NCBI RefSeq assembly: GCF_044324875.1 | Contig: NZ_CP172185.1 | Strand: one strand, 5' to 3' | Length of the DNA stretch: 64,000 bases | Origin: Escherichia coli | Lineage (GTDB): Bacteria; Pseudomonadota; Gammaproteobacteria; Enterobacterales; Enterobacteriaceae | Part shown: positions 1 through 64,000 of the stretch, one piece after another | Layout: every line of letters begins with the position of its first letter | Position numbering within the stretch: the stretch's first letter is position 1 | Made by a program: the position numbers and the translations under genes | Notes under the pieces: generated by a model | The model's database searches: none | Told to the model about the DNA's origin: nothing | What the model saw: the letters and a program-made list of their open reading frames with translations, nothing else

Positions 1-1106
<1,106 letters not shown>

Positions 1107-1173
1107 TAGCCTGCGCAGACAAACCCGACTTCACAGCGTAAGATAATTGTTCATTTCGCGCTGTGGAGTCGGT

Positions 1174-1749
1174 ATGACGCAACAAATCACCCTCATTAAA
1201 GACAAAATTCTCTCCGATAACTATTTCACCCTGCACAACATTACTTACGATCTCACGCGCAAAGATGGCGAAGTTATCCGCCATAAACGTGAAGTTTACG
1301 ATCGCGGTAATGGTGCAACGATCCTCCTGTACAACGCGAAGAAAAAGACCGTGGTTCTGATTCGTCAGTTCCGCGTCGCTACCTGGGTTAATGGCAATGA
1401 AAGCGGGCAGCTGATCGAAACCTGCGCCGGGCTGCTGGATAACGACGAACCGGAAGTGTGCATTCGCAAAGAAGCGATTGAAGAGACGGGTTATGAAGTT
1501 GGCGAAGTGCGCAAATTATTTGAACTGTATATGTCGCCAGGCGGTGTGACTGAGCTAATCCACTTCTTTATCGCCGAATACAGTGACAGCCAGCGCGCTA
1601 ACGCCGGTGGTGGTGTCGAAGATGAAGATATTGAAGTGCTCGAGCTGCCGTTCAGCCAGGCGCTGGAGATGATCAAAACCGGCGAGATACGTGACGGTAA
1701 GACGGTGTTATTGCTTAACTATTTGCAAACGTCACATTTAATGGACTGA
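1174..1749 (+). CDS. nudK: GDP-mannose pyrophosphatase (Nudix hydrolase)
   Basis: Protein from [11 protein letters not shown] recognised as NudK (191 aa); ATG at 1174 lies in frame inside track ORF 1147..1749. Confidence 0.9.
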
Positions 1750-1874
1750 AAAATAACAATAATATTTCGTTGTTTATTATTGGCTCAATCCGACAAATCC
1801 GATTGAGCCGCGCTACCTGCGCAACGAAGATACGACTTGTGCTGTTTGTTTGAACTTCTGGGGTCGTACCGTCC

Positions 1875-2918
1875 ATGCGCTATCGCATTTTCCTTCTCTT
1901 TTTTTTCGCTTTGTTGCCGACGTCTTTGGTGTGGGCGGCACCAGCGCAACGGGCGTTTTCCGACTGGCAGGTCACCTGTAATAATCAAAATTTTTGTGTG
2001 GCGCGCAATACGGGCGATCATAATGGACTGGTGATGACCCTGAGCCGCAGCGCTGGGGCGCATACCGATGCCGTTTTACGTATTGAGCGCGGCGGGTTGA
2101 AGTCGCCGGATGCGTCGGAAGGGGAGATAGCGCCACGGCTGCTGTTAGATGGTGAGCCGTTGGCATTAAGTGGTGACAAGTGGCGGATTTCACCATGGTT
2201 ATTAGTAACCGATGATACGGCAACCCTCACCGCGTTTTTGCAGATGATTCAGGAAGGGAAGGCAATCACCTTACGCGATGGCAATCAGACCATTTCTCTG
2301 AATGGCTTAAAAGCGGCGTTGTTGTTTATTGATGCTCAGCAAAAGCGCGTTGGCAGTGAAACCGCGTGGATAAAGAAAGGGGACGAACCGCCGCTCAGCG
2401 TACCGCCCGCGCCTGCGCTGAAAGAGGTCGCGGTGGTTAACCCAACGCCGACGCCACTCTCACTCGAAGAACGCAACGATTTGCTGGATTATGGAAACTG
2501 GCGGATGAATGGTCTGCGCTGCTCGCTTGATCCGTTACGTCGTGAGGTGAATGTCACTGCGCTGACCGATGATAAAGCACTGATGATGATTAGCTGTGAG
2601 GCAGGGGCCTATAACACCATTGATTTGGCATGGATTGTGTCGCGTAAAAAGCCGCTAGCCTCGCGCCCGGTACGGTTGCGTTTGCCGTTCAACAACGGTC
2701 AGGAGACGAATGAACTGGAACTGATGAACGCAACATTTGATGAGAAATCGCGTGAACTGGTGACCTTAGCGAAAGGGCGCGGATTAAGCGATTGTGGCAT
2801 TCAGGCGCGCTGGCGCTTTGACGGTCAGCGTTTTCGCCTGGTGCGTTACGCCGCAGAACCCACCTGCGATAACTGGCATGGGCCAGACGCCTGGCCCACG
2901 TTGTGGATCACCCGTTAA
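1875..2918 (+). CDS. ypfG: DUF1176 periplasmic protein with signal peptide
   Basis: 347 aa ORF with hydrophobic N-terminal signal sequence; recognised as YpfG. Confidence 0.85.
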   Translation: MRYRIFLLFFFALLPTSLVWAAPAQRAFSDWQVTCNNQNFCVARNTGDHNGLVMTLSRSAGAHTDAVLRIERGGLKSPDASEGEIAPRLLLDGEPLALSGDKWRISPWLLVTDDTATLTAFLQMIQEGKAITLRDGNQTISLNGLKAALLFIDAQQKRVGSETAWIKKGDEPPLSVPPAPALKEVAVVNPTPTPLSLEERNDLLDYGNWRMNGLRCSLDPLRREVNVTALTDDKALMMISCEAGAYNTIDLAWIVSRKKPLASRPVRLRLPFNNGQETNELELMNATFDEKSRELVTLAKGRGLSDCGIQARWRFDGQRFRLVRYAAEPTCDNWHGPDAWPTLWITR

Positions 2919-2956
2919 ACAAAATCGCAGATGAGGCCCTAAAAAGCGCACGGACC

Positions 2957-2998
2957 GTCCCCTCGCCCCTCTGGGAGAGGGTTAGGGTGAGGGGAACA
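2957..2998. repeat. GC-rich palindromic intergenic repeat between convergent ypfG and tktB; family not assigned
   Basis: About 42 bp nearly identical to 16335..16377 (gtcccctcgcccct-N-gggagagggttagggtgaggggaaca). Confidence 0.6.
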
Positions 2999-3005
2999 TA
3001 CAGCA

Positions 3006-5009
3006 TCAGGCACCTTTCACTCCCAGCACCTTATGCGCTTTTGCCACAATATTCTCGGCGGTAAAGCCAAAGAACGGGAACAGCTTATCTGCCGGAGCAG
3101 ATTCCCCATAACCTGTCATCCCAACAATCGCCCCTTTCAAACCAACATACTTGTACCAGTAATCGGCGATGCCTGCTTCCACCGCCACGCGAGCCGCAAC
3201 GTTAGAAGGCAACACCGACTCCCGATATTCCTCATCCTGGGCGTCGAAAATATCGGTCGAAGGTAGGGAAACTACGCGTACATTACGACCTTCTCCCGCT
3301 AATTTCTCCGCCGCTTGCAGGGTGATTTCCATCTCTGAACCGGTGGCAATCAAAATAATATCTGGCTTGCCGCCGCTGTCTTTCAGCACATAACCACCAC
3401 GAGCAATCTCTTTAACCTGATCCGGCGTACGTTCCACCTGGGCCAGATTCTGCCTTGAGAGGATCAGTGCCGTCGGTCCGTTGTGGCGCTCAACCGCCAG
3501 CTTCCAGCCTACCGCTGCTTCCACCTGATCGCACGGTCGCCAGGTGCTGAAATTTGGCGTTAAGCGCAAACTGGCCAGTTGCTCAACAGCCTGGTGGGTC
3601 GGACCATCTTCCCCTAAGCCAATTGAGTCGTGGGTATAAACCATAATCTGCCGCGCTTTCATCAGTGCCGCCATCCGCGCGGCGTTACGGGCGTATTCAA
3701 CAAACATCAGGAACGTCGCGGTATACGGCACAAAGCCGCCGTGGTGCGCAATGCCGTTGGCGATAGCGGTCATGCCAAATTCACGCACCCCGTAGTGAAT
3801 GTAGTTGCCCGCCGGATCTTCCTTCAGCGAAACAGAACCTTTCCAGATGGTCAGGTTGCTGGGAGCCAGATCCGCCGAACCGCCGAGCAACTCCGGTAGC
3901 ATAGGCCCGTAAGCGTTAAGCGTATTTTGCGAAGCCTTACGGGTAGCGATTTTCGCCGGATTCGCCTGCAATTCATTGATATATTTCTGAGTCGTTTTCT
4001 CCCAGTCCTTCGGCAAACCGCCGCTCATCCGACGGGTAAACTCTTCTGCCAGTTGCGGATGGGCCTTTTTATAGGCGGCAAACTTCTCATTCCAGCTCTG
4101 CTGCGCTTTTTCGCCTTTTTCGCGGGCATCCCAGGCGTGATAAATCTCTTTAGGGATCTCAAATGGCGGATGGTGCCAGCCCAGTTTTTGCCGTGCCAGC
4201 GCCACTTCTTCTTCCCCCAGCGGTGCGCCGTGCGCCTCTTCCTTACCTGCTTTATTCGGCGAACCAAAGCCAATTACTGTGCGGCAGATAATCAGCGACG
4301 GCTTATCTTTCACGCTTTGCGCTTCAAGGATCGCTTTCTTCACCGCCTGCGGATCGTGACCGTCGATTTCATGGATCACATGCCAGTGATAGGCTTCAAA
4401 ACGTTTTGCTGTATCGTCGGTAAACCAGCCTTCGGTTTCACCGTCGATGGAAATACCGTTGTGATCGTAAAAACCAATCAGCTTGCCCAGTCCCAGCGTG
4501 CCCGCCAGCGAACAGACTTCGTGGGAAATACCTTCCATCAGGCAACCGTCGCCCATAAACACATAGGTGAAGTGATCGACAATTTCATGATCCGGCTGGT
4601 TAAACTGCGCCGCCAGTGTACGCTCTGCTATCGCCAGTCCGACGGCGTTCGCCAAACCTTGTCCAAGTGGACCGGTGGTGGTTTCAACACCTGGCGTATA
4701 GCCAATCTCCGGGTGACCTGGGGTTTTTGAATGCAACTGACGGAAGTTCTTCAGCTCTTCCAGCGGCAGGTCGTAACCGGTCAGATGTAGCAAACTGTAG
4801 AGCAGCATCGACGCGTGGCCGTTGGAAAGAATAAAGCGGTCGCGATCATACCAGGTTGGGTCGGTGGGGTTATGTTTAAGAAAATCGTTCCACAGCACTT
4901 CGGCAATATCAGCCATGCCCATCGGCGCGCCGGGATGACCAGAATTGGCTTTTTGTACCGCATCCATACTGAGTGCGCGAATCGCATTGGCAAGGTCTTT
5001 TCGGGACAT
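3006..5009 (-). CDS. tktB: transketolase 2
   Basis: Protein from [21 protein letters not shown] recognised as TktB (667 aa); ATG at 5007..5009 (complement) inside longer track ORF 3006..5072. Confidence 0.93.
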
Positions 5010-5028
5010 ATAACACTCCGTGGCTGGT

Positions 5029-5979
5029 TTATAGTTTGGCGGCAAGAAGATCTTCCAGTTTGCGTTGATCAACGGCGAACAGACGAATGCCTTCAGACAG
5101 TTTTTCTACCGCCATCGCATCCTGATTGTGCTCCCAACGGAACTCCGCTTCGCTCATGGGAGCGGGGCGTGGGAACGTCTGAGAAGGTGGGATTAATTTA
5201 CGTACCACTGGCGAAACTTTTTCCTGCAGCTCCTTCAGCAAATTCGGTGCGATAGTCAGTCGATCGCAGCCGGTTAAGGCGAGGATTTGTTCGGTGCGAC
5301 GGAAGCTCGCGCCCATCACAATGGTTTCATAGCGGTGTTGCTTATAGTAGTCGTAGATATTGCGCACCGATTTAACGCCCGGATCTTCTTCCACCACATA
5401 CGGGTCCATCGGCTTGCGTGCCTGATACCAGTCATAAATACGCCCGACAAACGGCGAAATCAGAAAAACGCCTGCTTCTGCACAGGCCCGCGCCTGGGCA
5501 AAAGAAAACAGCAGCGTCAGGTTGCAGTTAATACCTTCTTTTTCCAGCTCTTCTGCCGCGCGAATTCCTTCCCAGGTCGAAGCCAGTTTGATCAGAATGC
5601 GTGATTTCTCAACGCCTTGTTGCTGATACAAGTCCACCAGATGGCGCGCCTTCTCAATACTCTTTTCTTTATCAAAAGAGAGGCGTGCATCAACTTCTGT
5701 TGACACGCGACCGGGTACGATTTTGAGAATTTCAGCACCGAAATTGACCGCCAGTTTGTCACACGCTGCGACCACCTGTTGTTCCTGGGTCTTGCCATTT
5801 TTTTTACCCCAGGCGATAGCATCGTCTATTAAATGCTCATATTGTGATAATCCGGCAGCCTTGAGTAACAGCGAAGGATTGGTGGTGGCATCCTGGGGAT
5901 GATAATGGCGAATGGACTCAATATCGCCGCTGTCTGCCACGACAGTGGTGAACTGTTTGATGCCGTCTAACTCGTTCAT
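5029..5979 (-). CDS. talA: transaldolase A
   Basis: 316 aa ORF recognised as TalA; immediately upstream of tktB on the same strand. Confidence 0.93.
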
Positions 5980-6267
5980 AGGAAATACTCCTTGAAAAGT
6001 AAAGTGTTAGATGAGTGCGTTAATTCACACTTCTGAGAAATTTCGCTAAACGCATCAAAAAAGCATAGCAGACAGGCATGGTATTGCTGGATTAAGCAGG
6101 TAACATCAGTGTTATAGGATTATTACCAAAACATTATATTAATGGTGAGAGTTTGGACTTGCTCAAAGTCTGTAGACTCCGGCAGGGTAATAATGTGCGC
6201 CACGTTGTGGGCAGGGGCTGTTGCCCACACACTTTATTTGTGAACGTTACGTGAAAGGAACAACCAA

Positions 6268-8547
6268 ATGGATGACCAGTTAAAACAAAGTGCACTTGAT
6301 TTCCATGAATTTCCAGTTCCAGGGAAAATCCAGGTTTCTCCAACCAAGCCTCTGGCAACGCAGCGCGATCTGGCGCTGGCCTACTCACCAGGCGTTGCCG
6401 CACCTTGTCTTGAAATCGAAAAAGACCCGTTAAAAGCCTACAAATATACCGCGCGCGGTAACCTGGTGGCGGTGATCTCTAACGGTACGGCGGTGCTGGG
6501 GTTAGGCAACATTGGCGCGCTGGCGGGCAAACCGGTGATGGAAGGCAAGGGCGTTCTGTTTAAGAAATTCGCCGGGATTGATGTATTTGACATTGAAGTT
6601 GATGAACTCGACCCGGACAAATTTATTGAAGTCGTCGCCGCGCTTGAACCGACCTTCGGCGGCATCAACCTCGAAGACATTAAAGCGCCAGAATGTTTCT
6701 ATATTGAACAGAAACTGCGCGAGCGGATGAATATTCCGGTATTCCACGACGATCAGCACGGCACGGCAATCATCAGCACTGCCGCCATCCTCAACGGTTT
6801 GCGCGTGGTGGAGAAAAACATCTCCGACGTGCGGATGGTGGTTTCCGGCGCGGGTGCCGCAGCAATCGCCTGTATGAACCTGCTGGTAGCGCTGGGTCTG
6901 CAAAAACATAACATCGTGGTTTGCGACTCAAAAGGCGTTATCTATCAGGGCCGTGAGCCAAACATGGCGGAAACCAAAGCCGCATATGCGGTGGTGGATG
7001 ACGGCAAACGTACCCTCGATGATGTGATTGAAGGCGCGGATATTTTCCTGGGATGTTCCGGCCCGAAAGTGCTGACCCAGGAAATGGTGAAGAAAATGGC
7101 CCGTGCGCCAATGATCCTGGCGCTGGCGAACCCGGAACCGGAAATTCTGCCGCCGCTGGCGAAAGAAGTGCGTCCGGATGCCATCATCTGTACCGGCCGT
7201 TCCGACTACCCGAACCAGGTGAACAACGTTCTTTGCTTCCCGTTCATCTTCCGTGGCGCGCTGGACGTTGGCGCAACCGCCATCAACGAAGAGATGAAAC
7301 TGGCGGCGGTACGCGCGATTGCAGAACTGGCCCATGCGGAACAGAGCGAAGTGGTGGCTTCAGCGTATGGCGATCAGGATCTGAGCTTTGGTCCGGAATA
7401 CATCATTCCAAAACCGTTTGATCCGCGCTTGATCGTCAAGATCGCTCCTGCGGTGGCGAAAGCGGCGATGGAGTCGGGCGTGGCGACGCGTCCGATTGCT
7501 GATTTCGACGTCTACATCGACAAGCTGACGGAGTTCGTTTACAAAACCAACCTGTTTATGAAGCCGATTTTTTCCCAGGCTCGCAAAGCGCCGAAGCGCG
7601 TCGTTCTGCCGGAAGGTGAAGAGGCGCGCGTTCTGCATGCCACTCAGGAACTGGTAACGCTGGGGCTGGCGAAACCGATCCTTATCGGTCGTCCGAACGT
7701 GATCGAAATGCGCATTCAGAAACTGGGCTTGCAGATCAAAGCGGGTGTTGATTTTGAGATCGTCAATAACGAATCCGATCCGCGCTTTAAAGAGTACTGG
7801 ACTGAATACTTCCAGATCATGAAGCGTCGCGGTGTCACTCAGGAACAGGCGCAGCGTGCATTGATCAGTAACCCGACAGTGATCGGCGCAATCATGGTTC
7901 AGCGTGGCGAAGCCGATGCAATGATCTGCGGTACGGTGGGCGATTATCATGAACATTTTAGCGTGGTGAAAAATGTCTTTGGTTATCGCGATGGCGTTCA
8001 CACCGCAGGTGCCATGAACGCGCTGCTGCTGCCGAGTGGTAACACCTTTATTGCCGATACATACGTCAATGACGAACCAGACGCAGAAGAGCTGGCGGAG
8101 ATCACCTTGATGGCGGCAGAAACTGTTCGTCGTTTTGGTATTGAGCCGCGTGTGGCTCTGTTGTCGCACTCCAACTTTGGTTCTTCTGACTGCCCGTCGT
8201 CGAGCAAAATGCGTCAGGCGCTGGAACTGGTCAGGGAACGTGCACCAGAACTGATGATTGATGGTGAAATGCACGGCGATGCAGCGCTGGTGGAAGCGAT
8301 TCGCAATGACCGTATGCCGGACAGCCCTTTGAAAGGTTCCGCTAATATTCTGGTGATGCCGAACATGGAAGCTGCCCGCATTAGTTACAACTTATTGCGC
8401 GTTTCCAGCTCGGAAGGTGTGACTGTCGGCCCGGTGCTGATGGGTGTGGCGAAACCGGTTCACGTGTTAACGCCGATCGCATCGGTACGTCGTATCGTCA
8501 ACATGGTGGCGCTGGCTGTGGTTGAAGCGCAAACCCAACCGCTGTAA
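6268..8547 (+). CDS. maeB: NADP-dependent malic enzyme with C-terminal phosphotransacetylase-like domain
   Basis: 759 aa ORF recognised as MaeB. Confidence 0.95.
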
Positions 8548-8564
8548 TTCATTCTTAACTCTCA

Positions 8565-8598
8565 CGCTTACCCTGAATATTCAGGGTAAGCGGTTTTC
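8565..8598 (+). terminator. rho-independent terminator of maeB
   Basis: Perfect hairpin cgcttaccctgaatattcagggtaagcg followed by a T-rich run. Confidence 0.7.
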
Positions 8599-8599
8599 C

Positions 8600-8839
8600 T
8601 GAAATATATTAGTAAAGCTTATTACTGAGTTTACGAATAATAAAAAAAGCAGTATATGAAATATCTCGATATTATTTTATTTATATTCATGCGTCGCATA
8701 TGAAAGTTTATTCATAACAGTAAATATCTCTCCATTCTTAGTGATCTACCTCACCTTTTAAACGCGCTTGCCGAATTTTGTTATTTACTCTGACGAAAAA
8801 TTGTCACGATACACGAAAGTTTTTCACAGGCGGCGACTC
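8600..8839 (+). promoter_or_regulatory. AT-rich upstream region of eutS, presumed main eut operon promoter
   Basis: 240 bp AT-rich non-coding stretch directly upstream of the first eut gene; exact -35/-10 elements not assigned. Confidence 0.4.
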
Positions 8840-9175
8840 ATGGATAAAGAACGCATCATTCAGGAATTTGTGCCCGGCAAACAGGTCACGCTGGCGCATC
8901 TCATCGCGCATCCCGGCGAGGAACTGGCGAAGAAAATCGGCGTTCCTGATGCGGGCGCAATCGGCATTATGACGCTAACTCCTGGCGAAACGGCGATGAT
9001 CGCCGGTGATTTAGCATTGAAAGCCGCTGATGTGCATATCGGTTTTCTCGACCGCTTCAGCGGTGCATTGGTGATTTATGGCTCGGTGGGCGCAGTAGAA
9101 GAAGCATTATCACAAACCGTCAGCGGTTTAGGTCGCTTATTAAATTATACGCTTTGTGAAATGACCAAAAGTTAA
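8840..9175 (+). CDS. eutS: ethanolamine utilisation microcompartment shell protein EutS
   Basis: Protein from [14 protein letters not shown] recognised as EutS (111 aa); ATG at 8840 in frame inside track ORF 8768..9175. Confidence 0.9.
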
Positions 9176-9187
9176 TACGAGGCATTC

Positions 9188-9667
9188 ATGAAACGAATTG
9201 CGTTTGTGGGTACCGTCGGGGCAGGAAAAACAACGTTATTTAATGCGTTGCAGGGGAATTATACCCTCGCCAGAAAAACACAGACCGTGGAATTTAATGA
9301 TAAGGGCGATATTGATACGCCGGGTGAATATTTTAGCCATCCCCGCTGGTATCACGCCTTAATTACCACGCTACAGGATGTGGACATGCTGATCTATGTC
9401 CATGGCGCAAATGACCCGGAAAGCCGATTGCCTGCCGGGTTGCTGGATATTGGCGTCAGCAAACGGCAAATCGCCATCATCAGTAAAACGGACATGCCGG
9501 ATGCTGACGTCGCCGCAACGCGAAAGTTATTGCTTGAGACGGGCTTCGAGGAGCCGATTTTCGAGCTAAACAGCCACGACCCGCAAAGCGTGCAGCAACT
9601 GGTGGATTATCTGGCATCTCTCACCAAACAGGAGGAAGCAGGTGAAAAAACTCATCACAGCGAATGA
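9188..9667 (+). CDS. eutP: ethanolamine utilisation protein EutP, P-loop NTPase
   Basis: 159 aa; GTVGAGKTT Walker A motif; operon position. Confidence 0.9.
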   Translation: MKRIAFVGTVGAGKTTLFNALQGNYTLARKTQTVEFNDKGDIDTPGEYFSHPRWYHALITTLQDVDMLIYVHGANDPESRLPAGLLDIGVSKRQIAIISKTDMPDADVAATRKLLLETGFEEPIFELNSHDPQSVQQLVDYLASLTKQEEAGEKTHHSE

Positions 9668-10343
9668 TATTCGTGAAGCACACGCGCGCGGCGAACAGGC
9701 AATGTCCGTGGTTCTGCGCGCCAGCATTATTACCCCGGAAGCCCGTGAAGTGGCAGATCTACTGGGTTTTACCATCACTGAATGTGATGAATCGACCCCG
9801 GTAACGGCGTCCGTTCCCGCCAGCGTGCCAGCCGATAAAACCGAAAGCCAGCGCATCCGCGAAACCATCATCGCCCAGCTACCGGAAGGCCAGTTTACCG
9901 AAAGCCTGGTCGCGCAGCTGATGGAAAAAGTGATGAAGGAAAAACAGTCACTGGAGCAGGGTGCAATGCAGCCGAGTTTCAAATCGGTTACCGGCAAAGG
10001 CGGCATCAAAGTTATTGATGGCAGCAGCGTCAAGTTTGGTCGTTTTGACGGCGCACAGCCACACTGCGTCGGATTAACGGATCTGGTCACCGGAGACGAC
10101 GGCAGCAGCATGGCCGCTGGTTTTATGCAGTGGGAGAACGCCTTCTTCCCGTGGACCCTGAACTATGACGAAATCGACATGGTACTGGAAGGGGAACTGC
10201 ACGTTCGCCACGAAGGCGAAACCATGATCGCCAAAGCAGGCGACGTGATGTTTATCCCGAAAGGCTCCAGCATCGAATTTGGTACGACATCCAGCGTGAA
10301 ATTCCTGTATGTCGCCTGGCCGGCTAACTGGCAATCCCTATGA
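9642..10343 (+). CDS. eutQ: ethanolamine utilisation protein EutQ, cupin domain
   Basis: 233 aa ORF recognised as EutQ; start overlaps eutP 3' end by 26 bp. Confidence 0.88.
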   Translation: MKKLITANDIREAHARGEQAMSVVLRASIITPEAREVADLLGFTITECDESTPVTASVPASVPADKTESQRIRETIIAQLPEGQFTESLVAQLMEKVMKEKQSLEQGAMQPSFKSVTGKGGIKVIDGSSVKFGRFDGAQPHCVGLTDLVTGDDGSSMAAGFMQWENAFFPWTLNYDEIDMVLEGELHVRHEGETMIAKAGDVMFIPKGSSIEFGTTSSVKFLYVAWPANWQSL

Positions 10344-11143
10344 AAGATTTCATCACCGAAGCATGGCTAAGAGCGAACCATACGCTCAGCGAAGGCGCAG
10401 AGATCCATCTCCCTGCGGACAGTCGCCTGACGCCCTCTGCCCGGGAGTTGCTGGAAAGCCGCCATCTGCGCATCAAGTTTATTGACGAGCAGGGCCGCCT
10501 GTTTGTTGACGATGAACAGCAGCAGCCGCAGCCCGTTCATGGGCTGACCAGTAGCGATGAACATCCGCAGGCGTGCTGCGAACTGTGCCGCCAGCCGGTA
10601 GCAAAAAAGCCGGATACGCTGACTCACCTGTCGGCGGAAAAAATGGTCGCCAAAAGCGATCCGCGCCTGGGTTTTCGCGCTGTTCTCGACAGCACCATTG
10701 CGCTGGCAGTGTGGCTGCAAATTGAACTGGCAGAACCGTGGCAGCCATGGCTGGCGGACATCCGCTCGCGTCTTGGCAACATTATGCGCGCCGATGCGCT
10801 CGGGGAACCGCTGGCCTACCAGGCGATTGTCGGGCTTTCTGACGAAGATCTGCATCGGCTTTCTCATCAGCCGCTGCGCTATCTCGACCACGATCATCTG
10901 GTGCCGGAAGCCAGCCACGGGCGCGATGCTGCGTTGCTCAATCTGCTACGCACCAAAGTGCGGGAAACCGAAACCGTAGCGGCGCAGGTGTTTATAACCC
11001 GCAGTTTTGAAGTATTACGCCCGGACATCTTGCAGGCGCTGAACCGCCTTTCGAGCACGGTCTACGTGATGATGATCCTGAGCGTAACGAAGCAGCCTCT
11101 AACGGTGAAGCAGATCCAACAACGACTGGGGGAAACGCAATGA
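10340..11143 (+). CDS. eutT: EutT corrinoid adenosyltransferase
   Basis: 267 aa ORF; operon position; start overlaps the eutQ stop. Confidence 0.88.
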
Positions 11144-12156
11144 TTATTGAACGTTGTCGTGAACTGGCGTTGCGAGCGCCCGCCAGAGTGGTTTTTCCGG
11201 ATGCGTTAGATCAACGTGTGCTGAAAGCCGCGCAATATTTACATCAACAAGGTCTGGCAACGCCCATTCTGGTCGCCAATCCGTTTGAACTTCGTCAGTT
11301 TGCGCTCAGTCACGGCGTGGCGATGGACGGGCTACAGGTGATAGATCCGCATGGCAACCTCGCAATGCGGGAAGAATTTGCTCTCCGCTGGCTGGCCCGT
11401 GCGGGCGAAAAAACGCCGCCGGATGCGTTGGAAAAACTCACCGATCCGCTGATGTTCGCTGCCGCAATGGTCAGCGCCGGGACAGCGGATGTCTGTATCG
11501 CGGGCAATCTCTCTTCCACGGCGAATGTGCTGCGTGCCGGATTACGCATTATTGGCTTACAGCCAGGCTGTAAAACGCTCTCCTCCATTTTCCTGATGCT
11601 GCCACAGTACAGCGGTCCGGCGTTGGGTTTTGCCGATTGCAGCGTGGTACCACAGCCGACGGCGGCACAACTGGCGGATATCGCGCTTGCCAGCGCCGAA
11701 ACCTGGCGCGCCATCACCGGAGAAGAGCCGCGCGTGGCGATGTTGTCGTTTTCCAGTAACGGCAGCGCCCGTCACCCCTGCGTTGCCAATGTCCAGCAGG
11801 CGACAGAAATCGTCCGTGAGCGCGCGCCGCAGTTGGTAGTCGATGGCGAGTTGCAGTTTGACGCCGCCTTCGTGCCGGAAGTGGCGGCGCAAAAAGCGCC
11901 TGCCAGCCCGCTACAAGGCAAGGCCAATGTGATGGTTTTTCCGTCGCTGGAAGCCGGAAATATTGGCTACAAAATCGCACAACGACTCGGCGGATATCGT
12001 GCCGTCGGGCCATTGATACAAGGACTTGCCGCGCCGATGCACGATCTCTCTCGTGGTTGTAGCGTGCAGGAAATTATCGAGCTGGCGCTGGTGGCAGCTG
12101 TGCCGCGTCAGACAGAAGTAAACCGTGAAAGCAGTTTACAAACACTGGTTGAATGA
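11140..12156 (+). CDS. eutD: phosphotransacetylase EutD
   Basis: 338 aa Pta-family protein; operon position. Confidence 0.9.
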
Positions 12157-12194
12157 ACGGTCCCGTTCTGGACCCTGATAAAGAGGAAAGCACA

Positions 12195-12488
12195 ATGGAA
12201 GCATTAGGAATGATCGAAACCCGGGGCCTGGTTGCACTGATTGAGGCTTCTGACGCGATGGTGAAAGCTGCGCGCGTCAAGCTGGTTGGTGTTAAGCAGA
12301 TTGGCGGCGGCCTGTGTACTGCCATGGTTCGTGGTGATGTTGCAGCCTGTAAAGCCGCGACCGACGCAGGTGCTGCAGCGGCACAGCGTATCGGCGAGCT
12401 GGTATCTGTACACGTTATCCCGCGTCCGCACGGCGACCTGGAAGAAGTCTTCCCGATCGGCCTGAAAGGCGATAGCAGCAACCTGTAA
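12195..12488 (+). CDS. eutM: BMC shell protein EutM
   Basis: Protein from [22 protein letters not shown] recognised as EutM (97 aa); ATG at 12195 inside track ORF 12153..12488. Confidence 0.92.
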
Positions 12489-12594
12489 TCACCCTGTGTG
12501 ACGTCGATTCGGGCGTCACGCTCTCTCCTTTTTCAGTTTACCTTCCGCGGAAGGTAGGGGGAGCTTTTACCTGAAATACGCCACGGAGGCGGGT

Positions 12595-12882
12595 ATGAAA
12601 CTGGCAGTCGTCACTGGACAAATTGTTTGTACCGTACGCCATCACGGACTGGCGCATGACAAATTGCTGATGGTGGAAATGATTGATCCACAAGGTAATC
12701 CTGACGGGCAATGCGCCGTCGCCATCGACAATATTGGCGCGGGAACCGGGGAGTGGGTGTTGCTGGTGAGTGGCAGTTCTGCCCGCCAGGCGCATAAAAG
12801 CGAAACGTCACCGGTCGATCTGTGCGTGATTGGCATCGTCGATGAGGTGGTGACTGGCGGTCAGGTAATTTTCCACAAATAA
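12595..12882 (+). CDS. eutN: BMC vertex protein EutN
   Basis: 95 aa EutN/CcmL-family ORF; operon position. Confidence 0.9.
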   Translation: MKLAVVTGQIVCTVRHHGLAHDKLLMVEMIDPQGNPDGQCAVAIDNIGAGTGEWVLLVSGSSARQAHKSETSPVDLCVIGIVDEVVTGGQVIFHK

Positions 12883-12893
12883 GGCAGAACATC

Positions 12894-14297
12894 ATGAATC
12901 AACAGGATATTGAACAGGTGGTGAAAGCGGTACTGCTGAAAATGCAAAGCAGTGATACGCCGCCCGCCGCCGTTCATGAGATGGGCGTTTTCGCGTCCCT
13001 GGATGACGCCGTTGCGGCAGCCAAAATTGCCCAGCAAGGGTTAAAAAGCGTGGCAATGCGCCAGTTAGCCATTGCTGCCATTCGTGAGGCAGGCGAAAAA
13101 CACGCCAGAGATTTAGCGGAACTTGCCGTCAGTGAAACCGGCATGGGCCGCGTTGAAGATAAATTTGCCAAAAACGTCGCTCAGGCGCGCGGCACGCCAG
13201 GCGTTGAGTGTCTCTCTCCGCAGGTGCTGACCGGCGACAACGGCCTGACCTTAATTGAAAACGCGCCCTGGGGCGTAGTGGCTTCGGTGACGCCTTCCAC
13301 TAACCCGGCGGCAACCGTAATTAACAATGCCATCAGCCTGATTGCGGCGGGCAACAGCGTCATTTTTGCCCCGCATCCGGCGGCGAAAAAAGTCTCCCAG
13401 CGGGCGATCACGCTGCTCAACCAGGCGATTGTTGCCGCAGGCGGGCCGGAAAACTTACTGGTTACTGTGGCAAATCCGGATATCGAAACCGCGCAACGCT
13501 TGTTCAAGTTTCCGGGTATCGGCCTGCTGGTGGTGACCGGCGGCGAAGCGGTAGTAGAAGCGGCACGTAAACACACCAATAAACGTCTGATTGCCGCAGG
13601 CGCTGGCAACCCGCCGGTAGTGGTGGATGAAACCGCTGACCTCGCCCGTGCTGCTCAGTCCATCGTCAAAGGCGCGTCTTTCGATAACAACATCATTTGT
13701 GCCGACGAAAAGGTACTGATTGTTGTGGATAGCGTAGCCGATGAACTGATGCGTCTGATGGAAGGCCAGCACGCGGTGAAACTGACCGCAGAGCAGGCGC
13801 AGCAGCTGCAACCGGTGTTGCTGAAAAATATCGACGAGCGCGGAAAAGGCACCGTCAGCCGTGACTGGGTTGGTCGCGATGCGGCGAAAATCGCGGCGGC
13901 AATCGGCCTTAAAGTTCCGGAACAAACGCGACTGCTGTTTGTAGAAACCACCGCAGAACATCCGTTTGCTGTGACTGAACTGATGATGCCGGTGCTGCCC
14001 GTCGTGCGCGTCGCCAACGTGGCGGATGCCATTGCGCTGGCGGTGAAACTGGAAGGCGGTTGCCATCACACGGCGGCAATGCACTCGCGCAACATCGAGA
14101 ACATGAACCAGATGGCGAACGCCATTGATACCAGCATTTTCGTTAAGAACGGACCGTGCATTGCCGGGCTGGGGCTGGGCGGGGAAGGCTGGACCACCAT
14201 GACCATCACCACGCCAACCGGTGAAGGGGTAACCAGCGCGCGTACGTTTGTCCGTCTGCGTCGCTGTGTATTAGTTGATGCGTTTCGCATTGTTTAA
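12894..14297 (+). CDS. eutE: CoA-acylating acetaldehyde dehydrogenase EutE
   Basis: 467 aa aldehyde dehydrogenase family protein; operon position. Confidence 0.92.
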   Translation: MNQQDIEQVVKAVLLKMQSSDTPPAAVHEMGVFASLDDAVAAAKIAQQGLKSVAMRQLAIAAIREAGEKHARDLAELAVSETGMGRVEDKFAKNVAQARGTPGVECLSPQVLTGDNGLTLIENAPWGVVASVTPSTNPAATVINNAISLIAAGNSVIFAPHPAAKKVSQRAITLLNQAIVAAGGPENLLVTVANPDIETAQRLFKFPGIGLLVVTGGEAVVEAARKHTNKRLIAAGAGNPPVVVDETADLARAAQSIVKGASFDNNIICADEKVLIVVDSVADELMRLMEGQHAVKLTAEQAQQLQPVLLKNIDERGKGTVSRDWVGRDAAKIAAAIGLKVPEQTRLLFVETTAEHPFAVTELMMPVLPVVRVANVADAIALAVKLEGGCHHTAAMHSRNIENMNQMANAIDTSIFVKNGPCIAGLGLGGEGWTTMTITTPTGEGVTSARTFVRLRRCVLVDAFRIV

Positions 14298-14307
14298 GGA
14301 GTAACCG

Positions 14308-15144
14308 ATGGCGCACGACGAACAATGGCTCATCCCGCGTCTGCAAACGGCGGCAACGCTGTGTAACCAGACGCCTGCCGCAACGGAATCTCCGCTGTGG
14401 CTGGGGGTGGATCTGGGCACCTGCGATGTGGTGTCGATGGTTGTCGACCGCGACGGTCAGCCGGTGGCGGTATGCCTCGACTGGGCTGATGTGGTCCGCG
14501 ACGGCATCGTCTGGGATTTCTTCGGTGCGGTCACCATTGTTCGTCGCCATCTTGACACCCTCGAGCAGCAATTCGGTCGCCGTTTTAGCCATGCGGCGAC
14601 CTCTTTTCCTCCAGGTACGGACCCGCGTATTTCCATCAACGTGCTGGAGTCTGCCGGGCTGGAAGTGAGCCATGTGCTGGATGAGCCAACCGCAGTCGCG
14701 GATCTGCTGCAACTGGACAACGCCGGTGTAGTGGATATCGGCGGCGGCACCACCGGCATTGCCATCGTGAAAAAGGGCAAGGTGACTTACTCGGCAGATG
14801 AAGCCACCGGCGGACATCACATCTCTCTGACTCTCGCCGGAAATCGTCGTATTTCGCTGGAGGAGGCAGAGCAGTACAAGCGCGGTCACGGTGAAGAGAT
14901 TTGGCCCGCGGTGAAACCGGTGTACGAAAAAATGGCGGACATTGTCGCCCGGCATATTGAAGGGCAGGGCATTACTGATTTATGGCTGGCGGGCGGCTCT
15001 TGTATGCAACCGGGCGTGGCGGAACTGTTTCGCAAACAATTCCCGGCGTTACAGGTGCATTTACCGCAGCACAGTTTGTTTATGACCCCGCTGGCGATCG
15101 CCAGTAGCGGGCGAGAGAAAGCGGAGGGGATCTATGCAAAATGA
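14308..15144 (+). CDS. eutJ: EutJ, Hsp70/actin-fold chaperone-like protein
   Basis: 278 aa; operon position. Confidence 0.88.
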   Translation: MAHDEQWLIPRLQTAATLCNQTPAATESPLWLGVDLGTCDVVSMVVDRDGQPVAVCLDWADVVRDGIVWDFFGAVTIVRRHLDTLEQQFGRRFSHAATSFPPGTDPRISINVLESAGLEVSHVLDEPTAVADLLQLDNAGVVDIGGGTTGIAIVKKGKVTYSADEATGGHHISLTLAGNRRISLEEAEQYKRGHGEEIWPAVKPVYEKMADIVARHIEGQGITDLWLAGGSCMQPGVAELFRKQFPALQVHLPQHSLFMTPLAIASSGREKAEGIYAK

Positions 15145-16321
15145 ATTGCAGACCGCGCTCTTTCAGGCGTTCGATACCCTGAATCTGCAACGGGTAAAAA
15201 CATTTAGCGTTCCACCGGTGACGCTTTGCGGTCCGGGCGCGGTGAGCAGTTGTGGGCAGCAAGCGCAAACGCGTGGGCTGAAACATCTGTTCGTGATGGC
15301 AGACAGCTTTTTGCATCAGGCAGGGATGACCGCCGGGCTGACGCGTAGCCTGGCCGTTAAAGGTATCGCCATGACGCTCTGGCCATGTCCGGTGGGCGAA
15401 CCATGCATCACCGACGTGTGTGCAGCCGTGGCGCAGTTGCGTGAATCAGGCTGTGACGGGGTGATTGCGTTTGGCGGCGGCTCGGTGCTGGATGCAGCAA
15501 AAGCCGTGGCGTTGCTGGTGACGAACCCGGATAGCACGCTGGCAGAGATGTCAGAAACCAGCGTTCTGCAACCGCGCCTGCCGTTGATTGCCATTCCAAC
15601 GACCGCCGGAACCGGCTCTGAAACCACCAACGTAACGGTGATTATCGACGCGGTGAGCGGGCGCAAGCAGGTGTTAGCCCATGCCTCGCTGATGCCGGAT
15701 GTGGCGATTCTCGACGCTGCGCTGACCGAAGGCGTGCCGTCGCATGTCACGGCGATGACCGGTATCGACGCGTTAACCCATGCTATTGAAGCGTACAGCG
15801 CGCTGAACGCCACACCGTTTACCGACAGCCTGGCGATTGGTGCCATTGCGATGATTGGCAAATCGCTGCCGAAAGCGGTGGGCTACGGTCACGACCTTGC
15901 CGCCCGCGAGAGCATGTTGCTGGCTTCATGTATGGCGGGAATGGCGTTTTCCAGTGCGGGGCTTGGGTTGTGCCACGCGATGGCGCATCAGCCAGGGGCG
16001 GCGCTGCATATTCCGCACGGTCTGGCGAACGCCATGCTACTGCCAACGGTGATGGAGTTTAACCGGATGGTCTGTCGTGAACGCTTTAGTCAGATTGGTC
16101 GGGCGCTGCGAACTAAAAAATCCGACGATCGTGACGCTATTAACGCGGTAAGTGAGCTGATTGCGGAAGTCGGGATTGGTAAACGACTGGGCGATATTGG
16201 TGCGACATCTGCGCATTACGGCGCATGGGCGCAGGCCGCGCTGGAAGATATTTGTCTGCGCAGCAACCCGCGTACCGCCAGCCTGGAGCAGATTATTGGT
16301 CTGTATGCTGCGGCGCAATAA
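15134..16321 (+). CDS. eutG: iron-containing alcohol dehydrogenase EutG
   Basis: 395 aa Fe-ADH family protein; operon position. Confidence 0.9.
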   Translation: MQNELQTALFQAFDTLNLQRVKTFSVPPVTLCGPGAVSSCGQQAQTRGLKHLFVMADSFLHQAGMTAGLTRSLAVKGIAMTLWPCPVGEPCITDVCAAVAQLRESGCDGVIAFGGGSVLDAAKAVALLVTNPDSTLAEMSETSVLQPRLPLIAIPTTAGTGSETTNVTVIIDAVSGRKQVLAHASLMPDVAILDAALTEGVPSHVTAMTGIDALTHAIEAYSALNATPFTDSLAIGAIAMIGKSLPKAVGYGHDLAARESMLLASCMAGMAFSSAGLGLCHAMAHQPGAALHIPHGLANAMLLPTVMEFNRMVCRERFSQIGRALRTKKSDDRDAINAVSELIAEVGIGKRLGDIGATSAHYGAWAQAALEDICLRSNPRTASLEQIIGLYAAAQ

Positions 16322-16334
16322 AAGTGTACGGACA

Positions 16335-16435
16335 GTCCCCTCGCCCCTTTGGGGAGAGGGTTAGGGTGAGGGGAACAGAGTCGCGCCGGTGCAAATAATT
16401 ACCCTCACCCCGACCCCTCGGCTTCCAGAGTGAGG
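16335..16435. repeat. GC-rich palindromic intergenic repeat between eutG and eutH; family not assigned
   Basis: 16335..16377 nearly identical to 2957..2998, followed by an inverted partial copy (accctcaccccgacccctc). Confidence 0.6.
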
Positions 16436-16490
16436 GAAAAACCCACTTTCAGCATTGGCAATAAATAACAACTAACAGGGAGTAAAGGCG

Positions 16491-17717
16491 ATGGGAATTA
16501 ACGAAATCATCATGTACATCATGATGTTCTTTATGCTGATAGCTGCCGTAGACAGGATCCTGTCGCAGTTCGGCGGTTCTGCTCGTTTCCTCGGTAAGTT
16601 CGGTAAAAGTATCGAAGGATCAGGCGGTCAGTTCGAAGAAGGCTTTATGGCAATGGGCGCACTGGGCCTGGCGATGGTCGGTATGACCGCGCTGGCACCG
16701 GTACTGGCTCACGTACTCGGGCCGGTGATTATCCCGGTTTACGAAATGCTCGGCGCAAACCCATCGATGTTCGCCGGAACACTGCTGGCGTGCGATATGG
16801 GCGGCTTCTTCCTCGCCAAAGAGCTGGCGGGCGGCGACGTAGCAGCGTGGCTATACTCTGGGTTAATTCTCGGGTCGATGATGGGGCCAACGATTGTGTT
16901 TTCCATTCCGGTGGCGCTCGGCATTATCGAACCTTCTGACCGTCGTTATCTGGCGCTCGGCGTGCTGGCGGGCATTGTGACCATTCCGATTGGCTGTATT
17001 GCCGGTGGTCTGGTGGCTATGTATTCCGGTGTGCAGATCAACGGTCAGCCAGTGGAATTCACCTTTGCCCTGATCCTGATGAACATGATCCCGGTACTTA
17101 TCGTCGCGGTACTGGTGGCGCTGGGGCTGAAATTCATCCCGGAAAAAATGATCAACGGCTTCCAGATCTTCGCCAAATTCCTCGTTGCATTGATCACCCT
17201 CGGTCTTGCCGCTGCGGTAGTGAAATTCCTGCTCGGTTGGGAACTGATCCCCGGTCTGGATCCGATCTTCATGGCTCCAGGCGATAAACCCGGTGAAGTG
17301 ATGCGCGCCATTGAAGTTATCGGTTCTATCTCCTGCGTGCTGTTAGGGGCGTACCCGATGGTACTGCTGCTGACCCGCTGGTTTGAAAAACCGCTGATGA
17401 GCGTCGGTAAGGTGCTGAATATGAACAACATCGCGGCAGCTGGCATGGTGGCAACGCTTGCCAACAACATCCCAATGTTTGGCATGATGAAGCAGATGGA
17501 TACCCGCGGCAAAGTCATCAACTGCGCCTTCGCCGTTTCCGCTGCTTTCGCCCTGGGTGACCACTTAGGCTTCGCCGCTGCCAACATGAACGCCATGATT
17601 TTCCCGATGATTGTCGGCAAGTTGATCGGCGGCGTAACGGCGATTGGCGTGGCGATGATGCTGGTGCCAAAAGAAGACGCGACCGCGGCCAAAACCGAAG
17701 CGGAGGCACAATCGTGA
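16491..17717 (+). CDS. eutH: ethanolamine permease EutH
   Basis: 408 aa polytopic membrane protein; operon position. Confidence 0.92.
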   Translation: MGINEIIMYIMMFFMLIAAVDRILSQFGGSARFLGKFGKSIEGSGGQFEEGFMAMGALGLAMVGMTALAPVLAHVLGPVIIPVYEMLGANPSMFAGTLLACDMGGFFLAKELAGGDVAAWLYSGLILGSMMGPTIVFSIPVALGIIEPSDRRYLALGVLAGIVTIPIGCIAGGLVAMYSGVQINGQPVEFTFALILMNMIPVLIVAVLVALGLKFIPEKMINGFQIFAKFLVALITLGLAAAVVKFLLGWELIPGLDPIFMAPGDKPGEVMRAIEVIGSISCVLLGAYPMVLLLTRWFEKPLMSVGKVLNMNNIAAAGMVATLANNIPMFGMMKQMDTRGKVINCAFAVSAAFALGDHLGFAAANMNAMIFPMIVGKLIGGVTAIGVAMMLVPKEDATAAKTEAEAQS

Positions 17718-19117
17718 ACACTCGCCAGCTACTGAGCGTCGGTATCGATATCGGCACCACCACCACCCAGGTGATCTTCTCCCACCTGGAGCTGGTTAAC
17801 CGTGCGGCGGTGTCGCAGGTGCCGCGCTACGAATTCATCAAACGCGAAATTAGCTGGCAAAGCCCGGTGTTCTTTACCCCTGTCGATAAACAGGGTGGTT
17901 TAAAAGAAGCGGAACTGAAATCGCTGATTTTAGAGCAATATCAGGCTGCGGGCATTGCGCCGGAAAGCGTTGATTCTGGTGCCATCATCATCACCGGTGA
18001 AAGCGCGAAAACCCGCAACGCTCGCCCGGCGGTGATGACGCTCTCCCAGTCGCTGGGCGATTTTGTCGTCGCCAGCGCCGGGCCGCATCTCGAATCCGTG
18101 ATCGCCGGTCACGGTGCCGGGGCGCAAACCCTTTCTGAACAACGGCTGTGTCGGGTACTGAATATCGACATCGGCGGTGGCACCGCGAACTACGCCCTGT
18201 TCGATGCCGGAAAAATCAGCGGCACTGCCTGCCTCAACGTCGGTGGTCGCCTGCTGGAAACCGACAGCCAGGGGCGCGTGGTTTACGCTCATAAACCGGG
18301 GCAGATGATTGTGGATGAGTGCTTCGGTGCAGGCAGTGACGCCCGTTCGCTGACCGGCGCGCAGCTGGTGCAGGTTACCCGCCGGATGGCAGAGCTGATT
18401 GTCGAAGTGATTGACGGAACGCTCTCGCCGCTCGCGCAGGCATTAATGCAAACCGGTTTGCTGCCCGCAGGTGTTACGCCCGAAATCATTACGCTTTCTG
18501 GCGGCGTGGGCGAATGTTATCGCCACCAGCCCGCCGCCCCGTTCTGTTTTGCCGATATCGGCCCGCTGCTGGCAACGGCGCTGTATGACCATCCGCGCCT
18601 GCGTGAGATGAACGTGCAGTTTCCGGCGCAAACCGTGCGCGCCACGGTGATTGGCGCGGGTGCACATACCCTTTCGCTCTCTGGCAGCACAATCTGGCTG
18701 GAGGGCGTCCAACTGCCGCTGCGCAATTTGCCGGTGGCGATCCCGATTGATGAAACGGATCTGGTGAGTGCCTGGCAACAGGCGCTGATTCAGCTGGATC
18801 TTGATCCCAAAACTGACGCGTACGTGCTGGCGCTTCCCGCCTCGCTGCCTGTGCGTTACGCCGCGGTACTGACGGTCATCAACGCGCTGGTCGATTTCGT
18901 CGCGCGTTTTCCGAATCCGCATCCCCTGTTGGTGGTGGCCGGGCAGGACTTTGGTAAAGCTCTGGGCATGTTGTTGCGCCCACAGCTACAACAACTCCCG
19001 TTGGCAGTCATTGACGAAGTGATTGTCCGCGCGGGGGACTATATCGACATTGGTACGCCTCTTTTTGGCGGATCGGTTGTGCCGGTGACGGTGAAATCAC
19101 TCGCATTTCCTTCCTGA
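17714..19117 (+). CDS. eutA: ethanolamine ammonia-lyase reactivase EutA
   Basis: 467 aa; start overlaps eutH stop; operon position. Confidence 0.92.
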   Translation: MNTRQLLSVGIDIGTTTTQVIFSHLELVNRAAVSQVPRYEFIKREISWQSPVFFTPVDKQGGLKEAELKSLILEQYQAAGIAPESVDSGAIIITGESAKTRNARPAVMTLSQSLGDFVVASAGPHLESVIAGHGAGAQTLSEQRLCRVLNIDIGGGTANYALFDAGKISGTACLNVGGRLLETDSQGRVVYAHKPGQMIVDECFGAGSDARSLTGAQLVQVTRRMAELIVEVIDGTLSPLAQALMQTGLLPAGVTPEIITLSGGVGECYRHQPAAPFCFADIGPLLATALYDHPRLREMNVQFPAQTVRATVIGAGAHTLSLSGSTIWLEGVQLPLRNLPVAIPIDETDLVSAWQQALIQLDLDPKTDAYVLALPASLPVRYAAVLTVINALVDFVARFPNPHPLLVVAGQDFGKALGMLLRPQLQQLPLAVIDEVIVRAGDYIDIGTPLFGGSVVPVTVKSLAFPS

Positions 19118-19128
19118 GGGAACGACTT

Positions 19129-20496
19129 ATGAAACTAAAGACCACATTGTTCGGCAATGTATATCAGTTTAAGGATGTAAAAGAGGTGCTGGCTAAAGCC
19201 AACGAACTGCGTTCGGGGGATGTGCTGGCGGGCGTCGCAGCGGCAAGCTCACAGGAGCGCGTGGCGGCAAAGCAGGTGTTGTCGGAAATGACCGTAGCGG
19301 ACATCCGCAATAATCCGGTGATTGCTTATGAAGATGACTGCGTGACGCGGCTGATTCAGGACGACGTTAACGAAACGGCCTACAACCAGATTAAAAACTG
19401 GAGCATCAGCGAACTGCGTGAATACGTCCTGAGCGACGAAACCAGCGTTGACGACATTGCCTTTACCCGCAAAGGGTTGACCTCGGAAGTGGTCGCGGCG
19501 GTAGCGAAGATTTGCTCCAACGCGGACCTGATCTACGGCGCGAAGAAAATGCCGGTGATCAAAAAGGCCAATACCACCATCGGTATTCCGGGCACCTTCA
19601 GCGCCCGCTTGCAGCCAAACGACACCCGTGACGACGTGCAAAGTATCGCCGCGCAAATCTACGAAGGGCTTTCTTTCGGGGTGGGCGATGCGGTGATCGG
19701 CGTTAACCCGGTGACTGACGACGTGGAAAACTTAAGCCGCGTGTTGGACACCATCTATGGCGTGATCGACAAATACAACATTCCGACCCAGGGCTGCGTG
19801 CTGGCGCACGTCACCACCCAGATTGAAGCAATTCGTCGCGGCGCGCCTGGCGGACTGATTTTCCAGAGTATCTGCGGCAGCGAAAAAGGGCTGAAAGAGT
19901 TTGGCGTGGAACTGGCGATGCTCGACGAAGCGCGCGCAGTGGGCGCGGAGTTCAACCGTATCGCCGGGGAAAACTGCCTCTACTTCGAAACCGGACAAGG
20001 CTCTGCGCTATCCGCTGGCGCTAACTTCGGCGCAGACCAGGTGACGATGGAAGCGCGTAACTACGGGCTGGCGCGTCATTACGATCCGTTTATCGTCAAC
20101 ACCGTGGTCGGCTTTATTGGGCCGGAGTATCTCTACAACGACCGCCAGATTATCCGTGCGGGCTTAGAAGATCACTTTATGGGCAAGCTGAGCGGCATCT
20201 CTATGGGCTGTGACTGCTGCTACACCAACCACGCTGACGCTGACGCTGACCAGAACCTCAACGAAAACCTCATGATCCTGCTCGCCACCGCAGGCTGCAA
20301 CTACATCATGGGGATGCCGCTGGGCGATGACATCATGCTCAACTATCAGACCACCGCATTCCACGACACTGCCACTGTGCGTCAGTTACTCAACCTGCGC
20401 CCGTCACCGGAGTTTGAACGCTGGCTGGAAAGCATGGGCATTATGGCAAACGGTCGCCTGACCAAACGGGCGGGCGATCCGTCACTGTTCTTCTGA
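19129..20496 (+). CDS. eutB: ethanolamine ammonia-lyase large subunit
   Basis: 455 aa ORF starting MKLKTTLFGNVYQFKDVKEVLAKANELRSGDVLAGVA; recognised as EutB. Confidence 0.95.
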   Translation: MKLKTTLFGNVYQFKDVKEVLAKANELRSGDVLAGVAAASSQERVAAKQVLSEMTVADIRNNPVIAYEDDCVTRLIQDDVNETAYNQIKNWSISELREYVLSDETSVDDIAFTRKGLTSEVVAAVAKICSNADLIYGAKKMPVIKKANTTIGIPGTFSARLQPNDTRDDVQSIAAQIYEGLSFGVGDAVIGVNPVTDDVENLSRVLDTIYGVIDKYNIPTQGCVLAHVTTQIEAIRRGAPGGLIFQSICGSEKGLKEFGVELAMLDEARAVGAEFNRIAGENCLYFETGQGSALSAGANFGADQVTMEARNYGLARHYDPFIVNTVVGFIGPEYLYNDRQIIRAGLEDHFMGKLSGISMGCDCCYTNHADADADQNLNENLMILLATAGCNYIMGMPLGDDIMLNYQTTAFHDTATVRQLLNLRPSPEFERWLESMGIMANGRLTKRAGDPSLFF

Positions 20497-20516
20497 TGAC
20501 GCGGAGATAACACATC

Positions 20517-21404
20517 ATGGATCAAAAACAGATTGAAGAAATTGTACGCAGCGTGATGGCGTCAATGGGACAAGCGGCCCCCGCGCCGTCAGAAGCAAAG
20601 TGCGCCACCACCACCTGTGCGGCACCGGTGACCTCGGAAAGCTGCGCGCTGGACTTAGGCTCTGCGGAAGCAAAAGTGTGGATTGGTGTTGAAAACCCGC
20701 ATCGCGCAGACGTATTAACAGAACTGCGTCGCAGCACCGTGGCCCGCGTTTGTACCGGTCGTGCCGGTCCGCGTCCGCGTACCCAGGCGTTGCTGCGTTT
20801 CCTGGCCGATCACTCTCGTTCGAAAGATACCGTACTGAAAGAAGTGCCGGAAGAGTGGGTGAAAGCGCAGGGCTTGCTGGAAGTCCGCTCTGAAATTAGC
20901 GACAAAAATCTCTACCTGACTCGTCCGGATATGGGCCGCCGCCTGTGTGCAGAAGCTGTTGAAGCCCTGAAAGCACAGTGTGTTGCTAATCCGGACGTGC
21001 AGGTCGTTATTTCTGATGGCCTGTCAACTGATGCGATCACCGTGAACTACGAAGAGATCCTGCCGCCGCTGATGGCGGGCCTGAAACAGGCCGGGCTGAA
21101 AGTCGGTACGCCATTCTTTGTTCGTTATGGTCGCGTGAAGATTGAAGATCAGATCGGTGAGATCCTCGGCGCGAAAGTAGTGATCCTGCTGGTGGGGGAA
21201 CGCCCGGGATTAGGGCAGTCAGAAAGCCTCTCCTGCTACGCCGTTTACTCGCCGCGTATGGCGACCACCGTTGAGGCCGATCGCACCTGTATTTCTAACA
21301 TTCACCAGGGCGGCACGCCGCCGGTTGAAGCCGCAGCCGTCATTGTGGATTTGGCGAAACGTATGCTGGAGCAGAAAGCATCCGGCATCAACATGACCCG
21401 ATAA
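20517..21404 (+). CDS. eutC: ethanolamine ammonia-lyase small subunit
   Basis: 295 aa; operon position directly after eutB. Confidence 0.93.
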
Positions 21405-21413
21405 GGAGGCATC

Positions 21414-22073
21414 ATGCCAGCTTTAGATTTGATTCGACCGTCGGTCACCGCCATGCGGGTGATTGCCTCCGTTAACGCCGAATTTGCGCGTGAACTGAAA
21501 TTGCCGCCGCATATTCGTAGCCTCGGGCTGATTTCTGCTGATTCCGATGACGTCACCTACATTGCGGCTGACGAAGCGACCAAGCAGGCGATGGTCGAAG
21601 TGGTGTATGGCCGCTCGCTGTATGCGGGCGCTGCACACGGACCGTCACCGACTGCCGGTGAAGTGCTGATTATGCTCGGTGGGCCAAACCCGGCGGAAGT
21701 GCGTGCTGGTCTGGATGCGATGGTTGCGCATATTGAAAATGGCGCGGCTTTCCAGTGGGCTAATGATGCGCAAGATACGGCATTCCTGGCACATGTAGTT
21801 TCGCGTACCGGTTCTTATCTCTCATCAACCGCCGGGATCACGCTTGGCGATCCGATGGCGTATCTGGTGGCACCGCCGCTGGAAGCGACCTACGGCATTG
21901 ATGCAGCGTTGAAATCTGCCGACGTACAGCTGGTGACCTATGTCCCGCCACCGTCTGAAACCAACTACTCGGCAGCATTTTTAACCGGTAGCCAGGCCGC
22001 GTGTAAAGCAGCCTGTAACGCCTTTACCGATGCAGTGCTGGAAATCGCGCGTAATCCAATCCAGCGTGCGTAA
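21414..22073 (+). CDS. eutL: BMC shell protein EutL (tandem BMC domains)
   Basis: 219 aa; operon position. Confidence 0.92.
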
Positions 22074-22085
22074 CGGAGGTTGCCG

Positions 22086-22586
22086 ATGATCAATGCACTG
22101 GGATTGCTGGAAGTGGACGGCATGGTCGCCGCGATAGATGCAGCTGATGCCATGCTCAAAGCAGCTAACGTTCGTCTGCTCAGTCACGAAGTGCTTGACC
22201 CTGGTCGCCTAACGCTGGTGGTGGAAGGCGATCTGGCGGCGTGTCGTGCGGCGCTGGACGCAGGTTGTGCTGCCGCGATGCGTACCGGGCGTGTCATCAG
22301 CCGTAAGGAGATCGGTCGGCCAGACGATGACACCCAGTGGCTGGTTACTGGCTTTAACCGCCAGCCGAAGCAACCCGTAAAGGAACCCGACGCGCCAGTT
22401 ATCGTCGCGGAATCTGCTGACGAGTTGTTGGCGCTGTTAACATCAGTACGTCAGGGAATGACGGCAGGAGAAGTGGCAGCCCACTTTGGCTGGCCGCTGG
22501 AAAAAGCCAGAAATGCGCTCGAACAGCTCTTTTCTGCCGGGACGTTACGTAAACGCAGTAGTCGTTACCGTCTCAAGCCCCATTAA
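22086..22586 (+). CDS. eutK: BMC shell protein EutK
   Basis: Start set at ATG 22086 (166 aa) preceded by ggagg; the track ORF begins 6 bp earlier at a TTG. Confidence 0.88.
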   Translation: MINALGLLEVDGMVAAIDAADAMLKAANVRLLSHEVLDPGRLTLVVEGDLAACRAALDAGCAAAMRTGRVISRKEIGRPDDDTQWLVTGFNRQPKQPVKEPDAPVIVAESADELLALLTSVRQGMTAGEVAAHFGWPLEKARNALEQLFSAGTLRKRSSRYRLKPH

Positions 22587-22631
22587 CCTGTCGGAGGTGC
22601 CGGGTGTCCTACAACACCCGGCATTAACATC

Positions 22632-23684
22632 ATGAAAAAGACCCGTACAGCCAATTTGCACCATCTTTATCATGAACCCTTACCCGAAAACCTGAAGCTC
22701 ACGCCGAAGGTCGAAGTGGATAATGTTCATCAACGACAGACAACGGACGTCTATGAACATGCTTTGACAATTACCGCCTGGCAGCAGATTTACGATCAGC
22801 TGCATCCGGGCAAGTTTCATGGTGAATTTACGGAAATTCTACTCGATGATATTCAGGTTTTTCGTGAATACACTGGTCTGGCGCTGCGTCAGTCGTGCCT
22901 GGTCTGGCCGAACTCGTTCTGGTTTGGCATTCCGGCGACGCGCGGTGAGCTGGGATTTATCGGTTCGCAATGTCTGGGAAGCGCAGAAATTGCGACGCGC
23001 CCGGGTGGAACTGAGTTTGAATTAAGTACGCCGGACGATTACACGATCCTTGGCGTAGTGCTTTCTGAAGATGTCATCACTCGTCAGGCTAACTTTTTGC
23101 ATAATCCGGATCGGGTATTACATATGCTGCGTAGCCAGTCGGCGCTGGAAGTGAAAGAGCAGCATAAAGCCGCGCTGTGGGGCTTTGTCCAACAGGCGCT
23201 GGCGACGTTTTGCGAGAACCCGGAAAATCTCCATCAGCCTGCAGTGCGAAAAGTGCTGGGGGATAATTTGCTCATGGCGATGGGGGCGATGCTGGAAGAA
23301 GCGCAGCCGATGATGACGGCGGAAAGCATCAGTCATCAGAGTTACCGTCGATTGCTTTCCCGCGCCCGTGAATATGTGCTGGAAAACATGTCCGAACCGG
23401 TGACGGTGCTGGACTTGTGTAATCAACTGCATGTCAGCCGCCGCACGCTACAAAACGCGTTTCACGCCATTTTGGGCATTGGTCCGAACGCGTGGCTGAA
23501 ACGTATTCGCCTGAACGCCGTGCGCCGCGAACTCATAAGTCCGTGGTCACAAAGCACAACGGTAAAAGACGCCGCCATGCAGTGGGGATTCTGGCATCTT
23601 GGGCAATTTGCCACGGATTATCAGCAACTGTTTGCCGAGAAGCCGTCACTGACGCTGCATCAGCGGATGCGAGAGTGGGGGTGA
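22632..23684 (+). CDS. eutR: AraC-family transcriptional activator of the eut operon
   Basis: 350 aa; C-terminal AraC-type HTH; last gene of the operon. Confidence 0.92.
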
Positions 23685-23689
23685 GGGAG

Positions 23690-24592
<903 letters not shown>

Positions 24593-25462
24593 TTACCGCT
24601 TTCTCGAGTGTGCTTTCTGGTTGTCAAACCAGTGGAAATAACTGATCACGCCTTCGGCAATCGCTGTGGCGATTTTCTGGCGAAACGCCGCAGTGCCTAA
24701 CAGCCGCTCTTCTTCTGGGTTGGTGATAAACGAGGTTTCCACCAGCACCGAAGGAACCGACGGCGATTTCAACACCACAAACGCGGCTTGTTCGGTGTTG
24801 CGGCTGTGCAGTTTATGCACCGGCTTAATCTTTTTCAGAATATGCGAGCCGAGCGTCAGGCTGTTTTTAATAGTATCGGTTTGCACCAGATCAAACAGCA
24901 CTTGCTGCAATAGGTGATCCTTGTCAGTCGCCTTTTTACCGGCAACTTCATCGGCGCGGTTTTCGCGTTCAGACAGGTATTTCGCCATTGCGCTACTTGC
25001 CCCACGGTTAGAGAGGGCAAATACCGAAGCACCGGCAGCTTTCGGGTTGGTAAAGCCGTCGGCATGAATTGACATAAACAGATCTGCGCCATGTTTATGG
25101 GCGATTTCAACGCGATCGTATAGTGGGATAAACGTATCGCCAGAACGCGTTAAACGCGCATCAATGCCATGATTACGCAAAATGGAACGGACGTTTTTAG
25201 CAATCGCCAGCACCACATGTTTTTCTTTCGAACCGTTGCGCCCGATCGCTCCGGTATCAATCCCGCCGTGGCCTGGATCGAGAACAACGACACGTTTGCC
25301 GCCAGATTTTTTGGCTTTCGGCTTGCTGTGTCCGTTGCTGGTTTTTAAAGGTTCGTCTTTGGCGATGGCTTGCGACATTCCTGACAACGTCAGGGCAGCC
25401 AAACCGGCTTTCAGCACCTGGCGGCGCGAAGTGAGTGTTTTTAGTGGTTTAAAAGTGCTCAT
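24593..25462 (-). CDS. amiA: N-acetylmuramoyl-L-alanine amidase AmiA
   Basis: 289 aa with Tat-like signal peptide and amidase_3 domain; directly upstream of hemF on the same strand. Confidence 0.93.
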   Translation of the reverse strand: MSTFKPLKTLTSRRQVLKAGLAALTLSGMSQAIAKDEPLKTSNGHSKPKAKKSGGKRVVVLDPGHGGIDTGAIGRNGSKEKHVVLAIAKNVRSILRNHGIDARLTRSGDTFIPLYDRVEIAHKHGADLFMSIHADGFTNPKAAGASVFALSNRGASSAMAKYLSERENRADEVAGKKATDKDHLLQQVLFDLVQTDTIKNSLTLGSHILKKIKPVHKLHSRNTEQAAFVVLKSPSVPSVLVETSFITNPEEERLLGTAAFRQKIATAIAEGVISYFHWFDNQKAHSRKR

Positions 25463-25675
25463 ACGGCCTGAGTTGTAATAATAAAGTTCCAGATGTTATA
25501 TCGTATCGCGTAATCCGTTACGACCGTTTGCTGTTGAGAATTGTTTTACTTTTCATTTCAATAGTTGACAACTCCCCATTATGCCACTTTTTCAACCGAT
25601 TTTCGTCAGATATTGGCTAATTCGACCGTTCACGCCATAATCAGCCTTTTAACCCGCAAAAAGGTAACGAATACC

Positions 25676-26101
25676 ATGGAGATACGCGTATTTCGCCAGG
25701 AAGATTTCGAAGAGGTCATCACCCTTTGGGAGCGTTGCGACTTGCTGCGTCCGTGGAACGATCCGGAAATGGACATCGAGCGTAAGATGAACCATGACGT
25801 CAGTTTGTTTCTGGTCGCTGAGGTAAACGGTGAAGTGGTCGGAACGGTGATGGGCGGTTATGACGGGCATCGCGGGTCTGCTTATTATCTTGGCGTGCAT
25901 CCAGAGTTTCGTGGGCGTGGGATTGCTAATGCGTTGCTTAATCGGTTGGAGAAAAAGCTGATTGCTCGCGGCTGCCCGAAAATTCAGATCAACGTGCCGG
26001 AAGATAACGACATGGTGCTCGGAATGTATGAACGCCTGGGATATGAACACGCCGACGTGCTGAGTCTGGGTAAGCGTTTGATTGAAGATGAAGAGTACTG
26101 A
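25676..26101 (+). CDS. ypeA: GNAT-family acetyltransferase
   Basis: 141 aa from [14 protein letters not shown]; ATG at 25676 in frame inside track ORF 25565..26101. Confidence 0.88.
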
Positions 26102-26537
26102 GTTTCATCCTGTCCATTATGATGCACACGGTCGCCTGCGTTTACCCTTGCTCTTCTGGCTTGTGCTATTGCTTCAGGCGCGAACCTGGGTGCTGTTTGT
26201 CATTGCCGGTGCGTCGCGCGAGCAGGGTACTGCGCTGCTAAATCTGTTTTATCCCGATCACGATAATTTCTGGCTGGGGTTGATTCTCGGCATTCCGGCG
26301 GTGCTGGCGTTTTTGCTGAGTGGTCGGCGGGCTTCATTTCCCCGTATCTGGCATGTGCTCTATTTTCTGTTGCTGTTGGCGCAGGTGGTTTTACTTTGCT
26401 GGCAACCGTGGCTGTGGCTGAACGGTGAATCCGTTAGCGGTATCGGGCTGGCGCTGGTAGTGGCGGATATTGTGGCGTTAATCTGGCTGCTGACCAATCG
26501 ACGTTTACGCGCTTGTTTTAATGAAGAAAAAGAATAA
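26088..26537 (+). CDS. yfeZ: inner-membrane protein YfeZ
   Basis: About 149 aa hydrophobic protein; start uncertain between 26082 and 26088; overlaps the ypeA 3' end. Confidence 0.8.
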
Positions 26538-26597
26538 CGGCACTTTTTGGTGAATTTGCACTCCAAGCAACGTTATTGAATAACCAAAGGAAGTGAC

Positions 26598-27173
26598 ATG
26601 AAATCGCTGCGTTTAATGTTATGCGCTATGCCGTTGATGCTGACCGGCTGTTCCACGATGTCGTCAGTTAACTGGTCTGCCGCTAACCCGTGGAACTGGT
26701 TTGGGTCGTCCACCAAAGTGAGCGAGCAGGGCGTTGGTGAATTAACGGCGTCCACACCACTGCAAGAACAAGCCATTGCTGATGCGCTTGATGGCGATTA
26801 TCGCCTGCGCAGCGGAATGAAAACCGCGAACGGCAACGTGGTGCGCTTTTTTGAAGTGATGAAAGGCGACAACGTGGCGATGGTGATTAACGGTGATCAA
26901 GGCACGATCAGCCGCATTGATGTGCTGGATAGCGATATTCCTGCTGACACCGGTGTTAAAATCGGTACACCGTTTAGCGACCTTTACAGCAAAGCATTTG
27001 GCAATTGCCAAAAAGCTGATGGTGATGATAATCGTGCCGTCGAATGTAAAGCCGAAGGCAGTCAACATATTAGCTACCAGTTCAGCGGGGAATGGAGTGG
27101 TCCTGAAGGGTTAATGCCTTCGGACGATACCCTGAAAAACTGGAAAGTCAGTAAAATTATCTGGCGGCGTTAA
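26598..27173 (+). CDS. yfeY: lipoprotein YfeY
   Basis: 191 aa; signal peptide with lipobox LTGC. Confidence 0.88.
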   Translation: MKSLRLMLCAMPLMLTGCSTMSSVNWSAANPWNWFGSSTKVSEQGVGELTASTPLQEQAIADALDGDYRLRSGMKTANGNVVRFFEVMKGDNVAMVINGDQGTISRIDVLDSDIPADTGVKIGTPFSDLYSKAFGNCQKADGDDNRAVECKAEGSQHISYQFSGEWSGPEGLMPSDDTLKNWKVSKIIWRR

Positions 27174-27184
27174 TTTGCGTCTGA

Positions 27185-28168
<984 letters not shown>

Positions 28169-28225
28169 TCGTTTCTGATTCGATGATTAAAGGCCAGCCA
28201 GTATCACAACTGACTGGCCTTTTTA

Positions 28226-29527
28226 TTACTGCTTTAACGCCGCATACACCTGATCAACCACCCAACCATAAGTTGCAATCGGCAACTGACCGCTTTCGAA
28301 CATATTGGGATTCTTTTGTGGATCGGCAACTGGCGAATGTGGCTTGTTGCTTAACATCACAATCGCCATATGATTCACCGGATCGATAACGGTCACCGTC
28401 CCGGTCCAGCCAGTGTGACCGTAGGTTTGCGGGCTTGCCAGCGTGCCAAACGTCGGCGTCATGGTGGCATTACCATTCACGCGCCAGCCAAGGCCAAAAG
28501 TGGCATCTTCCTTAGAGCTGGTGGTGAACATCTTCACCGTTTCTGCATTGAACAGCTGCACATCGCCATAGCCGCCGCCGTTCAGCATCGTTTGCATTAA
28601 CACCGCAATATCGCCGGTATTGGAAAACAAACCTGCGTGCCCGGAAACGCCGCCCATCGAATAAAAGGCTTTTTCATCGTGCACCTGACCCCAGAGAGTG
28701 GAGGTGCGGATATTCGGGAAATGGATCACGCCATCGCGGGTATTGCCGTTGAGTTCCGTGGCGGCAATTTGTTGCGGTTTAAAGCCTTTCAGCAGCGGAT
28801 TAAATACCGTGTGCGTCAGGCCGAGCGGGCGATAAATCGACTCTTCAACATAGCGGTCAAGTGGCTGACCGGTAACCGACTCGACGATAAATCCAAGCAG
28901 CATATAATCGACATCGCTGTAGATATGCTTGCTGCCGGGCTGATACTCCAGCGGCGTGCGCTTGATCATCTCCAGCGTCTGGCCTTTATCCTGGGAATAT
29001 AACGCGCCCGCGACCGCTTTATTCGGGTATTGCGGATCTGCCGGGAAACCGCCGCTGTGATGCAGCAGGTCAGAAATCCGCAGCGTGTTTTTGCCTTTGA
29101 TGGTGTCATTTGGACTATCGGCAAATCCCGGAATATATTTCGCAATCCGATCGTCAGGATGCAGCTTGCCTTCGCTCATCAGCTTTTGCAGCGCGAAGTT
29201 AGTGGCGTACATCTTGGTGTTTGAGGCCAGATCATACAGCGTCCCGGTGGTGGCTTTTACAGGCTGCGCCATTAACGCGCTGCCATCGTACTTTTTCGCC
29301 GCGCCCCAGGCTTTGCGATAAACAATCTGATTATCTTTTATAATCAGCAGGTTTACTCCCGGATAACCGGCATCCACCTGCTGGCTTATCCAGCGATCCA
29401 TCTGGTTAAGCCGTTCGACGTTAAACCCTGCTTTCTCTGGCGAACTTTCTGTCAGAACAGGGTATTTTGCGGCGCTGACGCTACAGCTAATAGCCAGCAG
29501 AGAAAGATAGAGCATTGTCCGTTTCAT
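28226..29527 (-). CDS. yfeW: penicillin-binding protein 4B (beta-lactamase family)
   Basis: 433 aa with signal peptide; recognised as YfeW. Confidence 0.9.
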   Translation of the reverse strand: MKRTMLYLSLLAISCSVSAAKYPVLTESSPEKAGFNVERLNQMDRWISQQVDAGYPGVNLLIIKDNQIVYRKAWGAAKKYDGSALMAQPVKATTGTLYDLASNTKMYATNFALQKLMSEGKLHPDDRIAKYIPGFADSPNDTIKGKNTLRISDLLHHSGGFPADPQYPNKAVAGALYSQDKGQTLEMIKRTPLEYQPGSKHIYSDVDYMLLGFIVESVTGQPLDRYVEESIYRPLGLTHTVFNPLLKGFKPQQIAATELNGNTRDGVIHFPNIRTSTLWGQVHDEKAFYSMGGVSGHAGLFSNTGDIAVLMQTMLNGGGYGDVQLFNAETVKMFTTSSKEDATFGLGWRVNGNATMTPTFGTLASPQTYGHTGWTGTVTVIDPVNHMAIVMLSNKPHSPVADPQKNPNMFESGQLPIATYGWVVDQVYAALKQ

Positions 29528-29529
29528 AA

Positions 29530-30954
<1,425 letters not shown>

Positions 30955-30957
30955 GGG

Positions 30958-31854
30958 TTATTCCTTTTCCAGAGCTTTGCGAATAAAGCCGCCGTGTTGA
31001 TCCAGGCGTTTTTTAGCTTCTGCGGCATCGAGATTTTTCAGCACCATCACAATGGCCGTTTTACAGTTGCGCTCGCAGGCAACCAATGCCGCTTCCGCTT
31101 GCTCTGCGCTACATCCGGTAGCGTTTTTGACGATATTGACCTGGCGCACATGCAGTTTTTCGTTGGTGGCGACCACATCGACCATCAGGTTGCCGAACAC
31201 TTTGCCGGATTTAATCATCAGCCCGGTGGAAAGCATATTGAGCACCAGTTTCTGCGCCGTGCCTGCTTTCATTCGCGAAGAACCGGTGACTACTTCGGCA
31301 CCTACAATCGGTGTAATGGCAAACTCTGCGGTGGTTGAAACGGCGCTCCCCGGATTACAGGAAATTCCCACTGTGCGGCAGCCGAGCTGGCGCGCGTATT
31401 CCAGTCCGGCAATCACATACGGCGTGCGTCCGCTGGCCGCAATCCCAACCACCACATCCTGTGCCGTTAAATTAATATTTTTTAGATCGTTAACACCACC
31501 TTCCCGGCTATCTTCCGCGCCTTCCACCGCGTGCTGAATGGCATATTCGCCGCCAGCAATCAAACCAACTACCAGGCCCGGTTTCACGCCGTAGGTCGGC
31601 GGACATTCACTGGCATCAAGAATACCCAGACGACCAGAGGTCCCCGCACCGATGTAAATCAGACGGCCGCCGCCGCTCACCTGGGCGTGAATAACATCGA
31701 TCGCCGCTGCAATATCCGGCAGTACGCGCTCAACGGCGAGTGGTACGGTTTTATCTTCATCGTTGATAATCCGGCACATTTCCAGCGTCGAAACGCGGTC
31801 AATTTCAGCCGAGGCGGCATTCGAGCCTTCGGTAATCATCTTTTCAAGTTGCAT
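30958..31854 (-). CDS. murQ: N-acetylmuramic acid 6-phosphate etherase
   Basis: 298 aa SIS-domain protein; operon with murP. Confidence 0.93.
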
Positions 31855-32017
31855 CGGTGGTGACCTTACTATTTACGATCAAATAATTGCAGATGTATGG
31901 AATCATATATCCCGAATTGACAGACTTAAAGGAATCATTGAGTCTACACTCGCAGAGTGTGAAGAGCGTCATAAGAACTTAAGCGGAATTTTTGCTGCCA
32001 GCCCAGGAGAGTGGAAG
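31855..32017. promoter_or_regulatory. divergent murQ / murR promoter region
   Basis: 163 bp AT-rich region between divergently oriented murQ and murR; operator positions not resolved. Confidence 0.5.
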
Positions 32018-32875
32018 ATGTTGTACCTGACGAAAATACGCAATGCGGAAAGTGAATTTACCGAGAACGAGCAAAAAATTGCTGACTTTCTGCGGGCCAA
32101 CGTGAGTGAGCTGAAATCCGTCTCTTCGCGCAAGATGGCGAAACAGCTCGGCATCAGCCAGTCGAGTATTGTGAAGTTTGCCCAGAAGCTCGGCGCGCAA
32201 GGATTTACTGAATTGCGTATGGCGTTAATTGGCGAATACAGTGCCAGCCGGGAGAAAACGAATGCCACGGCGCTGCACCTGCACAGTTCGATTACCAGTG
32301 ATGATTCGCTGGAAGTGATTGCCCGCAAATTGAATCGCGAAAAAGAGCTGGCGCTGGAGCAAACCTGCGCGTTGTTCGACTACGCGCGGCTGCAAAAAAT
32401 CATTGAGGCCATCAGTAAAGCACCGTTTATCCAGATAACGGGCCTGGGCGGGTCGGCGCTGGTGGGGCGCGATCTGTCGTTCAAACTGATGAAAATTGGT
32501 TATCGCGTGGCCTGCGAAGCCGACACGCACGTACAAGCCACCGTTTCCCAGGCGTTGAAAAAAGGCGATGTACAAATCGCTATCTCTTATAGCGGCAGTA
32601 AAAAAGAGATTGTCTTGTGCGCAGAAGCGGCACGAAAGCAGGGGGCAACGGTGATTGCCATTACTTCTCTGGCTGACTCTCCGCTGCGGCGGCTGGCGCA
32701 TTTCACGCTCGATACCGTTTCCGGTGAAACCGAATGGCGTAGCTCGTCGATGTCTACCCGCACGGCGCAAAATTCTGTTACCGATTTACTGTTTGTTGGT
32801 CTTGTGCAATTCAATGATGTGGAGTCATTGAAAATGATTCAGCGCAGCAGTGAGCTAACGCAACGCCTGAAATGA
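32018..32875 (+). CDS. murR: RpiR-family repressor MurR (HTH + SIS)
   Basis: Protein from [14 protein letters not shown] recognised as MurR (285 aa); ATG at 32018 preceded by aggaga; track ORF extends upstream. Confidence 0.92.
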
Positions 32876-33003
32876 TGCATAAAGCAGCGACTGGATTGAG
32901 ATTTTCCTGAATTAGTGAGCTGATCCGCAGCAATATTTTGTTTATCCTGTATTTTCAGAGGGAATGGAGTGTAACGCTCTGTATTAACAAGGAGAGCATT
33001 AAA

Positions 33004-33795
33004 ATGGGTAAACTCACGGGCAAGACAGCACTGATTACGGGCGCATTGCAGGGAATTGGCGAAGGAATTGCCAGAACTTTTGCGCGTCATGGCGCAAACC
33101 TAATCTTGCTGGATATCTCCCCTGAGATCGAAAAGCTGGCGGACGAACTGTGTGGTCGTGGTCATCGCTGTACGGCGGTTGTCGCCGATGTGCGTGACCC
33201 GGCGTCGGTCGCCGCAGCTATCAAGCGCGCGAAGGAAAAAGAAGGGCGCATTGATATCCTGGTGAATAACGCAGGCGTTTGTCGTCTGGGCAGTTTCCTC
33301 GATATGAGCGATGAAGATCGCGATTTCCATATTGATATCAATATTAAAGGTGTATGGAACGTCACGAAGGCGGTGCTGCCGGAGATGATTGCCCGCAAAG
33401 ATGGTCGCATTGTGATGATGTCTTCAGTCACTGGCGATATGGTGGCCGATCCGGGTGAAACGGCGTATGCCTTAACGAAAGCGGCGATTGTTGGCCTGAC
33501 TAAATCGCTGGCGGTGGAGTACGCGCAGTCTGGTATTCGCGTTAACGCCATCTGCCCGGGATACGTTCGCACGCCAATGGCGGAAAGCATTGCCCGCCAG
33601 TCGAACCCGGAAGATCCAGAATCGGTGCTGACTGAAATGGCAAAAGCAATCCCGATGCGTCGCCTCGCCGATCCGCTGGAAGTCGGCGAACTGGCAGCCT
33701 TCCTCGCATCGGATGAATCAAGTTATTTAACCGGTACACAGAATGTGATTGATGGCGGCAGCACACTGCCGGAGACGGTTAGCGTCGGCATCTGA
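33004..33795 (+). CDS. ucpA: short-chain dehydrogenase/reductase UcpA
   Basis: Protein from MGKLTGKTALITGALQGIGEGIA recognised as UcpA (263 aa); SDR glycine-rich motif. Confidence 0.92.
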   Translation: MGKLTGKTALITGALQGIGEGIARTFARHGANLILLDISPEIEKLADELCGRGHRCTAVVADVRDPASVAAAIKRAKEKEGRIDILVNNAGVCRLGSFLDMSDEDRDFHIDINIKGVWNVTKAVLPEMIARKDGRIVMMSSVTGDMVADPGETAYALTKAAIVGLTKSLAVEYAQSGIRVNAICPGYVRTPMAESIARQSNPEDPESVLTEMAKAIPMRRLADPLEVGELAAFLASDESSYLTGTQNVIDGGSTLPETVSVGI

Positions 33796-33965
33796 TTCAC
33801 CTCTGTTTCCTCCCTGCATTTGTGGGGAGGATTTCGTCTTGAACCCGGTTCTTATTCCCTTTTCAACTTCCAAATCACCAAACGGTATATAAAACCGTTA
33901 CTCCTTTCACGTCCGTTATAAATATGATGGCTATTAGAAAGTCATTAAATTTATAAGGGTGCGCA
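33796..33965 (+). promoter_or_regulatory. cysP promoter region, presumed CysB-dependent
   Basis: 170 bp non-coding region upstream of cysP; exact sites not assigned. Confidence 0.45.
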
Positions 33966-34982
33966 ATGGCCGTTAACTTACTGAAAAAGAACTCACTCGC
34001 GCTGGTCGCTTCTCTGCTGCTGGCGGGCCATGTACAGGCAACGGAACTGCTGAACAGTTCTTATGACGTCTCTCGCGAGCTGTTTGCCGCCCTGAATCCG
34101 CCGTTTGAGCAACAATGGGCAAAAGATAACGGCGGCGACAAACTGACGATAAAACAATCTCATGCCGGGTCATCAAAACAGGCGCTGGCGATTTTGCAGG
34201 GCTTAAAAGCAGACGTTGTCACTTATAACCAGGTGACCGACGTACAAATCCTGCATGACAAAGGCAAGCTGATCCCGGCCGACTGGCAGTCGCGCCTGCC
34301 GAATAATAGCTCGCCGTTCTACTCCACCATGGGCTTCCTGGTGCGTAAGGGCAACCCGAAGAATATCCACGACTGGAACGACCTCGTGCGCTCCGACGTG
34401 AAGCTGATTTTCCCGAACCCGAAAACGTCGGGTAACGCGCGTTATACCTATCTGGCGGCATGGGGCGCAGCGGATAAAGCTGACGGTGGCGACAAAGCCA
34501 AAACCGAACAGTTTATGACCCAGTTCCTGAAAAACGTTGAAGTGTTCGATACTGGCGGTCGTGGCGCGACCACCACTTTTGCCGAGCGCGGCCTGGGCGA
34601 TGTGCTGATCAGCTTCGAGTCGGAAGTGAACAACATCCGCAAACAGTATGAAGCGCAGGGCTTTGAAGTGGTGATTCCGAAAACCAACATTCTGGCGGAA
34701 TTCCCGGTGGCATGGGTCGATAAAAACGTGCAGGCCAACGGTACGGAAAAAGCAGCAAAAGCCTACCTGAACTGGCTCTACAGCCCGCAGGCGCAAACCA
34801 TCATCACCGACTATTACTACCGCGTAAATAACCCGGAAGTCATGGACAAACTGAAAGACAAATTTCCGCAGACCGAACTGTTCCGCGTGGAAGACAAATT
34901 TGGCTCCTGGCCGGAAGTGATGAAAACCCATTTCACCAGCGGTGGCGAGTTAGACAAGCTGTTAGCGGCGGGGCGTAATTAA
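33966..34982 (+). CDS. cysP: thiosulfate-binding periplasmic protein
   Basis: 338 aa with signal peptide; recognised as CysP. Confidence 0.95.
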
Positions 34983-35815
34983 TGTTTGCAGTTTCATCAA
35001 GACGCGTGCTGCCGGGCTTTACCTTAAGCCTCGGCACCAGTCTGCTGTTTGTGTGCCTGATTTTGCTGCTGCCGCTCTCCGCGCTGGTGATGCAGCTAGC
35101 TCAGATGAGCTGGGCGCAGTACTGGGAGGTGATCACCAACCCGCAGGTGGTCGCGGCCTACAAAGTGACGCTGCTGTCAGCGTTTGTGGCATCAATTTTT
35201 AACGGCGTTTTCGGTTTGCTGATGGCGTGGATCTTAACCCGCTATCGCTTTCCGGGCCGCACGCTGCTTGATGCGCTGATGGATTTACCCTTTGCGCTGC
35301 CAACGGCAGTCGCCGGTTTGACGCTGGCCTCGCTCTTTTCCGTGAACGGTTTTTACGGTGAATGGCTGGCGAAGTTTGATATCAAAGTTACCTATACCTG
35401 GCTGGGGATTGCGGTGGCGATGGCTTTTACCAGTATTCCGTTTGTGGTGCGTACCGTGCAGCCGGTGCTGGAAGAGTTAGGCCCGGAATATGAAGAAGCG
35501 GCAGAAACGCTCGGCGCAACGCGCTGGCAGAGTTTCTGCAAAGTGGTGCTGCCGGAGCTTTCTCCGGCGCTGGTGGCGGGCGTGGCGCTGTCGTTTACCC
35601 GCAGCCTCGGTGAGTTTGGCGCGGTAATTTTTATCGCCGGGAACATTGCCTGGAAGACGGAAGTGACGTCGCTGATGATTTTTGTTCGCTTACAGGAGTT
35701 TGATTACCCGGCGGCGAGCGCGATTGCTTCGGTGATCCTCGCGGCATCCCTGCTGCTGCTGTTCTCAATTAACACTCTGCAAAGTCGCTTTGGTCGGCGT
35801 GTGGTAGGTCATTAA
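34982..35815 (+). CDS. cysU: sulfate/thiosulfate ABC transporter permease
   Basis: 277 aa membrane protein; start overlaps the cysP stop. Confidence 0.95.
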   Translation: MFAVSSRRVLPGFTLSLGTSLLFVCLILLLPLSALVMQLAQMSWAQYWEVITNPQVVAAYKVTLLSAFVASIFNGVFGLLMAWILTRYRFPGRTLLDALMDLPFALPTAVAGLTLASLFSVNGFYGEWLAKFDIKVTYTWLGIAVAMAFTSIPFVVRTVQPVLEELGPEYEEAAETLGATRWQSFCKVVLPELSPALVAGVALSFTRSLGEFGAVIFIAGNIAWKTEVTSLMIFVRLQEFDYPAASAIASVILAASLLLLFSINTLQSRFGRRVVGH

Positions 35816-36690
35816 TGGCGGAAGTGACACAGTTGAAGCGTTATGACGCGCGCCCGATTAACTGGGGCAAATGGTTTCTGATTGGCATCGGGATGCTGGT
35901 TTCGGCGTTCATCCTGCTGGTGCCGATGATTTACATCTTCGTGCAGGCGTTCAGCAAAGGGCTGATGCCAGTTTTACAGAATCTGGCCGATCCAGACATG
36001 CTGCACGCCATCTGGCTGACGGTGATGATTGCGCTGATTGCCGTACCGGTGAACCTGGTGTTCGGCATTCTGCTGGCCTGGCTGGTGACGCGCTTTAACT
36101 TCCCCGGACGCCAGTTGCTGCTGACGCTGCTGGACATTCCGTTTGCCGTGTCGCCGGTGGTTGCCGGTCTGGTGTATTTGCTATTTTACGGCTCTAACGG
36201 CCCGCTCGGTGGCTGGCTGGATGAACATAATCTGCAAATTATGTTCTCCTGGCCGGGAATGGTGCTGGTCACCATCTTCGTGACGTGTCCGTTTGTGGTG
36301 CGTGAGCTGGTGCCGGTGATGTTAAGCCAGGGCAGCCAGGAAGACGAAGCGGCAATTTTGCTTGGCGCGTCTGGCTGGCAGATGTTTCGCCGCGTCACGC
36401 TGCCGAACATCCGCTGGGCGCTGCTTTATGGCGTGGTGCTGACCAACGCCCGCGCGATTGGCGAGTTTGGTGCGGTGTCGGTGGTTTCCGGCTCGATTCG
36501 CGGCGAAACACTTTCGCTGCCGTTACAGATTGAATTGCTGGAGCAGGACTACAACACCGTCGGCTCCTTTACCGCCGCTGCGCTGTTGACGCTGATGGCG
36601 ATTATCACCCTGTTTTTAAAGAGTATGTTGCAGTGGCGTCTGGAGAATCAGGAAAAACGCGCGCAGCAGGAGGAACATCATGAGCATTGA
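35815..36690 (+). CDS. cysW: sulfate/thiosulfate ABC transporter permease
   Basis: 291 aa membrane protein; start overlaps the cysU stop. Confidence 0.95.
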
Positions 36691-37777
36691 GATTGCCAAT
36701 ATTAAGAAGTCTTTTGGTCGCACCCAGGTGCTGAACGATATCTCACTGGATATTCCTTCTGGTCAGATGGTCGCATTGCTGGGGCCGTCCGGTTCCGGGA
36801 AAACCACGCTGCTGCGCATTATCGCCGGGCTGGAGCATCAAACCAGCGGGCATATTCGCTTCCACGGCACCGACGTCAGCCGCCTGCATGCGCGCGATCG
36901 TAAAGTTGGTTTCGTGTTCCAGCACTATGCGCTGTTCCGCCATATGACGGTGTTCGACAATATCGCTTTCGGCCTGACGGTGCTGCCGCGTCGCGAGCGC
37001 CCGAATGCCGCAGCCATCAAAGCGAAAGTGACAAAATTGCTGGAGATGGTGCAGCTTGCGCATCTGGCGGATCGTTATCCGGCACAGCTTTCCGGCGGGC
37101 AGAAACAGCGCGTGGCGCTGGCGCGTGCGCTCGCTGTGGAACCGCAAATTCTGCTGCTTGATGAACCGTTTGGCGCGCTGGATGCGCAGGTGCGTAAAGA
37201 GCTGCGTCGCTGGCTGCGTCAGTTACATGAAGAGCTGAAATTCACCAGCGTGTTTGTGACCCATGACCAGGAAGAAGCGACCGAAGTAGCCGATCGTGTA
37301 GTGGTGATGAGCCAGGGCAATATCGAGCAGGCTGATGCACCGGACCAGGTATGGCGCGAACCAGCGACCCGTTTTGTACTCGAATTTATGGGCGAAGTGA
37401 ACCGCCTGCAGGGAACCATTCGCGGCGGGCAGTTCCATGTTGGCGCACATCGCTGGCCGCTGGGCTATACACCTGCGTATCAGGGGCCGGTGGATCTCTT
37501 CCTTCGTCCGTGGGAAGTGGATATCAGCCGCCGTACCAGCCTCGATTCGCCGCTGCCGGTACAGGTACTGGAAGCCAGCCCGAAAGGCCACTACACCCAA
37601 TTAGTTGTGCAGCCGCTGGGGTGGTACAACGAACCGCTGACGGTTGTGATGCATGGCGACGATGCCCCGCAGCGTGGCGAGCGTTTATTCGTTGGTCTGC
37701 AACATGCGCGGCTGTATAACGGCGACGAGCGTATTGAAACCCGCGATGAGGAACTTGCTCTCGCACAAAGCGCCTGA
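36680..37777 (+). CDS. cysA: sulfate/thiosulfate ABC transporter ATP-binding protein
   Basis: 365 aa; Walker [10 protein letters not shown] and ABC signature LSGGQ. Confidence 0.95.
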
Positions 37778-37851
37778 TAGGTTGAGTGAATGTTAAACGC
37801 CCGGAGGCGCTTCCCGCGATCCGGGCTTTTTAATGGCAAGGTTTGTAACCT

Positions 37852-37887
37852 GTAGGCCTGATAAGACGCGCAAGCGTCGCATCAGGC
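37852..37887. repeat. REP (repetitive extragenic palindromic) element
   Basis: gtaggcctgataagacgcgcaagcgtcgcatcaggc matches the classic REP palindrome. Confidence 0.8.
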
Positions 37888-37910
37888 AACACCACGTATG
37901 GACAGAGATC

Positions 37911-38822
37911 GTGAGTACATTAGAACAAACAATTGGCAATACGCCTCTGGTGAAGTTGCAGCGAATGGGGCCGAATAACGGCAGTGAAGTCTGGTTGAAA
38001 CTGGAAGGCAATAACCCGGCAGGTTCGGTAAAAGATCGTGCGGCACTTTCGATGATCGTCGAGGCGGAAAAGCGCGGGGAAATTAAACCGGGTGACGTGC
38101 TGATCGAAGCCACCAGTGGTAACACCGGCATTGCGCTGGCAATGATTGCCGCGCTTAAAGGCTATCGCATGAAATTGCTGATGCCCGACAACATGAGCCA
38201 GGAACGTCGTGCGGCGATGCTGGCATACGGTGCGGAACTGATTCTTGTCACCAAAGAGCAGGGCATGGAAGGTGCGCGCGATCTGGCGCTGGAGATGGCG
38301 AATCGTGGTGAAGGAAAGCTGCTCGATCAGTTCAATAATCCCGATAACCCTTACGCCCATTACACCACCACCGGGCCGGAAATCTGGCAGCAAACCGGCG
38401 GGCGCATTACCCATTTTGTCTCCAGCATGGGAACAACCGGCACTATCACCGGCGTTTCACGCTTTATGCGCGAGCAATCCAAACCGGTGACGATTGTCGG
38501 CTTACAGCCGGAAGAGGGCAGTAGCATTCCCGGCATTCGCCGCTGGCCTGCGGAATATCTGCCGGGGATTTTCAACGCTTCGCTGGTGGATGAGGTGCTG
38601 GATATTCATCAGCGAGAAGCGGAAAACACCATGCGCGAACTGGCAGTGCGGGAAGGAATATTCTGTGGCGTCAGCTCCGGCGGCGCGGTTGCTGGAGCAC
38701 TGCGGGTGGCAAAAGCTAACCCTGGTGCGGTGGTGGTAGCGATCATCTGCGATCGTGGCGATCGCTACCTTTCCACCGGGGTGTTTGGGGAAGAGCATTT
38801 TAGTCAGGGGGCGGGGATTTAA
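37911..38822 (+). CDS. cysM: cysteine synthase B
   Basis: Protein from (V)STLEQTIGNTPLVKLQRMGP recognised as CysM (303 aa); GTG start at 37911. Confidence 0.93.
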   Translation: MSTLEQTIGNTPLVKLQRMGPNNGSEVWLKLEGNNPAGSVKDRAALSMIVEAEKRGEIKPGDVLIEATSGNTGIALAMIAALKGYRMKLLMPDNMSQERRAAMLAYGAELILVTKEQGMEGARDLALEMANRGEGKLLDQFNNPDNPYAHYTTTGPEIWQQTGGRITHFVSSMGTTGTITGVSRFMREQSKPVTIVGLQPEEGSSIPGIRRWPAEYLPGIFNASLVDEVLDIHQREAENTMRELAVREGIFCGVSSGGAVAGALRVAKANPGAVVVAIICDRGDRYLSTGVFGEEHFSQGAGI

Positions 38823-38824
38823 GA

Positions 38825-39256
<432 letters not shown>

Positions 39257-39297
39257 CTGGAATACGATGAGGATCATCGGCAAGGAGAAAAAATTAA

Positions 39298-40149
39298 ATG
39301 AGTAGTTTGTTGTTGTTTAACGATAAGAGCAGGGCATTGCAGGCGGATATCGTCGCCGTGCAGTCGCAGGTAGTGTACGGCAGCGTAGGCAACAGCATTG
39401 CCGTGCCTGCTATCAAACAGAATGGCCTGAATGTCTTTGCCGTGCCGACGGTATTGCTGAGCAATACGCCGCATTATGACACTTTCTACGGTGGTGCGAT
39501 TCCGGACGAATGGTTTAGCGGCTATTTGCGTGCGCTTCAGGAGCGTGATGCGTTGCGCCAACTTCGTGCTGTAACCACGGGCTATATGGGAACGGCATCG
39601 CAAATCAAAATCCTTGCCGAGTGGCTGACTGCGCTACGCAAAGATCATCCTGACCTATTGATCATGGTCGATCCAGTGATTGGCGATATTGATAGCGGAA
39701 TTTATGTCAAACCTGACCTTCCCGAGGCGTATCGACAATATTTACTGCCGCTGGCGCAGGGAATTACCCCCAATATCTTTGAGCTGGAAATCCTGACCGG
39801 TAAAAATTGCCGCGATCTCGACAGTGCCATTGCTGCCGCAAAAAGTCTGCTTTCAGACACATTAAAATGGGTGGTGATTACCAGCGCCTCCGGTAATGAA
39901 GAAAATCAGGAGATGCAGGTGGTGGTGGTCAGTGCCGACAGCGTGAATGTCATTTCCCATTCACGGGTTAAAACTGACCTGAAAGGGACTGGCGACCTGT
40001 TTTGTGCTCAGCTTATCAGTGGCTTGCTGAAAGGGAAGGCGTTAAACGATGCTGTGCACCGTGCGGGGTTGCGCGTACTGGAAGTGATGCGCTACACCCA
40101 GCAGCATGAGAGCGATGAATTGATTTTGCCGCCGCTGGCGGAAGCATAA
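39298..40149 (+). CDS. pdxK: pyridoxal/pyridoxine/pyridoxamine kinase
   Basis: 283 aa recognised as PdxK. Confidence 0.93.
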
Positions 40150-40176
40150 AAAATGGCGCCGATGGGCGCCATTTTT
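40150..40176. terminator. bidirectional rho-independent terminator between pdxK and crr
   Basis: aaaaatggcgcc-gatg-ggcgccattttt hairpin flanked by A and T runs. Confidence 0.75.
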
Positions 40177-40190
40177 CACTGCGGCAAGAA

Positions 40191-40700
40191 TTACTTCTTG
40201 ATGCGGATAACCGGGGTTTCACCCACAGTCACGCTACCGGACAGTTTGATCAGTTCTTTGATTTCGTCCATGTTGGAGATAACAACCGGAGTCAGGGTAG
40301 ACTTGGCTTTCTCTTCCAGCAGCGGCAGATCAAATTCAATGACAGTATCGCCAACTTTCACGCGCTGACCTTCTTCAGCAATACGCTTAAAGCCTTCGCC
40401 TTTCAGTTCAACGGTGTCGATACCGAAGTGGACGAACAGTTCAACGCCGCTATCAGATTCGATAGAGAACGCGTGGTTGGTTTCAAAGATTTTACCAATG
40501 GTGCCGTCTACAGGCGCGACCATTTTGTTTCCAGTTGGTTTGATAGCAATGCCATCACCAACGATTTTTTCCGCAAAAACGACATCCGGCACGTCTTCGA
40601 TATTGACGATCTCGCCAGAGAGCGGAGCAATGATCTCAATAGTTCCGGTATCCTTCTTGTCGTCGGAAACCAGAGATTTCAGTTTATCGAACAAACCCAT
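40191..40700 (-). CDS. crr: PTS glucose-specific EIIA component
   Basis: 169 aa recognised as Crr. Confidence 0.97.
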
Positions 40701-40740
40701 GATCTTCTCCTAAGCAGTAAATTGGGCCGCATCTCGTGGA

Positions 40741-42468
40741 TTAGCAGATTGTTTTTTCTTCAATGAACTTGTTAACCAGCGTCATTAACTCGTCCGTTGT
40801 CGGTTGAGCAAGAGCCTGCTCTGCTAACACCTTCGCATCTTCGAAGTTCGTGTTACGGATAATCTTCTTAATGCGCGGGATAGAAATGGCGCTCATAGAG
40901 AATTCGTCCAGACCCATCCCCAGCAACAGAAGTGTAGCACGTTCATCGCCAGCAAGCTCACCACACATGCCAGTCCATTTGCCTTCAGCATGAGAAGCAT
41001 CAATAACTTGCTTGATCAAGTTCAGCACGGACGGTGACATTGGCTGGTAAAGGTGTGAAATCATATCATTACCACGGTCAACTGCCAGAGTGTACTGCGT
41101 TAAATCATTGGTGCCGATACTAAAGAAATCAACTTCTTTGGCTAAATGACGTGCAATTGTTGCGGCAGCCGGTGTTTCCACCATTACGCCGATTTCAATT
41201 GACTCGTCAAACGCTTTACCTTCGTCGCGCAGTTCCTGTTTGTAGATTTCGATCTCTTTGCGCAGTGCACGCACTTCTTCAACAGAGATGATCATCGGGA
41301 ACATAATGCGCAATTTACCGAAAGCCGAGGCACGCAGGATAGCGCGGAGCTGATCGCGCAGGATCTCTTTACGATCCATCGCGATACGGATAGCGCGCCA
41401 GCCGAGGAACGGGTTCTCTTCTTTCGGGAAGTTCATGTATGGCAGCTCTTTGTCGCCGCCGATGTCCATGGTACGAACGATAACCGCCTGCGAGCCACAC
41501 GCTTCAGCCACTGCTTTGTAAGCAGCAAACTGTTCTTCTTCAGTGGGCAGCGCGTCGCGGTCCATGAACAGGAACTCAGTACGATACAGACCAACGCCTT
41601 CAGCGCCGTTACGCTCTGCACCTTCAACGTCACGAACCGTACCAATGTTAGCGCACACTTCTACCTGGTGACCGTCCAGCGTAATAGCTGGCAGATCTTT
41701 CAGTTTAGCAAGCTCTGCTTTTTCAGAAGCCACTTGCTCCTGAACAGCGCGCATTTTATCAATAACTTCGTTGGTTGGATTGACGTAAACCTGATTATTT
41801 ACGGCATCCAGAATCAGATAGTCGTCATTTTTCACCTGAGAGGTGACGCTACCGGTACCCACGATAGCAGGCAGTTCCAGAGAACGCGCCATGATAGAGG
41901 TGTGGGAAGTACGGCCACCCGCGTCGGTGATGAAACCCAGCACCTTCTTCAGGTTCAGCTGTGCAGTTTCGGACGGCGTCAGGTCAGCGGCAACCAGAAT
42001 GACTTCATCCTGAATGGCGCTCAGGTCGATAATCTTCAGGCCCAGGATGTTGCGCAGCAAGCGCTTACCGATATCACGTACGTCAGCCGCACGTTCTTTC
42101 AGGTATTCATCATCCAGCTCTTCCAGGGCAGAAGCCTGACCTTCGATAACTTCATGAGCAGCTGCGTCAGCTGTCATGTGCTTATCTTTAATCAGGGCTA
42201 TGATTTCCTGCTCCAGCTCCTCATCTTCGAGCAGCATAATATGCCCTTCAAAGATGGCTTCTTTTTCTTCACCGAACGTTTCACCAGCTTTCGTTTTGAT
42301 CGTTTCCAGCTGGGCTGATGCCTTGGCACGACCGCTCAGAAAACGTTCAACTTCCTGATCAACCTGGTCGGCAGAAATTTTTTTCCGGTCAATGACAATT
42401 TCGTCTTCTTTCAGAAGCAGAGCTTTACCGAAAGCGATACCCGGGGATGCTAAAATGCCTGAAATCAT
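40741..42468 (-). CDS. ptsI: PTS enzyme I
   Basis: 575 aa recognised as PtsI. Confidence 0.97.
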
Positions 42469-42512
42469 AACCCTACCTTACTTGTGACTGATTTTTAAAA
42501 GAACCCGGGAAA

Positions 42513-42770
42513 TTACTCGAGTTCCGCCATCAGTTTAACCAGATGTTCAACCGCTTTCTGCTCGTCTTCGCCTTCTGCGGAGATAGTCACAACGGTACCT
42601 TGAGTCAGGCCCAGAGTCTGCAGTTTAAACAGGCTTTTCGCGCTGGCGCTTTTGCCGTTGGAAGTCACAGTAATTTCAGAAGTGAAGCCCTTAGCTTCTT
42701 TTACAAACTGGGCAGCAGGGCGGGTGTGCAGACCGTTCGGAGCGGTAATGGTAACTTCTTGCTGGAACAT
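42513..42770 (-). CDS. ptsH: phosphocarrier protein HPr
   Basis: 85 aa [29 protein letters not shown]. Confidence 0.97.
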
Positions 42771-43103
42771 TGTATTTCCCCAACTTATAGGTTTAGTGTT
42801 GTGGAACTAAAGTCTAGCCTGGCGGTTCGACTTTAGCCTGTATTGTTAGCGCCAGTTTTTAACAGACGCGACGCACGAAGAGCGCAATACAGTCCATTGC
42901 TGGCGGGTGTTGACCGCTGACGTTTCGTACGTCATTAAACATTATGCCGCTAAAGGAAGAATTGAACCAAATCATAAAATCGATTCAGCTTTGGCTTTTC
43001 CTGTAACGATTAATTTCGCGCATCAAAATAATTAGTCTGGTTAAATACCAGTTCCGACAGGCTGAATCAATGCCAGGAGGGGCGAAAGTTTGAAGCAGGC
43101 CAC

Positions 43104-43131
43104 AAAAAAGCACCTGAAAAGGTGCTTTTTT
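43104..43131. terminator. rho-independent terminator downstream of cysK
   Basis: aaaaaagcacc-tgaaaa-ggtgctttttt hairpin. Confidence 0.7.
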
Positions 43132-43153
43132 ACGCATTTTTAACAAGCTGGCA

Positions 43154-44125
43154 TTACTGTTGCAATTCTTTCTCAGTGAAGAGATCGGCAAACAATGCGG
43201 TGCTTAAATAACGCTCACCCGATGATGGTAGAATAACCACAATATTCTTGTTGGTAAAGCTTTCATCTTCTTGTAGTTTCAACGCCGCGGCAACAGCTGC
43301 TCCAGAAGAGATACCTGCAAGAATACCTTCTTCTTCCATCAGACGACGCGCGGTAGAAATGGCTTCTTCATTGGTGATGCCAATGACTTTATCGACCAGC
43401 TTGAGATCGAGGTTAGCCGGGATAAAACCAGCGCCAATACCCTGAATTTTATGCGGGCCAGGTTTAATCTCTTCACCTGCCAGCGCCTGGGCGATAACTG
43501 GAGAATCGGTTGGCTCAACGGCGACAGAGATAAGATCGGTCTTGCCTTTGGTGCCTTTAATGTAGCGGCTGACACCGGTCAGCGTACCGCCAGTGCCAAC
43601 ACCAGCAATAAATACATCAACCTGACCGTCGGTATCTTCCCAGATCTCCGGACCGGTGGTTTTTTCGTGAATTTCAGGGTTTGCCGGATTGCTGAATTGT
43701 TGCAGCAGCAGGTATTTCTCTGGATTGCTGGCGACAATTTCTTCTGCTTTTTGGATTGCGCCTTTCATGCCTTTAGCACCTTCGGTCAGCACCAGGTTTG
43801 CACCTAACGCTTTCAGCAGCTTGCGGCGTTCAATACTCATGGTTTCTGGCATAGTCAGGGTGAGTTTGTAACCGCGAGCGGCAGCTACATAGGCCAGTGC
43901 AATCCCGGTATTACCGCTGGTTGGTTCAACCAGTTCAACGCCTGGTTTCAGCACGCCGCGCTTTTCGGCATCCCAAATCATGTTGGCACCGATACGGCAC
44001 TTAACGCTGAAGCTGGGGTTACGAGATTCCACCTTCGCCAGAATGCGTCCGTTACCGATGCGATTCAGGCGAACCAGCGGCGTGTGACCGATAGTCAGCG
44101 AGTTATCTTCAAAAATCTTACTCAT
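43154..44125 (-). CDS. cysK: cysteine synthase A
   Basis: 323 aa recognised as CysK. Confidence 0.97.
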
Positions 44126-44309
44126 GGCCTGTCCTTAACTGTATGAAATTGGGATACAACAGGTAGCATACCCGCTCAGAGAATATGCGGAAGTAAGGAT
44201 TTAGCATATCTATATGCAGAAGGGAAATAATGACATGCAAGATGGAATAAGGGGCGGCATAAGCCACCCCTGTTTCACACAAACGGTTTACAAAATAACC
44301 GGTAGATTG

Positions 44310-45071
44310 TTACCGCCACATCGCGTGTTTATCGCGATAGCAATCGACCCACATCGCCGTCGCGCCACAAACGGCAACGGGCATGATGAACAGATTAAGC
44401 AACGGGATCATCGTAAACAGGCTGGTTAAAGCACCAAACTGCATATTGGTGATTTTGCGTGTGCGCAGGGCGGTGCGCATCTCTTTAAACGGCACTTTGT
44501 GGTTATCGAAGGGGTAATCGCAATACTGGATGGCTAACATCCAGGCGCTAAACAGGAACCACAGTACCGGCGCGACGGTTTGCCCAATACCAGGGATGAA
44601 GTAAAGAATTAGCAATACAATTGCGCGCGGCAGATACCAGGCAAATTTTTGCCATTCGCGTTTCATGATTCGCGGCACATCTTTCATGATACCGAAAATC
44701 CCGGTATCTGGCGGTGTAGCGCCAGTCAATCGTGCTTCCAGTTGTTCAGCCAATAAACCGTTAAACGGAGCGGCAATCCAGTTAGCAATCGTTGAGAAGA
44801 AATAGCCAAACACTAACAGCACGGAGATAACTGCCAGAGGCCACAACAGATAGCTCAGCCATTGTAACCAATCCGGAACATAACTCATGAGAGTCGGGAT
44901 CCAGACATCGAGTTGCGTAAATAGCCACCAGAATGCGCCCCCCATCAACAAAATATTGACCAGCAGCGGTAAAATAACGAAACGCCGAATCCCAGGTTGC
45001 GAGACGAGCTTCCAGCCTTGCGCAAAATAGTAAAAACCGCTGCGTGGGGCAGATGTGAATGATGAAACCAT
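44310..45071 (-). CDS. cysZ: sulfate transporter CysZ
   Basis: 253 aa membrane protein recognised as CysZ. Confidence 0.93.
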
Positions 45072-45300
45072 AATCAGGATGAGCTCCTTTTGACCAATCC
45101 CAGGAAAATTCTGCGTATTTTACCGGGTAATTGCGCAATGGACAGTTAGGATATGTTCGAAAAAACAGCAAAAAGCACGATTTCATCTATCTTTGTGCTG
45201 TGAAAGTTAATAGTGCACTTGCACTTGAGGTAATCGGCAAATACTCTTAGTGAGTAAATGTTTGCCGTGGTGGCAAGGTGTTAGAACAACAGAGAATATA

Positions 45301-46299
45301 ATGATGCAGGATTTGCGTCTGATATTAATCATTGTTGGCGCGATCGCCATAATCGCTTTACTGGTACATGGTTTCTGGACCAGCCGTAAAGAACGATCTT
45401 CTATGTTCCGCGATCGGCCATTAAAACGAATGAAGTCAAAACGTGACGACGATTCTTATGACGAGGATGTCGAAGATGATGAGGGCGTTGGTGAGGTTCG
45501 TGTTCACCGCGTGAATCATGCCCCGGCTAACGCCCAGGAGCATGAGGCTGCTCGTCCGTCGCCGCAACACCAGTACCAACCGCCTTATGCGTCTGCCCAG
45601 CCGCGTCAACCGGTCCAGCAGCCGCCTGAAGCGCAAGTACCGCCGCAACATGCTCCGCGTCCAGCGCAGCCGGTGCAGCAACCCGTGCAGCAGCCTGCCT
45701 ATCAGCCGCAGCCTGAACAGCCGTTGCAGCAGCCAGTTTCGCCACAAGTCGCGTCAGCGCCGCAGCCAGTGCATTCAGCACCGCAACCGGCACAACAGGC
45801 TTTCCAGCCTGCAGAACCCGTAGCGGCACCACAGCCTGAGCCTGTAGCGGAACCGGCTCCAGTTATGGATAAACCGAAGCGCAAAGAAGCGGTGATTATC
45901 ATGAACGTCGCGGCGCATCACGGTAGCGAGCTAAACGGTGAACTGCTTCTTAACAGCATTCAACAAGCGGGCTTCATTTTTGGCGATATGAATATTTACC
46001 ATCGTCATCTTAGCCCGGATGGCAGCGGCCCGGCGTTATTTAGCCTGGCGAATATGGTGAAACCGGGAACCTTTGATCCTGAAATGAAGGATTTCACTAC
46101 TCCGGGTGTCACTATCTTTATGCAGGTACCGTCTTACGGTGACGAGCTGCAGAACTTCAAGCTGATGCTGCAATCTGCGCAGCATATTGCCGATGAAGTG
46201 GGCGGTGTTGTTCTTGACGATCAGCGCCGTATGATGACTCCGCAGAAATTGCGCGAGTACCAGGACATCATCCGCGAAGTCAAAGACGCCAACGCCTGA
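45301..46299 (+). CDS. zipA: cell division protein ZipA
   Basis: Protein from [26 protein letters not shown]; N-terminal TM helix, P/Q-rich linker, C-terminal FtsZ-binding domain; ATG at 45301 inside track ORF 45250..46299. Confidence 0.93.
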
Positions 46300-46366
46300 T
46301 ACACTTAAGGCAAATTAACTCCTCTTCGAACCCCCGCTTGTCGGGGGTTTTTAGCATTGATGGTGA

Positions 46367-48385
<2,019 letters not shown>

Positions 48386-48386
48386 G

Positions 48387-48605
48387 ATGGAAAAAGAGCA
48401 GCTGATTGAAATAGCCAATACGATAATGCCGTTTGGCAAATACAAAGGGCGTCGCTTAATCGACCTGCCGGAGGAGTATCTTCTGTGGTTTGCCCGCAAA
48501 GATGAGTTCCCGGCAGGGAAGCTCGGTGAGCTAATGCAAATCACGCTGCTGATTAAAACTGAGGGGCTGACGCAACTGGTCCAGCCCCTGAAGCGTCCGC
48601 TTTAA
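48387..48605 (+). CDS. ypeB: small DUF3820-family protein YpeB
   Basis: 72 aa from MEKEQLIEIANTIMPFGKYKGRRLIDLPEEYLLWF; ATG 2 bp after the ligA stop. Confidence 0.85.
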   Translation: MEKEQLIEIANTIMPFGKYKGRRLIDLPEEYLLWFARKDEFPAGKLGELMQITLLIKTEGLTQLVQPLKRPL

Positions 48606-49600
48606 GCTTTATTGGCGCGGCTTTTCTGCTGCGCCTGTAACTGTTCGGTCTGGCGTTTGTATCGACGCGCCAGCACCGCACAGACCATCAATTGGATCTG
48701 ATGGAAAATCATCAGAGGCAGCACCATCATACCGATCACCGATGTGGGGAACAGAATGTTTGCCATCGGGATGCCATTTGCCAGACTCTTTTTCGAACCA
48801 CAAAAGACGATAGTAATTTCATCTGCCTTATTGAAGCCCAGTCGGCGTGCCATAAAGACGTTAACTACAATCACGATAGCCAGAAGAACGCAGCTGACCA
48901 CCACGATAAACAGCAATGATCCCCAGCCAACTTTATGCCAGATACCATTAACGACGGCTTCGCTGAACGCTGTATAAACCACCAACAGAATGGACGTCTG
49001 GTCAGTTTTCGCAATCCATTTTTTATTGCGCGACACCCAGTCACCAATCCACGGCCGGGAAAGATGCCCCAACACAAACGGCAGCAGCAGTTGCAGCATA
49101 ATTTTACCGACCTGCTCAAGGCTGCCTCCCGCACCGTGAACATTCATCACCAGACCAACCAGCAATGGTGAAAGGAAAATCCCCAACAGGCTGGATGCTG
49201 ACGCAGAACAAACCGCTGCCGCGACGTTACCGCCCGCCATTGAAGTAAAGGCGATTGCAGACTGCACGGTAGCGGGGAGAATGCACAAGTAGAGAAAACC
49301 GGAGTAGAGCATCGGGTCGACATTTACCGGTTTCCACCAGGCAAACAGCACGCCCAGAATCGGAAACAGTACAAAGGTGCTGCACATTACCCACAAATGC
49401 AGTCGCCAGTGACCACCGCCAGCAATAATCGCTTCACGCGACAACTTCGCGCCGTGCATAAAGAACAGCAGGGCAATAGCTGCGGTGGTCAGATTTTCAA
49501 AGAAGGGGACGAAATCGCCTCTGGCCGGAAAGAAAGAGGCCAGCAACACCACCGTGATCAGGGTTAAGGTGAAAGGATCGAGGATACGAAAAAGTTTCAT
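48602..49600 (-). CDS. yfeH: bile acid:sodium symporter (BASS) family membrane protein
   Basis: 332 aa polytopic membrane protein recognised as YfeH. Confidence 0.88.
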   Translation of the reverse strand: MKLFRILDPFTLTLITVVLLASFFPARGDFVPFFENLTTAAIALLFFMHGAKLSREAIIAGGGHWRLHLWVMCSTFVLFPILGVLFAWWKPVNVDPMLYSGFLYLCILPATVQSAIAFTSMAGGNVAAAVCSASASSLLGIFLSPLLVGLVMNVHGAGGSLEQVGKIMLQLLLPFVLGHLSRPWIGDWVSRNKKWIAKTDQTSILLVVYTAFSEAVVNGIWHKVGWGSLLFIVVVSCVLLAIVIVVNVFMARRLGFNKADEITIVFCGSKKSLANGIPMANILFPTSVIGMMVLPLMIFHQIQLMVCAVLARRYKRQTEQLQAQQKSRANKA

Positions 49601-49689
49601 AAAGACTCCAGATGATCGATGGTTCTATTGTGCTTCTTCCAGTTTGAGAAATAAAATTGATTTATTGCATCCATTCATGAAGAAAACAG

Positions 49690-50616
49690 ATGAATTATTC
49701 TTTAAAGCAATTAAAGGTTTTCGTCACAGTAGCGCAGGAGAAAAGTTTTAGTCGTGCAGGAGAGCGTATCGGCCTGAGTCAGTCGGCAGTAAGTCACAGT
49801 GTGAAGGAGCTGGAAAATCATACTGGTGTTCGCCTGCTGGACAGAACCACGCGTGAAGTGGTGCTTACAGATGCAGGGCAGCAGTTGGCTTTGCGTCTTG
49901 AGCGACTGCTGGATGAACTTAACAGCACGTTGCGCGATACCGGGCGTATGGGGCAACAACTGAGCGGAAAAGTTCGGGTCGCTGCCAGCCAGACCATTTC
50001 CGCGCATCTTATTCCGCAATGCATTGCTGAAAGCCATCGCCGCTATCCAGATATTCAGTTTATCCTGCACGATCGTCCGCAGCAGTGGGTGATGGAAAGT
50101 ATTCGCCAGGGAGATGTCGATTTTGGCATCGTCATCGATCCAGGCCCAGTGGGCGATCTGCAATGTGAAGCGATTCTTTCCGAGCCTTTCTTCTTGCTTT
50201 GCCATCGCGATAGCGCTTTGGCCGCGGAAGATTATGTACCCTGGCAGGCATTACAGGGAGCGAAATTGGTGTTGCAGGATTACGCGTCAGGCAGCCGACC
50301 GCTGATTGACGCAGCGCTGGCGCGCAATGGTATTCAGGCGAATATTGTGCAGGAGATTGGACATCCGGCGACGCTGTTCCCGATGGTAGCCGCAGGCATC
50401 GGCATTAGTATTCTTCCCGCACTGGCGCTGCCGTTACCTGAAGGTAGCCCGCTGGTGGTAAAGCGCATTACGCCGGTGGTGGAACGCCAGTTGATGCTGG
50501 TGCGCAGGAAGAACCGTTCACTTTCCACCGCCGCACAAGCGTTATGGGACGTGGTACGAGGCCAGGGCCGTGCTCTAATGGCTGGGCGGGAAGGGGATCC
50601 GCTGTATCAGATATAG
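49690..50616 (+). CDS. yfeR: LysR-family transcriptional regulator
   Basis: 308 aa; N-terminal LysR-type HTH. Confidence 0.88.
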
Positions 50617-50627
50617 AGCTATTCATA

Positions 50628-50646
50628 CTGCCGGGAGCCCCGGCAG
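50628..50646. terminator. bidirectional terminator hairpin between convergent yfeR and yfeN
   Basis: ctgccggg-agcc-ccggcag perfect hairpin. Confidence 0.6.
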
Positions 50647-50653
50647 TAATCAA

Positions 50654-51418
50654 TCAGAAATTAAATTTGATGGAGTAGATTATTGCATCCTGGTAAAAAT
50701 CTTCGCCCAGTTTGTCATCCGCATAACGATACTGAATTCCTGTGGTGATGTGTGAAGTTGCATTCCACCAAAGTGCGACGGCACCGTTCAGACCTTCTTT
50801 GCCGCCATTACCTGCCGCGTAGGTGGCATCACGATCAAACTCGTACTCGTTCCAGTTGGTGAGGGTGAATTTCTCACTGTCCAGCATAAAGCTGTAACCT
50901 GCAACCCAACCGGCGACATAACCGTTATCGCCGGTATAATAGGTTTGGTCTGTATAGCGTTTTGCAAAGAACGGTTTGAACCACCAACCGCTGCCGGTGA
51001 AATTGTAGCCGATACCGTACAGGAACATATCGTCGTGGAAATTCACGCGATTCGCAGAACCGTAGGTGCCATACGCATGCAAGTAGAAATTAAATCCGGT
51101 GTCACCCAGGTAAATACGGTTGGTATTTTTAAAGGTATAACGCTGCTCGCTACCTGGTTTATTATGGCGACCGTTATAGAAGTTTTCCCAGTCGAAGAAC
51201 CCGTACATTTCTCCCCAACTAAAGTTAGCGCCACCTTCAAATTCAAGATAACCAAAATCATCTTTGTGTGATTTGGTCGACGATTTTTCGGTAGTCCGGC
51301 TGGTCCAGTCCAGATAATGCACGCCGATATCTGCAAAACCGCCTTTAAATTCTGCATGAGATACTGCTGGTATCGCCAATACAGAAGAGAGTGTCAGAGT
51401 AAAAAGATGTTTTTTCAT
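50654..51418 (-). CDS. yfeN: Tsx/OmpK-family outer-membrane channel
   Basis: 254 aa with signal peptide; aromatic-rich beta-barrel-like sequence ending in F. Confidence 0.88.
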   Translation of the reverse strand: MKKHLFTLTLSSVLAIPAVSHAEFKGGFADIGVHYLDWTSRTTEKSSTKSHKDDFGYLEFEGGANFSWGEMYGFFDWENFYNGRHNKPGSEQRYTFKNTNRIYLGDTGFNFYLHAYGTYGSANRVNFHDDMFLYGIGYNFTGSGWWFKPFFAKRYTDQTYYTGDNGYVAGWVAGYSFMLDSEKFTLTNWNEYEFDRDATYAAGNGGKEGLNGAVALWWNATSHITTGIQYRYADDKLGEDFYQDAIIYSIKFNF

Positions 51419-51666
51419 AGCATAATTCCCTATGCCGATCGTTATTAGTTGATTGCTTAATAAAAAGGTTGATTAAAAGCGGCATATTGTTAATGCAAGG
51501 GAAAGGAGAGTACCAATACAGTTTTTTCCGCCTATTAATAGTGAAAAAATATAAATATATCGATATCGAATAACTATCGGATACATGAAAAAAGTGTATT
51601 GGTATGAGGTAGGGCAATCTCGTTATAAAAAGGCGTTAGATTCCACCCTACAAAAAAAGGATATAT
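51419..51666 (+). promoter_or_regulatory. xapA upstream region, presumed XapR-activated promoter
   Basis: 248 bp very AT-rich non-coding region upstream of xapA; binding sites not resolved. Confidence 0.4.
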
Positions 51667-52500
51667 ATGTATCAGGCTCGGTTTTCTCATAACCCACTGT
51701 ATTGCGTAGATATTATCAAGACTTATAAACCTGATTTCACGCCACGAGTGGCCTTTATTTTAGGTTCCGGGCTGGGCGCGCTGGCCGATCAGATTGAGAA
51801 CGCGGTCGCAATTTCCTACGAAAAGCTGCCTGGGTTCCCGGTAAGTACCGTACATGGCCATGCGGGTGAGCTGGTGCTGGGTTATCTCCAGGGGGTGCCA
51901 GTGGTGTGCATGAAAGGTCGCGGACATTTCTACGAAGGTCGTGGGATGACCATCATGACGGATGCAATCCGTACCTTTAAGTTGCTGGGCTGCGAGTTGC
52001 TGTTTAGCACCAATGCGGCTGGCTCACTGCGTCCTGAAGTGGGGGCCGGCAGTCTGGTCGCATTGAAAGATCACATCAACACCATGCCGGGAACGCCGAT
52101 GGTGGGTCTTAATGATGAACGTTTTGGTGAGCGCTTCTTCTCGCTGGCGAATGCCTACGATGCGGAATACCGCGCACTGTTACAAAAAGTGGCGAAAGAA
52201 GAGGGGTTCCCTCTGACGGAGGGCGTGTTCGTCTCGTATCCGGGTCCGAATTTCGAGACTGCGGCGGAAATTCGCATGATGCAAATTATTGGTGGGGATG
52301 TTGTTGGTATGTCTGTGGTGCCTGAGGTTATTTCTGCTCGCCATTGCGAACTTAAAGTCGTTGCGGTCTCTGCGATTACCAACATGGCGGAAGGTCTGAG
52401 TGACGTGAAGCTTTCTCATGCCCAAACGCTGGCAGCAGCGGAGCTCTCAAAGCAAAACTTTATTAATCTTATTTGCGGCTTTCTGCGCAAAATTGCCTGA
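51667..52500 (+). CDS. xapA: purine nucleoside phosphorylase II (xanthosine phosphorylase)
   Basis: 277 aa recognised as XapA. Confidence 0.93.
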   Translation: MYQARFSHNPLYCVDIIKTYKPDFTPRVAFILGSGLGALADQIENAVAISYEKLPGFPVSTVHGHAGELVLGYLQGVPVVCMKGRGHFYEGRGMTIMTDAIRTFKLLGCELLFSTNAAGSLRPEVGAGSLVALKDHINTMPGTPMVGLNDERFGERFFSLANAYDAEYRALLQKVAKEEGFPLTEGVFVSYPGPNFETAAEIRMMQIIGGDVVGMSVVPEVISARHCELKVVAVSAITNMAEGLSDVKLSHAQTLAAAELSKQNFINLICGFLRKIA

Positions 52501-52560
52501 GTAAAACAACAATAAACGGCCTCACTGAGTGAGGCCATATGATGCGACAAGGAAACGATT

Positions 52561-53817
52561 ATGAGCATCGCTTTGCGCTTAAAGGTAATGTCCTTTTTGC
52601 AATATTTTATCTGGGGGAGCTGGCTGGTTACCCTCGGTTCTTACATGATTAATACCCTTCATTTCACCGGCGCTAATGTTGGCATGGTTTACAGTTCCAA
52701 AGGGATCGCCGCGATTATTATGCCTGGTATAATGGGGATCATCGCAGACAAATGGCTGCGTGCAGAACGTGCATACATGCTGTGTCACCTGGTGTGTGCG
52801 GGCGTACTTTTTTATGCGGCATCCGTAACTGATCCGGATATGATGTTTTGGGTGATGTTAGTCAATGCGATGGCGTTTATGCCGACTATTGCGTTATCGA
52901 ACAGCGTCTCTTATTCCTGTCTTGCCCAGGCAGGGCTTGACCCGGTGACCGCTTTCCCGCCCATTCGCGTTTTTGGTACGGTGGGGTTCATTGTCGCCAT
53001 GTGGGCAGTAAGCCTGCTGCATCTGGAATTGAGTAGTCTGCAGCTGTATATCGCGTCCGGTGCGTCATTGCTGCTGTCGGCTTATGCGCTGACTTTGCCG
53101 AAGATTCCGGTTGCGGAGAAAAAAGCGACTACATCGCTTGCCAGCAAGCTGGGTCTGGATGCCTTCGTGCTGTTTAAAAATCCACGCATGGCTATCTTTT
53201 TCCTCTTCGCCATGATGCTGGGCGCGGTGCTGCAAATTACCAACGTTTTTGGCAACCCGTTCCTGCATGATTTCGCCCGTAATCCTGAGTTTGCTGACAG
53301 TTTTGTGGTGAAATATCCCTCCATTTTACTGTCAGTTTCACAGATGGCAGAAGTGGGCTTTATACTGACTATCCCATTCTTTTTAAAGCGATTTGGCATT
53401 AAAACCGTCATGCTGATGAGTATGGTGGCCGGGACGCTGCGCTTTGGCTTCTTCGCCTATGGCGATCCGTCAACAACCGGATTTATTTTGCTGCTGCTGT
53501 CGATGATTGTTTATGGCTGTGCATTCGATTTCTTCAATATTTCTGGTTCGGTATTTGTCGAACAGGAAGTTGATTCCAGCATTCGTGCCAGCGCGCAGGG
53601 CCTTTTTATGACGATGGTAAATGGCGTCGGCGCATGGGTTGGCTCGATTCTGAGCGGTATGGCAGTGGATTACTTCTCGGTGGATGGCGTAAAAGATTGG
53701 CATACCATTTGGCTGATGTTTGCAGGGTATGCTCTTTTCCTCGCAGTGATATTTTTCTTTGGGTTTAAATATAACCATGACCCTGAAAAGATAACGCATC
53801 GTTCAGTTACACATTAA
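52561..53817 (+). CDS. xapB: xanthosine MFS permease
   Basis: 418 aa, 12-TM-type hydrophobic protein; follows xapA. Confidence 0.93.
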   Translation: MSIALRLKVMSFLQYFIWGSWLVTLGSYMINTLHFTGANVGMVYSSKGIAAIIMPGIMGIIADKWLRAERAYMLCHLVCAGVLFYAASVTDPDMMFWVMLVNAMAFMPTIALSNSVSYSCLAQAGLDPVTAFPPIRVFGTVGFIVAMWAVSLLHLELSSLQLYIASGASLLLSAYALTLPKIPVAEKKATTSLASKLGLDAFVLFKNPRMAIFFLFAMMLGAVLQITNVFGNPFLHDFARNPEFADSFVVKYPSILLSVSQMAEVGFILTIPFFLKRFGIKTVMLMSMVAGTLRFGFFAYGDPSTTGFILLLLSMIVYGCAFDFFNISGSVFVEQEVDSSIRASAQGLFMTMVNGVGAWVGSILSGMAVDYFSVDGVKDWHTIWLMFAGYALFLAVIFFFGFKYNHDPEKITHRSVTH

Positions 53818-53869
53818 AAGGATTCGCAGCTCTGTTCCTTGGGGCTGCTTTTATGATAAAGGTTAATTA

Positions 53870-54028
53870 GTGAAAGATATTTTATTTTCTTCTGGCGTTG
53901 GTTTTGGCATTGGTGCTTTGTTTACAATCGTGCGCTTGCCTATTCCTGTACCAAATGTATTACCGGGTATATTATCCATTGTGTTTATGTATGTCGGATA
54001 TCTGGTGGTGAAATACTTTATGCCATGA
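53870..54028 (+). CDS. small hydrophobic membrane ORF (52 codons), XapX-like candidate
   Basis: GTG start at 53870 with aagg 7 nt upstream; translation VKDILFSSGVGFGIGALFTIVRLPIPVPNVLPGILSIVFMYVGYLVVKYFMP; below the ORF-track length cut-off. Confidence 0.5.
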   Translation: MKDILFSSGVGFGIGALFTIVRLPIPVPNVLPGILSIVFMYVGYLVVKYFMP

Positions 54029-54068
54029 TAATTTAATACGATGTATTTATTATATGGAGCACTTAATT

Positions 54069-54953
54069 ATGGAACGCGTATATAGAACAGATCTTAAGTT
54101 GCTCCGTTATTTTCTTGCCGTAGCGGAAGAGTTGCATTTTGGTCGCGCAGCAGCGCGTTTAAATATGTCTCAGCCTCCGCTCAGTATTCATATTAAAGAG
54201 CTGGAAAATCAACTCGGCACGCAGCTTTTTATTCGCCATTCGCGCAGCGTCGTACTGACACACGCGGGCAAAATCTTGATGGAAGAATCGCGTCGATTGC
54301 TGGTGAATGCAAATAATGTATTGGCTCGGGTTGAACAAATAGGTCGGGGAGAAGCAGGGCGGATTGAACTCGGGGTTGTGGGAACGGCATTGTGGGGACG
54401 GATGCGCCCGGTTATGCGGCGATTCCTCAGGGAAAATCCTAACGTTGACGTTCTTTTTCGCGAAAAGATGCCCGCGATGCAAATGGCCCTGCTGGAACGA
54501 CGTGAACTCGATGCCGGAATCTGGAGAATGGCGACAGAACCACCGGCAGGTTTTACCAGCTTACGGTTGCATGAATCGGCGTTTCTGGTGGCGATGCCTG
54601 AAGAGCATCATCTCTCATCATTTTCCACCGTTCCGCTGGAAGCGCTACGTGACGAGTATTTTGTTACAATGCCGCCCGTGTACACTGACTGGGATTTTTT
54701 GCAGCGAGTTTGCCAGCAGGTGGGATTTTCACCGGTTGTTATTCGCGAAGTTAATGAACCGCAAACGGTACTCGCCATGGTCAGTATGGGCATTGGTATC
54801 ACATTGATAGCGGACAGCTACGCACAAATGAACTGGCCAGGTGTCATTTTCCGTCCGCTCAAACAGCGCATCCCTGCAGATTTATATATTGTTTATGAAA
54901 CACAGCAGGTGACGCCCGCGATGGTTAAGCTGTTGGCTGCATTGACACAGTAG
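54069..54953 (+). CDS. xapR: LysR-family activator of xapAB
   Basis: Protein from MERVYRTDLKLLRYFLAVAEELHFGRAAARLNMSQPPLS recognised as XapR (294 aa); second in-frame ATG of track ORF. Confidence 0.92.
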   Translation: MERVYRTDLKLLRYFLAVAEELHFGRAAARLNMSQPPLSIHIKELENQLGTQLFIRHSRSVVLTHAGKILMEESRRLLVNANNVLARVEQIGRGEAGRIELGVVGTALWGRMRPVMRRFLRENPNVDVLFREKMPAMQMALLERRELDAGIWRMATEPPAGFTSLRLHESAFLVAMPEEHHLSSFSTVPLEALRDEYFVTMPPVYTDWDFLQRVCQQVGFSPVVIREVNEPQTVLAMVSMGIGITLIADSYAQMNWPGVIFRPLKQRIPADLYIVYETQQVTPAMVKLLAALTQ

Positions 54954-55018
54954 GTGAGGAGACAGGAATTGCCGGAAATAGTAGTCTGCTAAGTGAAGCG
55001 CATCAGGCAATTTCGCAA

Positions 55019-55078
55019 ATCGCAGATAGCAAAAAAGCGCCTTTAGGGCGCTTTTTTACATTGGTGGGTCGTGCAGGA
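55019..55078 (-). repeat. duplicated copy of the lysV terminator plus the last 17 nt of tRNA-Lys (tRNA 3' fragment)
   Basis: 60 bp identical to 55175..55234; contains tggtgggtcgtgcagga, the complement of the tRNA-Lys 3' end. Confidence 0.75.
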
Positions 55079-55184
55079 TGACTCGCTTCGCTCGCCCTTC
55101 GGGCCGTCGCCGCGAGCGGCTCCGTTGTTTCGCTGCGCTCAACTCGAACCTGCTGCAGGTTCGAATCTTTGAGTATCGCAGATA

Positions 55185-55213
55185 GCAAAAAAGCGCCTTT
55201 AGGGCGCTTTTTT
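55185..55213 (-). terminator. rho-independent terminator of the valU-valX-valY-lysV tRNA operon
   Basis: aaaaaagcgcc-ttta-gggcgctttttt hairpin immediately 3' of lysV. Confidence 0.75.
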
Positions 55214-55217
55214 ACAT

Positions 55218-55293
55218 TGGTGGGTCGTGCAGGATTCGAACCTGCGACCAATTGATTAAAAGTCAACTGCTCTACCAACTGAGCTAACGACCC
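55218..55293 (-). tRNA. lysV: tRNA-Lys (anticodon UUU)
   Basis: 76 nt; reverse complement reads gggtcgttagctcagttggtagagcagttgacttttaatcaattggtcgcaggttcgaatcctgcacgacccacca. Confidence 0.95.
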
Positions 55294-55297
55294 GAAG

Positions 55298-55373
55298 TGG
55301 TGGGTGATGACGGGATCGAACCGCCGACCCCCTCCTTGTAAGGGAGGTGCTCTCCCAGCTGAGCTAATCACCC
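55298..55373 (-). tRNA. valY: tRNA-Val (anticodon UAC)
   Basis: 76 nt; reverse complement reads gggtgattagctcagctgggagagcacctcccttacaaggagggggtcggcggttcgatcccgtcatcacccacca. Confidence 0.95.
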
Positions 55374-55419
55374 ACTTCGGTACTTCACATTTTTACAAGA
55401 AATTTAGCTGGCGAGAAAG

Positions 55420-55495
55420 TGGTGGGTGATGACGGGATCGAACCGCCGACCCCCTCCTTGTAAGGGAGGTGCTCTCCCAGCTGAGCTAATCACCC
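55420..55495 (-). tRNA. valX: tRNA-Val (anticodon UAC)
   Basis: Identical 76 nt copy. Confidence 0.95.
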
Positions 55496-55538
55496 ACTTC
55501 TCAATTTCTTGCTACACGGCGGAGACTACATAAAGAAG

Positions 55539-55614
55539 TGGTGGGTGATGACGGGATCGAACCGCCGACCCCCTCCTTGTAAGGGAGGTGCTCTCCCAGC
55601 TGAGCTAATCACCC
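55539..55614 (-). tRNA. valU: tRNA-Val (anticodon UAC)
   Basis: Identical 76 nt copy; first gene of the tRNA operon. Confidence 0.95.
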
Positions 55615-55631
55615 CCGCTGTGTGGAGTCGC

Positions 55632-55659
55632 ATTATAGGGAGAGTTCAAAATGAGTCAA
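55632..55659 (-). promoter_or_regulatory. candidate sigma70 promoter of the valU tRNA operon
   Basis: On the minus strand TTGACT, 16 nt spacer, TATAAT, ending about 17 nt before the valU 5' end. Confidence 0.6.
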
Positions 55660-55872
55660 CGCATTTTCTAAAGAAATTGTTCGTTCGTCGTAAATTTAAG
55701 CAAGATGATCGCAAAACAGACCGTGTTGCGCAATTTGTCAACGAAAACAATAATGCGTAAGGTTGCAACCCGAACTACATTGAGGAATCAGGCGGGAGTG
55801 ATAGAATATCGCCCACTCAATTTTTCCAGGATTTGCCGGTTGTCGGCATCTTTCTAAACGTAAGGCCATTTC

Positions 55873-57288
55873 ATGAAAATCAAAACTCGCTTCGCGCCAA
55901 GCCCAACAGGCTATCTGCACGTTGGCGGCGCGCGTACTGCTCTTTACTCCTGGCTTTTTGCACGTAACCACGGCGGTGAGTTCGTGCTGCGTATTGAAGA
56001 CACCGATCTTGAGCGTTCCACGCCGGAAGCTATCGAAGCCATTATGGATGGCATGAACTGGCTGAGCCTGGAGTGGGATGAAGGTCCGTACTACCAGACC
56101 AAACGTTTTGATCGCTACAACGCGGTGATCGATCAGATGCTGGAAGAGGGCACTGCTTATAAATGCTATTGCTCTAAAGAGCGCCTGGAAGCGCTGCGCG
56201 AAGAGCAAATGGCGAAAGGTGAGAAGCCGCGTTATGACGGTCGCTGCCGCCACAGCCATGAGCATCATGCTGATGATGAACCGTGTGTTGTACGTTTTGC
56301 TAACCCGCAGGAAGGTTCTGTTGTTTTTGACGATCAGATCCGTGGTCCGATCGAATTCAGCAACCAGGAGCTGGATGATCTGATTATCCGTCGTACCGAT
56401 GGTTCTCCAACCTATAACTTCTGTGTGGTGGTTGACGACTGGGATATGGAAATCACCCACGTTATCCGTGGCGAAGACCATATCAACAACACGCCACGCC
56501 AGATCAACATTCTTAAAGCACTGAAAGCGCCGGTACCGGTTTACGCGCACGTTTCTATGATCAACGGCGATGACGGCAAAAAACTGTCCAAACGTCACGG
56601 GGCGGTCAGCGTAATGCAGTATCGTGATGACGGTTATTTGCCAGAAGCACTGCTGAACTATCTGGTGCGTCTGGGCTGGTCCCACGGCGATCAGGAAATC
56701 TTCACTCGTGAAGAGATGATCAAATACTTCACCCTGAATGCCGTCAGCAAATCTGCCAGTGCGTTCAACACCGACAAGCTGCTGTGGCTGAACCATCACT
56801 ACATTAACGCGCTGCCGCCGGAGTATGTTGCTACTCACTTACAGTGGCACATTGAGCAGGAAAATATCGATACCCGTAACGGCCCGCAGCTGGCTGATCT
56901 GGTGAAACTACTGGGTGAACGCTGCAAGACGCTGAAAGAGATGGCACAGAGCTGCCGCTATTTCTACGAAGATTTTGCTGAGTTCGATGCCGACGCCGCG
57001 AAAAAACATCTGCGTCCGGTAGCGCGTCAGCCGCTGGAAGTGGTTCGTGACAAACTGGCCGCGATTACTGACTGGACCGCTGAAAACGTTCATCACGCTA
57101 TTCAGGCGACGGCGGATGAGCTGGAAGTGGGGATGGGTAAAGTTGGTATGCCGCTGCGTGTCGCCGTAACCGGTGCGGGGCAGTCTCCGGCGCTGGATGT
57201 TACCGTTCACGCAATCGGTAAGACCCGCAGTATCGAGCGTATCAACAAAGCGCTGGCTTTTATTGCTGAACGCGAAAATCAGCAGTAA
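55873..57288 (+). CDS. gltX: glutamyl-tRNA synthetase
   Basis: 471 aa; class I HIGH-type motif ([12 protein letters not shown]) and KMSKS-type motif (KLSKR). Confidence 0.97.
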
Positions 57289-57304
57289 TTAGCGCATAAA
57301 AGAT

Positions 57305-57337
57305 AAACGGCAGGAGAGATACCCCTGCCGTTTTTTA
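57305..57337 (+). terminator. rho-independent terminator of gltX
   Basis: acggcagg-agagatacc-cctgccgt hairpin followed by a T run. Confidence 0.75.
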
Positions 57338-57338
57338 T

Positions 57339-57731
57339 TTATTCTGATTCATCTATGTCGAGACGAGCAAGGAAATTACGAATTCCTTCGCGTGACAAAA
57401 ATTGCGCAACTTTTTCCTGCTCACTGTGAGTCATGTTGTCTATTGCGCTGATGATTTGCCGATAAGCAGGGGTGCGAATACCCGGTGCGTATTCGGCAAG
57501 GGGTTCTTCGGCTTCCAGAAGCATCGGTGTGTTATGGAAGGCTGGCGTGTTCTGAATAAACTCGCAAACTTGCGTATCGACCAGAATAAGTCTGGCACGA
57601 CCGCCTTTCACGCCAGGAAATTTTTCCGTTTTCCAGCCTTTTTCTCTGATCCAACGGTTAACAGTTTGTTTAGCCACACCGAGGCATTCAGCCAGTTCTT
57701 CGGTGGTCATTTTATTGCGTAATCTTTTCAT
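57339..57731 (-). CDS. yfeD: small HTH DNA-binding protein YfeD
   Basis: 130 aa; N-terminal MTTEELAECLGVAKQTVNRWIREKGW motif, paralogous to the adjacent yfeC product. Confidence 0.85.
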   Translation of the reverse strand: MKRLRNKMTTEELAECLGVAKQTVNRWIREKGWKTEKFPGVKGGRARLILVDTQVCEFIQNTPAFHNTPMLLEAEEPLAEYAPGIRTPAYRQIISAIDNMTHSEQEKVAQFLSREGIRNFLARLDIDESE

Positions 57732-57732
57732 A

Positions 57733-58092
57733 TTATTTGCTATCGCGAATCCCTAAGCGTTGTAATAATCCGATAATCCCTTCCCGCAGAAGCAAGGATG
57801 TAAACTGTTTTTGTTCAACTGGCGTCATCTCTTTCGCCAGTGTCACCAGCAACACTTCAAGCGGCGCATCACCAGACAGGGCAGGCGCTTCTCCCTGACC
57901 TTCTGGACGTTCAGCATTGCGAATATATTCACGAACCTGTTCATTGACGTGAACCAGTCGGGCTTTGCCACCCTGGACGCCAGGTTTTGGTGACGTTGTC
58001 CAGCCTTCCTTGCGTACCCATTTATTAATGGTCTGCCGGCTATAGCCGGTCAGTCTGGCAAGTTCATCTGGCGTCATCCTCTCCTTGAACAT
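57733..58092 (-). CDS. yfeC: small HTH DNA-binding protein YfeC
   Basis: 119 aa; N-terminal MTPDELARLTGYSRQTINKWVRKEGW motif. Confidence 0.85.
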   Translation of the reverse strand: MFKERMTPDELARLTGYSRQTINKWVRKEGWTTSPKPGVQGGKARLVHVNEQVREYIRNAERPEGQGEAPALSGDAPLEVLLVTLAKEMTPVEQKQFTSLLLREGIIGLLQRLGIRDSK

Positions 58093-58251
58093 AACAATTC
58101 CCTGAATGTATGTGGGTCTATTAGTAGTTCATTTTATAACACCACTTTACAGGAAACCGTGACATGAATAACTACTGAATGCGAGCGGTTTTCCAAAATT
58201 GTTCATTTGCCTGATTTTTCAGCGATTGAAACTACACGTTGCAATTTGCCG

Positions 58252-58280
58252 TTGACACATTCGGGCGGAATTCATATGAT
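58252..58280 (+). promoter_or_regulatory. candidate sigma70 promoter of the alaX-alaW tRNA operon
   Basis: TTGACA, 17 nt spacer, TATGAT, then GC-rich discriminator gccgcccg; about 33 nt upstream of the first tRNA-Ala. Confidence 0.6.
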
Positions 58281-58312
58281 GCCGCCCGTCAACTCGACAA
58301 GCTTTACGTGAC

Positions 58313-58388
<76 letters not shown>

Positions 58389-58427
58389 AATTTTGCACCC
58401 AGCAAATTTGGTACGTAAACGCATCGT

Positions 58428-58503
<76 letters not shown>

Positions 58504-58504
58504 A

Positions 58505-58530
58505 ATTTCAAACCCTCGCTGTAAAGCGGG
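58505..58530 (+). terminator. terminator-like hairpin after alaW
   Basis: ccctcgc-tgtaaa-gcggggg stem followed by tttttt. Confidence 0.6.
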
Positions 58531-58710
58531 GGTTTTTTGTCTCTGCTTTTTGCCGCTTTTGTAATACAGTCTACGTCCGGGTTAGCGCCGCCTGGTGAAA
58601 GCATCATTGGATGAAAAATCGGCAACAGGCTGGCCCCTGTTTGCTTCGCGATGCGAATAAACTTATTATTTGTGTGCCTGAAAACCCCGATCAGTGAGAG
58701 TAGTGTACTC

Positions 58711-60900
58711 ATGTTTGTGGAGCATAACCTGATAAAAAATATCAAGATATTCACACTAGCGTTTACGCTCACCGTGGTACTCATTCAGCTATCCCGTTTT
58801 ATTTCGCCACTTGCCATTATCCATTCCAGTTATATCTTTCTGGCGTGGATGCCACTGTGCGTAATGCTGTCAATCTTGTTTATCTTTGGCTGGCGCGGTG
58901 TCGTTCCCGTTTTATGCGGGATGTTTTGCACCAATCTGTGGAACTTTCATCTATCTTTTTTACAGACCGCGGTCATGCTCGGCAGCCAGACGTTTGTTGT
59001 GTTGTGTGCCTGCGCAATATTACGCTGGCAGCTGGGGACGCGTTGGCGTTATGGATTGACCAGCCGATATGTCTGGCAACGTCTTTTCTGGCTTGGTTTG
59101 GTGACGCCGATCGGCATCAAATGCAGCATGTATCTTGTGGGGAGCTTTTTTGATTTCCCGCTAAAGATATCCACCTTTTTCGGCGATGCGGATGCCATTT
59201 TCACAGTCGTTGATTTACTAAGCCTTTTCACCGCTGTGCTGATTTACAACATGCTTTTCTACTATCTCACTCGCATGATTGTAAGTCCCCACTTTGCGCA
59301 GATATTGTGGCGCAGGGATATCGCTCCGTCGTTGAGCAAAGAGAAACGCGCATTTACCTTAAGCTGGCTGGCAGCTCTTAGCGTGCTGCTACTTCTGATG
59401 TGCACACCGTATGAGAATGACTTTATTGCCGGTTACCTGGTACCTGTTTTCTTTATCATCTTTACCCTCGGTGTCGGTAAGCTTCGCTATCCGTTTTTAA
59501 ATCTCACCTGGGCTGTTTCAACGCTTTGCCTGCTGAATTACAACCAGAACTTTTTGCAAGGGGTACTAACCGAATATTCGCTGGCATTTATTCTCGCGGT
59601 GCTGATTTCCTTTAGTGTTTGCCTGCTCTATATGGTGCGCATTTATCATCGCAGTGAATGGCTTAATCGCCGCTGGCATTTGCAGGCGCTGACCGATCCG
59701 TTAACGCTCCTACCCAACTTTCGTGCGTTAGAACAAGCGCCGGAGCAAGAGGCGGGCAAGAGTTTTTGCTGCCTGCGCATTGATAATCTTGAGTTTATGA
59801 GTCGTCATTACGGCTTAATGATGCGCGTTCACTGTATCCGATCAATTTACCGTACGCTGCTGCCGTTGATGCAGGAAAACGAAAAGTTGTATCAATTGCC
59901 GGGTAGTGAACTGCTGTTAGTGCTGAGTGGACCGGAAACGGAAGGGCGACTCCAGCATATGGTTAACATCCTGAATAGTCGGCAAATTCACTGGAACAAT
60001 ACCGGGCTGGATATGGGCTATGGTGCTGCCTGGGGGCGTTTTGATGGAAATCAGGAAACCCTGCAACCCTTGTTGGGGCAGTTAAGCTGGCTGGCGGAGC
60101 AATCCTGCGCACATCACCATGTGCTGGCGCTGGATAGCAGAGAGGAGATGGTTTCCGGGCAGACCACTAAACAGGTGCTATTGCTGAATACCATTCGCAC
60201 GGCGTTAGATCAGGGTGATTTGCTGCTCTACGCCCAGCCAATTCGCAACAAAGAGGGTGAAGGTTATGATGAGATCCTCGCGCGACTGAAATATGACGGC
60301 GGCATTATGACCCCGGATAAGTTTCTGCCCCTTATTGCTCAGTTTAACCTTAGCGCGCGTTTTGATTTGCAAGTGCTGGAATCCCTGTTGAAGTGGCTGG
60401 CAACACATCCTTGCGACAAAAAAGGCCCGCGCTTTTCAGTCAATTTAATGCCGCTCACGCTGCTGCAAAAGAATATTGCCGGGCGGATTATTCGTCTGTT
60501 TAAGCGTTATCACATCTCCCCGCAGGCGGTCATTCTTGAGATCACCGAGGAGCAGGCGTTTTCTAACGCAGAAAGCAGCATGTACAACATCGAGCAACTG
60601 CATAAGGTTGGCTTCCGGATTGCGATTGATGACTTTGGCACCGGCTATGCCAACTACGAACGGTTAAAGCGTTTGCAGGCTGATATCATCAAAATTGATG
60701 GTGTCTTTGTGAAAGATATCGTCACGAATACGCTGGATGCGATGATTGTGAGATCAATTACCGATCTGGCGAAAGCGAAGTCATTGAGTGTGGTCGCGGA
60801 GTTTGTCGAGACGCAACAGCAGCAGGCGCTATTGCATAAGCTCGGGGTGCAATATCTGCAAGGGTATTTGATTGGTCGCCCGCAGCCATTAGCTGATTAA
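58711..60900 (+). CDS. pdeA: membrane-anchored c-di-GMP phosphodiesterase (MASE1 - degenerate GGDEF - EAL)
   Basis: 729 aa from MFVEHNLIKNIKIF; hydrophobic N-terminus; EAL-domain motifs (QPIRNKEG, DDFGTGYANYERLKRL) present and no canonical GGDEF motif seen. Confidence 0.9.
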   Translation: MFVEHNLIKNIKIFTLAFTLTVVLIQLSRFISPLAIIHSSYIFLAWMPLCVMLSILFIFGWRGVVPVLCGMFCTNLWNFHLSFLQTAVMLGSQTFVVLCACAILRWQLGTRWRYGLTSRYVWQRLFWLGLVTPIGIKCSMYLVGSFFDFPLKISTFFGDADAIFTVVDLLSLFTAVLIYNMLFYYLTRMIVSPHFAQILWRRDIAPSLSKEKRAFTLSWLAALSVLLLLMCTPYENDFIAGYLVPVFFIIFTLGVGKLRYPFLNLTWAVSTLCLLNYNQNFLQGVLTEYSLAFILAVLISFSVCLLYMVRIYHRSEWLNRRWHLQALTDPLTLLPNFRALEQAPEQEAGKSFCCLRIDNLEFMSRHYGLMMRVHCIRSIYRTLLPLMQENEKLYQLPGSELLLVLSGPETEGRLQHMVNILNSRQIHWNNTGLDMGYGAAWGRFDGNQETLQPLLGQLSWLAEQSCAHHHVLALDSREEMVSGQTTKQVLLLNTIRTALDQGDLLLYAQPIRNKEGEGYDEILARLKYDGGIMTPDKFLPLIAQFNLSARFDLQVLESLLKWLATHPCDKKGPRFSVNLMPLTLLQKNIAGRIIRLFKRYHISPQAVILEITEEQAFSNAESSMYNIEQLHKVGFRIAIDDFGTGYANYERLKRLQADIIKIDGVFVKDIVTNTLDAMIVRSITDLAKAKSLSVVAEFVETQQQQALLHKLGVQYLQGYLIGRPQPLAD

Positions 60901-60907
60901 CAGGCGT

Positions 60908-60939
60908 AAAAAAACCGGGGAATTATCCCCGGCTTTTTT
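60908..60939. terminator. bidirectional rho-independent terminator between pdeA and nupC
   Basis: aaaaaaccgggg-aattat-ccccggctttttt. Confidence 0.8.
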
Positions 60940-60949
60940 ATGTATGGTC

Positions 60950-62152
60950 TTACAGCACCAGTGCTGCGATTGACGCAGACAGCACACTCACCAGGGTAGA
61001 GCCGTAAACCAGTTTCAGACCGAAGCGAGAAACCACGTTACCTTGCTCTTCATTCAGGCCTTTAACTGCACCTGCGATAATCCCGATTGAAGAGAAGTTA
61101 GCGAAGGAAACCAGGAACACAGAGATGATGCCTTCAGCACGCGGAGAGAGCGTGGAAGCAATTTTCTGCAGATCCATCATCGCAACGAACTCGTTGGAAA
61201 CCAGTTTGGTCGCCATGATACTGCCCACTTGCAGTGCTTCACTGGAAGGAACACCCATCACCCATGCAATCGGATAGAAGATGTAGCCCAGGATGCCCTG
61301 GAAGGAGATGCTGTAGCCAAACCAGCCAGTCACGGTAGCAAACAGTGCGTTCAGCGCGGCGATCAGGGCGATAAAGCCGATCAGCATCGCGGCAACGATA
61401 ATGGCGACTTTGAAACCTGCCAGAATGTATTCACCCAGCATTTCGAAGAAGCTCTGACCTTCGTGCAGGTTGGACATCTGGATGTTTTCTTCACTGGCAT
61501 CAACACGGTAAGGGTTGATCAGCGACAGCACGATAAAGGTGCTGAACATGTTCAGTACCAGTGCCGCAACGACGTATTTCGGTTCCAGCATGGTCATGTA
61601 TGCACCAACGATGGACATCGACACGGTGGACATCGCCGTTGCTGCCATGGTGTACATACGATTGCGGGAGATTTTGCCGAGGATGTCTTTATAGGCAATA
61701 AAGTTTTCAGACTGACCCAGAATCAGGGAGCTGACGGCGTTAAAGGATTCCAGTTTGCCCATGCCGTTGACTTTGGAGAGCAGGAAACCAATTGCGCGGA
61801 TAATCACCGGCAACACGCGAATGTGCTGGAGAATACCGATCAATGCAGAGATAAAGACAATTGGGCACAGCACTTTCAGGAAGAAGAATGCCAGGCCTTG
61901 ATCATTCATGCTACCAAAGACGAAGTTAGTCCCTTCGTTGGCAAATCCGAGCAGTTTTTCGAACATTTCGGAGAAGCCTTTCACGAAGCCTAAACCAACG
62001 TCGGAGTTCAGGAAGAACCACGCCAGTAACACTTCGATAACAAGCAGTTGAATAACATAACGGATACGAATTTTTTTGCGGTCGCTGCTTACCAGCAGTG
62101 CGAGAATCGCAACAACGGCAAGTGCCAGTACAAAATGAAGGACGCGGTCCAT
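60950..62152 (-). CDS. nupC: nucleoside:H+ symporter NupC
   Basis: Protein from [33 protein letters not shown] recognised as NupC (400 aa); track ORF extends 13 codons upstream. Confidence 0.93.
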
Positions 62153-62421
62153 ATTTGCTCCAAATATGAGGCAGGTTAAATTTCCGTGCACATTCTATGT
62201 AACATGGTTAAGGAAAACGAGATCTGACACACACTATAATGACGTCCTGTGACCAGCTTCAAAAATAGTGAGCTGTCATACATTTCTGCTATGTTGTGTA
62301 TGGAAGCTGAAAGTTATGTAAATGTGCTAACATTAAACATAACCATAACATTCAAGTCATCAATCTTTTCGTAGTCATAATCCTGGTCTATCAGAGAAAT
62401 CACCACAACCCATTTAAATGA

Positions 62422-62440
62422 ATTTGATAATCATTCTCGT
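62422..62440 (+). promoter_or_regulatory. candidate Fur box in the mntH promoter
   Basis: tttgataatcattctcgtt resembles the GATAATGATAATCATTATC Fur consensus. Confidence 0.5.
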
Positions 62441-62453
62441 TTGACATAGCATG

Positions 62454-62475
62454 AAACATAGCAAAGGCTATGTTT
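62454..62475 (+). promoter_or_regulatory. candidate MntR operator (perfect palindrome)
   Basis: AAACATAGC-aaag-GCTATGTTT inverted repeat 13 bp upstream of the mntH ATG. Confidence 0.65.
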
Positions 62476-62478
62476 TAG

Positions 62479-63726
<1,248 letters not shown>

Positions 63727-63754
63727 TTCAACTGGCGTCGTACCAGGCATCACT

Positions 63755-63845
63755 GGCGGATGCGGCGTAAAACGCCTTATCCGCCCTATGCGTTAAAGAG
63801 ACGGTTTGTAGGTCTGATAAGACGCGCTAGCGTCGCATCAGGCAT
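63755..63845. repeat. BIME-type cluster of two REP elements between mntH and ypeC
   Basis: ggcggatgcggcgtaaaacgccttatccgccctat and gtaggtctgataagacgcgctagcgtcgcatcaggc, both REP-like palindromes. Confidence 0.75.
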
Positions 63846-63867
63846 TGTGCTCCATTGACGGACGCGT

Positions 63868-64000
63868 TTAATGGCGATGCCCATGTCCGCGGCCTTTTCC
63901 GCGATGATCGTCACGATCGCGCCAGCCTTCACGATAGCCACGCTCATACGCTTTACGCTTATCCCAGCCACGATGGTAGCCATTATCATGACGCCACCAG
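63868..64000 (-). CDS. ypeC: DUF2502 protein YpeC, C-terminal part only (5' end beyond the window)
   Basis: Minus-strand frame translates to ...[43 protein letters not shown] with stop at 63868..63870; no start codon inside the window. Confidence 0.75.

Follow-up and report, generated by a model that had tools for sequence, protein, structure and literature searches.

The junction of eutP and eutQ in the ethanolamine-utilisation (eut) operon of Escherichia coli, where the two reading frames share 26 nt, raises the question of whether so long an overlap conceals something more than two ordinary neighbouring genes; a first-pass annotation had singled it out as the kind of site where a programmed frameshift or a mis-assigned start could hide. 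On the evidence set out below, we consider it very probable that eutQ starts at GTG 9642 with an AGGAGG of its own, that the overlap is passive and functionless, and that initiation at eutQ is mostly independent of eutP. The overlap is an ordinary by-product of where eutQ starts, and one that is already known, being annotated in thousands of genomes and noted in a study of Salmonella (PMC12487888).

Overlapping junctions of the window

The window, by which we mean the whole 64,000-nt stretch of DNA that was analysed, carries maeB, the eut operon (eutSPQTDMNEJGHABCLKR) and then cysPUWAM, all on the plus strand; E. coli genomes match it at 96–99% identity. The features referred to in the text are as follows:

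9188–9667, plus strand: eutP coding sequence (ATG…TGA, 159 aa), its final 26 nt within eutQ; RefSeq agrees
9630–9635, plus strand: eutQ Shine-Dalgarno (SD) sequence AGGAGG, inside the eutP codons for Gln-Glu-Glu and 6 nt 5′ of the GTG
9642–9644, plus strand: eutQ start codon GTG, the first start codon past the upstream in-frame stop
9642–10343, plus strand: eutQ coding sequence (GTG…TGA, 233 aa)
9642–9667, plus strand: eutP/eutQ dual-coding overlap, 26 nt, encoding EutQ aa 1–9 (MKKLITAND) and EutP aa 152–159 (GEKTHHSE) plus stop
9645–9650, plus strand: A6 run (EutQ Lys2-Lys3), the sole +1 re-pairing candidate in the overlap (AAA_A, eutP frame)
9665–9667, plus strand: eutP stop codon TGA, formed from eutQ Asn8 (AAT) and the GA of Asp9
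9702–9704, plus strand: next in-frame ATG (EutQ Met21), an alternative start that we reject
10340–10343, plus strand: eutQ/eutT overlap, 4 nt (ATGA)
11140–11143, plus strand: eutT/eutD overlap, 4 nt (ATGA)
15134–15144, plus strand: eutJ/eutG overlap, 11 nt, with SD GGAGGGG upstream
17714–17717, plus strand: eutH/eutA overlap, 4 nt (GTGA)
34982, plus strand: cysP/cysU overlap, 1 nt (TAATG)
35815, plus strand: cysU/cysW overlap, 1 nt (TAATG)
36680–36690, plus strand: cysW/cysA overlap, 11 nt, with SD AGGAGG upstream
55062–55614, minus strand (four), and 58313–58500, plus strand (two): tRNA gene clusters (Rfam)

All eight overlaps that the first-pass annotation had listed across the eut and cys genes are present at the lengths it gave, with sequence coordinates and RefSeq/PGAP in agreement; the RefSeq/PGAP boundaries in E. 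coli genomes are likewise the same for the eut and cys junctions. We also share its opinion that there is nothing novel about them, as such overlaps are common and within expectation; 707 of 2,987 co-directional gene pairs in E. coli (24%) are spaced at −8 to +6 nt (PMC10666635). Among longer overlaps, the series −8, −11, −14 and so on (to which −11, −23 and −26 belong) is the commoner phase by several-fold, and it persists because point mutation cannot collapse that phase to −4 or −1 (PMC10666635); the 26- and 11-nt overlaps of the window, and the 23-nt overlap of its relatives, all fall in this phase. The eutP/eutQ pair resembles the long phase-1 same-strand overlaps of Huber et al. 2023 (PMC10666635), which likewise join co-directional operon neighbours at lengths of −(3n+2) (26, 23, 11) and likewise place the downstream SD within the upstream coding sequence; we find no substantive difference, and add only that for eutP/eutQ the length also follows from the conserved N-terminus of the downstream product.

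The same gene pair, the same GTG start and the same SD are found in Salmonella enterica LT2 (PMC12487888), where the overlap is 23 nt (TAA, from GCT-AAC) as against 26 nt in the window (TGA, from AAT-GAT). The 2025 paper on Salmonella records that eutQ codons 1–9 overlap eutP, and its deletion mutant was designed accordingly (PMC12487888).

Several side observations concern other parts of the window. The eutM open reading frame (ORF) from ATG 12153 is 111 aa long and overlaps eutD by 4 nt, RefSeq giving the 97-aa form from 12195, 38 nt past eutD; eutD/eutM is thus a second eut junction at which the choice of start decides between an overlap and none. The eutB gene (19129–20496) encodes 455 aa against the usual 453; the run HADADADQNL contains one Ala-Asp more, by what looks like a 6-nt tandem duplication. 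CPZ-55, the prophage that splits the eut operon of K-12, is absent from the window, since eutA and eutB are separated by only 11 nt (19117–19129). The eutG/eutH spacer (16321–16491) measures 169 nt, against 515 nt in the closest genome, strain GN25, in which eutC is a pseudogene and eutB (RefSeq) is 1362 nt long. On the minus strand, an ORF of 181 aa runs antisense to eutQ (9566–10111), and stop-free antisense runs of 94–233 aa lie opposite eutQ in 10 of the 10 other species checked; the antisense ORF looks like a codon-bias ‘shadow’ rather than evidence for a gene. An Rfam scan of the whole window returned only tRNAs and an RtT element, far from eutP/eutQ and unrelated to it.

Initiation at eutQ

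The junction was compared across species by scanning one genome for each, which gave 55 loci, 53 of them with a recognisable eutP–eutQ junction; these 53 range from Escherichia to Pseudomonas and Xenophilus. The eutQ SD of the window pairs with the anti-SD at −10.3 kcal/mol (−5.9 for eutP), which ranks it with the strongest SDs of the operon, and a GGAGG/GAGGA-type motif precedes the start at the large majority of related junctions. RNA structure at the junction is no more stable than that of shuffled sequences (z of +0.65 to +0.89), and a structure that masks the ribosome-binding site or stimulates recoding was rejected, as nothing rose beyond the shuffled controls. In E. coli W3110 grown on ethanolamine, iBAQ places EutP at 7 ± 1 when EutQ is set to 100 (~14:1; PMC11334477), a ratio that also mirrors protein stability and detectability and does not equate to a pure translation ratio. 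An internal promoter 5′ of eutQ appears a poor candidate for the cause of this excess, none having been found in a consensus scan. We suggest from the combination of a ~100:7 protein ratio, a strong SD and an unstructured site that eutQ initiation is mostly eutP-independent; GTG 9642 would be served by the strong AGGAGG within the 3′ end of eutP, and most eutQ translation would then represent de novo initiation at this SD rather than reinitiation by ribosomes coming off eutP.

The overlaps had been read by the first-pass annotation as ‘tight translational coupling’, a description that is plausible for the 1–4-nt overlaps, with their classic geometry, and doubtful for eutP/eutQ. Textbook matches to the ATGA/TGATG type of start-stop coupling (Huber et al. 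2019, PMC6728339; reviewed in PMC12548453) are provided by eutQ/eutT, eutT/eutD, eutH/eutA, cysP/cysU and cysU/cysW. Coupling efficiency drops steeply with stop-start distance (PMC10666635, PMC12548453), and only distances of −8 to +10 nt are predictive of termination-reinitiation (PMC10666635); the 1–4-nt junctions lie within this range, with the 11-nt eutJ/eutG and cysW/cysA junctions outside it, as is eutP/eutQ at −26 nt. For coupling to operate at eutP/eutQ, ribosomes ending eutP at 9667 would have to scan back 23–26 nt and provide the main source of eutQ initiation, which we consider unlikely. It is true that the two genes are co-directional on one transcript (the operon annotation agrees), that a consensus scan found no promoter- or terminator-like site between them, that an SD so near the start could catch a scanning ribosome, and that models of short-range scanning exist (PMC12548453). 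However, unlike the ATGA/TGATG junctions, this one lies beyond the range of efficient reinitiation, it has a strong SD, and its downstream product is some 14-fold more abundant than its upstream one, an excess that is impossible from 1:1 reinitiation (PMC11334477); moreover, the length of the overlap varies between lineages, with a gap in its place in Morganella and Serratia. Some reinitiation at eutQ by backward-scanning ribosomes may nonetheless occur.

More doubtful again is the idea that the embedded SD and the 23–26-nt overlap together act as a device for setting the EutQ:EutP ratio, accompanied in Escherichia by trace slippage on the A6 run. Such a device would cover Escherichia, Citrobacter and Salmonella, and might help to fix the ratio at ~14:1: ribosomes that are finishing eutP might be obstructed by 30S subunits loading at the start of eutQ, or by pausing that the SD induces, and terminating eutP ribosomes might occlude the eutQ start; +1 slippage on the A6 run could, in Escherichia only, give rise to a minor EutP–EutQ fusion. 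Neither the ratio device nor the trace slippage is backed by conservation, and we regard the proposal as distinctly improbable.

The start of eutQ at GTG 9642 is correctly assigned. The tblastn match starts at EutQ residue 1 in 53 of 53 junctions, and the codon homologous to GTG 9642 is ATG or GTG in every one of them, as well as in the window: GTG in Escherichia, Citrobacter, Salmonella, Klebsiella, Pseudocitrobacter, Intestinirhabdus and one Pluralibacter MAG, and ATG in Buttiauxella, Yokenella, Entomohabitans, Pluralibacter gergoviae, Morganella, Serratia, Pseudomonas and Xenophilus. When EutQ was searched against 1.84 billion representatives (709 homologue clusters), the alignments of full-length homologues at 27–50% identity were found to begin at their own residue 1–4; 26–27 aligned homologues (27–67% identity) line up from Met1-Lys2, with Lys2 at least 90% conserved, and the same alignment gives an N-terminal module consensus of MKKLITAxDI...IITPxAxDxAxxxGI. 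The NCBIfam EutQ equivalog NF012001 is matched over positions 1–233 of 233, at 501 bits against a cut-off of 193.

The suspicion that the eutQ start had been mis-assigned is not borne out, given the homologous ATG or GTG at all 53 junctions and the Met-Lys start shared by distant homologues. A true start at ATG 9702 (Met21), which would do away with the overlap, has in its favour that it is in frame 60 nt downstream of the GTG and that GTG is rarer as a start than ATG, but we give it next to no credence: its use would remove residues 1–20, which are conserved to below 30% identity and begin exactly at Met1-Lys2, ATG replaces GTG at the homologous position in other genera, several genera have Ile, Val or Leu at position 21, there is no SD 5′ of 9702, and the N-terminal module is functionally required (PMC12487888, PMC4827028). 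Extension of eutQ upstream was also rejected, the frame being open for 24 codons without an ATG, GTG or TTG; in other genera an in-frame stop often lies only 4–14 codons 5′ of eutQ, which rules out longer forms of EutQ. Our literature search found no paper treating eutQ by ribosome profiling, and hence no direct mapping of its start site.

Overlap length and reading frame

The spacing of eutP and eutQ varies by lineage, as an overlap of 26, 23 or 4 nt or a gap of 4–15 nt. Taking the 53 loci together with the window, the 54 junctions fall into the following classes:

GTG start, 23-nt overlap: 23 of 54 junctions
ATG start, 4-nt overlap: 11 of 54
ATG start, 12-nt gap: 8 of 54
GTG start, 26-nt overlap: 5 of 54
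ATG start, 26-nt overlap: 2 of 54
various starts, with other gaps or a disrupted eutP: 5 of 54

These lengths are fixed by the reading phase of eutP together with the N-terminal peptide of EutQ. We enumerated all synonymous encodings of MKKLITANDIRE for the eutP stop codons that they allow: in the Escherichia phase, a stop first becomes possible at Ala7-Asn8 (GCT-AAY, giving TAA and 23 nt) and next at Asn8-Asp9 (AAT-GAY, giving TGA and 26 nt), and in the other phase Lys2 always yields NTGA, that is, a 4-nt overlap. The enumerated positions coincide exactly with the 23, 26 and 4 nt observed. The overlap reaches 26 nt in Escherichia because Ala7 is encoded by GCG, and ends at 23 nt in Citrobacter, Salmonella and Klebsiella because it is encoded by GCT; lineages with a 4-nt overlap have the two genes in another relative phase. 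Mechanistically, the EutP frame simply continues through fixed EutQ codons to the first stop that synonymous choices permit; where eutP and eutQ share a phase, eutP has to end before the SD, leaving a gap. As an account of the overlap this is a tidy explanation, and no discovery.

The pattern of substitution points in the same direction. Across the 30 loci with overlaps of 23–26 nt, the variable sites are third positions of eutQ, and in the GTG-start genera each substitution within the overlap is silent in eutQ yet alters the EutP tail, which reads GEKTHHSE, GEKTYHS, GEETNHS, GEETHYR and others; residue changes in EutQ are confined to Yokenella and Entomohabitans, the two ATG-start genera among these loci. 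The Pfam PduV-EutP domain spans EutP aa 1–143, so that the tail lies past it; the NCBIfam EutP equivalog matches over 1–159 of 159. With variation that is silent for EutQ and a EutP tail outside the Pfam domain, it is the eutQ frame that is constrained, with the EutP tail a passive read-through. On this basis the 26-nt overlap would have no function of its own, and MKKLITAND… would be strongly conserved because the shell-binding module of helices H1/H2 begins there; in published work, the binding site of these EutQ helices is the EutL-EutM interface of the microcompartment shell, and the N-terminal region is required for shell and cargo to associate (PMC12487888, PMC4827028). Of 5409 E. coli records, 5286 share an identical 90-nt junction; this fits dual constraint, although selection on the overlap itself is another possible reading.

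Nothing conserved, whether slippery site, structure or frame relation, supports a programmed frameshift in the overlap. The eutQ gene lies in the +1 frame of eutP. No −1 slippery heptamer of the form X_XXY_YYZ occurs in eutP, and −1 frameshifting was rejected on this ground and because the −1 frame meets a TGA at GGTGA. At a prfB-type +1 site, an SD-like element lies a few nucleotides 5′ of a slippery codon that is followed by a slow or stop codon. The eutP/eutQ junction is similar in that an SD-like AGGTG precedes AAA_A by 2 nt and that eutQ occupies the +1 frame, and differs in that its A site holds no stop (the codon after AAA_A is ACT, which to our knowledge is not a rare codon), and in that neither the slippery run nor the frame relation is conserved; of a fused EutP–EutQ product from recoding of this type we found no evidence.

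We therefore place hardly any weight on +1 frameshifting, or on slippage at the A6 run, as a route to an EutP–EutQ fusion. The AAA_A at 9647–9650 would permit re-pairing of tRNA-Lys, and predicted EutP–EutQ fusions of 381–396 aa do exist in sequence databases, but these break frame at differing upstream positions, each on a single contig, and look like sporadic indels or sequencing errors; among representatives at 50% identity there is just one, an enterobacterial protein, 89% identical, whose EutP domain is truncated. In addition, the A run reads AAGAAA in 6 of the 30 junction loci, Klebsiella included, a rare allele (P0003) has one A deleted from it (A5), the following 0-frame codon is no stop, neither a −1 heptamer nor a stable structure is at hand, and the relation of the two frames differs among lineages (+1, −1, same frame or separated).

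The EutQ/EutT module and the apparent disruption of eutP in Citrobacter

The product of eutQ is, from the evidence of sequence and annotation, EutQ, the ethanolamine-utilisation acetate kinase and shell-cargo linker; it carries a Pfam PF06249 cupin domain at aa 85–232, after an N-terminal helical module, and is flanked in the eut operon by eutP and eutT. The N-terminus of EutT is a paralogous module of the EutQ type, 33% identical and gapless from Met1. This shared module of ~45 aa, with the pattern MK-x-[LF]-IT...R...H...[IL]TPxARE, lies at 9642–9790 and 10340–10490 of the window (aa 1–50 of each protein). No Pfam family covers the module, and a profile search with it retrieved only EutQ and EutT fragments; against solved structures there was no significant PDB match, with E2 peripheral-subunit-binding domains at E ~0.04. 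A weak N-terminal match was seen between EutQ aa 6–92 and the NCBIfam EutA model NF007991 (E=3e-9, far below the cut-off). As the module in EutQ is the H1/H2 region, reported to bind the EutL-EutM interface (PMC12487888), we speculate by analogy that EutT may dock on the shell by means of the same module. In other taxa there are natural fusions, in a single chain, of an EutQ cupin with Cob_adeno_trans (EutT/PduO-like), in proteins P0185 (419 aa) and P0203 (382 aa), and these parallel the ATGA junction of eutQ and eutT in the window.

In some Citrobacter representatives, eutP is seemingly disrupted or frame-shifted near its 3′ end with eutQ left intact: L025 (Citrobacter amalonaticus S646), L022 (C. 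amalonaticus AUH_CA_2023_1) and L046 (Citrobacter koseri). In C. koseri, a 1-nt insertion in the SD region leads to a GTGA junction. An eutP deletion mutant grows as wild type (PMC12487888), with which the disruption of eutP in these representatives agrees.

For annotation, our findings confirm that RefSeq delimits eutP and eutQ correctly, and show that a longish overlap need not mean either recoding or misannotation. In practical terms, when eutP is deleted or tagged, its last ~40 nt should be kept, as these hold the SD of eutQ and its first 9 codons, a precaution taken earlier in the Salmonella study (PMC12487888). More generally, the reading phase and the conserved N-terminus of the downstream product together predict the length of the overlap, and so offer a cheap form of triage for overlaps that appear ‘suspicious’.

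Follow-up and report, generated by a model that had tools for sequence, protein, structure and literature searches.

What is the GC-rich palindrome that lies between eutG and eutH in this Escherichia coli DNA, and does it serve the eut operon? The question was addressed in a stretch of 64,000 nt (hereafter the window), with gene names taken from the RefSeq annotation of matching genomes. The first-pass annotation had described a repeat of about 42 bp, nearly identical in the eutG-eutH and ypfG/tktB spacers, and had proposed that the eut copy acts as an mRNA stabiliser, attenuator or processing site. Sequence comparison agrees with the description of the repeat. The eut copy, gtcccctcgcccctttggggagagggttagggtgaggggaaca, is GC-rich, occupies about 43 nt at 16335-16377 and is held in the 169-nt eutG-eutH spacer. 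The second copy, gtcccctcgcccctctgggagagggttagggtgaggggaaca at 2957-2998, lies in the 87-nt spacer of ypfG and tktB. The two differ by one substitution and one 1-nt indel (a base missing in the 2957-2998 copy). Their likeness runs left to 16320 and 2942, respectively, giving 53 matches in an alignment of 58 columns. The genes around the two copies are the following.

1875-2918, plus strand: ypfG
ending at 3006, minus strand: tktB, convergent with ypfG
15134-16321, plus strand: eutG, with the stop codon TAA at 16319-16321
16491-17717, plus strand: eutH

Judged by its sequence, the eutG-eutH palindrome is a copy of BoxC, a known intergenic repeat of E. coli. BoxC was the first name of this repeat, which was then called the PIT (potential intrastrand triplex) element and later TMECO (Holder et al. 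2015, PMC4666352). The family had been left unnamed in the first-pass annotation, and it was recognised here through the identity of the core to published K-12 copies. The 36-mer at 16338-16373, CCCTCGCCCCTTTGGGGAGAGGGTTAGGGTGAGGGG, is letter-identical to K-12 TMECO nos. 7, 11 and 15, which are classed as 'type A mm' (PMC4666352, Table 1). The TMECO consensus, 5'-CCCTCNCCC-N3-6-GGGNGAGGG-N3-GGGNGAGGG[G/T/C/-]-3' (Holder et al. 2015, PMC4666352), has exactly two matches in the 64-kb window, at 16338-16372 and 2960-2993. No match occurred in 100 dinucleotide-preserving shuffles of the window.

A genome-wide search for further copies, as had been suggested with the original description, placed the eut spacer at 37,531 positions in 5,424 of the 5,426 complete E. 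coli genomes, with a median of 7 per genome. The repeat is dispersed and multi-copy, and both window copies lie between annotated genes. The element class is already known, and the BoxC family has been described since the 1990s. Further literature on it includes Bergler 1992, Bachellier et al. in the 1990s, and Hoyne and Maher 2000/2002. BoxC is also named as a known E. coli family in a systematic survey of stem-loops (PMC2267715). Rfam searches at gathering and permissive thresholds placed no family on the element; the best weak hits were eukaryotic miRNA hairpins with E > 0.2. The supplements of Holder et al. do not mention eutG, eutH, tktB or ypfG.

To define the extent of the element, the eut spacer was aligned with its best non-orthologous matches, which were found at gcvP-ygfF, cca-bacA, sstT-alx and gntP-fimH. 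The 138-nt insert aligned over its full length with the BoxC pairs at gcvP-ygfF, cca-bacA and sstT-alx. The unit that recurs extends beyond the 36-nt core: a left arm is followed by the type A core, some 27 nt of linker, an inverted type B core and a right arm. By this alignment, a composite BoxC pair accounts for the entire segment 16322-16459, which stands where K-12, O111, O157-like and APEC strains have a REP/BIME segment. The parts of the spacer are as follows.

16322-16459, plus strand: whole allele-specific insert of 138 nt, between the eutG stop and the eutH leader; composite inverted pair of BoxC A and B with outer arms
16322-16337, plus strand: left outer arm, AAGTGTACGGACAGTC, also present in the ypfG/tktB copy
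16338-16373, plus strand: BoxC type A unit with one mismatch, made of the C-block CCCTCGCCC, a loop, the G-block GGGAGAGGG, the loop TTA, the G-block GGGTGAGGG and a G
16374-16400, plus strand: central linker, AACAGAGTCGCGCCGGTGCAAATAATT, which aligns with the linkers of other BoxC pairs
16401-16436, minus strand: degenerate, inverted type B BoxC unit, reading CCCTCACTCTGGAAGCCGAGGGGTCGGGGTGAGGGT on the minus strand, which aligns with the B halves at gcvP-ygfF, cca-bacA and sstT-alx
16437-16459, plus strand: right outer arm, AAAAACCCACTTTCAGCATTGGC, which aligns in part with the sequence to the right of other pairs (GAGGGAGAAAAC...CATTG)
16460-16490, plus strand: conserved eutH leader of 31 nt, outside the repeat and present in all E. 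coli alleles, with the Shine-Dalgarno sequence GGGAG at 16478-16482

The inverted partial copy that had been noted after the eut repeat corresponds to the degenerate second unit on the minus strand at 16401-16436. In this B half, CCCTCTCCCT is changed to CCCCTCGGCTT and GGGAGAGGG to AGAGTGAGGG, and CCCTCACTC and GCCGAGGGG stand in place of the C-block and the first G-block. The B half did not match the TMECO consensus even when 3 mismatches were allowed, and the three-block pattern is present in the type A unit alone. The A core, the linker and the B half nevertheless all align with other BoxC pairs as a type A unit joined to an inverted type B unit. Such inverted A+B pairs are reported at five K-12 loci (Holder et al., PMC4666352). 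For the outer arms, the alignment gave TAAAAAGTGCACGGACAGTCCCC / TAAAAAGTGCACGGACAGTC as the family consensus on the left and the pattern GAGAAAAC...CATTG among BoxC pairs on the right. The eut right arm is absent from the REP alleles. The eutH leader at 16460-16490 has its homologue in the minimal spacer (27 nt) found in some Citrobacter species.

The eut element shares several features with published BoxC elements: a type A core identical to K-12 copies, with one mismatch and TTA as its loop; an intergenic, multi-copy distribution; the inverted A+B layout of the five K-12 loci; and a presence that varies among strains. It differs from them in that the K-12 set of 23 copies includes neither the eutG-eutH nor the ypfG-tktB locus. 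The eut B half is also degenerate and fails the triplex consensus, and the eut copy lies within a long operon, not at an operon end.

The second copy in the window is a single unit.

2926-2999, plus strand: single BoxC unit of left arm and type A core in the convergent ypfG/tktB spacer, delimited by allele alignment
2960-2994, plus strand: BoxC type A core, CCCTCGCCCCTCTGGGAGAGGGTTAGGGTGAGGGG, an exact match to the consensus

At the place of 2926-2999, K-12 and JJ1886 have a REP, and ST2747 and isolate 68 have BoxC. The predicted RNA fold of this copy was unexceptional on either strand. At about 3000-3010, immediately ahead of the tktB stop, 14 nt (CGGCGATCACCATC) that separate two CATC repeats in isolate 68, K-12 and JJ1886 are missing from the window and from ST2747. 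This loss beside the BoxC unit looks like a slippage deletion.

Several observations concern the rest of the window. Its best identity to the 5,426 complete E. coli genomes was 98.5-98.6% over 8-kb and 20-kb stretches, and by this measure the window seems to come from an uncommon E. coli lineage. ST2747 (CP007394) is 99.4% identical at ypfG-tktB and has both BoxC alleles in common with the window. Ordinary REPs are also present, at 37851-37888 and 63807-63844 (TGTAGGCCTGATAAGACGCGCAAGCGTCGCATCAGGCA, 95% identical). Four minus-strand and two plus-strand tRNAs form a cluster (55019-55235, 55215-55619 and 58313-58515) that also holds a match to the RtT RNA at 55062-55187 and a 61-nt perfect direct repeat with the terminator-like palindrome AAAAAAGCGCCTTTAGGGCGCTTTTTT.

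The distribution of the eut allele was then obtained by counting as carriers the genomes with at least 80% of the window's eutG-eutH spacer. The first-pass annotation had named absence from most strains as an observation that would count against its regulatory proposal, and such absence is what was found. The BoxC allele was present in 303 of the 5,426 complete E. coli genomes (~6%) and absent from the other ~94%. A K-12-type REP junction after the 3' end of eutG was present in 4,750 genomes (~88%). The ypfG/tktB BoxC spacer was found in 798 of the 5,426, and the presence of both copies varies among related strains.

With 1 kb of context, the E. coli locus came in lengths of 931, 948, 1001, 1048, 1148, 1248 and 1348 bp. 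The lengths of the REP alleles rise by 100 bp (948, 1048, 1148, 1248 and 1348). K-12 and APEC IMT5155 have two 100-bp REP-pair units (BIME), O111 has one and an O157-like strain has a truncated one; across E. coli the junction holds anything between 1 and about 5 BIME units. The insert measures 85 nt with a single REP pair and 185 nt with the K-12 BIME. In all E. coli alleles, the left side is ...GCGGCGCAATAA and the right side is the eutH leader, AATAAATAACAACTAACAGGGAGTAAAGGCG-ATG. This leader is the same in the BoxC allele and most REP alleles, and in the O157-like allele it carries one substitution, at its first base.

Among the carriers, ST2747 and 7/2 match the window in the length of the spacer (169 nt) and in the degenerate form of the B half. 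Their spacers differ from that of the window by only two SNPs, one of which falls in the linker 16374-16400, and by no indels. The flanking 3.5 kb of these two genomes differs from the window by ~1.4%. With the spacer so little changed and the flanks ~1.4% apart, the comparison points to an orthologous eut BoxC allele whose insertion is old and stable.

Other species were scanned with one genome per species and a degenerate pattern for the eutH start, which gave 42 loci, 40 of them with a spacer. BoxC was present at the eutG-eutH junction in none of these 40 other enterobacterial species. No repeat fills the spacer in five Citrobacter species, where it measures 27 nt (ATACACATATGACAGGGAGTGAAGGCT), or in a Pluralibacter MAG and Yokenella, where it measures 32 nt. 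REP-type repeats occupy the junction in other Citrobacter, in Salmonella diarizonae, in Klebsiella and in Escherichia spp., with spacers of 60-578 nt. The REP types in the slot after eutG differ among these genera, and spacers overall range from 27 to 578 nt. Across the Enterobacteriaceae, the slot after the eutG stop is a hot spot of repeat colonisation that has been filled many times. Since repeat-free spacers of 27 and 32 nt exist, the repeat is not required for the eut operon.

The relation between BoxC and REP was followed at other BoxC loci. Polymorphic BoxC loci were eut, ypfG-tktB, sstT-alx, cca-bacA, gcvP and gntP-fimH. At cca-bacA, the BoxC pair is replaced elsewhere by a BIME of three REPs or by a single REP. 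At gntP-fimH, an 84-nt BoxC unit stands in place of 14 unrelated nt beside a resident REP, with no duplication. Of the six loci, three (eutG-eutH, ypfG-tktB and cca-bacA) carry either BoxC or REP/BIME at one and the same spot, depending on the strain. Because three of the six loci alternate with REP and a fourth is adjacent to one, BoxC may have spread by targeting or replacing REP sites. Bachellier et al. are said to have reported boxC insertions at BIME loci of natural isolates in 1997, in Genetics 145:551.

At sstT-alx, B2 strains (LF82) show a 75-bp deletion inside the BoxC pair that leaves the simple hairpin CCCCTCGCCCCTTTTGGGGAGAGGGAG. The deletion fits what Holder et al. (PMC4666352) call the 'palindrome effect'. 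In Z1323CEC0013 (330-817 of the locus), a different GC-rich insert stands in place of the BoxC pair in an allele 217 bp longer (1110 vs 893 bp), and a hypothetical protein is annotated in the longer allele in one genome. No clean empty site was found at sstT-alx or gcvP-ygfF; what the comparisons showed instead was a deletion within the element, an insert unrelated to it and a region that had been replaced.

REP/BIME elements (repetitive extragenic palindromes) are mobilised by RAYT transposases, and they share more with BoxC than the junctions eutG-eutH, ypfG-tktB and cca-bacA in different strains. Both are GC-rich palindromes that fold into stable hairpins as RNA and differ from strain to strain. 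In sequence, however, they are unrelated. The window element is without the REP core GCCGGATG...CATCCGGC, and when 16322-16459 was read against the K-12, O111 and APEC alleles, the alternating REP core palindrome of the GCCGGATG...GCGTCTTATCCGGCCTAC type was absent. The three G/C blocks able to form a triplex are a feature of BoxC. Local alignments of other BoxC pairs with the K-12 BIME scored at or below chance. The eut linker was also considered as a remnant of the BIME linker (AGTCGCGCCGGTGCAA ~ AGTGGCGCGGTGCAA), and this candidate was rejected when 13% of shuffles reached its score (p = 0.13). We know of no RAYT-type transposase for BoxC.

On this evidence the BoxC pair at eutG-eutH is most likely a common repeat whose presence varies among strains, and not an element dedicated to control of the eut operon. 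We consider it likely that the pair is near-neutral and has at most a modest, generic hairpin effect. On this account, the A+B pair would fill the slot directly after the eutG stop, where most E. coli have REP/BIME, most likely as a near-neutral filler. It would probably be co-transcribed in the long eut mRNA, where pairing between its halves would give a hairpin of about -50 kcal/mol without a U-tract. Such a hairpin might form a modest barrier to 3'-to-5' exonucleases and could favour the upstream eutS-eutG message, as REPs do. A generic exonuclease-barrier effect of this kind on the eut mRNA is possible by analogy, and so is a real effect on the eutG:eutH ratio.

The larger stem-loop that had been anticipated for this segment is borne out by the predicted fold. 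RNA of 16330-16440 is predicted to form a single long hairpin (-50.3 kcal/mol; z = -2.63), in which the A half pairs with the B half; 3 of 200 shuffles folded equally stably. For the complete spacer of 169 nt the fold stands out less (z = -1.24). The predicted energies are -52.6 kcal/mol for the 138-nt BoxC insert, -89.6 for the K-12 BIME and -41.9 for the O111 REP pair. A scan for terminators and promoters found neither consensus on the element. No U-tract follows the stem on either strand, the element being followed by AAAAACCC, and the only terminator-like matches lie at 16508-16526, inside eutH. With intrinsic terminators and attenuators the element shares a GC-rich stem-loop between two genes; unlike them, BoxC has no U-run, and PIT elements are without terminator activity in published assays. 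In the work cited in PMC4666352, BoxC/PIT elements showed neither promoter nor terminator activity, and no effect on RNA polymerase or in vivo. Triplexes of the purine motif do not form in RNA, according to PMC4666352 and the work of Hoyne and Maher cited there.

The strongest alternative is that the junction carries a selected RNA element internal to the operon. As a stem-loop barrier, a partial Rho-dependent terminator or both, it would set the expression of the shell and enzyme genes against that of EutH and the lyase, and BoxC would substitute for the BIME in this role. REPs within operons shield upstream RNA from 3' exonucleases and can be partial Rho-dependent terminators. They are documented as mRNA stabilisers and partial terminators, and in this way they stabilise the message of upstream genes and limit downstream transcription. 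Some palindromic repeat lies exactly at the junction in most enterobacterial lineages, and the predicted hairpins are strong in both the BoxC and the REP allele classes. Strong palindromic folds in most lineages could reflect selection for structure and not mere tolerance. The BoxC allele is also old and conserved among its carriers, and a B half that is degenerate yet conserved among them is compatible with constraint. Against this, the repeat-free spacers of the five Citrobacter (27 nt), the Pluralibacter MAG and Yokenella (32 nt) dispense with any such element. BIME copies vary freely between 1 and about 5 units, which argues against tight tuning. In addition, the published tests cited in PMC4666352 gave no terminator, promoter or RNA polymerase effect for BoxC/PIT, the hairpin is without a U-tract, and the full-spacer fold reaches a z of only -1.24. 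We regard a selected element as rather unlikely.

A narrower form of this idea concerns translation of eutH. The eutH Shine-Dalgarno sequence GGGAG (16478-16482) was predicted to pair with CUUCC in the B half (16422-16426), with a probability of about 0.92 in every context tried, and it was predicted to be much more open in the REP alleles. Dinucleotide shuffles of the element masked it as strongly in 7% of cases, and allele-specific masking was kept as a weak lead only. It is unlikely that the junction is a selected slot for structured spacers that governs how strongly upstream and downstream eut genes are expressed relative to each other, in which BoxC, on replacing REP/BIME, would mask the eutH ribosome-binding site through CUUCC and lower EutH. 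The proposal of the first-pass annotation that the palindrome tunes eut expression as a stabiliser, attenuator or processing site is not upheld as far as a role dedicated to eut is concerned. Most strains lack the element, it has no promoter or terminator consensus, some Citrobacter species have bare spacers at the same place, and BoxC was inactive in published work.

Returning to the near-neutral repeat as the preferred account, a role at the level of DNA was also weighed. The G-rich strand, when single-stranded, would fold into a triplex and stall polymerases, and the spacer would become a hot spot of rearrangement. This strand is the plus strand of the window, which is the non-template strand for eut. 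The GC skew of the plus strand is positive throughout the window (0.045), and by this skew it would be the lagging-strand template. The triplex-forming consensus is present in the type A unit, and the G-rich strand of the 'type A mm' class forms an intrastrand purine-motif triplex in vitro (PMC4666352). Loci bearing TMECO are reported to be more variable than control loci (PMC4666352), and the six BoxC loci compared here are polymorphic. In vivo, however, DMS probing and footprinting detected no triplex (PMC4666352). The eut BoxC allele itself is stable, with two SNPs and no indels between flanks ~1.4% apart. The length variation at the junction belongs to REP alleles and not to BoxC, and the B half fails the triplex consensus. 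A DNA-level element is quite unlikely on this evidence.

A further alternative would make the insert a MITE-like mobile element, a composite of ~140 nt with inverted arms and a target-site duplication, moved by a putative trans-acting transposase. The outer arms are inverted, and the symmetry reaches beyond the BoxC cores. An 8-nt direct repeat, GCAATAAA, flanks the eut insert at 16315-16322 and 16458-16465, and presence varies among strains. ERIC/IRU and other enterobacterial MITE-like repeats are likewise composite imperfect palindromes of ~130-140 nt that are intergenic, co-transcribed with their neighbours and variably present. Yet they have no sequence similarity to BoxC, and BoxC is without a consistent target-site duplication. 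REP alleles of the eut junction are themselves bounded by a duplication that overlaps this direct repeat, CAATAAAT (in the genome of a cryptic clade, AATAAATAAC). Because of this overlap, the GCAATAAA duplication probably pre-dates BoxC or belongs to the site. Allele comparisons gave no target-site duplication at ypfG-tktB or gntP-fimH, and TMECO elements are reported to have no association with transposons, phages or plasmids (Holder et al., PMC4666352). A MITE with a target-site duplication was rejected as an explanation of the flanking repeat, and a MITE-like origin of the element as a whole is improbable.

Finally, it is almost certainly not the case that the spacer codes for a small protein or gives rise to a small RNA of its own: ORFs do overlap the element (16225-16398, plus strand, 57 aa; 16361-16471, minus strand, 36 aa; 16293-16394, minus strand, 33 aa), but they lie in a multi-copy repeat that is absent here in most strains, with no promoter consensus and no Rfam family at threshold.

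With the palindrome recognised as BoxC/PIT/TMECO, it need not be taken for an attenuator specific to eut or for an unknown RNA; beyond annotation, the identification adds little. The natural alleles of the junction (BoxC, REP in 1-5 units and repeat-free) form an allelic series for the effects of repeats in a long operon. The same series also bears on how BoxC relates to REP sites.

Follow-up and report, generated by a model that had tools for sequence, protein, structure and literature searches.

A 14-nucleotide overlap of ypeA and yfeZ in Escherichia coli and its probable origin within the Enterobacteriaceae

The window analyzed here is a 64,000-nt stretch of an Escherichia coli genome (NCBI RefSeq assembly GCF_044324875.1, contig NZ_CP172185.1). 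It contains the neighboring genes ypeA and yfeZ, which lie on the same strand between the divergent gene amiA and the downstream genes yfeY and yfeX (Table 1). Profile searches place YpeA among the GNAT acetyltransferases through PF00583 (E = 1.9e-21; 77 bits, cut-off 20.7) and in the YpeA group through the NCBIfam equivalog NF002959 (259.8 bits, cut-off 124), and three structures deposited as YpeA (PDB 2pdo, 4qus and 4qvt) match the protein over its full length with E of about 1e-94. YfeZ belongs to the DUF2919 family, matching positions 1-145 of the 146 in PF11143 with E = 2.2e-49 (168 bits, cut-off 27.2), and its hydropathy plot contains four hydrophobic segments. The first position of the PF11143 profile corresponds to Phe 26103, just past the ypeA stop.

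Table 1. Features at the ypeA-yfeZ locus (window coordinates unless a locus is named)
Feature	Position	Strand	Remarks
amiA	24593..25462	-	Divergent from ypeA
Sigma-70-type promoter of ypeA-yfeZ	25613..25641	+	TTGGCT-17-CATAAT; consensus scan
ypeA, GNAT acetyltransferase, 141 aa	25676..26101	+	TGA stop at 26099-26101; RefSeq annotation agrees
TGA stop in the yfeZ frame	26079..26081	+	Closes the frame upstream; directly adjoins TTG 26082; frame translation
Alternative yfeZ start TTG	26082..26084	+	20-nt overlap; unconserved (ypeA Ile136 codon variation)
ypeA codons 137-139 (GAA GAT GAA)	26084..26092	+	Synonymous sites frozen; hold the yfeZ ATG and its flanks
yfeZ, DUF2919 inner-membrane protein, 149 aa	26088..26537	+	Conserved ATG start; RefSeq annotation agrees
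14-nt overlap, ATGAAGAGTACTGA	26088..26101	+	ypeA reads ..D E E Y *; yfeZ reads M K S T E
yfeY, RpoE-regulated lipoprotein (DUF1131)	26598..27173	+	Own strong Shine-Dalgarno sequence (anti-SD -8.2 kcal/mol)
yfeX, Dyp-type peroxidase	27269..28168	+	DUF2919 neighbor also conserved outside Enterobacterales
DUF2919-Dyp peroxidase loci	L088 2628-4072; L089 3001-4536; L097 3001-4840		Compare window 26088-28168

In type II toxin-antitoxin pairs with a GNAT toxin, the toxin gene shares an operon with a small gene upstream of it that encodes a DNA-binding antitoxin. Such a pair was considered for ypeA and rejected: its upstream neighbor is the divergent amiA, and its partner lies downstream and encodes a protein with four hydrophobic segments that is not DNA-binding.

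The yfeZ frame is +1 relative to ypeA; it opens at the TTG at 26082 and ends at 26537. The overlap therefore measures 20 nt when counted from the TTG and 14 nt when counted from the ATG at 26088, and RefSeq uses the ATG, with a 149-aa product and a 14-nt overlap. A preliminary description of the window had placed the yfeZ start inside the 3' end of ypeA, 14-20 bp before its stop and in another frame, and this is confirmed by the reading frames and the RefSeq annotation. The 1.4-kb stretch around the overlap is matched in 5425 of 5426 complete E. coli genomes.

The same junction was collected from 80 species loci of a one-genome-per-species collection, using a genome scan with a 12-sequence alignment, and codon counts were made on the 50 full-length Enterobacteriaceae species loci that are in the overlap state. 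At the position of the TTG, the Ile136 codon of ypeA is ATT in 33 of these loci, ATC in nine (turning TTG into TCG) and ATA in eight (turning it into the stop codon TAG). A conserved yfeZ start at TTG 26082 is thus out, since 17 of 50 species have lost the codon or carry a stop in its place. Every one of the 51 overlap-state loci from other genomes keeps the ATG at -14. The earlier proposal of two possible starts stands to the extent that both codons are present in the window, but only the ATG is conserved. On this comparative evidence, ATG 26088 is taken as the sole conserved start of yfeZ. The practical gain is that the start is fixed at the ATG, against the TTG implied by a few records.

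A different reading is that the annotated start is wrong and that yfeZ really begins past the ypeA stop, without any overlap. Mis-annotated start codons are common and the ATG has no Shine-Dalgarno sequence, yet the frame itself leaves little room for this alternative. Between 26091 and 26147 there is no in-frame ATG, GTG or TTG in yfeZ, and the next candidates, TTG 26148 and GTG 26163, both fall within the first hydrophobic segment, i.e. transmembrane helix 1. When 37 diverse DUF2919 proteins are aligned, YD..G.L.P stands out as the most conserved motif near the N-terminus; it lies 5-17 residues from the annotated N-terminus and, counting from the ATG, 10 residues from it in E. coli YfeZ. Codons 6-25 of yfeZ are under purifying selection, with a dN/dS of about 0.12 at a dS near saturation, and the ATG is kept by selection on a ypeA synonymous site. 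A downstream start is excluded because the most conserved motif of the family begins right past the ypeA stop, and we consider a non-overlapping yfeZ to be extremely improbable. The preliminary description depended on the start not lying downstream of the ypeA stop, and it holds on this point, since initiation at TTG 26148 or GTG 26163 would delete YD..G.L.P. A literature search returned no ribosome-profiling, start-site, N-terminal or direct expression data for yfeZ; the gene has no entry in TRAINSPOTTER, and the table of Burkhardt 2017 contains yfeY and yfeX but neither ypeA nor yfeZ.

The position of yfeZ in the +1 frame of ypeA also raises the idea of a programmed +1 frameshift in the overlap that would produce a YpeA-YfeZ fusion. 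One E. coli record, P0007, does encode MEDEEYWFHPVHYD... across the junction. The shift would have to take place within 26082-26098, or within 26085-26098 in species with TAG at the TTG position, and this interval contains no known slippery motif. None of 120 listed homologues combines GNAT and DUF2919 domains, and each of the two sequences that look fused is known from a single record, one of which derives from error-rich reads. The frameshift fusion is left without support and is regarded as most improbable. P0007 itself (corresponding to window 26084-26110) lacks one nucleotide at the ypeA stop, so that the ypeA frame runs on into yfeZ and reads MEDEEYWFHPVHYD...; this may be a natural YpeA-YfeZ fusion or else a sequencing error.

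Codon usage in ypeA carries a further signature of the embedded start. Among the 50 overlap-state loci, 97 degenerate ypeA codons have an invariant amino acid, and only five of the 97 use a single codon in all 50 species. Codons 137-139, which follow one another, account for three of these five, an outcome with a probability of 6.8e-5 for a given set of three codons. The third base of the Asp138 codon, which forms part of the yfeZ ATG, is fixed, with GAT in 50 of 50 loci, whereas ypeA has nine further Asp codons and every one of them varies. In 29 non-overlap loci the same codon is GAT in 22 and GAC in seven, which differs from 50/0 with a Fisher P of 5e-4 when species are treated as independent. 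The invariant ATG and the frozen third base of Asp138 together argue, at the level of sequence comparison, that the ATG overlap is more than chance.

Across 51 overlap-state loci from other genomes and the E. coli reference locus, which is identical to the window here, the overlap follows the consensus ATGAAGA[G/A]TA[C/T]TGA. Variation is confined to two ypeA synonymous sites (GAG/GAA and TAC/TAT), and these ypeA synonymous changes flip YfeZ residue 3 between Ser and Asn and residue 4 between Thr and Ile. In the shared bases the amino acids are thus set by ypeA, with yfeZ adding only the constraint of the ATG and of AAG as second codon. Over the whole genes, dN/dS is 0.03 for YpeA and about 0.15 for YfeZ, so that YpeA evolves about five times more slowly, with dS near saturation.

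The order ypeA, yfeZ, yfeY is kept in all 80 loci, and the divergent amiA is present in 79 of them; in the remaining one (L013) the contig ends upstream of ypeA. The overlap is found in Escherichia, Citrobacter, Enterobacter, Klebsiella, Raoultella and Kluyvera, and also in Kosakonia, Phytobacter, Pluralibacter, Trabulsiella, Yokenella and relatives. In overlap species the C-terminus of YpeA reads EDEEY*. It reads EDREY* in Erwinia and Pantoea and EDQEY* in Cedecea, Mangrovibacter, Rahnella, Rouxiella, Serratia and Entomohabitans. Since Erwiniaceae, Yersiniaceae and basal Enterobacteriaceae carry Gln or Arg at YpeA residue 139, most of them have no ATG at that position, and in the EDREY* and EDQEY* lineages yfeZ has its own start downstream. 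The distance from the ypeA stop to this start is 0-47 nt in Erwiniaceae, Cedecea and one Citrobacter-labelled isolate, and about 146 nt in Mangrovibacter. An opposite-strand BOF (PF04076) gene stands between ypeA and yfeZ in Rahnella, Serratia, Siccibacter, Entomohabitans and Rouxiella L080, where the yfeZ start is 430-800 nt past the ypeA stop. In three loci (L034, L039 and L043) EDEEY and a relic ATG are kept, and the displaced yfeZ has acquired another start codon, one whose Shine-Dalgarno pairing is better.

The direction of evolution is inferred by outgroup comparison without a tree, with Erwiniaceae and Yersiniaceae as outgroups. Read in this way, the overlap is most simply a derived state confined to one clade. 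Residue 139 of YpeA would have changed to Glu (GAA) in the ancestor of the 'core' Enterobacteriaceae, and the preceding Asp codon GAT together with GAA would then have spelled ATG. This new ATG may have taken over as the yfeZ start, a clade-specific compaction rather than the sign of a two-protein machine. Later selection would have fixed the ATG and its A-rich flanks at the price of three frozen synonymous sites in ypeA, with the first YfeZ residues drifting along with ypeA synonymous changes. If so, the locus is a clean case in which one amino-acid change creates the start codon of the next gene and then freezes nearby synonymous sites.

Overlaps can arise by migration of a start codon or by extension of a gene into its neighbor. 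The ypeA-yfeZ junction fits start-codon migration, in that the change from Gln or Arg to Glu at residue 139 would have given the downstream gene a new start and its new N-terminal residues are poorly constrained; it is a textbook example of the migration and extension route.

Several other contents of the junction were recorded. The opposite-strand gene for a periplasmic BOF protein (bacterial OB-fold, PF04076) occupies the gap in L049, L055, L064, L067, L069-L073, L075, L080 and L081. A BOF gene between ypeA and yfeZ, seen in two families, may represent the ancestral arrangement, later lost. The gap in Rouxiella L066 is 426 nt long, and an ORF scan of it gave none of at least 60 aa. Gaps of about 1.2 kb in L034 and L043 (Superficieibacter and Phytobacter massiliensis) hold an opposite-strand gene resembling S9/alpha-beta-hydrolases, and in L100, a Pantoea-like genome, an amino-acid permease gene and a DoxX gene, both on the opposite strand, separate ypeA from yfeZ (474-2608). 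Genes seem to have been gained or lost repeatedly at the ypeA-yfeZ junction. In Pseudocitrobacter vendiensis (L010), the -14 ATG is used by a 156-aa DUF2919 paralogue that is 38% identical to YfeZ (2504-2977). The true yfeZ follows behind it (3001-3447) and keeps the old junction ATGAAGcATACTGAG as its own start.

The distribution of the two genes bears on whether YpeA and YfeZ form a functional pair, perhaps an acetylation module tethered to the membrane, with an overlap that fixes the ratio of the proteins or aids their co-assembly. Both genes occur in the same neighborhood in all 80 Enterobacterales loci and in L100, and short overlaps are enriched among complex subunits (PMC10666635). Against a pair, opposite-strand genes intervene between them in Rahnella, Rouxiella, Serratia, Siccibacter, Entomohabitans, Superficieibacter, Phytobacter massiliensis and L100, and YpeA evolves at about one-fifth of the rate of YfeZ. 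The pair is moreover scored 'CMPLX not' in a published catalogue of E. coli overlaps (Huber et al., 2023, Table S2).

The wider DUF2919 family, which comprises 181 clusters at 50% identity, also speaks against such a module: a GNAT gene upstream of the DUF2919 gene was found in none of the 11 distant members outside Enterobacterales with readable context. Co-occurrence of ypeA and yfeZ outside Enterobacteriaceae, which the preliminary description had suggested checking, is accordingly not conserved beyond Enterobacterales (0 of 11), and inside the order it is often interrupted. We judge a functional pair to be unlikely. The earlier remark that the pairing has no obvious functional rationale is borne out by the restriction of the overlap to one clade, the intervening genes in several lineages and the absence of the pair outside Enterobacterales. 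The overlap by itself is no proof that YpeA and YfeZ cooperate.

A stronger form of the idea treats the -14 overlap of core Enterobacteriaceae as a selected reinitiation device lacking a Shine-Dalgarno sequence, which would tie YfeZ output, small and fixed, to every round of YpeA synthesis on the premise that both proteins act together. This proposal is given a slightly lower chance still. If true, it could mean, for example, a membrane-anchored acetylation step linked to the envelope and porphyrin neighbors amiA, hemF, yfeY and yfeX.

A different partner emerges from the same distant members. In three of the 11 (L088, L089 and L097), a gene for a Dyp-type peroxidase, the homologue of yfeX, follows the DUF2919 gene directly or past one small gene, and crr-ptsI lies just beyond the peroxidase gene in L089 and L097. 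This arrangement echoes yfeZ-yfeY-yfeX of E. coli. From gene order, the linkage of DUF2919 with the Dyp peroxidase looks older than that of ypeA with yfeZ, which hints that YfeZ may be functionally allied with YfeX. The comparison cautions against taking an overlap as evidence of shared function, the wider DUF2919 partner being the Dyp peroxidase yfeX and not an acetyltransferase. Two other distant DUF2919 genes have two-partner-secretion genes as neighbors: the one in L085 (809-3210) is beside an HMW1C-like glycosyltransferase gene, with a 4-nt overlap, and the one in L093 (1261-3507) is beside a ShlB/POTRA transporter gene.

Transcription of the two genes probably begins at the sigma-70-type promoter upstream of ypeA, and the same hexamers are given for 'ypeA-yfeZ' among the RpoD constitutive promoters of Shimada et al. 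(2014; PMC3946193). Because the genes share a strand and overlap, neither a terminator nor a promoter could fit between them. The two genes are co-directional and placed on one transcript, and co-transcription in vivo is inferred. A promoter-like match inside ypeA (25860-25888) was dismissed as no better than chance, with four matches against 2.0±1.6 expected.

The preliminary description had held that the overlap implies translational coupling. Coupling is best when stop and start are from -4 to +3 nt apart, and longer overlaps reduce it more than spacers of equal length (Brown and Wade, PMC12548453); in one reporter series it fell steadily from -4 nt and was gone at -25 (PMC12548453). The stop-start spacing of -14 is outside this efficient range and differs from the NTGA and TGATG arrangements. 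In the 20 nt upstream of the yfeZ ATG, pairing with the anti-SD sequence amounts to -3.8 kcal/mol, which is at the 49th percentile and equals the median of the operon background; the 51 overlap-state loci from other genomes average -3.3. No Shine-Dalgarno sequence for yfeZ of the kind expected in a coupled pair was found inside ypeA.

Folding gives a similar picture. The 101 nt around the yfeZ start have a minimum free energy of -18.8 against a shuffle mean of -24.5 (z = +1.8), with 199 of 200 shuffles folding at least as well, and a minimum of predicted RNA structure is conserved at the start across 50 species, which places it among the least structured stretches of the operon. Folding thus revealed no RNA structure of the kind expected in a coupled pair that would block de novo initiation at the yfeZ start, and coupling of the RNA-unfolding type is unlikely at a start that is unstructured. 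Based on these models, the yfeZ start looks like a real but weak initiation region.

Evidence in the other direction comes from loci in which the genes are separated. Shine-Dalgarno pairing averages -3.3 in the overlap state, -2.6 at distances of up to 47 nt and -5.2 at distances of at least 146 nt, where the best value is -8.8. Far-apart genes differ from overlapping genes and from those within 47 nt with Mann-Whitney P values of 1e-6 and 1e-3, treating species as independent, in a comparison that ignores spacing, takes non-overlap starts from alignment and draws on related species. A stronger Shine-Dalgarno sequence where the genes are far apart is as expected if nearby translation of ypeA supplies ribosomes, and may be taken as a hint of this. 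The claim that the overlap implies coupling is therefore too strong, given the -14 spacing and the lack of both a Shine-Dalgarno sequence and an inhibitory structure, but some coupling is plausible in view of the rise of Shine-Dalgarno pairing with distance. Weak translational coupling of ypeA and yfeZ is what the comparison would plausibly allow.

Studied overlaps show both outcomes. Four of five overlapping E. coli pairs tested by Huber et al. (2019) were coupled, usually with help from a Shine-Dalgarno sequence, which was important in four of the five, and bioBF is an overlapping E. coli pair without coupling that initiates de novo (PMC6728339). The overlap of ypeA and yfeZ could likewise be spatial only, with fresh 30S subunits binding the unstructured A-rich AAGAUGAAG without help from ypeA ribosomes, as an open A-rich site is able to attract ribosomes unaided; those translating ypeA may even occlude it now and then. 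This reading draws on the absence of an inhibitory structure to unfold (z = +1.8 in a conserved structure minimum) and of a Shine-Dalgarno sequence to hold a reinitiating ribosome, on the weakness of coupling at long overlaps and on the precedent of bioBF. INRI-seq, a cell-free map of start sites, also reports an in-frame internal initiation site at +111 of ypeA (PMC9825163, Table S3), in an AAGATGAA context and without upstream translation. What counts against it is that a separated yfeZ tends to gain Shine-Dalgarno complementarity that is absent near ypeA, suggesting that the close arrangement supplies something, and that the site has no recognizable ribosome-recruiting element beyond its low structure. 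Wholly independent initiation is the main rival reading, and we judge it to be somewhat less likely than not. The INRI-seq site itself corresponds to the ATG of ypeA codon 38 (window 25787-25789), whose AAGATGAA context is the same as that at the yfeZ start.

As a whole, we lean modestly towards an account in which one transcript carries both genes, yfeZ starts at ATG 26088 in an open site that is independent of a Shine-Dalgarno sequence and partly fed by reinitiation, and the overlap is a by-product of compaction. As the second gene of a two-gene transcript, yfeZ would be initiated at the ATG without Shine-Dalgarno pairing, in an unstructured purine-rich stretch. Part of this initiation probably comes from ribosomes that end ypeA at its UGA and move back to the nearest AUG (termination-reinitiation). 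Under the scanning model, the start nearest the stop is used (PMC12548453), so the ATG and not the TTG is the predicted start. Reinitiation at -14 should be inefficient, which would fit a low-abundance membrane protein.

Comparison with known systems places the overlap among ordinary ones. The pair is already catalogued as '-14, CMPLX not', and the same source lists, among its first ~70 same-strand pairs of E. coli K-12, ftsI-murE at -14, thiP-thiQ at -17 and thiB-thiP at -25 (Huber et al., 2023, Table S2). Like ypeA-yfeZ, these are same-strand operon neighbors with a start 14-25 nt inside the upstream gene, the spacing of ftsI-murE being identical. Unlike ypeA and yfeZ, which have no known shared function, each belongs to one pathway or transporter. 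Canonical NTGA (-4) and TGATG/TAATG (-1) pairs (PMC6728339) resemble ypeA-yfeZ in being co-directional, with a start at or before the upstream stop that places the ribosome finishing the first gene at the start of the second. The ypeA-yfeZ pair departs from them in its -14 spacing, with neither a Shine-Dalgarno sequence in the upstream gene nor an inhibitory structure.

The coat-lysis overlaps of the RNA phages fr and MS2, at -38 and -50, are the classic cases of backward scanning after termination (PMC12548453). They share with ypeA-yfeZ a start well upstream of the stop and use of the start nearest the stop, which matches the conservation of ATG over TTG. In the phages, however, the overlaps are far longer and serve a regulatory role of their own, with coupling that experiments have proven. 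A 14-nt overlap is ordinary for E. coli and this one was already catalogued; what the comparison adds is a secure assignment of the start to the ATG, the freezing of synonymous sites in ypeA and evidence that points to a young, clade-specific overlap. Their significance beyond housekeeping is small.

The closest annotated E. coli strain, ETEC1738 (L095), shares colinearity with the window only between about 20000 and 29000. In ETEC1738, two copies of ISVsa5 (IS4 family; L095 12171-13379 and 18623-19831) interrupt eutJ and eutB. BLAST between the two corresponding stretches of the window revealed no repeat, and the window apparently lacks these copies. In the annotated 50-kb neighborhood of ETEC1738, which is not in window coordinates, gene overlaps measure 1, 1, 4, 4, 4, 11, 11, 14 and 26 nt.

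Follow-up and report, generated by a model that had tools for sequence, protein, structure and literature searches.

The gap between xapB and xapR in Escherichia coli almost certainly holds a genuine member of the XapX family, the gene xapX, whose 52-residue product is predicted to form a two-helix hairpin in the inner membrane. The explanation that best accounts for the evidence as a whole is that XapX is a membrane accessory in nucleoside uptake or catabolism, which we consider reasonably probable. A role in xanthosine transport or catabolism is a more tentative proposal, based on guilt by association. The xap operon is a model circuit on which a genetic switch has been modelled quantitatively (PMC7205307), and xapX is a fourth conserved xap gene that neither the reference K-12 annotation nor that model includes. 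Mutants designated ΔxapAB or ΔxapABR may lack it or may retain it, an ambiguity that could mislead their interpretation. If XapX affects nucleoside uptake, it would provide a first functional foothold for a family spread across bacteria, archaea, and viruses.

The window analysed is a 64,000-nucleotide stretch of E. coli contig NZ_CP172185.1. In it, the xapX coding sequence occupies positions 53870–54028 on the plus strand and runs over 52 codons from a GTG start to a TGA stop, as indicated by the ORF listing of the window, a match to the TIGR03510 model, and a PGAP CDS. The ORF listing gives its translation as MKDILFSSGVGFGIGALFTIVRLPIPVPNVLPGILSIVFMYVGYLVVKYFMP, a hydrophobic product with a GRAVY value of 1.31. 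The last nucleotide of xapB is 53817 and the first of xapR, as annotated by PGAP, is 54069, leaving a gap of 251 bp. A Shine-Dalgarno-like AAAGG, read directly from the sequence, is located at 53858–53862 on the plus strand, 7 nt upstream of the GTG; the coordinates, start codon, and ribosome-binding site that a preliminary description had claimed for an ORF in this gap were all recovered. At the equivalent place, a purine-rich motif (AAGG, GGAG, or AAGGAGG) is present in all 11 xapX orthologues compared. A longer ORF is impossible, since an in-frame TAA lies two codons upstream of the GTG. The GC content of the region is 38%, vs. 48–52% in its neighbours. Because the other frames of the window yield numerous spurious ORFs about as long as xapX, its length alone does not place it beyond chance, and it is conservation that makes the case.

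A scan of one genome per species located xapX in Escherichia, Pseudocitrobacter, Entomohabitans, Phytobacter, Chimaeribacter, Citrobacter, Limnobaculum, and Pragia. The Enterobacterales loci compared comprise 11 genome-derived orthologues, three metagenome contigs, and one Salmonella record. In all 15, xapX lies between xapB and xapR, directly follows xapB, and is exactly 52 codons long. All orthologues share the position of the start codon, which is ATG or GTG, and contain neither frameshifts nor stops; the frame, whose conservation the preliminary description proposed to check, is kept across Enterobacterales. Pairwise dN/dS values are 0.05–0.14, with synonymous sites saturated or nearly so; the third codon position is variable in 46 of the 52 codons and the second in 10, and stops accumulate in the alternative frames of the orthologues. 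For the same genome pairs, the pN/pS ranges of xapX (0.08–0.27), XapB (0.08–0.21), and XapR (0.07–0.27) are indistinguishable. Judging from these substitution patterns, the amino acid sequence of XapX is under purifying selection as strong as that acting on XapB and XapR. In Limnobaculum and Pragia (Budviciaceae), xapX still directly follows xapB, but it is separated from xapR by a deoC gene that overlaps the xapX stop; xapX is thus linked to xapB rather than to xapR. Among 5426 complete E. coli genomes, xapAB is present in 4076, the junction in 4084, and xapR in 4088, and the three occur or are missing together, as a single unit. The xapAB loci of Vibrio and Shewanella are described as independent acquisitions (PMC2395238).

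Several features of this variation are recorded here as separate observations. The entire xap locus (xapA, xapB, xapX, and xapR; 51667–54953) is missing from ~25% of complete E. coli genomes. Where the locus is present, xapAB is unusually divergent (90–95% identical to the window in 2,558 genomes), whereas xapX–xapR is 95–99% identical, and the break in identity near the 3′ end of xapB suggests a recombination boundary. IS1A deletions were found in two strains: RM14721 has lost part of yfeN, xapA, xapB, xapX, and the 5′ end of xapR (locus L022), and PK6 has lost xapA and most of xapB, with xapX and xapR intact (L115). The deoC of Limnobaculum allomyrinae (L011:5144-5949) is split into overlapping ORFs of 145 and 150 aa, each corresponding to half of the DeoC model, which points to a frameshift or pseudogene, or else to a faulty assembly.

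Comparison of E. coli XapX with the NCBIfam model TIGR03510 (“XapX”) gave a score of 64.2 bits against a cutoff of 27.8 (E = 5.8e-18), with residues 4–50 aligned to profile positions 2–48 of 49. All 34 of the diverse relatives examined match the same model. Together with this score, the hydrophobic unit of ~50 residues, with two helices and a conserved proline-rich loop, and the position between xapB and xapR place XapX in the family, of which the xapX ORF is the namesake; the family is defined by sequence only. The XapX family that the preliminary description placed at the xap locus is therefore real, and the proposed comparison of the 52-aa translation with TIGRFAM and Pfam models succeeded for the former and not for the latter. 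No Pfam match was obtained for E. coli XapX at E ≤ 1, so the threshold of PF07235 (DUF1427) was not reached. Since 28 of the 34 relatives touch PF07235 weakly (best E = 1.6e-7), the tie of XapX to this family would run through family transitivity and not through a direct match. Typical DUF1427 members are longer (~70–90 aa, vs. 52 aa for XapX), and some apparently contain two XapX units. DUF1427 was described in 2005 as an uncharacterised predicted transmembrane family (PMC554113).

The description of the ORF as unlisted is correct for the curated MG1655 record NC_000913.3, which has no feature in the xapB–xapR gap, but not for RefSeq, where PGAP places a CDS at identical coordinates (“DUF1427 family protein”, WP_000651752.1). 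This protein is annotated in ~4,060 of the 5,426 complete E. coli genomes, K-12 derivatives included, and its exact sequence occurs on at least 1000 contigs. PGAP names members of the family “XapX domain-containing protein” or “DUF1427 family protein”. As a sequence feature, xapX is already known, being catalogued by TIGRFAMs/NCBIfam in a curated HMM named after it and by PGAP in thousands of annotations. An Rfam search of positions 53500–54400 matched nothing, so the coding reading has no competitor among known RNA elements.

The literature found on “XapX” and “DUF1427” consists of a gene-table mention and the 2005 domain survey, and no experimental data on translation or function were found. 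Ribosome profiling had been put forward as a source of support; the available portions of E. coli small-ORF profiling studies and of an intergenic small-gene catalogue for EHEC do not mention the locus. As far as the accessible text of such work indicates, E. coli small-protein screens aim at proteins of ≤50 aa, and induction of the xap operon requires xanthosine (PMC7205307). xapX has probably never been detected because its 52-aa product exceeds this size limit and because the operon is silent without xanthosine.

An AlphaFold2 model built on a 34-sequence alignment shows XapX as a helical hairpin with a mean pLDDT of 85, in agreement with the earlier expectation of a membrane peptide with one or two helices. 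The model consists of a helix at residues 2–20, a loop at 21–30 (RLPIPVPNVL), and a second helix at 31–50. Helix 1 carries a G11xxxG15 motif, the rigid loop contains an invariant PxPxP, and helix 2 contains small residues and G43; G11, G15, P24, P26, P28, and G43 show no or almost no variation across the 34 family members. Searches of the PDB by sequence profile and, with the AlphaFold2 model, by Foldseek matched no solved structure. Charged residues are few (K2/D3, R22, and K48), so the positive-inside rule leaves the topology unfixed. On this model, XapX would be a two-helix hairpin residing in the inner membrane.

The wider family, collected by an exhaustive profile search and a word-indexed search, comprises 77 representative clusters when grouped at 50% identity and no fewer than 767 when grouped at 90%, with members in Firmicutes, Actinomycetota, Alpha- and Betaproteobacteria, Bacteroidota, and archaea, among others. 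Nucleoside- and nucleotide-related contexts recur independently among these relatives. In Aeromonas caviae, the XapX-family gene (hereafter X) lies in the order nupC (CNT family)–X–deoC–deoA–deoB, and in an Enterobacterales metagenome-assembled genome it accompanies nupC, deoB, and deoD. In the haloarchaeon Halomarina, a nucleoside hydrolase gene overlaps X by 4 nt, and the same operon encodes components of an ECF transporter and another nucleoside hydrolase. On a single metagenome contig, a phosphoribosyltransferase gene overlaps X. The remaining contexts are heterogeneous, and include FMN reductase, isochorismatase/AsnC, IDO, and C26 peptidase/DJ-1 genes, or X alone.

Viral relatives are found in two settings. 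About 65 of 80 metagenome loci belong to one freshwater phage clade, which was counted as one independent context (loci L037-L113, e.g. L050:3-7210). There, X is part of a replication and nucleotide-metabolism module, with DNA polymerase, MazG-like pyrophosphatase, UvsX-like recombinase, resolvase, and Cas4-like nuclease genes as neighbours. In the Haloarcula tailed viruses HCTV-1 and HCTV-16, X is located between the polB/N-acyltransferase genes and the clamp loader gene. Gene 83 of HCTV-1 (L114:3992-4153, YP_008059644.1), labelled “hypothetical protein; XapX” by its depositors, encodes a single XapX domain of ~53 aa, like E. coli XapX, and is 44% identical to the freshwater-phage form; it differs from xapX in belonging to a viral replication module, between the family-B DNA polymerase/N-acyltransferase and the clamp loader, whereas xapX belongs to a catabolic operon. 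The spread of the family across domains and viruses with recurring nucleoside or nucleotide neighbours is a useful lead, not a demonstrated mechanism.

A further subfamily of 70–85 aa always adjoins an FmdA/AmdA-type amidase gene and is followed by a second, paralogous XapX gene of ~63 aa (9 loci, from Pandoraea, Cupriavidus, Afipia-like, metagenomic, and other sources). The amidase–XapX–XapX module is represented by loci L021, L026-L033, L054, L096, L106, and L111 (e.g. L030:2886-4434), and suggests that the tandem pair is a heterodimeric membrane partner of FmdA/AmdA-type amidases. No transporter gene was adjacent in 4 of the 5 contexts of this subfamily sampled first. The tandem paralogues and the two-domain forms suggest that the working unit of XapX is a dimer or a higher oligomer, with which the GxxxG motif fits. 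The two tandem genes are often followed by a gene for an AraC::FmdA fusion regulator.

In the window, xapX is flanked by the other xap genes. xapA (51667–52500, plus strand), identified by annotation and synteny, is the first gene of the operon and encodes xanthosine phosphorylase; xapB (52561–53817, plus strand; PGAP annotation), directly upstream of xapX, encodes a xanthosine/H+ symporter of the MFS (NHS family); and xapR (54069–54953, plus strand; annotation) encodes a LysR-type activator and begins 40 nt after the xapX stop. Divergent from xapA is yfeN (50654–51418, minus strand), which by PGAP annotation and synteny encodes an outer-membrane protein of the Tsx/OmpK family. PGAP names its product “nucleoside-specific channel-forming Tsx family protein” or OmpK. 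In most genera yfeN keeps its synteny with the xap genes, and together they may make up a complete nucleoside route from the outer membrane to the cytoplasm.

The ORF, its coding constraint, its family membership and synteny, the hairpin fold, and the recurring nucleoside contexts are shown by the data above; the membrane location, the transcript structure, the oligomeric state, and any effect on XapB are inferred. Inherited as one unit with xapA, xapB, and xapR, xapX would most likely be translated from xapAB read-through past the hairpin that follows xapB, or from a transcript shared with xapR, so that its product would be less abundant than XapB. At the membrane, XapX would most likely serve the uptake or catabolism of nucleosides, as a probably oligomeric accessory that supports or tunes XapB-dependent xanthosine use. 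For the idea in the preliminary description that XapX may modulate the adjacent transporter, the location of relatives beside nucleoside permeases of unrelated families offers indirect support. Small inner-membrane proteins that bind and tune transporters include AcrZ (with AcrB), KdpF (KdpABC), MgtS (MgtA), and SgrT (PtsG). XapX resembles these in its size class, its hydrophobic helices, and the position of its gene beside or within a transporter operon. They are mostly single-helix proteins of narrow phylogenetic range with demonstrated binding, whereas XapX is a predicted two-helix hairpin from a very broad family of bacteria, archaea, and viruses and has no sequence relation to them.

Some findings weigh against a close tie to XapB. 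Co-occurrence with one transporter family is not conserved, as the neighbours are MFS-NHS (XapB), CNT (NupC), or ECF transporters, or none at all, and the structural unrelatedness of these partners argues against a subunit specific to one transporter fold. Many XapX relatives have no transporter neighbour, among them those in amidase, FMN reductase, and viral replication settings. To our knowledge, the XapB paralogue NupG functions without an adjacent XapX gene. The retention of xapX and xapR in strain PK6 without xapA and most of xapB also counts against a XapB-linked role, although that deletion may be recent.

The main rival, which we rate nearly as likely as the XapB-linked role, is that the XapX hairpin is an autonomous membrane module independent of XapB: a small oligomeric channel, a transporter, or an anchor for soluble catabolic enzymes. 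Taken by itself, it is a possible reading that we judge somewhat unlikely. XapX would then handle a base or another small nitrogenous molecule itself, or tether XapA to the membrane. The occurrence of the domain with unrelated transporter classes, and in viruses with no transporter gene nearby, agrees with this proposal, as does the frequent placement of X directly after, and overlapping, genes for soluble enzymes (nucleoside hydrolase, FMN reductase, and phosphoribosyltransferase). Amidase-linked tandem copies and two-domain DUF1427 proteins of ~90 aa form a pattern typical of small multimeric membrane proteins, and the GxxxG motif and glycine-rich helices favour tight helix packing. Against it, a hairpin of ~18 plus ~16 hydrophobic residues is very small for a pore, and neither the PDB profile search nor Foldseek revealed homology to a known channel or solved structure. 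An AlphaFold2 model in which a 30-residue GS linker connected two hairpins, built with self-concatenated homologues, was not confident (pLDDT 41, pTM 0.30) and lent oligomerisation no support, and confidence within each hairpin collapsed too; nor do the various XapX contexts share a common substrate.

More speculatively, and with rather little expectation of being right, XapX hairpins might be a minimal and ancient membrane module for nucleoside and nucleobase traffic, acting as a self-assembling dimeric or oligomeric conduit or as a universal helper of MFS-NHS, CNT, and ECF transporters, and borrowed by phages and haloarchaeal viruses for the supply of replication precursors. The tandem and fused forms and the weak charge bias of the single-gene forms would then reflect homo- vs. 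heterodimers, possibly of dual topology.

Between xapB and xapX lies a terminator-like GC-rich hairpin followed by TTTTAT (53826–53854, plus strand), with a 9-bp stem and a 5-nt loop (53826–53848). It stands 15 nt upstream of the xapX start and folds at −13 kcal/mol. Ten of 11 genera have a hairpin at this place, though of differing sequence; the stems of the window and K-12 also differ, yet both pair. As the T-run is confined to Escherichia, Pseudocitrobacter, and Phytobacter, we do not read the hairpin as a universal terminator; it is a conserved structure between the two genes and a candidate partial terminator, reducing expression of what follows, or a candidate stabiliser of the 3′ end of the xapAB message.

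Downstream, the 40-nt spacer between xapX and xapR in E. coli carries the xapR Shine-Dalgarno sequence (GGAG) and is too short for a promoter and a 5′ UTR, so transcription of xapR probably begins within or upstream of xapX. A scan of the region for the sigma-70 consensus did not locate a promoter for xapR or xapX: four sigma-70-like sites were found where shuffled sequences led us to expect 6.5, and there is no enrichment. One weak match that overlaps the xapX stop (ATGATA-17-TATTAT, 54025–54053, plus strand; 9 of 12 consensus positions) is unconvincing as the xapR promoter, since its implied start site falls at or after the xapR Shine-Dalgarno sequence and such sites are no more frequent than in shuffles. 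The longest xapR ORF begins at ATG 54054 and encodes 299 aa, and PGAP and the curated K-12 annotation use ATG 54069 (294 aa); the GGAG at ~54056–54059 favours the latter.

This arrangement lends some plausibility to the alternative that xapX is a leader or upstream ORF whose translation itself controls xapR by translational coupling or attenuation, because xapX ends only 40 nt before xapR and xapR is probably transcribed through it. PMC7205307, citing Seeger 1995, also reports xapR to be constitutive at a low level. We nevertheless regard this alternative as improbable: a leader ORF would be expected to hold its position relative to the regulated gene while its peptide varies largely freely, whereas the XapX peptide is selected as strongly as XapB and XapR; the distance from xapX to xapR ranges between 40 and 119 nt across orthologous loci, and in Budviciaceae an entire deoC intervenes; and homologues occur in many loci without a LysR regulator, viruses included.

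Still less probable is that XapX is a phage-derived, holin-like or toxin-like membrane peptide unrelated to xanthosine metabolism. The presence of the family in a large freshwater phage clade and in haloarchaeal tailed viruses could be taken this way, as could weak Pfam matches among the 34 members to Phage_holin_3_3 (in 4, best E = 2.6e-4) and SpoVAB (in 10). However, the viral copies reside among polymerase, recombinase, resolvase, and clamp-loader genes and not in lysis cassettes, and E. coli XapX has no match to a holin model in PHROGs or Pfam; neither it nor the phage form matched any PHROG. No antitoxin or antisense feature is evident, Rfam gave no family, and stable vertical synteny in a catabolic operon across Enterobacterales is not toxin-like.

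That xapX is a chance ORF in an AT-rich spacer holding just the xapAB terminator and the xapR promoter is scarcely credible and is refuted by orthologue conservation, dN/dS, and pN/pS values equal to those of XapB and XapR: the low GC content, the abundance of spurious ORFs of similar length, the absence of a gene from the curated MG1655 record, and an RpoN-holoenzyme binding peak seen in vitro in the spacer (53818–54068; gSELEX, PMC8743547) would suit it, but not the fixed 52-codon length, the few non-synonymous against saturated synonymous changes, the stops in other frames, or the strong curated-HMM match and homologous family of at least 767 clusters. A search for the sigma-54 −24/−12 element found no convincing motif behind this peak; the best site has three mismatches and lies at 53911–53926, inside xapX, and window-wide counts are below those of shuffled sequences.

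Beyond xapR, PGAP annotates an “RtT sRNA” element at ~55062–55190 (L001:4363-4488), between xapR and the lysV-valYXU tRNA cluster, whose genes give rise to a series of repeated spurious ORFs in the ORF listing. Four PLSDB “plasmids” that carry xapX or relatives (NZ_CP134663.1, NZ_AP026896.1, NZ_OU015330.1, and CP061244.1) are megabase-sized or contain core chromosomal genes (yfeH-yfeR-yfeN-xap); they look like chromosomes, whole or in part, that were wrongly labelled.

Follow-up and report, generated by a model that had tools for sequence, protein, structure and literature searches.

The pdeA gene of Escherichia coli most probably encodes an inner-membrane cyclic di-GMP (c-di-GMP) phosphodiesterase (PDE) in which a MASE1 domain is connected through a degenerate GGDEF relay to a hydrolysing EAL domain, an explanation to which we assign, as a whole, a probability of about 0.85. 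The gene was analysed in a window of 64,000 nucleotides of E. coli DNA, and its main parts are the following.

58711..60900, + strand: coding sequence of pdeA (yfeA, b2395), 729 amino acids plus stop (ORF list, K-12 identity, RefSeq annotation)
58756..59655, + strand: MASE1 integral-membrane sensor domain, amino acids 16–315 (Pfam PF05231)
59572..59688, + strand: last transmembrane helix continuing into a cytoplasmic stalk helix, amino acids 288–326 (model, hydrophobicity)
59686..60135, + strand: degenerate GGDEF-fold domain, amino acids 326–475 (profile search, model, Foldseek)
60187..60882, + strand: EAL domain, amino acids 493–724 (Pfam PF00563)

The gene, pdeA (earlier name yfeA), belongs to the core genes of E. 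coli, and 5425 of the 5426 complete genomes of the species carry it. Positions 58711–60900 (+) correspond exactly to a 729-codon ORF plus stop in the ORF list and match the CDS that RefSeq annotates as pdeA in the nearest genome. An E. coli protein deposited at NCBI (P0001) matches the encoded protein at 100% identity. The encoded protein has the same length as K-12 PdeA (YfeA, b2395), with 724 of 729 amino acids identical (99.3%) and no gaps. The two share the flanking genes, the three domains, and the PGSEL and EIL motifs; the five substitutions relative to K-12 (G209S, L230M, E286L, C380Y, and F633V) leave the motif residues untouched.

The MASE1 domain is recognized strongly by Pfam (222 bits against a cut-off of 29.8, profile positions 2–298 of 299). 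It contains about 8–10 hydrophobic segments and forms a bundle of helices in the full-length AlphaFold model, in which the domain-to-domain arrangement has low confidence (pTM 0.49). The same model shows one unbroken helix, H288–326, with a hydrophobic core at residues 291–309, which stops 2 residues ahead of the sequence DPLTxLPNxRAL at the start of the GGDEF-like domain. The DPLT..LPN.RAL pattern is kept in PdeA orthologs. MASE1 would provide the signal input, with its last transmembrane helix running on as a stalk helix straight into the GGDEF-like domain, and it is more plausibly the sensory module of PdeA than the GGDEF-like domain is.

The GGDEF-like middle domain

The original prediction placed a degenerate GGDEF domain upstream of the EAL domain, and this arrangement is borne out by profile and fold comparison, though Pfam stays below its threshold. 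The Pfam GGDEF family (PF00990) scores 20.4 bits against a gathering cut-off of 23.8 and covers only profile positions 1–109 of 161, and TIGR00254 is also sub-threshold on PdeA (12.8 against 37.4). A single-sequence search of the PDB sequences with the middle domain returned no GGDEF match, only chance matches with E>0.5. On the other side, an ortholog profile compared with the PDB matches only GGDEF cyclases, the best being DgcZ (E=8.8e-4). The AlphaFold model of the middle domain has a pLDDT of 84.9, and every one of its best 50 Foldseek matches in the PDB is a GGDEF-domain structure (E 1.5e-10 to 9.3e-8). The TMq values are 0.75 for the top match (3mtk), 0.78 for DgcZ (3tvk), and 0.77–0.79 for 4h54 and 5xgb/5xge, the latter range being that of the RbdA GGDEF fold. 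As modeled, the middle domain of PdeA has a true GGDEF (nucleotidyl-cyclase-like) fold. The domain is so degenerate that its Pfam score falls below the threshold, and its assignment needed the ortholog profile and the fold comparison.

Two segments of the domain correspond to the active site of canonical GGDEF proteins.

59776..59829, + strand: RIDNLEFMSRHYGLMMRV, amino acids 356–373, equivalent of PleD D327–D344 (alignments to RbdA and DgcZ)
59899..59913, + strand: PGSEL, amino acids 397–401, degenerate counterpart of the GG(D/E)EF active-site motif (alignments)

The middle domain had been said to lack any GG(D/E)EF motif, and indeed neither a GG[DE]EF nor an RxxD string occurs anywhere in the PdeA protein. 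The sequence that aligns on the GGDEF/GGEEF of RbdA (5xgb) and DgcZ (3tvk) is PGSEL, which is found as PG[SNC]E[LM] in 30/30 orthologs, with P397, G398, and E400 invariant. The alignments to RbdA and DgcZ agree on the register of RIDNLEFMSRHYGLMMRV, which also fits the first part of the residue signature published for yfeA, ESRLVQPGSEL / EILR QRDD TE ENEEDKEQ (PMC3484386). In PleD numbering, the metal-binding Asp D327 is replaced by R356, K332 by E361, and the guanine-binding N335 and D344 by S364 and V373; the loss of the metal- and guanine-binding residues is seen in two independent alignments. Orthologs likewise show D327 replaced by R/H/Y, K332 by E, N335 by S, D336 by R/K, H340 by L/M/I, D344 by V/L/I/G, and GGDEF by PGSEL. 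The RxxD of the I-site, five residues upstream of the GGDEF motif, is replaced by QENE (amino acids 388–391), positions that vary among orthologs with the exception of E391.

The mean identity to orthologs is 62% for the degenerate domain, 53% for MASE1, and 68% for the EAL domain. Relative to K-12, the degenerate domain carries 6 synonymous codon changes and 1 non-synonymous change. By these sequence measures, together with the kept PGSEL, the domain is under constraint. Its residues, fold, and ortholog conservation, along with the literature, support a non-catalytic role. The GGDEF-like domain would make no c-di-GMP and would probably bind no GTP. Its conservation is compatible with a role as a structural relay from the MASE1 sensor to the EAL domain, and it may act as a relay or spacer that sets the arrangement of the EAL domains, probably their dimer geometry.

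The paralog PdeF reportedly depends on its dead GGDEF domain to dimerise and to reach full PDE activity. In two-hybrid experiments with isolated GGDEF domains, only those of PdeK and PdeR homodimerised strongly, and that of PdeA did not (PMC5635695). Since the PdeA domain is not a strong homodimeriser, a dimerisation role for this domain alone is unsupported.

Two other roles for the domain have to be weighed against the relay. The conserved GGDEF-like domain, with its invariant P397-G398-x-E400 loop, could have been re-used to dock a different small ligand or a partner protein. PdeA would then receive a cytoplasmic signal as its second input, in addition to the membrane signal of MASE1. We regard this re-use, together with a related reading on the tuning of the EAL domain given below, as unlikely.

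The second role is that of a nucleotide-sensing allosteric module, in which the degenerate domain would still bind a guanine nucleotide, GTP or another, and so activate the EAL domain. The models for this are CC3396/PdeA of C. crescentus, which is said to be activated by GTP, and RbdA (PA0861) of P. aeruginosa (5xgb/5xgd). Both have a cytoplasmic tandem GGDEF-EAL arrangement with an active-type EAL domain, as PdeA does, and RbdA shares with PdeA the EFVE variant of EGVE. The kept GGDEF fold, the conservation of the domain among orthologs, and the fact that the best tandem-domain PDB match is RbdA GGDEF-EAL crystallised with GTP (5xgd) are in line with this model. However, CC3396 keeps GEDEF and RbdA keeps GGDEF, with a GTP-binding A-site, whereas PdeA has PGSEL, no RxxD, and replacements of all canonical GTP-, base-, and metal-binding residues that are consistent across orthologs. 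The N-terminal sensor also differs, being MASE1 in PdeA and PAS in the CC3396/RbdA type. With every residue for GTP and metal binding replaced, GTP-type allostery is very unlikely in PdeA, and the popular model of degenerate GGDEF domains as GTP-allosteric modules fits its residues poorly. Of the initial interpretation, the part that stands is a phosphodiesterase with a non-catalytic GGDEF domain, backed by residues, fold, orthologs, and literature. The sensory or allosteric role that it gave to this domain is supposition, and the GTP-type form of allostery does not find support in the residues.

The EAL domain

The EAL domain gives a Pfam score of 201.2 bits (PF00563, cut-off 31.3) over profile positions 2–236 of 236. 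Its matches among PDB sequences are the EAL domains of MucR, RbdA, MorA, PA3825, RocR, PdeL, and DosP, with E values down to 4e-38. The segments that matter for activity are listed below.

60271..60285, + strand: EILAR, amino acids 521–525, variant of the EAL signature with the metal-binding Glu and phosphate-binding Arg
60334..60351, + strand: IAQFNL, amino acids 542–547, with Ala543 at the position of TBD1265 Glu546 (alignments)
60628..60651, + strand: DDFGTGYA, amino acids 640–647, metal-binding aspartates and loop 6 (sequence)

The residues E521, R525, N578, E610/E613, D640/D641, K661, E697/E700, and Q717 are present, in the strings E521-I-L-A-R525, E610-I-T-E613, D640-D641-FGTGYA, and E697-F-V-E700. 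All of them are invariant across 30 orthologs of 55–71% identity, as is L523. DDFGTGYA is identical in 29/30 orthologs, and the loop at residues 645–650 has low confidence in the model. The EAL residues of the protein in the window agree with the published EILR/QRDD/TE/ENEEDKEQ, and EILR is listed both for yfeA and for its active paralog yfgF (PMC3484386). The claims that EAL-type catalytic residues are kept and that the GGDEF site is not intact both hold on alignment. The metal, phosphate, and catalytic-Lys residues of the EAL domain are retained, with Ala543 as the one departure. The C-terminal EAL domains of PdeA would hydrolyse c-di-GMP to pGpG.

Ala543 is the sole difference from the reference EAL residue set. 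It aligns with the Glu of MucR 'LAEKTGL' and RbdA 'AAERYGL', at the position of Glu546 in the TBD1265 residue list for active EAL domains (quoted in PMC6629876), the first Glu of the 'AEE(T/S)G' segment. Ala is found at this position in 29/30 orthologs, within a conserved IAQFNLS, including Salmonella YfeA. With this family-wide change, the EAL domain could be tuned to catalyse slowly and in strong dependence on a signal.

In a stronger form of the argument, the change would leave the EAL domain weak or inactive, and PdeA would mainly be a c-di-GMP-binding sensor, scaffold, or trigger. Ala543 does lie at a listed reference active-site position, and the biofilm defect of the CFT073 yfeA mutant is complemented by a heterologous PDE and by a heterologous diguanylate cyclase (DGC) alike (PMC3484386). 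The literature searched yielded no biochemical assay of the E. coli protein, and for this reason enzymologists should bear in mind that an EAL residue on the common lists is missing from the whole YfeA family. EAL domains known to be inactive have lost metal ligands, the catalytic Lys, the phosphate-binding Arg, or loop 6, but all of these are invariant in PdeA. The Salmonella Typhimurium ortholog YfeA (STM2410; 68% identity, with shared architecture and motifs), which has the same IAQFNLS, is genetically required for c-di-GMP lowering, being needed for the c-di-GMP drop and aggregation induced by 5-oxoproline (PMC9509341), a signal shown in Salmonella only. PdeF carries His-Glu in place of the Ala543-Gln544 of PdeA and is also without a Glu at the exact Glu546 position, yet it is described as catalytically active (PMC3718329). 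A mainly non-enzymatic PdeA is highly improbable on these grounds, and the activity of PdeA as a hydrolysing phosphodiesterase is supported indirectly, by its sequence together with the Salmonella genetics.

Related proteins and earlier descriptions of PdeA

Proteins that combine a dead GGDEF domain with a live EAL domain form a textbook class. The closest comparison within E. coli is PdeF (YfgF, b2503), which is anaerobically expressed and has been described as very similar to PdeA in structure. The two proteins are collinear over the three domains, with 29% identity over 711 amino acids. The GGDEF domain of PdeF is likewise degenerate (SGNDL against PGSEL of PdeA), and PdeF has an EIL-type motif and an identical catalytic set. 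It is nevertheless a separate paralog with a divergent MASE1, and the aspartate-chemotaxis phenotype of YfgF is not reproduced by YfeA (PMC3718329).

PdeA and PdeF have been described as 'MASE1-GGDEFdeg-EAL' PDEs (PMC6510439), and both PMC3718329 and PMC6510439 contain statements on PdeA as a phosphodiesterase. The dead-GGDEF/EAL architecture and the residue signature of PdeA are already known; the observation is correct and not new. It has little weight as a discovery because both have been published.

The RefSeq/PGAP product name of pdeA varies among records. In several genomes it is 'bifunctional diguanylate cyclase/phosphodiesterase', while other records have 'sensor domain-containing phosphodiesterase' and K-12 has 'putative cyclic di-GMP phosphodiesterase PdeA'. 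The first and common name is misleading, and bifunctional activity, for which this name speaks, is rejected as next to impossible on the residue evidence, with GG(D/E)EF, the metal-binding Asp, and the guanine-binding Asn/Asp all missing, the Pfam GGDEF score sub-threshold, and other records naming PdeA as a phosphodiesterase alone.

Locus and flanking sequences

The gene order gltX-yfeD-yfeC-tRNA-Ala x2-pdeA-nupC-mntH in the window is that of K-12, and the position of pdeA between tRNA-Ala (alaX/alaW) and nupC is conserved, as expected for members of one orthologous group. K-12 differs in that IS186C sits between pdeA and nupC, an element that is not in the window. The flanking features are the following.

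58313–58388 and 58428–58503: two tRNA-Ala(GGC) genes, upstream of pdeA
58510..58535, + strand: terminator-like hairpin 3' of the two tRNA-Ala(GGC) genes, separating them from pdeA
60915..60932, both strands: GC-rich hairpin between an A-run and a T-run, resembling a bidirectional terminator

An Rfam search of positions 57000–63000 at the gathering threshold returned just the two tRNA-Ala genes and no regulatory RNA upstream of pdeA. A 749-amino-acid ORF from the in-frame ATG at 58651 was considered as the start of pdeA and rejected, because RefSeq and the orthologs begin at the Met of 58711. Two further ORFs are unsupported: one at 58377–58784 (−), which overlaps the tRNA-Ala genes, and one at 58845–59153 (+), which lies inside pdeA in another frame. 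On the downstream side, the hairpin at 60915..60932 lies between the convergent pdeA and nupC genes.

Domain architecture of PdeA

The middle domain of PdeA had been proposed to lack any GG(D/E)EF motif and to precede an EAL domain with intact catalytic residues. The Pfam search returns MASE1 and EAL strongly and GGDEF below the gathering cut-off:

58711–60900, + strand: pdeA open reading frame, 729 codons plus stop
Residues 16–315: MASE1, 222 bits
Residues 326–423: GGDEF, 20.4 bits (cut-off 23.8 bits; two thirds of the profile covered)
Residues 493–724: EAL, 201 bits

The NCBIfam GGDEF model also scores far under its cut-off. The whole protein contains no GG[DE]EF string and no RxxD string, and PGSEL occupies the motif position, in agreement with the proposal. 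The domain is degenerate enough that its assignment itself called for a test. Searched alone, the middle-domain sequence matched none of the GGDEF structures in the PDB. A profile built from the middle domains of 26 orthologs matches GGDEF cyclases only, the best being DgcZ (E=8.8e-4), whose GGEEF lines up with PGSEL. The AlphaFold model of the middle domain, built from the ortholog alignment, is confident (pLDDT 84.9, pTM 0.79), and GGDEF-domain structures account for all of its best 50 Foldseek matches in the PDB, among them DgcZ, RbdA (P. aeruginosa PA0861), SiaD, PleD, WspR, and DosC. The TMq is 0.75 for the top match (3mtk) and 0.77–0.79 for DgcZ and RbdA, at 12–19% identity. Based on the profile, the model, and the Foldseek matches, the middle domain is a true GGDEF-fold domain.

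Nucleotide-site losses in the GGDEF-like domain

Two independent alignments, to RbdA and to DgcZ, agree on the register of this domain. The roles of the PleD residues are well established, and in PleD numbering the replacements are as follows:

D327 (metal ligand): R356
K332: E361
N335 (guanine binding): S364
D336: R365
H340: L369
D344 (guanine binding): V373
R366: Q395
GGEEF active-site motif: PGSEL, residues 397–401
RxxD I-site: QENE, residues 388–391

The PleD residue list is also quoted in PMC6629876, and the PdeA replacements exactly match the yfeA signature "ESRLVQPGSEL" (Table 1, PMC3484386). The same replacements are found across 30 orthologs of 55–71% identity (Citrobacter, Salmonella, Enterobacter, Leclercia, Lelliottia, and Kosakonia). 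As these residues are replaced in PdeA and in all 30 orthologs, the GGDEF-like domain is predicted to be unable to make c-di-GMP and in all likelihood lacks canonical GTP binding. The original prediction of a sensory or allosteric rather than catalytic domain is therefore partly supported: support extends to the non-catalytic part only, since the A-site residues are replaced, and GTP-sensing allostery of the kind found in C. crescentus CC3396 and RbdA is disfavoured by the same replacements.

The EAL active site and a proposed signal relay

The residues Q509, E521-I-L-A-R525, N578, E610-I-T-E613, D640-D641-F-G-T-G-Y-A, K661, E697-F-V-E700, and Q717 are present in PdeA and invariant in the 30 orthologs. 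This confirms the original observation on PdeA, with Ala543 as the one departure. The EFVE variant of EGVE is common to PdeA and RbdA, an active phosphodiesterase. The yfeA signature EILR/QRDD/TE/ENEEDKEQ is the same as in other E. coli proteins with a conserved EAL signature (PMC3484386).

Ala543 lies inside the conserved IAQFNLS segment (IAQFNL, residues 542–547, 60334–60351 in the window), at the position of TBD1265 Glu546, a residue on the commonly used reference list (PMC6629876). Most EAL phosphodiesterases have Glu at this position, the first Glu of an AE(E/K)xG segment 23 residues past the EAL Glu, whereas YfeA/PdeA orthologs carry Ala throughout the family; the position is unscored in the published E. 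coli residue tables examined. Salmonella YfeA, with the same segment, is needed genetically for a signal-induced fall in c-di-GMP (PMC9509341), and in the paralog PdeF, whose catalytic activity is described in PMC3718329, His stands in place of Ala543. Ala543 is therefore a point of caution and is not taken to mean that the EAL domain is inactive. Both the intact metal site and the Salmonella genetics speak against PdeA being a sensor with an enzymatically silent EAL domain. The literature searched yielded no in vitro enzyme assays of E. coli PdeA, so we infer its phosphodiesterase activity. In many genomes PGAP names the product a bifunctional diguanylate cyclase/phosphodiesterase, which every A-site residue contradicts.

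PdeA runs from the multi-pass membrane MASE1 domain through the GGDEF-fold domain to EAL. The full-length model shows the last transmembrane helix running unbroken (residues 288–326) and stopping two residues short of the conserved DPLTxLPNxRAL that opens GGDEF domains; the linker to EAL (residues 476–486) has low confidence. Mean ortholog identity to the window protein is 62% for the GGDEF-like domain, above MASE1 (53%) and near EAL (68%). P397, G398, and E400 of PGSEL are also invariant in the orthologs, and the domain differs from K-12 by six synonymous codon changes and one non-synonymous. By these measures the dead domain is not decaying. Together, the architecture, continuous helix, and conserved dead domain suggest a relay in which MASE1 would perceive a signal, possibly 5-oxoproline or something downstream of it by analogy with Salmonella, and pass it through the stalk helix and GGDEF-like domain, setting the geometry of the EAL domains that would hydrolyse c-di-GMP. 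The dead GGDEF domain of PdeF was reportedly found by Lacey and colleagues in 2010 to be required for dimerisation and full activity. The isolated GGDEF(PdeA) is outside the set of degenerate GGDEF domains that homodimerise strongly in two-hybrid assays (PMC5635695), which counts against a simple dimerisation role. Heavy proteolysis between domains has been reported for PdeA, as for the MASE1 protein DgcE (PMC6510439).

This feature was known before, and the finding repeats the literature: the architecture ([quoted passage not shown]) is given in PMC6510439 and the residues, in a table including yfeA, in PMC3484386.

The pdeA locus and its variation

The pdeA product of the window is identical to K-12 PdeA (b2395, formerly YfeA) at 724 of 729 residues with no gaps, and matches P0001, a deposited E. 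coli protein representing a cluster of 9554 sequences, at 100%. The gene order (gltX, yfeD, yfeC, two tRNA-Ala(GGC) genes, pdeA, convergent nupC, mntH) is as in K-12. By megablast of 58500–61000, the locus is present in 5425 of the 5426 complete E. coli genomes, which makes pdeA a core gene. Over this stretch, the top nucleotide identity among the 5426 complete RefSeq genomes is 99.6%, mostly 95–99%, so the set lacks the source strain at this locus; protein P0001 is nonetheless identical. The flanking elements are:

58252–58280, + strand: near-consensus sigma-70 promoter-like site (11/12 matches), 5' of the two tRNA-Ala(GGC) genes
58510–58535, + strand: strong terminator-like hairpin, 3' of both tRNA-Ala(GGC) genes
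60915–60932, both strands: hairpin, terminator-like in either direction, between pdeA and nupC

The promoter-like site and the first hairpin bound the upstream alaW-alaX unit, and because of the two hairpins pdeA looks monocistronic. Over 57000–63000, an Rfam search at the gathering threshold matched tRNAs only.

The 49-bp pdeA-nupC spacer (60901–60949) contains the bidirectional hairpin. K-12 MG1655 has IS186C between these genes (locus L002, 9274–10618), whereas the window has no IS there, and several pig ETEC genomes have an IS200C transposase gene inside the matched stretch; the spot thus attracts insertions.

RefSeq annotations and the aligned orthologs start at ATG 58711; an ATG in the same frame 60 nt further upstream (58651–58710) would give a 749-residue product. 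A 135-residue antisense ORF (58377–58784, − strand) spans the tRNA-Ala pair and the start of pdeA and almost certainly does not represent a gene. Codon 286 (59566–59568), in a MASE1 loop or helix, is GAA (Glu) in K-12 and CTA (Leu) in the window, a two-nucleotide change; Leu286 is shared with strain PCN033 and is therefore a natural allele rather than an error. The deposited proteins matched by PdeA include truncated or split forms (P0028, P0027, P0024, and P0007): a 440-residue "MASE1 family protein" of Shigella flexneri K-227 (cluster of 314 sequences), a 445-residue EAL-only fragment, and E. coli variants of 488–614 residues, which suggests that pdeA is pseudogenised in some lineages.

Follow-up and report, generated by a model that had tools for sequence, protein, structure and literature searches.

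The convergent genes pdeA and nupC are separated by a short spacer that holds an insertion sequence (IS) in Escherichia coli K-12, and a 64,000-nt stretch of E. coli DNA (contig NZ_CP172185.1; we call the whole stretch the window) has the same junction with no IS in it. The locus raises the question of what the uninterrupted spacer consists of, why it receives IS186 in other genomes, and how many times this has happened. The original prediction for the locus, drawn from the letters of the window, had described a single strong bidirectional terminator and no IS, had placed an IS186 copy here in K-12, and had taken its absence as support for a non-K-12 background and as a mark of a natural IS target. 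Our analysis makes it very probable that the spacer is a bidirectional terminator shared by both genes, with an activity predicted from its sequence, and that its stem doubles as a recurrent target of IS186, empty in the window and filled in K-12 and about 17% of genomes. The K-12 copy, IS186C, and the target rule of IS186 are already annotated and published, and the site is ordinary biology; what is added here is a count across genomes and an argument for recurrence, both of them minor and of an importance that goes little beyond bookkeeping.

A predicted terminator common to pdeA and nupC

The anatomy of the junction can be read directly from the window (Table 1). The stop codons of pdeA (60898–60900, + strand) and nupC (60950–60952, − strand), placed by the open reading frames (ORFs) of the window, and the ORF ends at 60900 and 60950 confirm exactly the 49-bp spacer of the original prediction; RefSeq confirms the gene names. 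The spacer reads CAGGCGT-AAAAAAA-CCGGGGA-ATTA-TCCCCGG-C-TTTTTT-ATGTATGGTC (60901–60949).

Table 1 Features of the pdeA–nupC junction, in window coordinates
Feature	Position	Strand	Description	Basis
pdeA (yfeA)	58711..60900	+	Putative c-di-GMP phosphodiesterase, 729 aa, intact	Open translation and RefSeq annotation of matching genomes (2,190 bp)
Convergent intergenic spacer pdeA/nupC	60901..60949		49 bp	Ends of flanking ORFs at 60900 and 60950
A7 run	60908..60914		Directly before the hairpin; predicted U-tract on the − strand (nupC direction)	Terminator call, tail CGGTTTTTTT
Predicted terminator hairpin CCGGGGA-ATTA-TCCCCGG	60915..60932	both	7-bp stem with 6 G–C pairs, 4-nt loop	Terminator scan and folding
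IS186 target motif GGGG-AATTAT-CCCC, unoccupied	60917..60930		GGGGAATTATCCCC	Motif from PMC5009759
GGAATTATCC	60919..60928		10 bp, duplicated around IS186 in K-12 and other occupied genomes	Junctions in L001 and L003
T6 run	60934..60939		One base past the stem; predicted U-tract on the + strand (pdeA direction)	Terminator scan
nupC	60950..62152	−	Nucleoside:H+ symporter, 400 aa, intact	Translation and RefSeq annotation (1,203 bp)

A pattern scan called a terminator on each strand at the spacer hairpin, which lies 14–17 nt past each of the two stop codons; on the − strand a T7 run directly adjoins its stem, and on the + strand T6 begins after a single intervening base. RNA of the + strand has a predicted folding energy of −24.1 kcal/mol (z −5.62) and RNA of the − strand one of −22.6 kcal/mol (z −6.03), and in each case 0 of 200 shuffles were as stable. 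Because an A-run stands on one side of the hairpin and a T-run on the other, RNA from either strand would end in a hairpin and a U-tract, so that both pdeA and nupC transcripts would be stopped here. The spacer is thus expected to be an intact Rho-independent terminator common to the two transcripts. The earlier description of a single strong bidirectional terminator agrees with the calls on both strands and with the fold energies, where 'strong' refers to sequence and predicted energy. Bidirectional intrinsic terminators between convergent genes have the same G+C-rich hairpin with an A-run and a T-run, here fitted between stop codons 49 bp apart, and compared with these the predicted activity of the spacer hairpin shows nothing unusual.

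The palindrome might instead be kept for protein binding or as a REP-like element, with pdeA and nupC transcripts ending elsewhere or through Rho. In favour of this, the 1-kb region around the spacer contains two terminator-like patterns, a count that does not exceed the shuffle expectation of 1.3. The geometry, however, is canonical in stem, G–C content, loop, T-runs and distance from both stops, the fold energy is far outside that of the shuffles on both strands, and in one group of genomes (haplotype B, see below) an A-to-G change gives the stem a further G–C pair. Rfam, moreover, produced only sub-threshold matches on the spacer, to ar35 and to Leu_leader (28 bits, threshold 50), the latter a model with a terminator-type hairpin, and these matches reflect the shape of the terminator. 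We therefore regard a palindrome without terminator function as highly unlikely, and keep to a terminator shared by both genes. A promoter-like match at 60897–60926 (9/12) is within chance expectation.

The sequence around the hairpin varies among genomes. In YZ_2_1 (L008, 3076–3100 and 4440–4470), B25FEP and KK19-02 the spacer contains AAAAAAG-CCGGGG-AATGAT-CCCCGG-C, in which an A-to-G change adds a G–C pair to the stem and a T-to-G change alters the loop, the IS186 motif being kept; this variant also occurs occupied by IS186, in both orientations on haplotype B. The A-run before the hairpin has eight As on haplotype C and seven in the window, and the spacer of KE55 (L002) measures 50 bp rather than 49 bp, differences that look like ordinary variation in the length of a homopolymer, the A/U tract of the terminator. 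Upstream of pdeA, two tandem tRNA genes lie at window positions 58313–58385 and 58428–58500; matching genomes annotate both as tRNA-Ala, and in K-12 they are alaX/alaW. Rfam matches below threshold, to tmRNA_permuted and Leu_leader, fall on the tandem tRNA genes and the spacer and look like matches of shape only.

IS186C splits the hairpin in K-12

Alignment across the interval bore out the statement that K-12 carries IS186 here, rather than the bare junction of the window. The MG1655 record (NC_000913.3) annotates 'insertion sequence:IS186C' at 2514273–2515617, with insL3 (b2394), between nupC (b2393) and pdeA (b2395). A 2,051-bp query spanning the junction was split in its matches to MG1655, NEB Turbo, strain C122 and others by an extra 1,349 bp, made up of a 1,339-bp IS with 23-bp perfect terminal repeats and a 10-bp duplication, and annotated in the matching genomes as 'IS4-like element IS421 family transposase'. 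The K-12 junctions read ...AAAAAAACCGGGGAATTATCC / CATAAGCGCTAACTTAAGGGTTG ... CAACCCTTAAGTTAGCGCTTATG / GGAATTATCCCCGGCTTTTTT..., which places IS186C within the predicted terminator hairpin, flanked by a direct duplication of the 10 bp GGAATTATCC that occupy window positions 60919–60928. With the IS and one duplicated copy taken away, K-12 gives the window spacer exactly, with 0 differences between positions 60729 and 61013.

The 23-bp terminal repeat of IS186, CATAAGCGCTAACTTAAGGGTTG, had 0 matches in the whole 64-kb window with up to 3 mismatches allowed, in agreement with the original statement that the junction contains no IS. At the same locus and the same nucleotide position as IS186C of MG1655, the window hairpin shows, unbroken, the sequence on either side of that element; unlike MG1655, the window is without IS186 at the site or anywhere in its 64 kb. 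It is the pre-insertion (ancestral, unoccupied) allele, on a flank haplotype 1.4% from that of K-12.

Insertion of IS186 splits the hairpin and parts its halves from their U-tracts. Both pdeA and nupC are expected to have lost termination in K-12, because the pattern scan called a terminator at neither K-12 junction and the predicted folds of the junction RNAs are no more stable than those of shuffles (z −0.21 and −0.45). The closest terminator-like site in the pdeA direction in K-12 is about 550 bp inside the IS. One insertion would in this way remove the termination of two genes and leave both coding sequences untouched.

The terminator stem is an IS186 target

IS186 has a highly specific target, 5′-GGGG(N6/N7)CCCC-3′, of which the K-12 genome contains only 19 sites with N6 and 35 with N7, and in mutation-accumulation lines it inserted repeatedly and independently at single sites in either orientation, the motif being palindromic (Lee et al. 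2016, PMC5009759); an earlier target consensus is that of SaiSree et al. 2001, as cited in the same paper. The motif GGGGN6CCCC has one match only in the 64-kb window, that in the spacer, where 0.84 per 64 kb would be expected by chance. All three MG1655 copies of IS186, namely IS186C, IS186A (between dnaJ and mokC) and IS186B (between hokE and entD), sit in GGGGA-N4-TCCCC palindromes with 10-bp GG-N6-CC duplications. Because the stem in the spacer matches GGGG(N6)CCCC and the other MG1655 copies use like palindromes, the terminator stem and the target of the IS186 transposase are one and the same sequence, a point absent from the original prediction. More generally, a G+C-rich palindromic terminator stem can double as a transposase target. 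The transposase would prefer the stem core GGGG-N6-CCCC, and a 10-bp staggered cut in it would duplicate GGAATTATCC; entry would be possible in either orientation because the target motif is palindromic.

The lon promoter, fimA and menC are known hot spots of IS186 that likewise received the element recurrently at one GGGG(N6)CCCC site each, in either orientation (PMC5009759). Those hot spots were seen in laboratory lines, whereas that in the spacer is seen in natural genomes, and they disrupt a promoter or a coding sequence, whereas insertion in the spacer would interrupt only a shared terminator. Intact coding sequences may be the reason that occupied alleles persist in so many lineages. A literature search for IS186 together with nupC gave no match, and a preprint on terminator evolution names IS186 only for terminators within the element.

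Occupancy of the site in E. coli genomes

The state of the junction was tallied in 5,426 complete E. coli genomes, scoring a junction as empty when at least 80% of a 401-bp query matched in one piece and assigning the IS186 classes by their left junction. The junction was empty in 4,440 genomes (82%), carried IS186 in the K-12 orientation in 474 and in the opposite orientation in 467 (for example, Survcare045), and had IS200C at the site in 19, which by difference leaves about 26 unclassified. IS186 was thus present in 941 of the 5,426 (~17%), at the same nucleotide position in either orientation, and the junction nucleotides and the duplication of the oppositely oriented copies are the same as those in the K-12 orientation. 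The claim that the spacer is a natural IS target accordingly stands, with a perfect GGGG(N6)CCCC motif, these 941 copies of IS186 and the 19 of IS200C. As a marker by presence, absence and orientation, the site sets K-12 and many other lineages apart from the E. coli majority.

A probe for the IS186 junction matched at a median of 1 place per genome, so that at least half of the genomes have a single match and no room for a second IS186 end. We infer that about a third or more of the genomes that bear IS186 have a copy at the pdeA/nupC site.

Two genomes depart from these classes or add to them. In strain ST2747, an example of the unclassified group, nupC is wholly missing and pdeA is annotated with 2,214 bp (against 2,190 bp) and followed directly by the mntH upstream region; because pdeA there adjoins that region, the spacer and nupC have been lost by deletion. 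In ET210 (NZ_CP100987.1), IS186 lies in the spacer and pdeA, interrupted by an IS1B, is annotated as two fragments.

Probable recurrent insertion on diverged flanks

In a sample of 15 occupied genomes, the 1-kb flanks to the left and right of the element were compared. At least six flank haplotypes were present, 11–34 differences per 2 kb apart. Haplotype A comprises K-12, strain C122 and Survcare045, with 14EC029 and CUPF09 2–3 differences away; haplotype B comprises B25FEP and YZ_2_1, with the loop AATGAT and the A-to-G change that adds a stem G–C pair; haplotype C comprises CDE2901, ECOCN22, H8, YZMc17-1 and CH10268 (L015, L016, L019, L021 and L022); and KK19-02, WP8-S18-ESBL-07 and ST648 each have a haplotype of their own. 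The IS copies are the same as that of K-12 or one SNP off, that of B25FEP being 1 bp shorter and annotated as frameshifted. Because near-uniform elements lie in flanks up to 1.7% apart, the insertions appear to be younger than the haplotypes.

The 10-bp duplication was found in 14 of the 15 genomes, as GGAATTATCC in K-12 and 10 others and as the loop variant GGAATGATCC in 3. In the genomes with the AATGAT loop (B25FEP, YZ_2_1 and KK19-02) both duplicated copies carry GGAATGATCC, and the loop variant must for this reason be older than the insertion. Each of haplotypes A, B and C occurs with both orientations of IS186. The reconstructed empty site of each of the three is matched by empty genomes with 100% identity over 1,600 bp: A has at least 40 such genomes, NCTC86 among them, B has one, together with many at 99.9%, and C has at least 20. 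The simplest reading of the flanks is recurrent insertion into a hot spot, in at least six events and probably more, a count taken from flank haplotypes. Recombination could have carried an occupied allele from one background to another, gene conversion could have kept the IS copies alike, and either could lower this count.

The one genome of the 15 without a 10-bp duplication, H8, has 11 bp, which we considered as proof of an independent insertion and rejected, given that the duplication is 10 bp in two other opposite-orientation genomes of this haplotype; the additional G in H8 may be a homopolymer assembly error.

Haplotype C contains all four combinations of orientation and the IS SNP C432A, with 0 differences in the flanks over up to 5 kb. 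Such a four-gamete pattern requires in-place inversion, gene conversion or several insertions drawn from a pool that was itself polymorphic. Simple independent insertion fits it only if the donor pool of IS186 was polymorphic. The pattern is also what would be seen if IS186 had entered once or twice and the resident copy had then flipped in place, by way of its 23-bp repeats or its transposase, while recombination spread the occupied alleles. Such a history would account for the near-equal orientation counts (474 and 467), for the junction nucleotides and 10-bp duplication that both orientations share, and for the pair of K-12 and Survcare045, in which an identical IS stands in opposite orientations with 1 flank difference in 3.7 kb. 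A repeat of 23 bp is, however, a very poor substrate for homologous recombination, and near-identical IS copies occur on six or more diverged flank haplotypes. A palindromic target, moreover, predicts just such identical junctions for the two orientations, and repeated insertion in both orientations at a single site has been seen in mutation-accumulation lines (PMC5009759). Empty alleles with 100% identical flanks are also common on haplotypes A and C, with one on B. We consider in-place inversion of IS186 unlikely because of these empty alleles on A, B and C, the palindromic target and the shortness of the terminal repeats.

The opposite history, in which IS186 was ancestral at the locus and the empty junction of the window and of 82% of genomes arose by repeated precise excision, has in its favour that a precise loss between the 10-bp duplications would restore exactly the window sequence. 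An ancestral element should have diverged in step with its surroundings, but no more than 1 SNP separates the IS copies, against up to 1.7% divergence of the flanks, and in the variant haplotypes the duplication contains the altered loop, which dates those insertions after the loop mutation. Both orientations exist, and at least half of the genomes have the single junction-probe match that allows no second IS186 end. Excision from an ancestral occupied state is disfavoured and has, in our judgement, next to no chance of being correct. Recurrent insertion into the terminator stem is therefore the history that we retain. A wider proposition can be attached to it: that the pdeA/nupC terminator is one of the natural sites in E. 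coli where IS186 lands most often, and that part of the orientation polymorphism, the four combinations on haplotype C included, might reflect flipping in place, or selection acting on transcription that runs into or out of pdeA (c-di-GMP turnover) and nupC, as opposed to neutral repeated insertion; we think it improbable.

IS200C in the same spacer

The spacer also receives another IS, unrelated to IS186. IS200C, of the IS200/IS605 family, is inserted in the T6 run after the fifth or sixth T (window 60938/60939) in the 19 genomes noted above, mostly from porcine ETEC/O139 isolates. In ETEC4069 (L004, 2716–3424) its junctions read ...CCGGCTTTTT / GTGCACAG...ATATTTATTT / ATGTATGG; another copy lies at 1533–2244 of L006 (AR_0019). 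IS200C differs from IS186 in entering the end of the T-run and not the stem, without a target duplication and by a different transposition chemistry, and the window spacer contains none. In other genomes, IS200C stands at the T-run end of a much-alike terminator, AAAAAAACCGGGGAAATTCCCCGGTTTTTTTT, between wzzB and hisIE, and the element may have a preference for the 3′ edge of such terminators.

The empty site as a lineage marker

The original prediction had read the absence of IS186 as support for a non-K-12 background. The background itself is confirmed, the window differing from K-12 at 28 of 2,000 flanking positions (1.4%), but the argument from the empty site is weak, because an empty junction is common to 82% of genomes, including at least 40 with 1,600-bp flanks identical to those of K-12 (among them NCTC86). 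An empty site rules out K-12 itself and is yet a weak lineage marker; the divergence of the flanks is the stronger evidence. Around the spacer, a 401-bp piece matches strain CFSAN018748 with 100% identity. Over the 25 kb of window positions 39001–64000, the best match among the 5,426 complete E. coli genomes reaches 99.2–99.3%, and the window is from a lineage not closely represented among them, or is a mosaic.

The junction also bears on a strain label. NZ_CP026085.1, labelled 'DH5alpha' (4.83 Mb), has an empty junction in a haplotype-B-like flank, unlike the K-12 derivatives MG1655, C600, DH1, HST04 and J53, and its junction state and size suggest that it is not a true DH5alpha.

What the first reader, a model, noticed from the sequence alone, without database searches (positions are those of the whole stretch)
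63755..63845. REP/BIME elements at two 3' gene ends
Canonical REP palindromes occur downstream of mntH (two inverted units forming a BIME) and between cysA and cysM (37852..37887). The cysA-cysM copy sits within an operon and may shape the stability of the upstream transcript segment relative to the downstream one.
Basis: partly seen in the sequence, partly recalled or inferred. Interest (0 to 1): 0.15.

Follow-up and report, generated by a model that had tools for sequence, protein, structure and literature searches.

The report
Ordinary REP repeats at gene ends
These are copies of the well-known short palindromic "REP" repeat that litters the spaces between E. coli genes; they are real and correctly recognised, but ordinary, and the older hairpin next to one of them is the more likely boundary signal inside the cys operon.

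Summary
The window is E. coli chromosome. It holds three intact REP units. One is a z1 unit at 37852-37887, between cysA and cysM. The other two, a y unit (63755-63789) and an inverted z1 unit (63808-63843), lie between the convergent genes mntH and ypeC. They match REP patterns far above chance, fold at -19 to -23 kcal/mol, and belong to a family with at least 40 copies per genome.

Refinements:
- The mntH element is y + z1 with an 18-nt linker and no IHF site, so it is an "atypical" BIME, not BIME-1.
- It carries a truncated third unit (63732-63750) right after the mntH stop.
- In other strains it is polymorphic: the z1 unit is lost in at most 43 of 5426 genomes, and IS1397 sits in the z1 loop in one strain.

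The stability idea is textbook REP behaviour and was not tested here. Comparison across species weakens it for cysA-cysM. The REP is an Escherichia-lineage insertion. A hairpin of that kind occurs in 48 of 56 species with cysA upstream of cysM.

Verdict: already known, low interest.

The parts
36680..37777 (+). cysA coding sequence (stop TGA 37775-37777), the upstream gene of the first REP
   Evidence: ORF list. RefSeq annotation under 100%-identical matches. K-12 alignment.
37799..37831 (+). Terminator-like element: GC hairpin (7 bp GCCCGGA/TCCGGGC, inner 3-bp stem) at 37799-37826, then U5 at 37827-37831. Single-copy; ancestral to the REP insertion.
   Evidence: The 41-nt stretch 37795-37835 folds at -19.1 kcal/mol; the hairpin alone at -17.7. 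One place per genome in 5425 of 5426 genomes. Homologous hairpin and T-tract in Citrobacter and Lelliottia. A hairpin plus T-tract is present in 48 of 56 species. The simple scanner missed it because its loop limit is 8.
37852..37887 (+). Single z1-type REP unit. On the + strand it is in 'REP' orientation (5' GTAG 37852-37855; stems 37856-37862/37881-37887 and 37865-37869/37874-37878). It is transcribed as part of any cysA-to-cysM read-through RNA.
   Evidence: 0 mismatches to both REP patterns. -23.1 kcal/mol, z = -5.85. 33/33 to the naRNA4 consensus hairpin. Rfam naRNA4 37.9 bits, E = 1.5e-5. Present at full length in all 29 sampled E. coli chromosomes. Absent from Citrobacter and Lelliottia.
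37911..38822 (+). cysM coding sequence (GTG start), 23 nt downstream of the REP
   Evidence: RefSeq annotation. K-12 cysM. The GTG start aligns across genera.
62488..63726 (+). mntH coding sequence (stop TAG 63724-63726)
   Evidence: ORF list. RefSeq annotation.
63732..63750 (+). Truncated third REP unit: the 3' half of a z1 unit, in the same orientation as the intact z1, head-to-head with the y unit
   Evidence: 16/19 identical to the intact z1, with 2 of 2000 shuffles reaching the score; the K-12 allele is 15/16. Infernal aligns it to the second hairpin of naRNA4.
63755..63789 (+). y-type REP unit. On the + strand it is in 'iREP' orientation: stem-loop 63755-63785, then foot CTAT 63786-63789 (CTAC in other strains).
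   Evidence: -22.1 kcal/mol on the + strand and -23.2 on the - strand. 30/32 to the crystallised y REP. At least 40 places per genome.
63790..63807 (.). 18-nt tail-to-tail linker GCGTTAAAGAGACGGTTT between the y and z1 units. It has no IHF consensus.
   Evidence: No WATCARNNNNTTR match with up to 2 mismatches in the linker, and none with up to 1 mismatch in the whole spacer. Conserved across strains.
63808..63843 (+). z1-type REP unit, in 'REP' orientation on the + strand (GTAG 63808-63811), inverted relative to the y unit
   Evidence: -19.2 kcal/mol. 31/33 to the naRNA4 consensus. naRNA4 49.2 bits. IS1397 is inserted in its loop in strain A20. The unit is deleted in a rare allele.
63868..64000 (-). 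3' part of ypeC (stop codon 63868-63870 on the - strand), convergent with mntH; runs off the window
   Evidence: RefSeq annotation. Sequence.

Best explanation
Both loci hold ordinary members of the E. coli REP (palindromic unit) repeat family.

How they got there (inferred from published TnpA_REP biochemistry and from the polymorphisms seen here): they are non-autonomous repeats that spread and rearrange in intergenic DNA, probably through the REP-associated tyrosine transposase TnpA_REP (RAYT). They persist where they do no harm, typically just past stop codons.

What they do: when transcribed, each unit folds into a stable hairpin. The hairpin acts passively as a barrier to 3'-to-5' exonucleases.

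At mntH/ypeC: neither convergent gene has an intrinsic terminator. mntH transcription runs through the BIME and is stopped by Rho further on, inside antisense ypeC. The REP hairpins are then the likely stable 3' end left after trimming.

At cysA-cysM: the REP is a late insertion between an older terminator-like hairpin with U-tract and the cysM ribosome-binding site. The older hairpin is the primary candidate for uncoupling cysPUWA from cysM. The REP would only protect the minority of read-through RNAs after cleavage in cysM.

What is shown: the identity of the units, their structure, copy number, lineage distribution and polymorphism.

What is inferred: the exonuclease-barrier role and the TnpA_REP origin.
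For: Family membership:
- Pattern matches are far above chance.
- Near-identity to reference y and z1 sequences.
- Sub-threshold but significant hits to the only REP-derived Rfam family, naRNA4 (E = 5e-8, 4e-6, 1.5e-5).
- At least 40 copies per genome, against 1 copy for the neighbouring hairpin.

Structure:
- -19 to -23 kcal/mol, z = -4 to -6.
- Across 7 alleles 98.9% of pair cells stay paired. All three one-sided changes give G-U pairs on the mntH-sense strand.

Mobile or unstable character:
- The REP is inserted in Escherichia only.
- Pseudocitrobacter faecalis has a different y + z1 BIME at the same point.
- Enterobacter and related genera carry pairs of a different REP class there.
- At most 43 of 5426 E. 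coli genomes lack linker + z1, with a GCGTT/GTGTT junction.
- IS1397 sits in the z1 loop with a GCTA duplication. IS1397 is a REP-specific insertion sequence (PMC1525189).

Termination:
- No intrinsic terminator was found at mntH/ypeC.
- A Rho-dependent region is listed at K-12 2511284 (-), antisense to ypeC, Rho score 3.84, p = 1e-10. That is about 65 nt past the BIME on the mntH strand (PMC7815308 supplementary file 2).
- The general model, Rho termination beyond a REP followed by trimming back to it, is in PMC6061677.
- cysUWA and cysM mRNA levels are uncoupled in an APEC study (PMC13393413).
Against: - No mapped steady-state 3' end at either REP locus, or at the cysA-cysM hairpin, is listed in the Term-seq tables of PMC7815308. 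The barrier role is therefore unobserved here. Low expression in LB or M63 may explain this but was not checked.
- The cysA-cysM REP is fixed in essentially all E. coli and in E. albertii. That is compatible with selection as well as with neutrality.
- The y unit in this strain has lost the G of GTAG, which TnpA_REP needs. Current mobility of that unit is doubtful.
- No TnpA_REP gene lies in the window, so the link to it could not be tested.
Confidence: 0.85

Rival explanations
1. One reading: the cysA-cysM REP is a selected intercistronic stabiliser. It protects the upstream cysPUWA segment from 3' exonucleases and so sets a high cysPUWA: low cysM ratio, as the malE-malF REPs do.
For: - Stable hairpin on the sense strand (-23.1 kcal/mol).
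- Located inside the operon.
- Fixed across E. coli and E. albertii.
- cysUWA rises about ninefold while cysM does not in one transcriptome.
- REP-mediated upstream stabilisation is an established precedent (references in PMC6061677).
Against: - A conserved hairpin with U-tract lies 20 nt upstream. It would already end or protect cysPUWA RNA.
- Citrobacter and Lelliottia manage with that hairpin alone, in 66-68-nt spacers.
- Pseudocitrobacter has a different REP arrangement, with the z1 unit inverted, at the same site. This argues for insertion-site permissiveness rather than a specific requirement.
- No 3' end is listed there.
Confidence: 0.2
2. The elements work mainly at the DNA level. On this reading the mntH/ypeC BIME is a binding or cleavage site for DNA gyrase, IHF or HU (with naRNA-type REP transcripts). 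It would relieve the positive supercoiling that builds up between convergent genes, or tie REP sites together in the nucleoid.
For: - The BIME fills 112 of the 141 nt between two convergent genes.
- BIMEs are reported to bind gyrase, IHF and Pol I (PMC2817692; PMC3333891).
- The units resemble naRNA4/REP325, which with HU connects cruciform-forming REP DNA (PMC4550694; Rfam hits).
Against: - No IHF consensus in the linker.
- Strong gyrase binding is described for BIME-2 and for multi-copy atypical BIMEs. This element has only two intact units, and they are y/z1.
- naRNA4 scores are below the Rfam gathering threshold (49.2 against 59.5).
- A natural allele lacking the z1 unit exists, and IS1397 disruption is tolerated.
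Confidence: 0.1
3. The palindromes are locus-specific terminator hairpins, or chance inverted repeats, rather than members of a repeat family.
For: They sit where terminators are expected, and they fold stably.
Against: - No U-tract follows any of the three units.
- The sequences are near-identical to each other and to reference REPs.
- They occur at least 40 times per genome.
- Shuffles do not reproduce the matches.
Confidence: 0.01

Closest known systems
E. coli REP / palindromic units of types y and z1 (Stern 1984; Gilson/Bachellier; Ton-Hoang 2012, PMC3333891)
   Same: - Length of 35-36 nt.
- An imperfect palindrome with a conserved 2-nt internal mismatch.
- GTAG/CTAC at the foot.
- Extragenic position just past stop codons.
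- High copy number.
- Near-identity to reference sequences.
   Different: Nothing essential. The y unit of this strain carries a compensated change in the outer stem (GGCGGAT/ATCCGCC in place of GCCGGAT/ATCCGGC). Its foot is CTAT in place of CTAC.
BIME-1 (also called RIP/RIB): y + z1 separated by the long L linker that binds IHF
   Same: The composition is y + z1 in inverted orientation, joined tail to tail.
   Different: - The linker is 18 nt with no IHF consensus, not the conserved long L.
- A truncated third unit is attached.
By the definitions in PMC3333891 it therefore falls in the 'atypical BIME' class.
BIME-2 (y + z2 tandem arrays, short S linker, gyrase binding)
   Same: A short tail-to-tail linker. 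There are traces of an array: 2.5 units, and possibly a decayed fourth.
   Different: The second unit is the long z1 form, with a 12-nt centre between GCCTGATGCG and CTTATCAGGC, not the shorter z2. The z1/z2 assignment rests on my recollection of the published consensus. Only two units are intact.
malE-malF and other intercistronic REPs that stabilise the upstream mRNA (Newbury et al. 1987, cited in PMC6061677)
   Same: A REP hairpin inside a polycistronic unit, downstream of the more strongly needed genes.
   Different: Here a separate hairpin with U-tract precedes the REP, and the REP is missing in related genera. No stability data exist for this locus.
naRNA4 / REP325 (Rfam RF02564; Qian et al. 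2015, PMC4550694)
   Same: The model is itself a y unit, a linker and a z1 unit. All three units here align to it.
   Different: Scores are below the gathering threshold. REP325 is a six-repeat cluster elsewhere on the chromosome. No evidence was found for HU binding or for a discrete RNA from these loci.

Membership tests
REP (palindromic unit) family of E. coli | Imperfect palindrome of 30-40 nt that folds as stem / mismatch / stem | tested here: met
   All three units fold as 7-8 bp, a 1-2-nt internal loop, 5 bp and a 3-4-nt loop, at -19.2 to -23.1 kcal/mol.
REP (palindromic unit) family of E. coli | Conserved GTAG tetranucleotide 5' of the foot (CTAC on the other strand) | tested here: met
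   GTAG at 37852-37855 and at 63808-63811. The y unit has CTAT in this strain (one base off) and CTAC in K-12 and five other alleles.
REP (palindromic unit) family of E. coli | Sequence match to the y / z1 / z2 consensus | tested here: met
   0, 1 and 2 mismatches to the tail pattern. 33/33 and 31/33 (z1) and 30/32 (y) to reference sequences.
REP (palindromic unit) family of E. coli | High copy number, dispersed in the genome | tested here: met
   At least 40 places per genome for the y unit, with the cap reached in 5378 records. A median of 6 exact-word places per genome for the z1 query. The neighbouring hairpin, as a control, has 1 place per genome.
REP (palindromic unit) family of E. coli | Extragenic location | tested here: met
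   All units lie between annotated coding sequences. The first full unit starts 28 nt after the mntH stop, and the cysA-cysM REP starts 74 nt after the cysA stop.
REP (palindromic unit) family of E. coli | Bound and cleaved by TnpA_REP (RAYT) | not testable with these tools
   This is a biochemical property (PMC3333891, PMC3479197). No tnpA_REP gene lies in the window.
BIME-1 (RIP/RIB) | y and z1 in inverted orientation, as a single copy | tested here: met
   y at 63755-63789 and z1 at 63808-63843, tail to tail. A truncated extra unit is also present.
BIME-1 (RIP/RIB) | Long conserved L linker, frequently carrying an IHF site | tested here: not met
   The linker is 18 nt. No WATCARNNNNTTR match with up to 2 mismatches in the linker, and none with up to 1 mismatch in the whole spacer. 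The definition is from PMC3333891.
BIME-2 | y + z2 units in multiple tandem copies with the S linker | tested here: not met
   The non-y units have the long z1 centre. Only two units are intact, plus one truncated unit.
Atypical BIME | A chimera of BIME-1 and BIME-2 parts (y, z1, z2 with short or long linkers) | tested here: met
   y + z1 with a short linker and a further partial unit. It is assigned by the PMC3333891 definitions. PMC3333891 also describes this class as occurring in multiple copies, and that part is met only weakly here: two intact units, one truncated unit and perhaps a decayed fourth. The class is defined loosely, so this row carries little weight.
naRNA4 (Rfam RF02564) | Score at or above the curated gathering threshold (59.5 bits) | tested here: not met
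   49.2, 40.6 and 37.9 bits. No hit at gathering level.
Intrinsic (Rho-independent) terminator, for 37799-37831 | GC-rich hairpin immediately followed by a U-tract | tested here: met
   7 GC-rich pairs plus an inner stem, -17.7 to -19.1 kcal/mol, then UUUUUAAU. The arrangement is conserved in 48 of 56 species.
Intrinsic (Rho-independent) terminator, for 37799-37831 | An RNA 3' end at the U-tract in vivo | tested here: inconclusive
   No 3' end at K-12 25395xx-25396xx in the tables of PMC7815308. Other data sets were not held.
REP-dependent translation down-regulation (Liang, Rudd & Deutscher 2015; recalled, not read here) | REP hairpin within about 15 nt of the stop codon | tested here: not met
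   The first intact hairpin starts 28 nt after the mntH stop, and the GTAG foot of the cysA-cysM REP lies 74 nt after the cysA stop. Only the truncated half unit starts close to a stop codon, 5 nt after the mntH stop.

The most novel reading that the evidence does not exclude
The most novel reading not excluded concerns the cysA-cysM spacer, which may be a conserved, tunable intra-operon attenuator built from REP-class palindromes.

What was seen:
- The hairpin plus U-tract before cysM is present across Enterobacterales.
- In Enterobacter, Pseudescherichia, Pluralibacter and related genera, the palindrome abutting the T-tract has the sequence of those genera's own REP class.
- The few nucleotides between the T-tract and the cysM start have been occupied repeatedly by different REP or BIME arrangements in different lineages.

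The reading: if these insertions change read-through or the stability of read-through RNA, then REP turnover would be a way of retuning the CysPUWA : CysM ratio between lineages.
Probability: 0.12. Interest if true: 0.3.

Novelty: already known. Interest (0 to 1): 0.07.

Why it matters
It matters little. REPs and BIMEs of E. coli have been catalogued since the 1980s and 1990s. These two loci are present in K-12 in nearly the same form.

Three things are of practical use:
- Annotation. The spacers should carry repeat features. The mechanical ORF that extends cysM upstream through the REP should be ignored.
- A caution. The element most likely to matter for cysPUWA versus cysM expression is the conserved hairpin with U-tract, not the REP.
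- An illustration of REP dynamics at two sites: insertion, inversion, loss of a unit, and IS1397 targeting.

Tried and rejected
- Rfam at gathering thresholds found nothing at either locus. Only at relaxed thresholds did the REP-derived family naRNA4 appear, below its cut-off.
- The simple terminator and promoter scanner found no terminator or promoter in either spacer. It missed the 37799-37831 hairpin because of its loop limit. No cysM-specific sigma-70 promoter was seen.
- The K-12 RefSeq record lists no repeat features at these positions, so annotation could not be used as confirmation.
- I looked for mapped 3' ends or per-gene data in PMC6061677, PMC9023263, PMC12207403 and PMC11092163. 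Supplements were not held, or the genes were not mentioned. Sirko et al. 1990, Gilson et al. 1991 and Thomason et al. 2015 are not held.
- The covariation test on 7 orthologous alleles was uninformative. 20 of 25 pairs never vary and no pair changes on both sides.
- A fourth decayed unit (y-type) over the ypeC stop codon was suggested by the Infernal alignment. It is not significant by sequence alone: 170 of 3000 shuffles reach the score. It is left as a possibility only.
- IHF-site hypothesis for the linker: rejected.
- REP-within-15-nt-of-stop translation effect: the distance criterion is not met.

Full report
**Identity of the window.** Both loci match E. coli chromosomes at 100% identity. 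The annotated genes under the matches are cysA/cysM and mntH/ypeC. The window runs opposite to K-12 coordinates. At the cys locus, window position x corresponds to NC_000913.3 position 2577494 - x. The coding sequences are cysA 36680-37777, cysM 37911-38822 (GTG start) and mntH 62488-63726. ypeC is on the minus strand, with its stop codon at 63868-63870, and runs off the window. mntH and ypeC are therefore convergent.

- The REP tail pattern CTTATCMGGCCTAC (up to 2 mismatches) hits 37852-37865(-), 63776-63789(+) and 63808-63821(-), plus one stray site. Expectation is 0.39, and 0 of 100 shuffles reach 4 hits.
- A head-to-tail z-type pattern hits only 37856-37887 and 63812-63843, against 0.05 expected.
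- A looser scan of all 64 kb adds no further convincing unit.
- Each unit alone folds as stem / small internal loop / stem at -19.2 to -23.1 kcal/mol, z = -4.1 to -5.9.
- The y unit is 30/32 identical to the y REP crystallised with TnpA_REP (sequence in PMC3479197). The two other units are 33/33 and 31/33 identical to the second hairpin of the Rfam naRNA4 consensus.
- The y unit has at least 40 matching places per genome, with the reporting cap reached in 5378 records.
- As a control, the non-REP hairpin next to the cysA-cysM REP has exactly one place per genome.

**Anatomy of the mntH-ypeC element.** The 141-nt gap (63727-63867) contains, in order:
- a truncated z1 half at 63732-63750 (16/19 identical to the intact z1; 2 of 2000 shuffles reach the score; 15/16 in K-12);
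- 4 nt;
- the y unit (stem-loop 63755-63785, foot CTAT 63786-63789);
- an 18-nt linker (63790-63807);
- the inverted z1 unit (GTAG 63808-63811, stem-loop 63812-63843).

PMC3333891 defines the classes as follows. BIME-1 is y + z1 with a long, conserved L linker that often binds IHF. BIME-2 is y + z2 in tandem copies with short linkers. Atypical BIMEs are chimeras of the two. Here the linker is short and has no IHF consensus. The element is therefore an atypical BIME, not BIME-1. The Infernal alignment hints at a fourth, decayed unit overlapping the ypeC stop, but sequence alone does not support it.

**Variation of the mntH-ypeC element among E. coli.**
- The region is present at full length in most genomes, but this strain's allele is uncommon. 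Only 153 records are at least 99% identical over 601 nt, and most are 90-95%.
- The differences sit mainly in the unique flanks. The REP units are nearly invariant.
- Pairing is kept in 98.9% of cells. The three one-sided changes all give G-U pairs on the mntH-sense strand. There are too few changes to test covariation.
- A rare allele, in at most 43 of 5426 genomes, lacks the linker, the z1 unit and the following 20-odd nt. Its junction lies at a GCGTT/GTGTT repeat.
- In strain A20, an IS1397 sits in the loop of the z1 unit with a GCTA duplication. IS1397 is known to insert specifically into E. coli REPs (PMC1525189).
- Both variants are what one expects of a real BIME.

**Anatomy and history of the cysA-cysM spacer.** After the cysA stop come:
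- 21 nt;
- a GC hairpin at 37799-37826 (-17.7 to -19.1 kcal/mol);
- U5 at 37827-37831;
- 20 nt;
- the z1 REP at 37852-37887;
- 23 nt;
- the cysM GTG.

I fetched cysM loci from 80 species. In 56 of them cysA lies directly upstream.
- In 48 of those 56, the spacer holds a hairpin of -8 kcal/mol or stronger, directly followed by at least 4 T. This includes all 28 Enterobacteriaceae loci (L009-L037 and L058, cysA 72% identical or more).
- In Citrobacter werkmanii, C. youngae, Citrobacter sp. FP75 and Lelliottia the spacer is only 66-68 nt. It holds a hairpin homologous to the E. coli one, T5-6, and 13-14 nt to the GTG.
- E. coli and E. albertii carry a roughly 66-nt insertion containing the z1 REP.
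- Pseudocitrobacter faecalis has the same flanks but a y unit, TGTGT, and a z1 unit in the opposite orientation.
- Enterobacter, Pseudescherichia, Pluralibacter and others carry inverted pairs of a different palindrome class. The second arm of the pair abuts the T-tract.

The hairpin with T-tract is therefore the conserved feature. The REP is a lineage-specific occupant of a permissive site. Within E. coli the REP is fixed: all 29 sampled chromosomes have it at full length.

**Mechanism.**

*mntH/ypeC.*
- No intrinsic terminator is detectable on either strand.
- PMC7815308 (supplementary file 2) lists a Rho-dependent region at K-12 2511284 on the mntH strand, antisense to ypeC. Rho score 3.84, p = 1e-10. 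That maps to about window 63911, some 65 nt beyond the BIME.
- This fits the published picture in which Rho acts downstream of REPs and exonucleases trim back to the hairpin (PMC6061677).
- The trimmed end itself is not in the curated 3'-end tables. That step is inferred.

*cysA-cysM.*
- In the species without the insertion, the T-tract ends 13-14 nt before the start codon. There is no room there for a cysM promoter, so cysM must be read through the hairpin.
- The hairpin is then most simply an attenuator, or a 3' stabiliser, for cysPUWA.
- An APEC study reports cysUWA up about ninefold with cysM unchanged (PMC13393413). This is consistent with uncoupling at this junction, but cysP was also unchanged, so the data are not clean.
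- The REP may add a second exonuclease barrier on read-through RNA. Nothing shows that it does.

**Comparison with known systems and verdict.**
- Every defining feature of the REP family that could be tested was met.
- BIME-1, BIME-2 and naRNA4 membership each fail on a tested feature.
- The recalled rule that REPs within about 15 nt of a stop codon depress translation does not apply, because the distances are 28 and 74 nt.

The finding is a correct recognition of ordinary, long-catalogued repeats. Its functional suggestion is generic, untested, and for cysA-cysM probably aimed at the wrong hairpin. Novelty: already known. Interest: low.

Noticed in passing
window 37799-37831; loci L009-L088 upstream of position 1201: A GC hairpin followed by a T-tract sits between cysA and cysM in 48 of 56 species with cysA directly upstream of cysM. 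In most Enterobacteriaceae the T-tract ends 13-26 nt before the cysM start. In E. coli the hairpin is single-copy and at least 99% conserved in 4758 records. It looks like a conserved terminator or attenuator inside the operon.
   Followed up: partly
L010, L018-L020, L022, L023, L026, L058 (cysA-cysM spacers of Enterobacter, Pseudescherichia, Pluralibacter and others); L011 (Pseudocitrobacter faecalis): The same spacer is occupied by different REP arrangements in different genera. Some carry inverted pairs of a GCCGGGTGGCGC...TTACCCGGCCTAC-type palindrome, with the second unit abutting the T-tract. P. faecalis carries a y + z1 BIME whose z1 unit is inverted relative to E. coli, between identical flanks. 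The site appears to be a REP insertion hot spot.
   Followed up: partly
window 63680-63900 and E. coli genome hits H91-H150: The 3' end of mntH, the spacer and the 3' end of ypeC in this strain form an uncommon, strongly divergent allele. Only 252 records are at least 99% identical over 221 nt, and 3926 are only 80-90% identical. The differences lie mostly in the unique flanks, while the REP units stay nearly invariant.
   Followed up: partly
L089 (strain 23CRST013) 248-314; window 63790-63865: A rare allele, in at most 43 of 5426 genomes, lacks the linker, the z1 unit and about 20 nt beyond it (74 nt in all). Only the y unit is left, in a 67-nt spacer. The junction falls at a 5-nt repeat, GCGTT in the long allele and GTGTT in the short one.
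   Followed up: yes
L091 (strain A20) 385-1820, corresponding to window about 63826-63829: An IS1397 (IS3 family) is inserted in the loop of the z1 unit of the mntH-ypeC BIME, flanked by a GCTA duplication.
   Followed up: yes
window 37833-38822 (+): The mechanical ORF list gives a 329-aa ORF starting at ATG 37833. It reads in frame through the REP into cysM. The real start is GTG 37911, as annotated and as aligned in species that lack the REP. The longer ORF is a trap for automatic start-codon calling.
   Followed up: partly
window 63706-63715 with 63735-63744: In this strain's allele, the truncated REP half pairs 9/10 with the last codons of mntH (GGTACGGCGC / GCGTCGTACC). This gives a hairpin whose loop holds the mntH stop codon. 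K-12 pairs less well. Infernal aligns this hairpin to the second hairpin of naRNA4.
   Followed up: no
window 55062-55187 (-), next to tRNAs at 55221-55614 (-) and 58313-58500 (+): An RtT RNA match (RF00391, 51.6 bits against a gathering score of 45) lies directly downstream of a four-tRNA cluster. Two further tRNA genes lie about 3 kb away on the other strand.
   Followed up: no
K-12 NC_000913.3 2539642 region (L003), window 37856-37857: K-12 carries GTAGACC where this strain has GTAGGCC at the foot of the cysA-cysM REP. This weakens the lowest base pair of the hairpin in K-12.
   Followed up: no
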